In this document: positions 1 through 20,000 of the stretch, in pieces
How positions within the stretch are numbered: position 1 is the stretch's first letter
Layout of the letters: the number at the start of each line of letters is the position of its first letter
DNA from: an uncultured virus (IMG/VR IMGVR_UViG_3300034812_000685)
Lineage: Duplodnaviria; Heunggongvirae; Uroviricota; Caudoviricetes
Reading direction: 5' to 3' (one strand)
Length of the DNA stretch: 20,000 bases
IMG/VR virus record: IMGVR_UViG_3300034812_000685
The notes under the pieces: model-generated
Database searches by the model: none
What the model saw: only the letters and a program-made list of their open reading frames with translations
What the model was told of the DNA's origin: nothing
Made by a program: the position numbers and the translations under genes

Positions 1-369
1 TATAAACGTCATGCACTTTCAGGAACGGTCATTGAGCTTGCGGCTTCTGGATATGCGGTGTATCAGATGATGAGCAAAAAGGTTCCTGGGTTGATTGGCT
101 TTAGGCCTGAGAAGAGTAAAACAGCGAGAGCATCAGGTATTGTGCCATTAGTTGAAGCTGGTAATGTTTTCTTGCCCGCGAGTGCTAGTTGGCTAGATGC
201 ATTTTTAAATGAGTTTGCATTGTTTCCCGCTTCTAAAAATGATGACATGGTCGATAGTTTGACTATGGCTATTAACTATTGCAGTCAAAGAACAGCGCCA
301 CAAATGACAGAAGTTACTTGGGGTCGTGGCAACAGACCACTACCGAATGGGAAAATTAATACCTGGTAG
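1..369 (+). CDS. terL: Phage terminase large subunit, C-terminal RNase H-like nuclease domain (5' truncated by window edge)
   Basis: Frame is open from base 1 (YKRHALSGTVIELAASGYAVYQMM...). Motifs IExAASG, P-x2-SKxARA...VPLVEAGNVFLP...WLDAFLNEFALFP...NDDMVDSLTMA are typical of Terminase_6C-type domains. Confidence 0.88.
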   Translation, partial: YKRHALSGTVIELAASGYAVYQMMSKKVPGLIGFRPEKSKTARASGIVPLVEAGNVFLPASASWLDAFLNEFALFPASKNDDMVDSLTMAINYCSQRTAPQMTEVTWGRGNRPLPNGKINTW

Positions 370-390
370 ACTTAAAAAAGTTGCAACATA

Positions 391-1122
391 TTGGTGGCAC
401 GTAAAACTAAAAAATTTACGATGTCTCCAGAGCAGCAAAGACTTGCATCTGAAAATTTAAATCTTGCACGTCGTGAAGCATGGAGGATACAAAGGTCGAC
501 TGGTATTGACTATCAAACCCTGGAATCAGTTGCTTTTGAAGGATTGTGCAAGGCTGCATACAGGTACGACCCCGAAAGGCCACATCCAATAACAGGTAAA
601 AGCATGAAGTTTTCAAGCTTAGCTATACCTACGATACGAGGCGAGCTATTGCACTGGGTTAGGGATAAAACATATTCAATAAGACTTAGTCACAAAATGA
701 GAGAGAACTGGGTCAAGGGCAGGAAGCTGCTGTACAGGGGATCATCTGACCTTGAAATTGCTGCAGAGCTTGGTATTTCCAAGGAAGAGTGGATAGAAGT
801 TAGAAAAGTTTGCTCAGGACCACCATTGGAGTTAAAGGAACAAGCCAAACCGACAGAAGCACTGGAACCTGACGAAGTAAACTTTGCTGACATGTATATC
901 GACAATGCTGTAAAGGCAATTCAAGCAAATGGAGATGAGCAAATTTTAAAAGATCTTGAAATTTATTTGACTGGAGTTGGGAACGTAATACCTAAAAAGC
1001 AAATTAACAGACTGCTGCTATTAGCTGGCTGTGAAGAGACCGACTGGTCTGATGAGGACATAGATTTGATTAATGGTTGGGAAGAAATTGGCAACGGAAG
1101 ATTGCAGGGAAATCTGTTTTGA
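391..1122 (+). CDS. Phage-encoded sigma-70 family factor, SigF/SigB-like (regions 2 and 3 present, region 4 not recognisable); start could be TTG391, GTG394 or ATG421
   Basis: Region 2: ENLNLARREAWR...YQTLESVAFEGLCKAAYRYDP...KFSSLAIPTIRGELLHWVRD. Region 3-like: SDLEIAAELGISKEEWIEV. Confidence 0.85.
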   Translation: MVARKTKKFTMSPEQQRLASENLNLARREAWRIQRSTGIDYQTLESVAFEGLCKAAYRYDPERPHPITGKSMKFSSLAIPTIRGELLHWVRDKTYSIRLSHKMRENWVKGRKLLYRGSSDLEIAAELGISKEEWIEVRKVCSGPPLELKEQAKPTEALEPDEVNFADMYIDNAVKAIQANGDEQILKDLEIYLTGVGNVIPKKQINRLLLLAGCEETDWSDEDIDLINGWEEIGNGRLQGNLF

Positions 1123-1134
1123 TTACCATGGCGC

Positions 1135-2736
1135 ATGGGGATTTCACAGAAGACTCTTCAGCGCCTCAAGGACGTCTCTTTGGCAGATGTCATACAGGCT
1201 TGCGGGAGCACTCTTAAAAAAGCCGGCAGAGAGTATCAGACCCATTGCCTGTGGCATGACGACAAACGGCCATCGCTGAATGTTGTTGAGGACAAAGGAT
1301 TTATGTTTTGCCCGGTGTGTCACGCCAGGGCAGATGCGATTGATTATGTAGGGCAGAAGTTTGGACTGGAGTGGCGCGATGCTGTTGAGAAGACGGCAGA
1401 TCTTTGTGGTATTGCTGTTGAGCTTGATGGCGTCGATCCAGAAGTTGCTGCGAAGCAAAGGGAGGAAAGGCGCAATGACATCAAAAAATTAGAACTTCAA
1501 CAATCAACTTTTAAAAAGAACATTAAGGATCCACGGGCTGAGCGAATACGTCAAATCCTTGTAAACAGGGGTTTCGGCCCTGATTCTGCAAATGAATTTG
1601 GGATTGGATTCTGTGCTGAAGGCTTCTTTGCAGGTCGAATTACAATCCCGATCTATAATCATCGCAATGAACTTGTAGGGTTTACTGGCAGGACAACAAC
1701 AGACGATCAACCTAAGTATAAAAACTCATACGAAAGTGATTTATTTATAAAAAAGAATATCGTCTTTAACGAAGTCAGGGCAAAGGTCGCCGCTCGTGAG
1801 GCTAATAGTTTGATCTTTGTTGAAGGCCATCTAGATGTCGTGTCAATGTGGCAACAGGGCATCAAAAATGTAGTGGCCTTGCAAGGTACTGGCGCTCCAG
1901 AGACCTTAGTATTAAAACGCTTAGCAAAAGCAGCCAGTAATTTTGTCCTTTGTTTCGACGGAGATCAAGGTGGCAAAAAGGCCGTTGAATTATTCATATC
2001 TGCAGCAGGTCCGATGGCGATGTCCGGTGAAATCTCCATTAATGTTGCCACACTGCCGAGTGGTTCTGATCCAGATGAAGTCATCAAAACTGGCGGCAAC
2101 TTATACAACTACATTGCAAATGCACCTAACTGGCTTGATTGGGTTATTGATGAATGGGTTAAAGATCTTGATAAGACCGACACTAAACAGGTGACACTGG
2201 TCGAGAAAAAGCTTAAAGATTTAATTAATGGCCTGCGATCAAATGCCCTTAGGACTCATTACATTGATCGTGCAGCTCGAATGTTGGCAAAGAGCAACAA
2301 AGACGCTGAAAAGATTGCAAAGACATGGAGTTCTCAATGGGACAACTTATTTGTATCTGACTGGAAGCCAAGGACTGCAACCGAAATTAGGACTGCTGCT
2401 GAAAAAAGAATGCTCCGAATATACGTACATAAGCCTCAACACCGAGGAAGACTAAAAAAGCTTATGAGCGCAGTACACAACCCCGCATTAAGGTGGTTAG
2501 TGGTACGACTTAGTGAGCTTGAGGAATACAGCTCAACAGATTTAACACCTCACAGCGTGATGGCGGTTGTCTGTGTAGCTGAACCTCACTTTGTACAACA
2601 ACTTAGGTCTGTGGTATGTCCAACAATTCATCTTGACGATACCGAAGGTGTGCTGCTGCACATCGAAAAAATCTTAGGTCAAGAAGTAATTGCTTCTGAC
2701 TTGCTGCCACAAAGCGAACCATCCCAAACAAACTGA
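1135..2736 (+). CDS. dnaG: DNA primase, DnaG type
   Basis: CHC2 zinc finger (CLWHDDKRPS...CPVC), GRITIPI...VGFTGR...PKYKNS, TOPRIM motifs FVEGHLDV, CFDGDQGG and LPSGSDPDE. Confidence 0.95.
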   Translation: MGISQKTLQRLKDVSLADVIQACGSTLKKAGREYQTHCLWHDDKRPSLNVVEDKGFMFCPVCHARADAIDYVGQKFGLEWRDAVEKTADLCGIAVELDGVDPEVAAKQREERRNDIKKLELQQSTFKKNIKDPRAERIRQILVNRGFGPDSANEFGIGFCAEGFFAGRITIPIYNHRNELVGFTGRTTTDDQPKYKNSYESDLFIKKNIVFNEVRAKVAAREANSLIFVEGHLDVVSMWQQGIKNVVALQGTGAPETLVLKRLAKAASNFVLCFDGDQGGKKAVELFISAAGPMAMSGEISINVATLPSGSDPDEVIKTGGNLYNYIANAPNWLDWVIDEWVKDLDKTDTKQVTLVEKKLKDLINGLRSNALRTHYIDRAARMLAKSNKDAEKIAKTWSSQWDNLFVSDWKPRTATEIRTAAEKRMLRIYVHKPQHRGRLKKLMSAVHNPALRWLVVRLSELEEYSSTDLTPHSVMAVVCVAEPHFVQQLRSVVCPTIHLDDTEGVLLHIEKILGQEVIASDLLPQSEPSQTN

Positions 2737-2737
2737 A

Positions 2738-2935
2738 ATGACTGCAACCATCCATACTCTGCCCCAATGCCCCTGGTGCGTACGGGCCAAAAAGCTTTTG
2801 GATCTAAAAGGAATTACCTACGAAGAGGTGGACGGTAAGTCACCAGATTGGAAAACTGTTCCGTACATCCAGATTGATGGTGAACCCATTGGAGGCTTTA
2901 CTGAACTGACTTCTTATCTGCGTAGTTTGATTTAA
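2738..2935 (+). CDS. grx: Glutaredoxin (NrdH/Grx-like), 65 aa; start revised to ATG2738
   Basis: CPWC active site, TVP cis-proline motif, IDGEPIGGFTEL. ATG lies 1 nt after the primase stop. Confidence 0.9.
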   Translation: MTATIHTLPQCPWCVRAKKLLDLKGITYEEVDGKSPDWKTVPYIQIDGEPIGGFTELTSYLRSLI

Positions 2936-2940
2936 ACTGT

Positions 2941-3567
2941 ATGGACTCAAAGCTTTTCTGTGTGCCAGCTGCTGTAATTTTTACAATCTGCTTTTATGGC
3001 TTTGGCATTGCCAAGGTCATTTGTACAGATACAAAAAACAGAGAATTGCTCACAAAAATTAGGCCACTAGGTGACTTGATAGCTTCTGGCGAAGGTGACT
3101 ATGGTTCAGTTAATCGCGGCAGAGCAGGAGATACACCTGGAGGCCTTGAGTCCATCACTGGAAAACCACATAGTGCGACAACCATTAAAGAGATTACTGA
3201 TTTGCAACGCAATAAGATCTTTGCTGTTGGCAGGTATCAGTTCATTCCATCCACTATGCAGGTTGCACTGAAGCATTCATGCATACATAACAATGATTTA
3301 TTTACGAAAGAAACGCAAGAGAAGTTGTTTGCAGTATTGATATTTCACAAAAGGCCATTAGTAGGTGGTTACATCAAAGGTGAGCATGATGACTTGAGCC
3401 TTGCGGGCCGTGAACTTGCCAAAGAGTTTGCTGCTGTTGAATATAAATCAGGTCGCGGGTTTTATGACGGAATACACGGCAACAAAGCCAAAATAACACA
3501 GAGCCAAGTTCGCAAGGCTCTTATTCATTTGAGGAAATCTTGGCGAGTCTCTGAGGTTAAGTCATGA
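2941..3567 (+). CDS. Lysozyme-fold peptidoglycan hydrolase with N-terminal hydrophobic segment
   Basis: LIASGEGDYGSVNRG (candidate catalytic Glu), FAVGRYQFIPST, F-x3-TQEKL and LAKEFAAV motifs resemble lambda-lysozyme-like muramidases. Confidence 0.7.
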   Translation: MDSKLFCVPAAVIFTICFYGFGIAKVICTDTKNRELLTKIRPLGDLIASGEGDYGSVNRGRAGDTPGGLESITGKPHSATTIKEITDLQRNKIFAVGRYQFIPSTMQVALKHSCIHNNDLFTKETQEKLFAVLIFHKRPLVGGYIKGEHDDLSLAGRELAKEFAAVEYKSGRGFYDGIHGNKAKITQSQVRKALIHLRKSWRVSEVKS

Positions 3568-3743
3568 ACTCTGCAATCCAAGGGATTATGAAACGCTTCA
3601 TAGTTACCTATAAGATTAGTACAACAGAGGGCTTGACAGAAACAATGCTTGTCAGTAGTAAAGATATCTTTTCTGCAGTGGCAGAAGCCCAAGAGTTATT
3701 GCATCAAGATTGTGTAATTACAACCATCACAGATCATGATTGA
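3564..3743 (+). CDS. Small hypothetical protein, 59 aa (MNSAIQGIMKRFIVTYKIST...); absent from ORF track
   Basis: ATGA overlap with the upstream stop, fills the gap and overlaps the next start. Confidence 0.6.
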   Translation: MNSAIQGIMKRFIVTYKISTTEGLTETMLVSSKDIFSAVAEAQELLHQDCVITTITDHD

Positions 3744-4005
3744 CGATTCTTTTTCTCAAGTATTTGTTTTTAACTACGTGCTGTTGATGTCGGTGACAAT
3801 TTTAATAGTATTAATACCTAATGAGTTTATTAGTGTGATCACACTAGTCTATTTAAAAATTAATCTTTTCTTTTTAAATTACAAAATGAAGTGGATGGCT
3901 TGGTGTCAGTACAGGCAACTGGTACGCCTGTTAAGAAAAGCTGACTCAAAAACTATTCCCAGTTTTAAATTTGTCAACCTATGGGAGAGGAATGACAACA
4001 GTTGA
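3736..4005 (+). CDS. Hypothetical membrane protein, 89 aa
   Basis: Hydrophobic N-terminal half, basic C-terminus, operon-like packing. Confidence 0.6.
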   Translation: MIDDSFSQVFVFNYVLLMSVTILIVLIPNEFISVITLVYLKINLFFLNYKMKWMAWCQYRQLVRLLRKADSKTIPSFKFVNLWERNDNS

Positions 4006-4032
4006 TACACTTTCTTTAGATCGTGTTATTTC

Positions 4033-4176
4033 ATGTACAAGATTTCCTCCAACCATCTACATCGCGACGGCCATGTCATGGGCAAGCGCAACAAGGCAAC
4101 TTCGATCGGGAACGGTCGTCGTAAGCGCAGCTCTTTGAAAGGCAAAAAACCTTACCGGGGTCAAGGTCGCCGCTGA
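4033..4176 (+). CDS. Small highly basic phage protein, 47 aa (...KATSIGNGRRKRSSLKGKKPYRGQGRR); absent from ORF track
   Basis: Translated by hand. The C-terminal KxYRGQGR ending is one I recognise from small marine/cyanophage proteins. Confidence 0.7.
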   Translation: MYKISSNHLHRDGHVMGKRNKATSIGNGRRKRSSLKGKKPYRGQGRR

Positions 4177-4211
4177 TGGGTTGTAAACGCTGTTCACTCT
4201 GTCGAGGGACC

Positions 4212-4349
4212 ATGGCCAACTGTTTAAAGAAAACATCCGACAAACCGGAACCAAAACCTTACAAGGATCCTGCATATCGAAAGGAATACTGGAAGAAGTA
4301 TTGCGAGGAAGATCCAAGTTGCTTGGAATGCAAGTTGTTTGATCTATGA
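4212..4349 (+). CDS. CP12-like miniprotein, 45 aa, C-terminal motif only; absent from ORF track
   Basis: MANCLKKTSDKPEPKPYKDPAYRKEYWKKYCEEDPSCLECKLFDL. YC-x8-C-x-L-F-D matches the CP12 C-terminal loop. GAGGGA SD-like sequence upstream. Confidence 0.72.
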   Translation: MANCLKKTSDKPEPKPYKDPAYRKEYWKKYCEEDPSCLECKLFDL

Positions 4350-4352
4350 GCT

Positions 4353-4514
4353 ATGAAAAAGTACGAAATGTTGTACAGGTTTGGCACTGGTCCTTGGTTT
4401 GGCAGGAAGGTTATTGACGCATTAGACCTGAAGGACGCACAACAAAAATTCTATTCGGACGCCAAGCACTGGACTTTGGTGAACGTTTATGAATTGCCTG
4501 AAAAAGATGCCTGA
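4353..4514 (+). CDS. Small hypothetical protein, 53 aa (MKKYEMLYRFGTGPWFGRKVIDALDL...); absent from ORF track
   Basis: Starts 3 nt after the previous stop and fills the gap before nrdJ. Confidence 0.6.
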   Translation: MKKYEMLYRFGTGPWFGRKVIDALDLKDAQQKFYSDAKHWTLVNVYELPEKDA

Positions 4515-4582
4515 TTTAAAAGCCAAACCCCTTCTTTGCAGGTAGATTCTGTAGGCATCCTGAGCCTACCCGCATTCAATAG

Positions 4583-6904
4583 ATGAAGGAATTTCGTCAA
4601 TCAGCCCCTTCCGCCGAAGCTGTTTTCTATCGTACCTACAGCCGTCGCAAAGCTAATGGCACGAGGGAAAGCTTTTATGATGCAATGTGTCGCACTATTG
4701 ATGATATTGCAGAAATCGGCAAATTCAATCAAGAGCAGTACGACTTGGTAAGGCGTGAAGCTTTGGGCCAACGTGCATTCCCTTCTGGGCGTGCTTTCTG
4801 GGTTGCTGGTACAAAGTGGGGAAAGAAACAAGAAAACTTTTCTGGTTATTACAACTGCACGTCAACTCATATTCAAGACATTGAAGCTTTTGGGCTGCTA
4901 GTTGATCTTGCAATGATGGGATCTGGTACTGGTGCTGTGTTAGAACCAGAAGTGATTGCAAAACTGCCGACAGTAAAAAACAAGCTTGAGATTGTTTCAG
5001 TCAAGGAAATCGGAACCTTGCCAGCTGATCAGCGGCACGATAACAGTAGGATGGACACCAATTTGCCTTCTGGTGTAATCCAAATCTCCGTTGGAGACAG
5101 TCGCCATGGTTGGCAGCAGGCTTATCAAATGTTGCTAAATCTTGGTTTCTTTGGTGCTCCTAATCATGAAGGCACTATTAGGATTCATCTCGATCTTTCA
5201 AGTGTTCGGCCTTCAGGAGAGCGTTTGAAAGGTTTTGGCGGCACAGCTAATCCAGTTAAGCTTGAAGAGGCATTCCGCAAGGTTGCTGATATTTTTACTG
5301 ATGCGGTCGGCCGGCAGCTTACCTCTGTTGAAGCTTGTCTGCTGATTGACGAGGCGGCTACTGCTGTTGTGGCAGGGAACATCCGACGCAGTGCTGGTAT
5401 GCGCCAATTCGGGCAAGATGATACGGATGCCGCAACGGCAAAGCTTGGCTTGTACACACAGGACGAAGAAGGTAATTGGCGCGTAGATCCAAAAAAAGAA
5501 GCCTTGCGTATGGCAAATCACACTCGTTGCTTTCATACAAAGCCTTCACTTGAAGAAGTTACTGATGCAGTTACAAAGCAGTTTCATTCCGGTGAAGGTG
5601 CAATTCAATATGTACCGGAAGCTGTTTGCCGTGCAAATGTAGACGTTTTAAATTCTATCAAATTACGCAAGCAGTTTCTTGCTACATATACCCGACACGG
5701 GCGCAACACTGCCAAGGGTTTTCTTTTCAATACAGCTGCCATGCAGGGTGGTTGCGAGCTTGACCAACGCGAACTTGATCATCGGATGGATCGCTATGGG
5801 CTCAATCCTTGTGGTGAAATTATCGGCCGTGACTTCCACTGCAACCTTGCTGAGGTCCATCTTAATACCATTTCACCTGATAACAAAGAACAGCAAGAAG
5901 ATGCTTTCTATGCTGCTGGCCTGCAGGTCGCTGCGTTGCTCCAGCATGAATTTGTACATGAACGTTATCAGTACTCACGGGAAATTGATCCGATCGTTGG
6001 TGTCAGCTTTACCGGTTTGTTCGATTTTTTTGTTCATGCCTTTGGCAGTGAATGGCTGAAATGGATGATGGAAGGTCGCCCAGATGATGGTCGCCGGGCT
6101 GCAAAGTTCACCAGTTCGGAGCAAATGTTCCTTGCTCGTTGGCGTACTTCTGCCCGTAAAGCAGTCATCGAATACTGTAAACAGCACAATATCCGCGTAC
6201 CAAATCGGATCACCACAGTTCAACCAGCTGGTACTAAAAGTCTTTTGACGGGCGCTTCTTCCGGATGGCATCCTCCTAAAGCTCAGCGTTTTATTCGTCG
6301 GATCACCCTGGGAGTCTCTGATCCTTTGGTGCCATCTTTGATCGAGTATGGATTCAATGTGATCCCTGCTCAATCGGCACGAGATGAAGAGGGGAATCTG
6401 CTTGACGACATTTCAGACCCACGAGTACAAGAGGTGCTTGTTGAAATCCCGACTGAAGTAAGTTGGGCCAATCTCCCTGGGTGTGATCAATTTGATCTTG
6501 CAAATTTGCCTGTTGAAGCTCAATATGGTCTTTACATGCAGGTGCAAACTCACTACACGGACCACAACACTTCTGCAACAATTGAGCTGCGGGAACATGA
6601 AATCGAGACACTGTCAAAGCTGATTTATGAAACCATCCAGAAAGATGGCGGATATATTTCAGCAGCCTTGCTTGCCAGGTTTGACGCTAACGAAACGTTC
6701 CCTCGTCTTCCCTTTGAGCCAATTAGTAAGGAAAAGTATGACGACGAAGTCATCATTAATATGTTCTCTCGCGATTCTGAAAATTTTCTCAGTATTCTCA
6801 ATAAGTACGACAGCGAGGATTGGTCGATCGAATCAGTAGCAGGTTGTCAATCGGCAGCTTGTCTCGACAAGGCCGACAAAGATGAAAGGGACAAGGGTCT
6901 TTAA
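4583..6904 (+). CDS. nrdJ: Class II (adenosylcobalamin-dependent) ribonucleoside-triphosphate reductase, cyanobacterial monomeric type
   Basis: VFYRTYSRR, FPSGR, YNCTS, VVAGNIRRSA, NPCGEI (thiyl radical Cys), CNLAEVHL, TTVQPAGTKSLL, HNTSATIE and a C-terminal C-x4-C pair (CQSAAC). Confidence 0.95.
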   Translation: MKEFRQSAPSAEAVFYRTYSRRKANGTRESFYDAMCRTIDDIAEIGKFNQEQYDLVRREALGQRAFPSGRAFWVAGTKWGKKQENFSGYYNCTSTHIQDIEAFGLLVDLAMMGSGTGAVLEPEVIAKLPTVKNKLEIVSVKEIGTLPADQRHDNSRMDTNLPSGVIQISVGDSRHGWQQAYQMLLNLGFFGAPNHEGTIRIHLDLSSVRPSGERLKGFGGTANPVKLEEAFRKVADIFTDAVGRQLTSVEACLLIDEAATAVVAGNIRRSAGMRQFGQDDTDAATAKLGLYTQDEEGNWRVDPKKEALRMANHTRCFHTKPSLEEVTDAVTKQFHSGEGAIQYVPEAVCRANVDVLNSIKLRKQFLATYTRHGRNTAKGFLFNTAAMQGGCELDQRELDHRMDRYGLNPCGEIIGRDFHCNLAEVHLNTISPDNKEQQEDAFYAAGLQVAALLQHEFVHERYQYSREIDPIVGVSFTGLFDFFVHAFGSEWLKWMMEGRPDDGRRAAKFTSSEQMFLARWRTSARKAVIEYCKQHNIRVPNRITTVQPAGTKSLLTGASSGWHPPKAQRFIRRITLGVSDPLVPSLIEYGFNVIPAQSARDEEGNLLDDISDPRVQEVLVEIPTEVSWANLPGCDQFDLANLPVEAQYGLYMQVQTHYTDHNTSATIELREHEIETLSKLIYETIQKDGGYISAALLARFDANETFPRLPFEPISKEKYDDEVIINMFSRDSENFLSILNKYDSEDWSIESVAGCQSAACLDKADKDERDKGL

Positions 6905-6916
6905 AATGAGGTAAAC

Positions 6917-6941
6917 AAGGCCCGAAAGGGCCTTTTCTTTT
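6917..6941 (+). terminator. Rho-independent terminator after nrdJ
   Basis: AAGGCCC-GAAA-GGGCCTT stem with GNRA loop followed by TTCTTTT. Confidence 0.85.
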
Positions 6942-6949
6942 AGGTAGCC

Positions 6950-7195
6950 ATGCCCTGGAATGCACTGCATGTAAACGAAATTGACTATCCAGATAACCCA
7001 GAGTTGCAACAGGCTTTGGACAATTTCAGGCAACAGTATTCATGGTATGAATCACAGCTAAAATGCAATAGGTACAGCATTGATCTCACTGTTGTGCAAA
7101 CGGCTTGGGACAACTATCTGAGACTAAGGAATCGCTATGACTACAATCGTCGATCATCAAATCCGTCAGCTCTCAAGGGATCTCGGTCTCGTTGA
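6950..7195 (+). CDS. Hypothetical protein, 81 aa
   Basis: ORF with AGGTAG upstream, fills the gap and overlaps the dcd start. Confidence 0.55.
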   Translation: MPWNALHVNEIDYPDNPELQQALDNFRQQYSWYESQLKCNRYSIDLTVVQTAWDNYLRLRNRYDYNRRSSNPSALKGSRSR

Positions 7196-7637
7196 GCCAT
7201 TTAACCCTGAGATGGTCAACCCGGCCTCTATAGATGTTACCCTTGGTTCGCAGATCAAAGTAGAGAACCAGGAAGGTGGTTGGCGTGATGTAGATATTTC
7301 CAGGTATGGCTACGCGATGGCCCCCGGCCAGTTTGTTCTGGCACATACGGAAGAGCTGATAAGGGTACCTAACAATATGAAATGTCAGTTTCTGCTTAAG
7401 TCGTCTCGTGGGCGCGAAGGATATCAGCATGCACTCGCAACATTCTGTGATCCTGGTTTTGTTGGTCAGGTGACACTCGAGCTGACAAACCTTCGCAGGT
7501 ATCAATCATTGCCCCTGAGAAAAGGCCTGCGGATCGGTCAGTTGATGTTTTCTAAGTTGGATGAAATCCCTATGCGTTCTTATGCGGTCACCGGCAGGTA
7601 TCAAAACGATATGGGTGCGCAAATCTCAAAAGGTTAA
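7137..7637 (+). CDS. dcd: dCTP deaminase
   Basis: VEPFNPEMVNPASIDVTLG, PGQFVLAHTEE, KSSRGREG, DPGFVGQVTLELTN, RIGQLMF, GRYQ. Confidence 0.92.
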   Translation: MTTIVDHQIRQLSRDLGLVEPFNPEMVNPASIDVTLGSQIKVENQEGGWRDVDISRYGYAMAPGQFVLAHTEELIRVPNNMKCQFLLKSSRGREGYQHALATFCDPGFVGQVTLELTNLRRYQSLPLRKGLRIGQLMFSKLDEIPMRSYAVTGRYQNDMGAQISKG

Positions 7638-7679
7638 TTACACTGAATTGTTCACCCGTTGGACGGTTTAAGGAATACC

Positions 7680-7701
7680 AAAGACCTTCGGGTCTTTTTT
7701 T
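7680..7701 (+). terminator. Rho-independent terminator after dcd
   Basis: AAAGACC-TTCG-GGTCTTT stem with UUCG loop and T tract. Confidence 0.85.
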
Positions 7702-7785
7702 ATGTCCGGCAACCTAATAGGACGAGGGTTGCGAGATGCTTCCTGGTCGATCTTAGGTATGACGCCTTTCACGCAGTGACTGCAA

Positions 7786-9303
7786 ATGCACGGAATCTCT
7801 CATCCGACCAATGATCCAACACTGGTCTCTTATCACAGGCCAGAACTTTTACGTCTTTTGCCACAACTAGAGCAGGCTAACGATTGCTTTTGCCTGTTAA
7901 ATACTGAAAGTCTTGGATCTGCTAAGCATAAATACCTGCACCGAGAGCCGGCGGAACCAGAACCTGCATATGCTGCCAGACTGGGTAGATCTACTTATAC
8001 GCCTATTTATAGAGATTCAATTCGTTCTTACGCTGGGCTGCTCAGTCGGTTCCAGGTTATTGACGGACCGCAAAGCCTGACCGAAAACACTGACAATGTG
8101 GATCTGCAAGGCTCAAGCCTTCAGACATTTATGACCATGGCCGATGAGATGGCGCTGCGGGATGGCGGTACCTACATCATGGTCGACATGATGCCTGACA
8201 ACGGAGCTGATAACTTCTTTGATCAGATGAGTGACGGGCGTCATCCGTACTTTATTTCGATCAAACGTGCTGATGTAATCAACTGGAGTGTGTCCTATGA
8301 GCGCGGTATTGAATCTGTTGACCAGGTAACAATTCGTCAACTCAAGTCGACTCAATCCACCGAAGGCCAATTTGGAGTTAACGTTGAGCCGATTTATTAT
8401 GTGCTGACACCCGGTAAAGTCGAAACATATCGACTAGTGAAGACGGCCGCACGTCGTTACGAAAATCAAAAGATCGACGAAATCACAACCAGCCTGCCAA
8501 TTGTTCCCCTTGTTTACTACGGAGCTACGACGACTCGGTTTGCTCAGGGCGATTTACCAATGGATGGCTTAGCTGATCTGAGCATTCAGCATTATCAAAT
8601 GCGTTCCGACCTGGCGGAGCTGCTACATAAATGCGCCATGCCTGTACCTGTAAGAAAAGGTGCTCCTGTTGGGACTGATGGCCGCCCTGCACCCCTCGTG
8701 CTTGGCCCTAACACTGCTGTGGACCTTCCGGCAGAAGGTGGTGACTTCGGTTTCTCAGAGCCGTCCGGTCGTTCACTGGAACGCCATCAGAGCGAGATAG
8801 AACACATTGAGAAGTTGATGGATCGCAGTTCTTTGAACTTCTTGTATGGAGCAAATGTTAAGACCGCGACAGAAGCTTCTCTTCGTGCTTCGCAAATCGC
8901 CTCAAGTGTTTCTGCTTTAGTCCGCAATAAAACGTCGATGTTCGGGACCTTGATGCGTCTGTGGGCCTGGTATGCGGGAGAGCAAGCTTCGATCACAAAG
9001 GAGTCCGGCATTCATGTCAATGATTCACTCATTAACAAGCCTCTAGGAGCCTCTGAGATGGCCCAATTAGTGAATCTGTACTCACAGGGTCTTATGTCCC
9101 GTTTGACGGTCTTACAGGAGCTTCAGAGGGGCGGTGCGCTTGATCCTGACCTATTCATTGATGAAGAGATCGAAAGGATCAAGGAAGACAAAGAAGAGAA
9201 GATGGCAGAAATGCCCCAAATGATGCCTGCAGAAGAGCCAGAACAGGAAGAAGAAGTGACTGAGCAGGAAAGGGTCGAACAGGCGGCAAAAGTTGCTCAG
9301 TAA
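7786..9303 (+). CDS. Phage portal protein (DUF4055-type)
   Basis: 505 aa. KYLHREPAEP...YAARLGRS, NVDLQGSSL, RHPYF...DVINW, LADLSIQHYQMRSDLAELLHKCAMP, KTATEA, G-x-MSRLTVLQELQRGG and acidic tail. Confidence 0.85.
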   Translation: MHGISHPTNDPTLVSYHRPELLRLLPQLEQANDCFCLLNTESLGSAKHKYLHREPAEPEPAYAARLGRSTYTPIYRDSIRSYAGLLSRFQVIDGPQSLTENTDNVDLQGSSLQTFMTMADEMALRDGGTYIMVDMMPDNGADNFFDQMSDGRHPYFISIKRADVINWSVSYERGIESVDQVTIRQLKSTQSTEGQFGVNVEPIYYVLTPGKVETYRLVKTAARRYENQKIDEITTSLPIVPLVYYGATTTRFAQGDLPMDGLADLSIQHYQMRSDLAELLHKCAMPVPVRKGAPVGTDGRPAPLVLGPNTAVDLPAEGGDFGFSEPSGRSLERHQSEIEHIEKLMDRSSLNFLYGANVKTATEASLRASQIASSVSALVRNKTSMFGTLMRLWAWYAGEQASITKESGIHVNDSLINKPLGASEMAQLVNLYSQGLMSRLTVLQELQRGGALDPDLFIDEEIERIKEDKEEKMAEMPQMMPAEEPEQEEEVTEQERVEQAAKVAQ

Positions 9304-9347
9304 AAATTATGTGCGAGCTAAACTGTTTGTATGCGTGATCACGAAAA

Positions 9348-9569
9348 ATGCAATTCGACCCCGATAACAACGTAATCGTCAGGTTTCAGTTCAAAGAAGA
9401 TCGTGCAAGCGAATTCAGTGAAGATGGCAACTGCATTATCGAACAACAGTTCGACGACTTAGATGACGTCATTGAGTATTGCCGTGAATTTGAAGATGCG
9501 TTGCAAAACGTAACAGTGCTATTTGCCGAAGAAATCATCCAGTTGACTGATTTTAATATTGAATCTTGA
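9348..9569 (+). CDS. Very acidic small hypothetical protein, 73 aa
   Basis: 20 D/E versus 4 K/R by hand count. Confidence 0.7.
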   Translation: MQFDPDNNVIVRFQFKEDRASEFSEDGNCIIEQQFDDLDDVIEYCREFEDALQNVTVLFAEEIIQLTDFNIES

Positions 9570-9570
9570 T

Positions 9571-9711
9571 TTGGCACAAGTCACCACTCAGATTGAGTAC
9601 TACTCTCTAGCTGTCAACTTTATTTTCACCACCCTTTTGCTTCCGTTGGCAGTATTAATTGGGCTCTGCCTTTGTGTTTGCCTTTACAGGAACAAAGACT
9701 ATTTTCTTTAA
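9571..9711 (+). CDS. Small single-TM peptide, 46 aa (TTG start); absent from ORF track
   Basis: MAQVTTQIEYYSLAVNFIFTTLLLPLAVLIGLCLCVCLYRNKDYFL. Starts 1 nt after the previous stop, TAATG overlap with the next gene. Confidence 0.5.
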   Translation: MAQVTTQIEYYSLAVNFIFTTLLLPLAVLIGLCLCVCLYRNKDYFL

Positions 9712-10040
9712 TGATCTACGAAGCTGGCAAACGCATCAAATCTCCTGGTGGCTCATTTGTTTATGAAGTCATCGGCCCCATCTGCAGGCTTTATGACAGA
9801 GAGGGGTTGCCATGGCCGTCATGCTCCCTACAATGGAAAGGCAAACAACCCTCATGGCGACGGATAGGCAGACGTCTGATCCCAGACATTGCCGCTCAAC
9901 GCTGTCCCAGCTACCAAGTAGTAGGGGTTGACTCTACGGGCACCCGTTGGGAGCAGCCCTTGACCTTGTACTCACACCGTCTTTCTCGGATTGAGAAGGA
10001 ATGGTGGTACAGCAAGATCAAGCCCAATGACAAACACTAA
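9711..10040 (+). CDS. Hypothetical protein (start revised to ATG9711)
   Basis: TAATG coupling. Trp/Pro/Cys-containing globular sequence (RLYDREGLPWPSCSLQWKGKQPSWRRIG). Confidence 0.7.
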   Translation: MIYEAGKRIKSPGGSFVYEVIGPICRLYDREGLPWPSCSLQWKGKQPSWRRIGRRLIPDIAAQRCPSYQVVGVDSTGTRWEQPLTLYSHRLSRIEKEWWYSKIKPNDKH

Positions 10041-10191
10041 CAAACGGAGTTCATCCCTTGATTGGAATCAATTTTTCAAAGATCGTCCCGACCTTGAGCC
10101 ACCTGGTTACAGGGAGACAGTCCAACGCATCAATGCACGGAAAGCCGAAAACGATGCTGAGGGCCTGCGAAATCCTGGCGGACCACATTGA
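10027..10191 (+). CDS. Small hypothetical phage protein (start ATG10027)
   Basis: DWNQFFKDRPDLEPPGYRETV motif recognised from small cyanophage proteins. Confidence 0.65.
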   Translation: MTNTNKRSSSLDWNQFFKDRPDLEPPGYRETVQRINARKAENDAEGLRNPGGPH

Positions 10192-10330
10192 TAGTCTTGA
10201 CTCTGAATGCGATCCTCACGTTTACTGGCTCAAAAAAGAACTTATTTCATTGTTAAATGATGACCTGTCACGCCAAGAGCTTGCTGAAGACTATGACGTC
10301 TCCATCGAGTTTGAAAGTTTGTATTTTTGA
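10154..10330 (+). CDS. Small acidic hypothetical protein (probable start ATG10154)
   Basis: MLRACEILADHIDSLDSECDPHVYWLKKEL..., overlapping operon packing. Confidence 0.55.
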   Translation: MLRACEILADHIDSLDSECDPHVYWLKKELISLLNDDLSRQELAEDYDVSIEFESLYF

Positions 10331-10346
10331 CCTTACGGCCTAGCTC

Positions 10347-10376
10347 TTGACAGGCGGTACCTTGTTGCTGTATTAA
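10347..10376 (+). promoter_or_regulatory. Possible sigma70-type promoter
   Basis: Perfect TTGACA at 10347-10352. The -10 is weaker (TGC-TGTATT / TATTAA). Intergenic position. Confidence 0.45.
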
Positions 10377-10394
10377 AAGAGACTGACCCATAGA

Positions 10395-10412
10395 GGATTT
10401 AATCCCATGACA
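10395..10412 (+). repeat. 18-bp repeat GGATTTAATCCCATGACA spanning a start codon (copy 1; copy 2 at 15751-15768)
   Basis: Exact identity between the copies; contains the GGATT-T-AATCC inverted repeat. Confidence 0.8.
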
Positions 10413-10841
10413 CGCTCTAACAAGTGGGTGACCGAGAAGGTCGCCTGCTACCTTGACGATTACTGCAATTTCCCCGATTGTATGGAGTTTGCCTGGAAGG
10501 GTCTGACTGTTGAGTCAGATACTCAATACTTCATCGTCAAGATCTTTGGTAATGAGGTCTATCGCCTGTACATGAGAGATGGTACCCCAGATTCCATCCG
10601 GGTTACGAATGGCTTTTATCTGGATGGCTATGGGCTGCCGACCAGGCAGACTCGTGAAGTCCTGAATGGGTTGCTTGATGTTTCCGGTGAGCTGGGCCTG
10701 ATCCCTAGCGGGGTTCGTGTCTTCAAAGATGGCACTGGTTATGCCGTTGGCAAAGGTGAGTACATGGCATCATTGGACAAGCAGCATCCTTTTCGTTTTC
10801 TGCGTTTTGACAAAGCCGAAGAATCTTTTTCGATTTCATGA
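10407..10841 (+). CDS. Hypothetical protein, 144 aa
   Basis: Clear ORF with GAGGA SD. GLPTRQTREVLNGLL resembles the T-x-TT-x-RLNAL motif of early phage proteins. Confidence 0.75.
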   Translation: MTRSNKWVTEKVACYLDDYCNFPDCMEFAWKGLTVESDTQYFIVKIFGNEVYRLYMRDGTPDSIRVTNGFYLDGYGLPTRQTREVLNGLLDVSGELGLIPSGVRVFKDGTGYAVGKGEYMASLDKQHPFRFLRFDKAEESFSIS

Positions 10842-10869
10842 GCCTGCTCACGGTAAACTTAGTTTGAAG

Positions 10870-10930
10870 CGTCCGTAGCGGTTGATACCGTTATGCAGTC
10901 CGACTCAGACCATAGGACGGGGATCTGAGC
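10870..10930 (+). ncRNA. Glutamine-II riboswitch (Downstream-peptide motif)
   Basis: P1 CGTCC(10870-74)/GGACG(10915-19); P2 TAGCGGT-TGAT-ACCGTTA; conserved GCAGTCCGA; pseudoknot CTCAGA(10904-09)/TCTGAG(10924-29); GGG after P1. Directly upstream of a YRG-motif peptide. Confidence 0.82.
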
Positions 10931-10945
10931 ACTGAGGGAAACGTT

Positions 10946-11116
10946 ATGAACTTCCTCGATGTCATCAAACAGGCTCAAGTCAAGCGCAATCGTCTTTGGG
11001 AGGCAAAACTCTTGCACCTGAAGGCTTATCGCGGCGTGCCTTACGAAAAAGCAGAGAGTATCTCTGTTTTGACCAAGAAAACGTATATTTACAGGGGTAA
11101 AACTTACGTTGCTTGA
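10946..11116 (+). CDS. DUF4278-family small protein, 56 aa; absent from ORF track
   Basis: MNFLDVIKQAQVKRNRLWEAKLLHLKAYRGVPYEKAESISVLTKKTYIYRGKTYVA with two YRGxxY motifs. GAGGG SD, riboswitch upstream, terminator downstream. Confidence 0.85.
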   Translation: MNFLDVIKQAQVKRNRLWEAKLLHLKAYRGVPYEKAESISVLTKKTYIYRGKTYVA

Positions 11117-11130
11117 TTGTTTATTTACAC

Positions 11131-11155
11131 GAGGGGCTAGGCCCCTCTTTTTTTT
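11131..11155 (+). terminator. Rho-independent terminator after the DUF4278 gene
   Basis: GAGGGGC-TAG-GCCCCTC followed by T8. Confidence 0.88.
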
Positions 11156-11185
11156 GTTGTTACTATTACATATATGCCTTGATCT

Positions 11186-11422
11186 ATGAAGACCCCAGCT
11201 ATTGCCATAATTAGTGTTGAACTTAAAAATAACAGTCAATCAGTGAAAATACTTACGAGATTAAGCAAACAGAGTTTTGTTCAATATAAAATGACAAATC
11301 AAAGAACACTTTTGGCAAAATTTACAATTCCATTTGACGAGGTGCATGAATCGATCACCTCCTGGATCATTGATCAAGGCATTCGCGAAAATGACATCCT
11401 AAATATAGGATTTGATTATTAA
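11186..11422 (+). CDS. Hypothetical protein, 78 aa
   Basis: ORF in + strand gene run. Confidence 0.6.
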   Translation: MKTPAIAIISVELKNNSQSVKILTRLSKQSFVQYKMTNQRTLLAKFTIPFDEVHESITSWIIDQGIRENDILNIGFDY

Positions 11423-11423
11423 A

Positions 11424-11624
11424 ATGACTCACTCCAGGGAAGAGATCGTATCAAAGCTAACCAAGTGGTACGTAGCTGCACAAGAAGCTACTTCCAGAAA
11501 AACAGCACAAAAAGCTTTGAAAAAGACAAAAAAACATGCAAAAAGGCTCAGCGCCTTATATGATATGTCTAGTTCTGAACCTGAGCCTGACCATGATCAG
11601 CCCAGTAGCAAGGAAACTGATTAG
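11424..11624 (+). CDS. Small basic helical hypothetical protein (start ATG11424)
   Basis: AQEATSRKTAQKALKK motif; starts 1 nt after the previous stop. Confidence 0.6.
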   Translation: MTHSREEIVSKLTKWYVAAQEATSRKTAQKALKKTKKHAKRLSALYDMSSSEPEPDHDQPSSKETD

Positions 11625-11865
11625 GGTAAAGTCATTTTCTGACCTTGAATTAGCTATTAATTCTTTTAAGGTATTTGCTGGTAATGGATTAGTTGCACTT
11701 ATCGGTGCCCAAGGTGTTTGGCGAGATTTCATGTTCGGTTCATATATTATCAGTTGTAAAATTTCTCCACGAAAGGTTTTTGGACTGCATCTAGGCACTA
11801 AGATGCGTGTATGGGTCAACGGCGATCCGCTCAGCGCTGGAGGCCTGCAGTCCTTGTTTGACTGA
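11593..11865 (+). CDS. Hypothetical protein (probable start ATG11593)
   Basis: ORF fills the space before the tRNA. Confidence 0.5.
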   Translation: MISPVARKLIRVKSFSDLELAINSFKVFAGNGLVALIGAQGVWRDFMFGSYIISCKISPRKVFGLHLGTKMRVWVNGDPLSAGGLQSLFD

Positions 11866-11872
11866 TCTCTTA

Positions 11873-11945
11873 AGGGGTCTAGCAATCTGGTGAATGCAGC
11901 GAACTCATAATTCGCCTAAGGCGAGTTCGATCCTCGCGACCCCTA
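11873..11945 (+). tRNA. tRNA with CAU anticodon, probably tRNA-Ile2 (lysidine) rather than Met
   Basis: Acceptor AGGGGTC/GACCCCT plus discriminator A; D-arm GCA/TGC with GG; anticodon arm GCGAA-CT CAT AA-TTCGC (CAT 11906-08); T-arm GCGAG-TTCGATC-CTCGC. No initiator features (no GGG/CCC anticodon stem, 1:72 paired). CCA not fully encoded. Confidence 0.93.
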
Positions 11946-11973
11946 CCTCATAGCACATTCAACACGACAACCA

Positions 11974-12240
11974 ATGTCACAACGGCACCAAGCCCTCGAT
12001 GCAGCAGAAAAACTTGGCCGAGAGGTTGAGAAGAACATTGATTCTGTTATTGACTGCATAAAGACGCACAGTGATATTTGCTGGAAAAATGATTCGCCAA
12101 CCGAGTTTGTACCAGATGCTGAATATATCGACAGGATTCAAGAAAAGTTAACTGAAATCCAATTTTATTTAAGTGATATCAAGACAGCTAGGTCTGTCAC
12201 CGATTATCGAAGAAAAGTTGCAGGCAAATGGAATAATTAA
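11974..12240 (+). CDS. Hypothetical helical protein, 88 aa
   Basis: Clean ORF downstream of the tRNA. Confidence 0.65.
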   Translation: MSQRHQALDAAEKLGREVEKNIDSVIDCIKTHSDICWKNDSPTEFVPDAEYIDRIQEKLTEIQFYLSDIKTARSVTDYRRKVAGKWNN

Positions 12241-12258
12241 TTAGCCGCATGGCTGATC

Positions 12259-12870
12259 TTGCCTGAACCTTTAAATATCCCAAACCTAATACTACCGGTG
12301 CCGCCAGATATTCCTGTGCCGGCAATAGAGCTTCCTAAAATACTACATCCCCAATACCCTCAGGTACGTTTTCCTTCAGAGATTCAACCTGGGGAAGTTG
12401 GTCAGGAAGCTCCTTCGGAAGAGACTGAAGAGGATCTGGAATCGCCTTCAAAGGAGCAAACAAGTAAGACTCCAGAACCCCAAATAAAAATAGAGGAGAT
12501 ACAAACATACATAGGACGAAACCCAATACTAGATATGCAAGACGAGTGGCCATGGGAAGAGGAAATCGAACCTAGTGTTCCTGAGGAGGAAACTACTGAA
12601 GGCATCGTCACAGTAACTGTGGGTAACGTCGATTTGCCTGTACCCGAACCACAAATATTAGTAGCAGCTGGTGCTACAGCTACAACATCAGTGGCAGCAA
12701 CCTTGGCATCAACAGCATTAATAAAAAGGCTTTCCGTCGTAATGAAGCCAATTATCAAGAATTTTATTTCCCGCTTCCAGGGTCAGGACCCTGTGGATCA
12801 ATTGACTTGGGCGCGACAGCGATTGGTACAACGTCGGAGCAAACGATACTGTAAGGACTTTCAGGCCTAA
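12259..12870 (+). CDS. Conserved cyanophage Pro/Glu-rich protein with C-terminal hydrophobic helix (TTG start uncertain)
   Basis: DLPVPEPQILVAAGATATTSVAATLASTAL...MKPIIK motif recognised from cyanophage proteins. Confidence 0.7.
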   Translation: MPEPLNIPNLILPVPPDIPVPAIELPKILHPQYPQVRFPSEIQPGEVGQEAPSEETEEDLESPSKEQTSKTPEPQIKIEEIQTYIGRNPILDMQDEWPWEEEIEPSVPEEETTEGIVTVTVGNVDLPVPEPQILVAAGATATTSVAATLASTALIKRLSVVMKPIIKNFISRFQGQDPVDQLTWARQRLVQRRSKRYCKDFQA

Positions 12871-13366
12871 TCATGAATCCCATGTTAAGCAATTCTGCGC
12901 ACTTTATAGCCCTCACAAGTGCATAATCCAGCCGTTCTTTTTCTAGTCTCTTCCTTGCCAAGCTTTTGCATGTTTCTACCATGCCACCGTCTAGAGGGAA
13001 GCTTAAGGTAGCTTGAATACCAAAATTTTGACCTCTTGTGTAGTTGGGGTGGTTATCGTTGCCTGTATAAAATGGAGTTACAGTAAGAGTTGAAGAATTA
13101 CAATAATGTCCTCTACCATAGCTTTGTGTTGAATAACCACCTTGATTAATTTGAACGGCCTGATTATTCACTGAGCCAGAAGAAGTGGCCACGGGATTAG
13201 CCGTGACCGAAGTTCCTCCTTCTGCTTTAGCTGGTAATGAATAAATTAAACCTACTGAGAGAAGACCGACAAGGAAGTAATTGTAGTTGCTTGATCGATG
13301 GTTCGATCGATTACAGTTGATTCTACAAGACTGCCTGCAGTTCTTTCCACTATTTCCATCTGCCAA
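12764..13366 (-). CDS. Conserved cyanophage exported protein; start ambiguous (TTG13366 with AGGAG SD, ATG13603, or frameshift)
   Basis: Signal-like FLVGLLSVGLIYSLPAKA then TANPVATSSGSVNNQAVQ...NFGIQATLSFPLDG...CK...LDYALVRAIKCAEL...P-x-SPY...CSDV. Confidence 0.75.
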   Translation of the reverse strand: MADGNSGKNCRQSCRINCNRSNHRSSNYNYFLVGLLSVGLIYSLPAKAEGGTSVTANPVATSSGSVNNQAVQINQGGYSTQSYGRGHYCNSSTLTVTPFYTGNDNHPNYTRGQNFGIQATLSFPLDGGMVETCKSLARKRLEKERLDYALVRAIKCAELLNMGFMIRPESPYSIVCSDVVPIAVAPKSIDPQGPDPGSGK

Positions 13367-13611
13367 TCTTCTCCTGGCGTTGTAATCGTGTAAGTTGTGG
13401 TTGGATCGTTGATGTTCCCACTTGCTGTTACATTTGTCCCAGACCAGCTTTTGTAAGCGTTGCCATATAGTTCTGTTGTGATGTTCTCCGTTACCTGTGT
13501 GGACGTGTTCGTTGTTGACGTCATGCTTCCTGACGTGAAATTCGGATAATTCTGCGCCTGGGCCATGGGTGCGGCCAGAGACATCGCGATAATCGAAATC
13601 CATAGTTTCAT
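13252..13611 (-). CDS. Conserved cyanophage Thr-rich exported protein, 119 aa
   Basis: Signal peptide (MKLWISIIAMSLAAPMAQA), PNFTSGSMTSTTNT, C-terminal TTITSLSVFSQ. ATGA coupling to the upstream gene. Confidence 0.8.
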   Translation of the reverse strand: MKLWISIIAMSLAAPMAQAQNYPNFTSGSMTSTTNTSTQVTENITTELYGNAYKSWSGTNVTASGNINDPTTTYTITTPGEDWQMEIVERTAGSLVESTVIDRTIDQATTITSLSVFSQ

Positions 13612-13847
13612 GGCTTTTTCACGGGTTGTGGGTCAACGGTTGGGGGTTTCTTTTTAGAGTCATCCTTGCTTTGACCCGTTCTTGTTATACCGTAATGCGC
13701 TAAACATCCGGTAAAAATGCTCGCCACAAACGTCGGATCGGCCTTGATGATATTTAAATATCCGGCCGTCAGAATCGTGGCAGACCATCCAAGAACAGAC
13801 AAATGGACAAGAGCGGCTACGCGCCCGTCCTTTTCTTCCTTCTCCAT
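13608..13847 (-). CDS. Conserved cyanophage two-TM membrane protein (probable start ATG13847)
   Basis: LVHLSVLGWSATILT...DPTFVASIFTGCLAHYGI with basic tail. Confidence 0.75.
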   Translation of the reverse strand: MEKEEKDGRVAALVHLSVLGWSATILTAGYLNIIKADPTFVASIFTGCLAHYGITRTGQSKDDSKKKPPTVDPQPVKKP

Positions 13848-13934
13848 GAAAGATCGGATGACTCTTTTCAGGTTTCCTAGTTGACGCATCATTCTGTAGG
13901 CATTAAACTCTGCAAAATTGCAAGGGCTTGACCC

Positions 13935-14105
13935 GTGAATCCAAGCGATTACATCGCAGCCGCTAAGGCCAGGGCAAAAGGAACTTTGATTGATCCTTCA
14001 CCAAAATTAACTGCACTTGAAAAAGCTTTCCGCCAGAAGTTCATCAGCGAATCCTTACAAGAGGACTTGACAGTTAAAAAAGCCTCTGATAACTTTGACG
14101 AGTAA
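13935..14105 (+). CDS. Small hypothetical protein, 56 aa (GTG start); absent from ORF track
   Basis: MNPSDYIAAAKARAKGTLIDPSPKLTALEKAFRQKF...; preceded by the shared AAGGGCnnGACCC leader motif. Confidence 0.6.
   Translation: MNPSDYIAAAKARAKGTLIDPSPKLTALEKAFRQKFISESLQEDLTVKKASDNFDE
14067..14095 (+). promoter_or_regulatory. sigma70-type (host RNAP) promoter
   Basis: TTGACA-17 bp-TAACTT with extended -10 TG, 27 nt upstream of ATG14123. Confidence 0.65.
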
Positions 14106-14122
14106 ACCAAAGGGCCTGACCC

Positions 14123-14899
14123 ATGGACATCAAAGCCAAAATTGCAAAGCTTCTGCGTATGCAGGAGTCGAGCAACGTCAATGAAGCAGCTAATGCTGCA
14201 CACCTGATTCAAGCTCTTTGCCAAAAGCATGGAGTCACCGTTCAGGATTGTCTGTCTCAATATGATCCCGAACGCGACAAGGCCGTCTTCTGGACGATGG
14301 GACGAGTATTCAAAAGGGTTGATCCGGCCTTCTGGAGCCTGCTTGATCATGTTGCCACTTATTTCAACGGAACGACTGTTAATACGAATGCCACAAAGCA
14401 TTTTGATTTCAATTTGAAGTCATGCAATGAAACCCATAGGGTTATTGAAGTCATCGCCACTCAGGGTAATAAGGTTCAAATCGAATTGTATTTTGAATAT
14501 TTGTGTGAAGTAATGGAAAAAATGGCCGCCGAGGCTAAGTTAGAACGCTTGAAAAATGGATATTATGGTGACCGTACCTTCAAAGCTAATTTCAGGAAAG
14601 GCTTTGCCCGTGCTATTGGTATCAAGCTTCGCGACCAAAAGCGTGCAGAACAGATTTATCAAGAAAAGCAAAAGGCTTCTGATAACCCTGCCCCAGACGC
14701 CCTTGCATTGTTTGAACGTAACAAGATCGAGAAAGAGCAGGTGCTAGCCCTGGTTAAACGTCGGTTTCCAAAGCTTGGCAAGTCCACTGGATCTGCTTAT
14801 GGCGGCAGTGGCACAGAGGTTGGCTTTAACGCAGGCAAGAAGACATCAACCCAACGGCAAGTAACCCGTGTTGAATTACCTCGTCTGGGAGGTGGGTGA
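14123..14899 (+). CDS. DUF2786-domain phage protein
   Basis: N-terminal KIAKLLRMQESSNVNEAANAAHLIQALCQKHGV; NFRKGFARAIGIKL; C-terminal Gly-rich GFNAGK. Confidence 0.8.
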   Translation: MDIKAKIAKLLRMQESSNVNEAANAAHLIQALCQKHGVTVQDCLSQYDPERDKAVFWTMGRVFKRVDPAFWSLLDHVATYFNGTTVNTNATKHFDFNLKSCNETHRVIEVIATQGNKVQIELYFEYLCEVMEKMAAEAKLERLKNGYYGDRTFKANFRKGFARAIGIKLRDQKRAEQIYQEKQKASDNPAPDALALFERNKIEKEQVLALVKRRFPKLGKSTGSAYGGSGTEVGFNAGKKTSTQRQVTRVELPRLGGG

Positions 14900-14948
14900 C
14901 AACTACTAGAGACTGACTACGATTGGTTTGCCTCTATACCTATGTCCC

Positions 14949-15161
14949 ATGGATAGATTCAAAGAGATTAAGGCGATTGCAGTGGAATTTAATTTCACCC
15001 TCCATAGAGAGGGCAAACATTACATCTGGAAATCGCCTTCTGGAGCGCTTGTGACAACAGGCAAGACCCTGTCAGACAGAAAGGCCCTTAAGAACATCAG
15101 ATCAATGTTCCGCAGGGCTTCTGTTGCGAATTGTAAAAGGCCTTGGCATAAGGGGGGCTGA
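14949..15161 (+). CDS. HicA-like (dsRBD-fold) protein; start revised to ATG14949
   Basis: F-x-L-x-R-x-GKHYIWKSPSG-x-LVTTGKTLSDRKALKNI pattern with His at the HicA catalytic position. Confidence 0.6.
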   Translation: MDRFKEIKAIAVEFNFTLHREGKHYIWKSPSGALVTTGKTLSDRKALKNIRSMFRRASVANCKRPWHKGG

Positions 15162-15171
15162 CCTGTATAGT
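15143..15171 (+). promoter_or_regulatory. sigma70-type promoter
   Basis: TTGGCA-17 bp-TATAGT, 28 nt upstream of ATG15200. Confidence 0.65.
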
Positions 15172-15199
15172 TAAAGAGGTCAAACAAAGGGCACGACCC

Positions 15200-15679
15200 A
15201 TGAACACATTTTCCCGCTTCACCCGCGATCCCCATTTCCACCTGGGCGATGAGCCAGGCAACCAGGAGATCGTTCAAGCCGTCAGGGCTGCTGTCAATGC
15301 TGGCAGAGTTGTCTGCAAAATTGCTCCCAGGGAGTACTGGGTCGACATCTGCGAGAGAAGGCAGGACGAATGGGCTGATTACAGCAAAAGCCGTGGGGTC
15401 ATCCTTTGGAGTCTCAGCCGCATCAACGACATCATTGCCAATGCTGAGAGCAAAATCCTCAACAGCTTTGGTGAGGTCTGGGAGCTGAGGTCGCCTGAAA
15501 GCCTCCCATGGGCTCTTGGGGCTGAGCTGGGCGAAGAGATCATCAAAGCCGCTGCTAAAGCCCAGGGGATCGACATCACAGGCAATTTCCAACATTTTGC
15601 TGACTCCTCTACAACCGTCGACTACAGCATCACTTGGCATAACGTCACTTGTGACGGTCGCTACGGAATCGGCAACTAA
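15200..15679 (+). CDS. Hypothetical protein, 159 aa
   Basis: Has its own promoter and the conserved leader motif. Confidence 0.75.
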   Translation: MNTFSRFTRDPHFHLGDEPGNQEIVQAVRAAVNAGRVVCKIAPREYWVDICERRQDEWADYSKSRGVILWSLSRINDIIANAESKILNSFGEVWELRSPESLPWALGAELGEEIIKAAAKAQGIDITGNFQHFADSSTTVDYSITWHNVTCDGRYGIGN

Positions 15680-15698
15680 ACAATTTATTTCTCGGCCT

Positions 15699-15720
15699 GG
15701 GGGTTGTCTTCTCAGCCCCC
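15699..15720 (+). other. GC-rich intergenic hairpin (no U tract)
   Basis: GGGGGTTG-TCTTCT-CAGCCCCC. Confidence 0.55.
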
Positions 15721-15762
15721 GTCGCTAAGCTTCAATCGTCTAACACCAACGGATTTAATCCC

Positions 15763-16068
15763 ATGACAGACCTTCACCCTCATTCCCAGCAGATCCGTGA
15801 GATCATCGAACAGGCTGGCAGCACTTTTGTTCGTGTTAAGTTCATCAAGAGGGATGGATCGGAACGCGAAATTACGTTTAACCCAAAGGACTATAACGAG
15901 ATCAAAGGCACAGGCAAAGCAAGCTCTAATCCAAATACTTTCAGGATTCGTGAAGTCCAAAACAAAGAAACTGGAAAAACTGTTTGGCGCAGCTTTGACG
16001 GAACTCGTGTACTTCGCATCTCTGCAAAAGGTAGGACTGTGAATTTCGATGTAGTCAGCGACAGCTGA
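15763..16068 (+). CDS. Phage SH3/Sm-like beta-barrel protein (WYL_2-like)
   Basis: FVRVKFIKRDGSEREITF...KGTG...VWRSFDGTRV pattern. Confidence 0.6.
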   Translation: MTDLHPHSQQIREIIEQAGSTFVRVKFIKRDGSEREITFNPKDYNEIKGTGKASSNPNTFRIREVQNKETGKTVWRSFDGTRVLRISAKGRTVNFDVVSDS

Positions 16069-16096
16069 TTACTTTTGCAAATTTATTTCTCGCATC

Positions 16097-16273
16097 ATGC
16101 AAAAAGACGAAGACATCCCGCTCATACATCCTCGAATGGCCGAGTTGTATGCAGCCAAGCATCCAAAGACTGAAGAACAGTTGTTGTTTCCAAGAAGAAA
16201 ACCTTCAAGGAACTATCGCCTCAAACGTGGTGCTTTTGCCCGCTTCATTCAATCACAACGGGACGCTTCCTGA
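16097..16273 (+). CDS. Small basic hypothetical protein, 58 aa; absent from ORF track
   Basis: MQKDEDIPLIHPRMAELYAAKHPK...; TGATG coupling to the next gene. Confidence 0.6.
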   Translation: MQKDEDIPLIHPRMAELYAAKHPKTEEQLLFPRRKPSRNYRLKRGAFARFIQSQRDAS

Positions 16274-16452
16274 TGAATCTGTACGTCACAAAAACCGGTC
16301 GCCCAAGGACTCGTCTTTTTCCGCCAGAAAAAGTTGTATTGATCCGGCAAATGTATACGGATGGTTGCTCGATGGCCGAACTTGCTAGGCTATTTGGTGT
16401 TAGTTCAAATACTATCAGGCAATACGTTAACGAACCCTTGAGCCAAATGTAA
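16273..16452 (+). CDS. Stand-alone Hin/resolvase-type helix-turn-helix protein, 59 aa; absent from ORF track
   Basis: TGRPRTRLFPPEKVVLIRQMYTDGCSMAELARLFGVSSNTIRQYV: GRPR arm plus 3-helix HTH. Confidence 0.8.
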   Translation: MNLYVTKTGRPRTRLFPPEKVVLIRQMYTDGCSMAELARLFGVSSNTIRQYVNEPLSQM

Positions 16453-16483
16453 ATAGGTATCTTATTCAAGACATACGTTTCTT

Positions 16484-16981
16484 ATGGGCGACATCATTAT
16501 CCATAAGGAGCGAGTTTTCCGCAAGACCGATGGAGTTCACTTTGCTGACATCAGCATTGCGGGCTCCAACGGCATGGACCTGGTCGAACACAAGGGCAAA
16601 GCAGTTAGCCCACCAAGCATGCTCGGGATCTCCCGTTGGTACATGCATCGCCATCAGACAGATAACAACCGTGTAATTCAAGGTTGCAGACTGTTTGAAT
16701 TATTTTGTGATCACTTCAAGCATCCACACTGGTATGTATTTCTCGACCAAGACATTGGTGCTCTTGAAATTCCACCCTTTTGCTATCATCGGTCGATTTC
16801 TGGTAAGAAAGGCAGCGTCTTAGTCAATCATGCAATTCGTGATGAGCGTTATAATGAAAAGCATGAATTCAGGCCGGGCTTCTGTTATTTTGCTGGTTTA
16901 GTTCCTCCAAAGTATTATAATATTAGCCCTTTTGAAGTTTCTTATTTCAAAGAACATGGCGTAATGCCTACGTGGTTATGA
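16484..16981 (+). CDS. RmlC-like cupin protein of a picocyanobacterial/cyanophage family
   Basis: RVFRKTDGVHFADIS...DLVEH...AVSPP...YMHRHQTDNNRV...GALEIPP...HRSISG...VNHAIR with His-rich cupin motifs. Confidence 0.7.
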   Translation: MGDIIIHKERVFRKTDGVHFADISIAGSNGMDLVEHKGKAVSPPSMLGISRWYMHRHQTDNNRVIQGCRLFELFCDHFKHPHWYVFLDQDIGALEIPPFCYHRSISGKKGSVLVNHAIRDERYNEKHEFRPGFCYFAGLVPPKYYNISPFEVSYFKEHGVMPTWL

Positions 16982-17079
16982 TTCATACCCTTGCCCTATA
17001 CTTCAATTGTGTACTCTTGGTGTCTTTATTCGTAGGCATCATTTATCAGCTGGACAAAGAGTTGAACGATGATTCATGA
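16978..17079 (+). CDS. Small TM peptide, 33 aa; absent from ORF track
   Basis: MIHTLALYFNCVLLVSLFVGIIYQLDKELNDDS; ATGA overlap upstream, overlaps the next start. Confidence 0.45.
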   Translation: MIHTLALYFNCVLLVSLFVGIIYQLDKELNDDS

Positions 17080-17362
17080 TAATGACCCTTCAAATATTGA
17101 AGACCTGGTAGAGCTTGCCATTAAGAATGCTCGACAACCCGCTGAAGATTACAGCATCGATCATGCAATTGAATTTGTTCGTCAATTTGTTAGTGCATTG
17201 AAATGGGGTTCAATCGTGGAATCCGATGTAGATAATATTACTTTGATCTATCAATGTATGTATGCATGCGAAACATTCAGAATTTTATTTGTCAAGGCAT
17301 ATATCGCAGAGCATGAGCGAATGGAAACAATCGATAAATTAAAAAGAATGTTTGAGATGTAA
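17069..17362 (+). CDS. Hypothetical protein, 97 aa
   Basis: Clean ORF in gene run. Confidence 0.65.
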   Translation: MIHDNDPSNIEDLVELAIKNARQPAEDYSIDHAIEFVRQFVSALKWGSIVESDVDNITLIYQCMYACETFRILFVKAYIAEHERMETIDKLKRMFEM

Positions 17363-17395
17363 ATAGGAAGTCTGACCTGTGTTCATCTTGAACAG

Positions 17396-17695
17396 ATGGC
17401 GTTACCAACCAGCGACTTTTCTGACCCAGATCATACCTTTTACGGCGTTCAAGATCTGATCCTTTCAGTCGCATACTTCATCATTGACTTGCCAAGAACT
17501 TTTAATGATTTCTTTAGATTAGATGTAGATACTCTTGGCGCTCACATCAGGGATTTAACAATAATATTTGTACGTATTTCGCTTTATTTCTTCATAGCAG
17601 GAATCCAATTCAGGCAAATTCTTTTGGTATTCAATAGAATGCAAAGTGTGGGCAAATTCCGCACCGCACTGAAAACCCTTACTAAACAATCATGA
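17396..17695 (+). CDS. Hypothetical membrane-associated protein, 99 aa
   Basis: Hydrophobic segments; ATGA overlap with the next gene. Confidence 0.55.
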   Translation: MALPTSDFSDPDHTFYGVQDLILSVAYFIIDLPRTFNDFFRLDVDTLGAHIRDLTIIFVRISLYFFIAGIQFRQILLVFNRMQSVGKFRTALKTLTKQS

Positions 17696-18048
17696 TCAAA
17701 CTTTCCGCAGCCTTGGCAACTGCCTTTTCCCTAGCTCCTGCTGCTGCTCTGGCTGGCCCATATGCCAACGTGGAAACCAACGCAGGATTTCTTGGCTCTG
17801 AGTATCAGGCGGCCACGACAGACGTCCATGTGGGTTACGAAAGCACTTCAGGAGATTTCTCCTGGTACCTGCAGGGCGGTCCAGCCATCTTGACCAGTGA
17901 TGAAGACTCTTCCGTAGAACTCTCTGGTAAAGTCGGGGCCTCGGTGGCTGCCACGGAAAAGCTTAGTTTCTATGGGGAATTGAGCGGTATCACTGGCGAC
18001 GATGAAAATGCCTACGGCTTGAAAGCTGGCGCTAAATATTCTTTCTGA
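17692..18048 (+). CDS. Small outer-membrane beta-barrel-like protein of the cyanophage/Synechococcus type
   Basis: Signal peptide ending ALA|GPYANVETNAG; amphipathic beta strands (DVHVGYE, WYLQGGP, LSGKVGASV, LSFYGEL); C-terminal GAKYSF beta-signal. Confidence 0.8.
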   Translation: MIKLSAALATAFSLAPAAALAGPYANVETNAGFLGSEYQAATTDVHVGYESTSGDFSWYLQGGPAILTSDEDSSVELSGKVGASVAATEKLSFYGELSGITGDDENAYGLKAGAKYSF

Positions 18049-18072
18049 TAGAATATCAATGCGAGGACACGG

Positions 18073-18098
18073 GGACCCTATCATGGGTCCTTTTTTTT
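18073..18098 (+). terminator. Rho-independent terminator
   Basis: GGACCC-TATCAT-GGGTCC followed by T8. Confidence 0.8.
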
Positions 18099-18103
18099 AC
18101 CCT

Positions 18104-18280
18104 ATGGATGATCCAGTTGCCTCGTTTTCATACAACCTGAAGGCATTGCGGCTGGAATACAAAACAACCTGTGACGCCTTACGGAATTGGTCTGGTGGTG
18201 ACCCAGAAGAGCAACGGTTTCTAGTTCACAAAAAAGAACAGGTGTTCCGGTTGCTTCTTGAGTATTCATTCCTAGAATAA
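18104..18280 (+). CDS. Small conserved cyanophage protein (start ATG18104)
   Basis: NWSGGDPEEQRFL...LLEYSF motif. Confidence 0.7.
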   Translation: MDDPVASFSYNLKALRLEYKTTCDALRNWSGGDPEEQRFLVHKKEQVFRLLLEYSFLE

Positions 18281-18301
18281 AAAAGCGTTGAGGGGACGCA
18301 G

Positions 18302-18333
18302 TAGGGACCCTACCCAGGGTCTCTATTTTTTTT
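18302..18333 (+). terminator. Rho-independent terminator
   Basis: TAGGGACCCT-ACCC-AGGGTCTCTA followed by T8. Confidence 0.8.
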
Positions 18334-18344
18334 ACCTGTTCGCA

Positions 18345-18512
18345 ATGACAATTTTTACAGTTTGTTGGCGCGATGATTCAAGTGAAAAACGATACGTGTT
18401 GATCGAATCTCCCTCGGCACAAGAAGCCCGCCTCGAAGCAATGAATCGAGAAAAATATATTGCCCAGCATCCAAATTGTATTATTTACATCATGCCGGGT
18501 ATCTACAAATAA
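18345..18512 (+). CDS. Small hypothetical protein (start ATG18345)
   Basis: MTIFTVCWRDD...IESPSAQEARLEAM...YIAQHPNCI. Confidence 0.65.
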   Translation: MTIFTVCWRDDSSEKRYVLIESPSAQEARLEAMNREKYIAQHPNCIIYIMPGIYK

Positions 18513-18514
18513 TT

Positions 18515-18709
18515 TTATGCAGCTGCTGGTCCTTCTTCATTCGTAGGCTCTACTTGTGGAAGCTCCACCAGGTCATATCGATTTAACATATTAGATAGGT
18601 TTTCTTGAGCAAATCGCCTCAAGATTTCATCTCCACTAACTTCAGCACAAGCAAAAGATTTAATCAATTTAACCAATACCTCTTTCGGACTGACTGCCTG
18701 TTCGGTCAT
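18515..18709 (-). CDS. Small hypothetical phage protein, 64 aa
   Basis: LVKLIKSFACAEVSGDEILRRFA helical pattern; convergent, with the stop 2 nt from the + gene stop. Confidence 0.65.
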   Translation of the reverse strand: MTEQAVSPKEVLVKLIKSFACAEVSGDEILRRFAQENLSNMLNRYDLVELPQVEPTNEEGPAAA

Positions 18710-18802
18710 AGATCAAATCAAAATAATTGCCCCATAAGATACCAATTTAATTTTTTTAGGTTTTATTTTTTTATTTTTTTTATTTTTTTCTCCCTTTTCT
18801 TC

Positions 18803-18882
18803 GATTGTCATTTTGATGATCCAAAACCCATTTATGGGATCCAAAACCCATTTACGGGATTCAGGATTGTCATTTTGATGAT
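18803..18882. repeat. Nested direct repeats: 18-bp GATTGTCATTTTGATGAT x2 flanking tandem 20-bp GATCCAAAACCCATTTA(T/C)GG x2
   Basis: 18803-18820 equals 18865-18882; 18818-18837 versus 18838-18857 has 1 mismatch. Confidence 0.9.
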
Positions 18883-19343
18883 TCTCATACTTAATATATA
18901 TAATAAATACATGTAATACCTATTAACAAACCTTAGTATTCATTTATAAATAAATAACCTATAGGTATTTAAGGCCGACAGATCTGGTTACGCCAGTAGG
19001 GTTTGTTACGTGTTGTTTCTGGTCTTATTAGTTGTTCTGATGGCAAAAGGTACAAATACTTAAGTAGTTTATATATTTGGGATTCTGATGGATGGTGATG
19101 TGGCCTGGATTTTGATGGCGGCACCTAACGTCCTCTCTAAGGTATCTGTACGGCCCGTGAAGGCCTCTTTGCCCCCTTTTAGGTATCTCTGGGTGGTCAG
19201 CGGATTTCAGGCCCCTTCCAGGCGATTCTGAGGGGAGCGTAGATTGTGATTTTTTGTAATGTAAATTTTTATTAAAAATACCCTTGTGATAGTGAGGGTG
19301 GGTGGGTGGCCTCCAGGTCCTGGCCTGGCCCCTCGATCCTGGG

Positions 19344-19485
19344 TAGTACATTTGCACTACTGGTAATGAGAATCATTCTCACTAGTACAGGTGTACTATT
19401 TTGCAATTGAGACTCATTCGCAATAAGCAGGCAAAAAAATACCTAGTACGGGTGTACTAGGCAGGCAGGTAGTGCGTTTGTTCTA
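19344..19485. promoter_or_regulatory. Array of four LexA-box-like and two Fur-box-like palindromes
   Basis: TAGTAC-N4-GTACTA type at 19344-59, 19383-98, 19444-59 and 19470-85; TGAGAAT-N-ATTCTCA type at 19367-81 and 19408-22. Confidence 0.75.
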
Positions 19486-19665
19486 GCGCAATTCGTGGTT
19501 CTCAAGGTGTGAATAAACTGACGGCCGATCGGTGAATCTGTAGTCAGCAAATCCGGCGTTGTCGAGTTTATCGTAGGCAGATTTTATATCATCCGCTTTT
19601 ACATAAACTAGGTGCTTGTCTCTCCAATCGATGTGCATGGAAGCGGTGAAAGTAAACCAGTTCAT
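19483..19665 (-). CDS. Small hypothetical protein, 60 aa
   Basis: VYVKADDIKSAYDKL pattern; GGAGA SD; ATGA coupling. Confidence 0.7.
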   Translation of the reverse strand: MNWFTFTASMHIDWRDKHLVYVKADDIKSAYDKLDNAGFADYRFTDRPSVYSHLENHELR

Positions 19666-19787
19666 TCGTAGTCTCCGTCGATTTGTGAAAGGAAATCATA
19701 GAAATCATTCGGCCACATTTCGATGGCTAAAGTACATCTGAACAGGTCGAAAGCAAAAGGAACAGCAATCATGAAAGAATCGTGCAT
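19662..19787 (-). CDS. Small hypothetical protein, 41 aa; absent from ORF track
   Basis: MHDSFMIAVPFAFDLFRCTLAIEMWPNDFYDFLSQIDGDYE; stop overlaps the next ATG (ATGA). Confidence 0.55.
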   Translation of the reverse strand: MHDSFMIAVPFAFDLFRCTLAIEMWPNDFYDFLSQIDGDYE

Positions 19788-19816
19788 TTTTTTTGTTGGA
19801 AAATGTTTTTTATGTT

Positions 19817-19930
19817 TTAGTTTTTATTTATTTCATTCCATTTCTTTTCATTCCGTAGGATCGCTCGATAGGACCCTTGTTGATACGTCCAGCCAGCAGA
19901 CAAGACTAAGGCGAAGAGTAAGAAGAACAT
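19817..19930 (-). CDS. Small membrane peptide, 37 aa; absent from ORF track
   Basis: MFFLLFALVLSAGWTYQQGSYRAILRNEKKWNEINKN. Confidence 0.5.
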   Translation of the reverse strand: MFFLLFALVLSAGWTYQQGSYRAILRNEKKWNEINKN

Positions 19931-19938
19931 GATAGATA

Positions 19939-19956
19939 GGGGGGAAGAATCCCCCC
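19939..19956. other. Intergenic GC hairpin
   Basis: GGGGGGA-AGAA-TCCCCCC between minus-strand ORFs. Confidence 0.55.
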
Positions 19957-20000
19957 GGTTTGCATCATTGGCGACCCATCATTTTGTCGTCTATGAACTG

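What the first reader, a model, noticed from the sequence alone, without database searches (positions are those of the whole stretch)
391..1122. Sigma factor lacking region 4 and ending in a beta-clamp-binding-like motif: possible T4 gp55-style replication-coupled transcription
Seen: regions 2 and 3 are SigF/SigB-like, but no region 4.2 HTH follows. Instead there is an acidic stretch (EETDWSDEDID...EE) and terminal QGNLF (1105-1119). Established: QL[S/D]LF-like (QxxLF) motifs at protein C-termini bind the DnaN sliding clamp, and T4 gp55 lacks region 4, reads only a -10 element and is activated through a C-terminal clamp-binding tail. Inference: this phage may have independently built clamp-activated late transcription from a group-3 sigma. 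The gene sits directly before the primase.
Basis: partly seen in the sequence, partly recalled or inferred. Interest (0 to 1): 0.8.

Follow-up and report, generated by a model that had tools for sequence, protein, structure and literature searches.

The report
Cyanophage sigma factor with clamp tail
This cyanobacterial virus encodes a sigma factor that has lost one helix of its -35-reading fold and ends in the same five residues found at the clamp-docking site of cyanobacterial-type DNA polymerase III, so it likely docks on the host's sliding clamp and would thereby tie virion-gene transcription to DNA replication.

Summary
The observation largely holds, with one correction: region 4 is not absent. 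Residues 165-211 are a sigma-4 remnant with a 9-residue deletion of the first helix of the -35-reading HTH. The phage is an S-CBS2-like cyanosiphovirus. Terminal QxxLF is kept in 119 of the 120 best homologs with synonymous codon change. Clamp-type motifs occur in 32 of 113 distant relatives (shuffles 3.4). QGNLF also sits at the clamp-binding position of cyanobacterial-type DnaE. No phage clamp or polymerase was found, so the partner would be host DnaN. A complex prediction gave weak support only. Virion genes carry a one-box motif, GG[ACT]An[AC]CTA, with no -35 signal. Against an essential role: 27 of 63 distinct close relatives, P-SS2 included, lack the tail, and all 7 tailless genomes examined keep the motif. 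Best reading: a late sigma stimulated by the host clamp, analogous to T4 gp55/gp33 and Mu MuC but in neither family. Binding and activation are untested. This scan noted similar cases on other genomes; my searches found none in print.

The parts
391..1122 (+). SigF-derived (group 3) phage sigma factor gene; likelier start GTG at 394
445..669 (+). sigma region 2 (residues 19-93): core binding and -10 recognition, by homology
   Evidence: Pfam PF04542 E 3e-4, under cut-off; hhalign to SigF-like set, probability 99.9
691..813 (+). sigma region 3 helices (residues 101-141)
883..1023 (+). sigma-4 remnant (residues 165-211): helices 1, 2 and 4 kept, first HTH helix deleted (9 residues); predicted to keep flap binding and to lose -35 reading
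1024..1104 (+). acidic linker and predicted beta-hairpin (residues 212-238); G213, C214, W219 and R237 are 97-99% conserved in the close tailed clade but absent from distant members
1105..1119 (+). terminal QGNLF, candidate beta-clamp-binding motif
7708..7716 (+). candidate late promoter box GGCAACCTA, 78 nt before the portal gene
4554..4562 (+). candidate box GGCATCCTG, 29 nt before the class II ribonucleotide reductase gene
1124..1129 (+). TACCAT, a sigma70-type -10-like hexamer 5 nt before the primase ATG (likely leaderless promoter); not part of the sigma gene
1135..2736 (+). DnaG-type primase, downstream neighbour
1..369 (+). 3' end of terminase large subunit, upstream neighbour

Best explanation
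The gene encodes a SigF-derived sigma factor with a 9-residue deletion in its -35-reading HTH and a conserved terminal QxxLF; it is likely the phage's late sigma, predicted to dock on the host beta clamp through that motif, which would boost virion-gene transcription on replicating DNA. Shown: the domain anatomy, the deletion, protein-level conservation of the motif, the same pentapeptide at the DnaE clamp site, no detectable phage clamp or polymerase, and a one-box motif enriched before virion genes with no positional -35 signal. Inferred: regions 2-3 read GG[ACT]An[AC]CTA; the sigma-4 remnant still holds the RNA polymerase flap, as gp33 does, which would place the tail near upstream DNA; clamps loaded by host Pol III on phage DNA tether the holoenzyme in place of a -35 contact; the effect is a boost rather than a requirement, since tailless relatives exist.
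For: Motif: 119 of 120 best homologs end QxxLF, the other QGNVF (best 120 of 696 hits seen). Both Gln, both Phe, all six Leu and all six Ser codons are used, and the distance to the downstream -10-like hexamer varies 18-29 nt. The motif survives loss or replacement of the linker (L057, L058, L087, P0133). 32 of 113 distant representatives carry QLxL[FL]/QxxLF after region 3; 500 shuffles gave mean 3.4, max 10 (pattern set after viewing). Pfam Sigma70_r4_2 hits 0 of those 32 and 30 of the other 81 (rows are related, not independent). 50 of 80 metagenome loci examined that encode GQGN[LF]FD[LF] are DnaE, and the motif aligns with the GQLDLF site of PDB 5fku and GQFDLF of 7pu7. MuC's QHDLF and QPDLF, also off-consensus at position 2, are functional (PMC12867686, passages). 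Complex prediction with Synechococcus elongatus DnaN: weak support, score 0.60, best of 3 controls 0.00, runs agree in at least 66% of contacts, partner pLDDT at least 51. That mark was reached by 116 of 157 solved and 2 of 215 mismatched pairs, but at 0.60 or under by only 18 of 157 and by both mismatches, and clamp-peptide complexes are solved, so it may reflect memory. Remnant: spacing is 18 residues in 15 of 15 intact SigF-like rows and 9-11 in 25 of 26 family rows (hand-picked rows); the top 7 of 48,161 chains for the domain model are sigma factors aligned over their C-terminal domain (best Z 5.1, rmsd 4.2, 57 aligned). Promoters: 19 of 32 sites in this genome fall in the 8% upstream space (p 2e-13); 16 of 39 starts in the structural block, 1 of 15 in the replication block, 1 of 25 in the small-gene block. 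Host SigF reads TAGGC(-32) plus GGTAA(-12) (PMC2532724); TAGGC lies upstream of 2 of 121 sites against 2.2 expected. No clamp match in this genome or in 36 relatives; no Pol A, B or III match over cut-off in 14 genomes.
Against: 27 of 63 distinct complete close homologs have no tail, with no motif in any frame next to their stop, and 7 tailless genomes carry the same promoter motif (101 upstream sites). No binding, expression-timing or transcription data exist here. The tail has conserved G, C, W and R residues and a predicted hairpin that includes Q239, so it may have a structural role or a second partner. Structural Z-scores are middling and Foldseek found nothing for the domain. The promoter motif was drawn from the same genomes in which it was counted. 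No transcription start was mapped. A second phage sigma and possibly a host SigF could read it. The DnaE search asked for the motif, so it shows use at that site, not how common it is. This genome is about 93% complete and many relatives are fragments.
Confidence: 0.55

Rival explanations
1. The tail binds the host clamp but does not activate transcription: it parks or localises the sigma at replication sites, times its release, or competes with host clamp partners.
For: All evidence for binding applies equally. Tailless genomes keep the same one-box motif. Clamp-motif proteins can block replication (SocB, PMC9690074 passage; MuC overexpression toxicity, PMC12867686).
Against: The motif goes with loss of the -35 HTH across the family. 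The phage appears to need host Pol III and clamp itself. In T4, loss of the gp55 motif only impairs activation (PMC7892883 passage), so dispensability fits an accessory activator.
Confidence: 0.2
2. The tail is a small folded element that packs on the sigma-4 remnant, RNA polymerase or another phage protein, and the likeness to a clamp motif is incidental.
For: G213, C214, W219, G229 and R237 are 96-99% conserved in the close clade; a hairpin is predicted at 230-240.
Against: The pentapeptide persists when the linker and hairpin are lost or replaced. Distant members carry consensus QLDLF, QLNLF, QLSMF, QLGLF, QMGLF. QGNLF occupies the DnaE clamp site.
Confidence: 0.13
3. The late box is read by host SigF or by the phage's second, RpoD-like sigma, and this protein serves another regulon or acts as a decoy for core polymerase.
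For: The box resembles the host SigF -12 element. A second sigma gene lies at G000 38200-39096. No experiment ties this sigma to the box.
Against: The host SigF -32 element is not enriched upstream. Group 3 sigmas are reported as uncommon in marine Prochlorococcus (PMC2784084 passage). The box is present in all 13 genomes examined, each of which encodes this sigma.
Confidence: 0.1
4. The motif is a by-product of DNA-level constraint from an overlapping primase promoter.
For: In this window the codons contain TTGCAG 16 nt before TACCAT, and GGAAATCTG, which fits the late box.
Against: Codons vary synonymously and the distance to the hexamer varies 18-29 nt; only 2 of 36 tailed loci match the late box there.
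Confidence: 0.02

Closest known systems
Phage T4 late transcription: gp55, gp33 and the gp45 clamp (PMC7892883, passages read; PMC9690074, passages read)
   Same: Host RNA polymerase, -10-like promoter without -35, C-terminal clamp motif on a linker, a flap-positioned element without sequence-specific DNA reading (predicted here).
   Different: gp55 is a region-2 homolog and gp33 is unrelated to sigma-4; here one chain holds regions 2, 3 and a true sigma-4 remnant. T4 encodes its clamp, loader and polymerase; none was found here. The motif is bacterial QxxLF, not LDFL.
Phage Mu MuC / Mor-MuC family (PMC12867686, part 1 of 7 and passages read)
   Same: Uses the host beta clamp through QxxLF motifs off-consensus at position 2; late promoters have a -10 but no -35.
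   Different: MuC is a DNA-binding activator that needs sigma70; this protein is itself a sigma factor. MuC binding and activation are shown, these are not.
Cyanobacterial SigF (PMC2532724, abstract and passages read)
   Same: Best-matching family for regions 2-3; the phage box resembles its -12 GGTAA element.
   Different: SigF-like proteins keep the four-helix sigma-4 and use a -32 element; none of the 32 motif-bearing proteins hits Pfam region 4.
Group 3 sigma genes of cyanosiphoviruses S-CBS2, S-CRES1-3 and P-SS2 (GenBank annotation; PMC2784084, passages read)
   Same: Orthologs at 50-71% identity, next to terL.
   Different: Annotated only as sigma factors; the passages read name no regulon, HTH loss or clamp motif. 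The S-CBS2 record is frameshifted before the tail; P-SS2 has no tail.

Membership tests
sigma70 family, group 3 (SigF/SigB-like) | region 2 | tested here: met
   PF04542 19-93 (under cut-off); PRK07408 E 3.5e-22; hhalign 99.9
sigma70 family, group 3 (SigF/SigB-like) | region 3 present, no region 1.1 | tested here: met
   region 2 starts at about residue 15
sigma70 family, group 3 (SigF/SigB-like) | intact region 4.2 helix-turn-helix | tested here: not met
   9-residue deletion of the first HTH helix; no PF04545 or PF08281 match. Derived from the group, not a canonical member.
sigma70 family, group 3 (SigF/SigB-like) | directs core RNA polymerase to its own promoters | not testable with these tools
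   candidate box only
T4 gp55 family / T4-type late system | sigma homology limited to region 2 | tested here: not met
   regions 3 and a region 4 remnant are present; no gp55 family match
T4 gp55 family / T4-type late system | phage-encoded clamp and polymerase | tested here: not met
   no DnaN match, no Pol A, B or III over cut-off; gp45-type profiles were not searched; genome about 93% complete
T4 gp55 family / T4-type late system | separate gp33 co-activator | not tested
   no gp33 profile search; no other ORF of 55 aa or more in this genome ends in a clamp-type motif
T4 gp55 family / T4-type late system | late promoters with a -10-like box only | tested here: inconclusive
   box enriched before virion genes, at most 0.18 bits per position from -59 to -17; starts not mapped
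beta-clamp-binding (QL[S/D]LF-type) proteins | conserved Q-x-x-L-F pentapeptide at an accessible end | tested here: met
   same pentapeptide at the DnaE site
beta-clamp-binding (QL[S/D]LF-type) proteins | measured binding to DnaN | not testable with these tools
   prediction only, weak support
Mor/MuC family | Mor-type activator domain working with sigma70 | tested here: not met
   no Mor match in Pfam, PHROGs or NCBIfam; the protein is a sigma

The most novel reading that the evidence does not exclude
A large, old family of cyanophage sigma factors arose from SigF by deleting exactly the helix that positions -35 reading and adding the host polymerase's own clamp pentapeptide. One chain then does the work of T4 gp55 and gp33 on the host beta clamp: a third independent route to clamp-activated late transcription, and a complete sigma factor gated by a bacterial clamp, with natural tailless variants as built-in controls.
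Probability: 0.5. Interest if true: 0.85.

Novelty: new variant of a known kind. Interest (0 to 1): 0.66.

Why it matters
Clamp-activated transcription is shown for T4 (own clamp) and Mu (host clamp, through an activator). A sigma factor that docks on the host beta clamp would show that the principle is general and can be built in one polypeptide by a short deletion plus a five-residue tail. It would also supply a late-gene switch and promoter for cultured cyanosiphoviruses (S-CBS2, S-CRES1-3, P-SS2) whose group 3 sigma has no assigned regulon in the passages I read. The test is cheap: peptide binding, then transcription with and without a loaded clamp.

Tried and rejected
DNA-level constraint from an overlapping promoter: rejected. 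Full loss of region 4: rejected. Phage-encoded clamp: none by PF00712 in this genome or PF02767 in 36 relatives. One weak Pol A hit in G031 (12 bits, under cut-off) was not counted. Foldseek of the full model gave only generic sigma hits and of the domain nothing. A split or frameshifted tail in tailless phages: 0 of 27. A replacement clamp-motif protein in tailless genomes: none evident among ORFs of 55 aa or more. More AT-rich upstream DNA in tailless genomes: no consistent pattern. A variable-spacer -35 word: TAGGC and TTGAC not enriched; GGCGG (16 against 2.7) and CCCTT/TTTTT-type words are enriched, which I read as ends of upstream fibre genes and terminators, untested. The genome-contig scan gave no cyanobacterial genome, so prophage copies and host SigF content were not surveyed. 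Literature searches without a description of this system: (open-access library only; the S-CBS2 and S-CRES genome papers were not seen; no supplements were opened, and those of PMC12867686 and PMC2784084 could bear on family coverage).

Full report
Setting. The window lies in a 64.9-kb virus record, about 93% complete. The protein's best matches among named phages are the sigma factors of Synechococcus phages S-CBS2 and S-CRES1-3 (68-71%, full length) and of P-SS2 (50% over residues 9-152). Gene order matches S-CBS2: terS, terL, sigma, primase, class II reductase, dCTP deaminase, portal. A second, RpoD-like sigma lies in the replication block.

The observation. The ORF, the acidic stretch and terminal QGNLF are as described. 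Pfam finds region 2 only. The SigF model stops at position 197 of 258. Of 696 homologs only the best 120 were visible; 119 end in QxxLF and one in QGNVF. Among 82 loci with a match I set aside 4 incomplete ones and 2 copies of the frameshifted S-CBS2 record, whose other frame ends RLQGSLF. After removing duplicates, 36 of 63 have the tail and 27 do not. In the tailed loci both Gln, both Phe, all six Leu and all six Ser codons occur, and the distance from the Gln codon to the downstream -10-like hexamer runs from 18 to 29 nt where one was found. Only 2 of 36 have DNA there that fits the late box. The constraint is on the protein.

Region 4 is cut, not gone. A model of residues 158-243 (mean pLDDT 83) has three confident helices, a linker and a hairpin. 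Against 48,161 solved chains the top seven rows are sigma factors aligned over their C-terminal domain: SigL, WhiG, SigL, SigK, SigB, RpoE, sigma32. The best is Z 5.1, rmsd 4.2, 57 aligned; these Z values are middling and tied, and Foldseek found nothing. Profile alignment to SigF-like proteins runs to residue 196, through the second helix of sigma-4. In a multiple alignment of hand-picked rows, the distance from that helix to the recognition helix is 18 residues in 15 of 15 intact proteins and 9-11 in 25 of 26 family members. The first HTH helix is what is missing. That the remnant still binds the flap is inference: sigma-4 contacts the flap tip helix, and T4 gp33 does the same (PMC7892883, passages).

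The motif in the wider family. A profile search gave 942 representatives, of which 150 were listed. Of the 113 with regions 2-3 and a 50-260-residue tail, 32 carry QLxL[FL] or QxxLF after region 3, against a shuffle mean of 3.4 and a maximum of 10 in 500. I set the pattern after viewing the sequences. Many are consensus forms: QLDLF, QLNLF, QLSMF, QLGLF, QMGLF. None of the 32 hits Pfam region 4; 30 of the other 81 do. These rows are related, so the Fisher value (9e-6) overstates it. A quick tree on 139 columns of regions 2-3 (109 rows; 28 near-redundant close rows left out) puts the window's protein in an 84-row clade (SH-aLRT 97) that holds none of the 15 intact rows and has motif-bearing members in most subclades, with tailless groups nested among tailed ones. 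An ancestral motif with several losses is the simplest reading; the tree cannot exclude repeated gains. One distant member, ending QLDLF, sits between a terL-like and a portal-like gene in a viral contig.

Is QGNLF a usable clamp motif? A scan of metagenome contigs for GQGN[LF]FD[LF] returned 119 loci; of the 80 examined, 50 are DnaE. Ten scanned match PRK07374 or PRK07373 best. One begins with a split DnaE intein piece. That these models and split inteins are cyanobacterial is recalled, not from a call. In alignments the pentapeptide falls on GQLDLF of E. coli Pol III alpha in 5fku and GQFDLF of 7pu7; QADMF is the wild-type E. coli motif and QLDLF a tight variant (PMC12309361, passages). The search asked for the motif, so it shows use at that site, not frequency. 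MuC's working motifs QHDLF and QPDLF also depart from consensus at position 2 (PMC12867686). The complex prediction with S. elongatus DnaN gave weak support: 0.60 against 0.00 for the best of 3 controls, runs agreeing in at least 66% of contacts, partner pLDDT at least 51. The mark was reached by 116 of 157 solved and 2 of 215 mismatched pairs, but at 0.60 or under by only 18 of 157 and both mismatches; memory of solved clamp-peptide complexes is possible.

Which clamp. No DnaN domain was found in this genome or in 36 related records, 11 of them at least 90% complete. No Pol A, B or III match passed cut-off in 14 records. The phage has primase, helicase and SSB, so it most likely uses host Pol III and clamp (inference).

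Promoters. Comparing upstream regions of orthologs in 13 genomes showed GG[ACT]An[AC]CTA before scaffold, portal, terS, tail and fibre genes (gene identities where PHROGs matched). In this genome 19 of 32 matches to the strict pattern lie 8-120 nt before a start, in 8% of the space. By block: 16 of 39 structural starts, 5 of 14 in terS-portal, 1 of 15 replication, 1 of 25 small-gene. Across genomes 119 of 213 upstream sites lie 25-34 nt before the start. Changing G-14, G-13, A-11, C-8 or T-7 removes most such sites. Positions -59 to -17 carry at most 0.18 bits, and there is a purine preference 6-7 nt after the T. Host SigF uses TAGGC at -32 and GGTAA at -12 (PMC2532724); TAGGC occurs upstream of 2 of 121 sites against 2.2 expected. 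The motif came from these same genomes and no start is mapped.

What speaks against. All 7 tailless genomes have the same box, their sigmas have the same deletion, and no displaced tail or replacement protein was seen. The -35-less design therefore works without the tail in some phages. This fits an accessory boost, as loss of the gp55 motif only impairs T4 activation, but it also fits a non-activating role. The close clade's tail has further conserved residues and a hairpin, which could mean a second contact.

Comparison and verdict. It would work like T4 gp55 plus gp33 and like Mu MuC, and belongs to neither family. Searches found no paper on it; I saw listings for those, part 1 of 7 and passages of PMC12867686, and passages of PMC7892883, PMC2784084, PMC2532724, PMC9690074 and PMC12309361. 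Earlier notes of this scan describe similar sigmas and boxes on other genomes; I saw the first set after finding the family-wide motif and the second after finding the box, and count neither as evidence. Odds: tail binds host DnaN about 0.8; this sigma reads the box about 0.85; clamp binding stimulates late transcription about 0.55 overall. New variant of a known kind; interest 0.66.

Noticed in passing
window 1124-1135 and tailed loci L005-L058: A TAnnnT hexamer, often after TG or GG, lies 5-7 nt before the primase ATG in 20 of 36 tailed loci, suggesting a leaderless primase transcript.
   Followed up: partly
window 7720-7785; upstream of scaffold, major capsid and major tail genes: A recurring GCG[T/A/C]GA[T/C/G]GC word inside short inverted repeats in the 5' regions of portal, scaffold and capsid genes across relatives; possibly an RNA hairpin or operator.
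   Followed up: no
L012:21833-22565 (S-CBS2, GU936714.1): The deposited sigma gene is frameshifted near a C run, so the annotated 206-aa protein lacks the tail; another frame ends RLQGSLF. Sequencing error or real is unknown.
   Followed up: partly
L004:6200-7096 (G000 38200-39096): Second, RpoD-like sigma with a region 4.2-like stretch that Pfam does not detect.
   Followed up: no
L086:10001-10627: A tailless ortholog ends YESDLF, a half motif like the DLF of Mu Mor.
   Followed up: no
L095:17890-18349 and L099:15663-15927 (G013): Two small ORFs in a P-SS2-like genome end QTELF and QKPLF; the first lies 250 nt after the sigma gene.
   Followed up: no
window 4554-4562 and 4583-6904: The class II ribonucleotide reductase gene is preceded by the candidate late box in most relatives, although it is a nucleotide-supply gene.
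   Followed up: no
window 14928-15161 and 16484-16981: Weak HicA match (E 0.013) and a PHROG labelled 'hemagglutinin'; neither label was checked.
   Followed up: no
window 17692-18048: 118-aa ORF with a signal-peptide-like start and a C-terminal Phe, resembling a small outer-membrane protein by eye.
   Followed up: no

Follow-up and report, generated by a model that had tools for sequence, protein, structure and literature searches.

The window, a 20,000-nt stretch of DNA from an uncultured virus, carries a terminase end and genes for a sigma factor, a primase, a ribonucleotide reductase, a dCTP deaminase, a portal and a cyanophage outer-membrane-like protein. The portal shares 76–79% identity with the portals of S-CRES1-3 and S-CBS2, which infect Synechococcus, and we assign the window to an S-CBS2/S-CRES-like Synechococcus siphovirus. 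Its last plus-strand gene stops at 18512 and is followed, in this order, by a minus-strand 64-aa ORF, a T-rich tract, tandem repeats and AT-rich DNA, a block conserved with S-CRES3, a short motif that we call element C and an array of palindromic boxes (Table 1). The small minus-strand genes beyond the array point toward it, and S-CRES3 shows the same order. The tandem-repeat/AT-rich layout is also found in S-CRES1 and S-CRES3, but the repeat units differ. Two hairpins of similar sequence (GGGACCC...GGGTC, each with a T tail) are located 232 nt apart within the last plus-strand genes (18071–18098 and 18300–18330), and positions 16273–16452 encode a 59-aa helix-turn-helix protein, a possible binder of phage-specific repeats.

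The 60-aa ORF next to the array falls into neither a PHROG nor a Pfam family; in the ESM Atlas it matched nothing but unnamed viral clusters, all below 0.9, and as a locus query it returned no loci. Similarly, blastn with window positions 18500–20000 against GenBank phages found no match, and neither an exact 22-nt scan nor a pattern search with the conserved block returned any loci. The hemagglutinin-like gene as query gave one locus, which stops short of the array.

Table 1. The array and the features surrounding it in the window
Feature	Position	Strand	Remarks
64-aa ORF	18515..18709	-	nearest gene start directed away from the array, 635 nt from A1
18–20-nt tandem repeats, then AT-rich DNA	18803..18960		origin-like or packaging-like
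Non-coding block	19135..19190		conserved with S-CRES3
Two HLR1 (RpaB)-like sites, weak	19243..19275	-	3 and 2 mismatches
Element C	19286..19295	-	oriented; its sequence in the direction leading away from the early block is CACTATCAC; could be a -10 element, a site for a protein or a mark for packaging
A1	19344..19359		cyanobacterial LexA-type box, 1 mismatch
B1	19361..19381		perfect 7-1-7 Fur-type core at 19367–19381 (0 mismatches), extended upstream to a 21-nt two-dimer-type box
A2	19383..19398		perfect LexA-type box, 0 mismatches; gap to B1 of 1 nt
B2	19408..19422		Fur-type box, 2 mismatches; ends in a GCAAT variant also present in Synechocystis sites
Terminator-like hairpin of the early operon	19440..19463	-	A3 forms its stem
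A3	19444..19459		perfect LexA-type box, 0 mismatches
A4	19470..19485		LexA-type box, 2 mismatches; includes the stop codon of the ORF 19483–19665
60-aa ORF	19483..19665	-	final gene of the small-gene block; GGAG ahead of ATG; coupled to the upstream ORF
Single DnaA-box-like nonamer, weak	19508..19516	-	within the 60-aa ORF
41-aa ORF	19662..19787	-	homologue in the early block of L183, 76% identical
37-aa ORF	19817..19930	-	probable early gene; homologue search empty

The 142 nt at 19344–19485 hold four LexA-type A sites and two Fur-type B sites, scored against TAGTAC-N4-GTACTA and TGAGAAT-N-ATTCTCA respectively. An earlier reading of the letters alone (hereafter the sequence-only reading) had listed these six sites, and all are present where it had placed them; its statement that A2 and A3 match RGTACNNNDGTWCB exactly also proved right. 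A further, weak A-like site that it had reported at 19731–19744 carries 4 mismatches in 12 positions, lies inside the 41-aa ORF and does not appear among the window matches at up to 3 mismatches, so it does not rise above chance. Four A sites with up to 2 mismatches within 150 nt occurred in none of 500 simulated windows, and the simulated means per 20 kb were 0.24 A sites and 0.14 B sites (first-order Markov model built on the window). The motif was picked after the data had been seen, and it recurs in 52 independent arrays elsewhere; the frequency of the array is far above chance. No sigma-70-like promoter was found at the array in the window and no gene starts near it, in line with the view that the array has no target gene here. 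The best Rfam hit at the array had an E-value of 0.96, so that no ncRNA match stood above chance, and a structured RNA, considered for a folding z-score of -4.8, was rejected since palindromes fold well by construction.

We then compared the boxes with published operators. The A logo (163 sites) reads TAGTACA-nn-TGTACTA, in which positions 7 and 10, left free by the scan, are A/T at 0.68. The accessible text of Kolowrat 2010 (PMC2921402) gives the Prochlorococcus LexA consensus before recA, lexA, umuC and umuD as TAGTACA-N2-TGTACTA, that is, the same 16-nt motif including positions 7 and 10. A2 fits this picocyanobacterial consensus at 14 of 14 positions, and A1, A3 and A4 have its core with 0–2 mismatches. 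Because of the published consensus and the logo match at positions that the scan had left free, identification of the A sites as picocyanobacterial LexA-type boxes is supported by sequence.

The B logo (102 sites) shows A/T-rich flanks that had not been selected for and resembles Synechocystis Fur sites, for which the consulted tables (S2, S3 and S5) of Riediger 2021 (PMC8634477) give a 7-1-7 core with A/T-rich flanks in strains 6803 and 6714. B1 shares 12 of 15 core positions with the Fur sites of TU32 and TU689, in a by-eye comparison whose reference is Synechocystis and not marine Synechococcus; compared with the Synechocystis sites in those tables, the phage sites are more perfectly symmetric. 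The Zur box, a 23-nt RegPrecise consensus with an ATGAT-N-ATCAT core as quoted in the accessible part of PMC9337993 (see also PMC3323870, likewise in part), is perfect in none of the 52 arrays, yet one mismatch away in 30. Fur is thus preferred over Zur for these Fur-type sites, as a candidate, with PerR and Zur as other candidate binders. Consensus, logo and the Synechocystis comparison by eye therefore bear out, at the level of sequence, the LexA and Fur-family identities first proposed. No LexA or Fur domain encoded by the phages was detected in five of five carriers.

Other host motifs were scored around the arrays. HLR1-like sites, defined as in the consulted part of PMC6525291, which mentions HLR1/RpaB occurrences in lytic cyanophages, lie near 30 of the 52 arrays at 1.18 per kb against 0.21 per kb, an enrichment inflated by a background of mostly coding DNA. 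DnaA-like boxes occur within 400 nt of 8 of the 52 arrays and are enriched over a likewise mostly coding background; NtcA- and Pho-like motifs were not enriched. We also observed a further 16-nt palindrome in S-CBS2-like phages, TAGGYA-N4-TRCCTA, which occurs as many as 7 times, within arrays and next to early promoters (L014 9961–10146 and 12060, L039 10333–10979, L172 and L077); its binder is possibly phage-encoded.

Searches with the joint A and B pattern returned 34 IMG/VR stretches, 109 metagenome stretches (80 of them examined) and a single array among 185,579 prokaryote genomes. This last one (L046) lies on a 7.7-kb contig of a Luminiphilus MAG and is probably a mis-binned phage fragment. 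Together, 116 loci, with the window and S-CRES3 included, reduced to 52 independent arrays with 163 A and 102 B sites, counts that are selected for A adjoining B. Similar arrays thus recur in relatives, where the sequence-only reading had suggested looking for them. An array holds up to 17 A and 5 B sites, with a median of 4.5 sites, and packing is tight: 69 of 213 neighbouring sites are separated by no more than 1 nt, 38 of 78 A–A pairs abut exactly, and the median cover is 62%. Carriers belong to at least four lineages, namely S-CBS2-like and S-CBS4-like phages, P-RSP2-like podoviruses (terminase 86% identical) and a primase/VapE group that has no close cultured relative and whose host is unproven. 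Among cultured phages, S-CRES3 carries both box types and P-RSP2 carries Fur-type pairs.

An unbiased rate was sought with S-CBS2-like loci found through a structural gene, 80 of 137 being examined. Sixty-six of these had less than 5 kb upstream; removal of three query-related loci and one duplicate from the other 14 left 10 distinct loci with at least 5 kb. Arrays were present in five and absent from five, one of the latter being S-CBS2, whose record ends in this region. At up to one mismatch, no A site was found in S-CRES1, S-CBS2 or P-SS2, the last of which has no array, and no full array was found in P-SSP7, S-CBP2, S-SRP01, Syn5, S-TIP28, S-SBP1, S-CBP1 or S-RIP2 (for four of them, the early region only was covered). 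The array is a widespread but optional feature and, since close relatives do without it, accessory or replaceable. In S-CRES1, the early block (L001 32285–32900) spans only about 0.6 kb in the orientation opposite to that of S-CRES3; it is flanked by repeated GTGAAC...CACGATCA elements and has HLR1-like but no LexA or Fur boxes. The GenBank label ‘SAM hydrolase’ of S-CRES1 gp62 is unsupported by Pfam, which gives DUF3574.

In relatives, the arrays bracket a 2–4.6 kb block of small genes. The array in the window sits after the last gene of this block and includes its terminator, and the second border array is known from the relatives. A GP88, DUF7227 or DUF7178 gene lies 0.1–2.5 kb from 33 of the 52 arrays, the larger array being upstream of this marker gene in 24 and downstream in nine. 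Of the 16 loci with enough DNA, 11 have a second site past the marker gene and 2 have one on the opposite side. Site density was 0.31 per kb at 1.6–3.0 kb and fell to zero in 86.7 kb of sequence at 6.5–10 kb. The cultured phages behave likewise: all four A sites of S-CRES3 (up to one mismatch, 71 kb) flank a small-gene block of 2.9 kb, at its two borders, and four of the six B sites of P-RSP2 are at borders, two B pairs bracketing four small genes. The sequence-only reading had placed the array at the 3' end of a minus-strand operon; the twin arrays round the early block and the parallel with the T5 injection stop had escaped it.

The small-gene block is most likely the part of the genome that enters the cell first, because homologues of the marker genes sit at left ends or at duplicated ends of other phages. 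The P-SSP7 homologue, gp1, is encoded at 1079–1816 of a linear, terminally repeated record, others lie near the record starts of S-CBP2, CRP-1, ICBM2 and P12053L, and they occur twice in A3Wally, Cece, Pumpernickel and XacN1. As a separate observation, a C-run boundary motif is conserved ahead of the early block in S-CBS2-like phages (L039 11143–11200, L001 about 32900, L014 about 12080 and many of the loci found through the structural gene); many contigs end 35–330 nt past this motif, not at one base.

One locus, L183, shows the arrangement in multiple copies. Four tandem modules, 1–1.6 kb apart, occupy 3505–7530, three of them full (terminator, LexA/Fur array and element C) and one partial. 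Each module but the last precedes a small-gene block, and each early block has its own promoter-like sequence 130–300 nt beyond the array, as judged by eye. The module is thus copied as a unit, a finding that none of the readings of the array fits perfectly, and the arrangement suggests module-mediated shuffling of early genes.

A low-stringency blastn search with one array as query gave matches in T5-like phages, at 9.1–9.9 kb of the terminal repeat. The injection stop signal (iss) of T5 is annotated at 9140–10149 in NC_005859.1, with coordinates that shift by as much as about 75 nt from one T5 sequence to another. Past a terminator, it holds a LexA box (9409), DnaA boxes, boxes of the Fur type (9554–9707) and tandem repeats. 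The 9409 box and its right-repeat copy are the only E. coli-type LexA matches (up to 2 mismatches) in 121,750 nt, and phage MM-1 shows the same exclusivity. All six B matches of T5 lie in the terminal repeats, the reversed-pattern control giving 2. No E. coli-type LexA box was found in S-CRES3 and no cyanobacterial one in T5. Since the T5 box is of the E. coli type and the cyanophage boxes are of the cyanobacterial type, the LexA motif in the arrays follows the host. T5 (L048) also has a perfect classical Fur core at 233–247, in dmp close to its left end of the genome; another core of the LexA type, at 6211–6230, lies between divergent pre-early promoters. Fur-type clusters were seen in long non-coding stretches of ICP1 (L049 712–792) and Muenster (L050 786–901), with no E. 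coli-type LexA box near; in Muenster the cluster is inside the annotated terminal repeat, ahead of the first gene.

The likeness to the T5 iss has several components. Both consist of non-coding DNA rich in repeats that follows the last early gene and its terminator; two arrays surround 2–4 kb of small early genes; and boxes for host proteins are followed by phage-specific tandem repeats in T5 and cyanophages alike. The window itself has non-coding repeats directly after the last operon of the DNA that, judged from the homologues, would enter first. The two differ in that T5 has one strong E. coli-type LexA box where the cyanophages have several cyanobacterial ones, and in that the DnaA pairs of T5 stand in conserved inverted repeats, whereas no such pairs were found here and the window has one DnaA-like nonamer. 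The 10-kb repeat, two-step entry and A1/A2 of T5 are established; on the cyanophage side the likeness is one of sequence layout. In the consulted part of Davison (10.1101/866236), T5 is described with two DnaA-box arrays 1.85–4.26 kb apart (Repeat Region 3, at the iss, and Repeat Region 2 upstream of it) and a calculated shear point at about 9618. The accessible texts of this paper and of three from 2023–2026 (PMC10644984, 10.64898/2026.04.02.716235 and PMC13250531) describe only DnaA boxes at the T5 iss, with no mention of Fur or LexA, and two of the latter three call the T5 pause mechanism untested or poorly understood. In the open-access texts searched, there is no report of LexA/Fur arrays at early-block borders of lytic phages.

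The reading that we favour, with a probability of roughly 40%, is that the array serves as a landing place for host proteins and acts physically on the incoming DNA, as an entry brake or a roadblock. Abundant host LexA, a Fur-family repressor and probably RpaB and DnaA too would land at the downstream border of the first-entering block, their dimers binding as the early-block DNA reaches the cytoplasm. The resulting protein block would brake or anchor DNA entry and stop read-through by host RNA polymerase until early phage proteins have acted, and the array would correspond, in cyanophages, to the repeats found at the T5 injection stop. DNA damage leads to cleavage of LexA, and Fur depends on its metal, so such a block would presumably be weaker in stressed cells. 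We favour a physical block over a logic gate or a sponge because the repressor sites lie edge to edge, the border is fixed and there is no clear overlap with promoters (sigma-70-like overlap in 19 of 52 arrays, against 24% in shuffles). Several observations weigh against it: S-CRES1 has no A site at up to one mismatch, and the eight other cyanopodoviruses named above show no full array in the parts covered; five of the ten distinct S-CBS2-like loci are array-free; contig depth and contig ends gave no consistent position for the termini; most of the larger arrays near a marker gene are upstream of the early genes, not downstream; L183 carries the module four times, and a single stop signal needs no such repeats; and downstream arrays have an oriented candidate -10 beside them. 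The roles proposed for the array are not mutually exclusive.

This last element underlies the strongest rival, a tentative possibility in which the boxes are operators upstream of an outward promoter whose -10 is element C (CACTAT, 19289–19294, minus strand). Such a gate would fire away from the early block, toward the origin-like repeats in the window and toward the next gene block in podoviruses, so that DNA damage and low iron would allow replication to be primed or middle genes to be expressed. Element C (consensus YACKATCAC, often in tandem with 11–18 nt spacing; seen in the window, L039, L161, L031, L183 and L185) is common to S-CBS2-like siphoviruses and P-RSP2-like podoviruses, both of which have phrog_38-type terminases. 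It lies within 70 nt outside 15 of the 52 arrays, against 0.46 expected, and in the same orientation in all 15; it accompanies eight of nine downstream arrays and none of the 24 upstream ones. In P-RSP2-like phages it stands 60–105 nt before the next gene and 3–15 nt from a LexA box, which is a repression geometry, and the HLR1-like sites come after it. Also consistent with a gate, S-CBP42 (L043 6778–6845) has three A sites directly upstream of its T7-like RNA polymerase gene; these look like ordinary regulation and are candidates for SOS control of the polymerase. (A loose and weak resemblance to element C, over 6–10 nt, is seen at the very start of the P-SSP7, S-SBP1 and Syn5 records.) The geometry of the window, however, is unfavourable: element C is 50 nt from A1, has no -35 and is 579 nt from the next gene. 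Moreover, the upstream arrays have no element C, up to 17 A sites per array exceed what repression needs, and the HLR1 counts were set against mostly coding DNA. The tyrosine integrase domain PF00589 was found in none of five carriers (two cultured, one 100% complete), leaving no clear prophage switch. A gate had already figured in the sequence-only reading; it has gained an oriented candidate -10 element and is weakened in the window by the missing -35 and the distant gene.

It is unlikely that the block is a terminal repeat of 2–4.6 kb with twin arrays just inside the ends, where host proteins would shield the DNA from exonucleases or DNA-end sensors. Such an end cap, the third proposal of the sequence-only reading, would account for arrays at both borders beside lineage-specific tandem repeats, for the T5 right-repeat copy 0.5–0.8 kb from the right end, for the Fur-type cluster in the Muenster terminal repeat and for two half-sites in the first 80 nt of Syn5. 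The ‘complete’ records of S-CBS2 (L002/L003) and S-CBS4 (L160) both stop where the array or early block should begin, that of S-CBS4 inside a gene and about 7 kb short relative to L028. These stops are either true ends or cloning gaps, and the records may be incomplete. Against an end cap, no doubling of depth was seen at the arrays: Logan contigs from four runs, two of which may be the source of the window, show no consistent step (X1, 24 then 31.9; X2, 15.1 then 13; X3, 5.6 then 7.7–8.0; X4 noisy). Nor was a fixed contig end seen, with 19 of 114 ends near an array against 11.6 expected, a weak clustering explained by repeats. A 2-kb terminal repeat would also be unusual for T7-like podoviruses.

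Rather improbable is a sponge, in which phage genomes, as they replicate, draw off LexA and Fur and thereby derepress repair and iron uptake in the host. The sites are numerous and of consensus grade, their number varies between relatives and some relatives dispense with them, as a sponge would allow; S-CRES3 is annotated with repair genes and ribonucleotide reductase, and the window encodes the latter. Still, a sponge could sit anywhere, whereas the sites are restricted to the early-block borders, and the median array is small. In T5, host DNA is degraded early according to the accessible sources, which would make derepression useless there. A pure sponge, the first proposal of the sequence-only reading, thus does not explain the fixed position. 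Finally, it is very unlikely that the palindromes are terminators, RNA hairpins or phage-protein sites: A3 is part of a terminator-like hairpin, the folding score is low and the window encodes a small helix-turn-helix protein, but a T run is near just 7 of 163 A sites, Rfam and folding offer nothing beyond what palindromes give anyway, siphoviruses and podoviruses whose terminases differ share both motifs, and the LexA motif switches with host phylum.

Host-regulator sites on phage DNA have precedents from which the arrays differ. In GIL01 and similar temperate phages, host LexA boxes overlap the lytic promoter of the prophage; host LexA sites on phage DNA are common to both cases, and here no gene start is near and no tyrosine integrase was found. 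Pho and NtcA sites occur in lytic cyanophages, where the known host-regulator sites are single operators at promoters of defined genes, in contrast to the mixed arrays bordering an early block described here. Compared with picocyanobacterial SOS operators, the phage boxes are multiple, abutting and mixed with Fur-type sites; they lie downstream of an operon, and the phage that carries them apparently does not integrate.

What the analysis adds is a marine census across lineages, cultured carriers and non-carriers, a LexA motif that switches to match the host, and element C. A more general proposal, which we hold to be doubtful, is that lytic phages as unrelated as T5 and the sipho- and podoviruses of cyanobacteria have independently arrived at a DNA device free of phage protein, in which arrays of host-repressor sites at the edge of the first-entering DNA let LexA and Fur pause or anchor genome entry. 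If this is true, entry and takeover would be gated by the DNA-damage and iron state of the host, and the host factors so long sought for the T5 injection stop would be LexA and Fur. The shared layout and the host-matched LexA motif in cultured cyanophages (S-CRES3, with Fur-type pairs in P-RSP2) provide named candidates for the host factor of the T5 pause and, together with natural pairs with and without the array (S-CRES3 versus S-CRES1), open this question to direct tests. Should the sites serve as signals, infection by these marine phages would be tied to UV damage and iron limitation, two main stresses of picocyanobacteria, and the motif pair may mark early blocks and likely hosts in uncultured phages.
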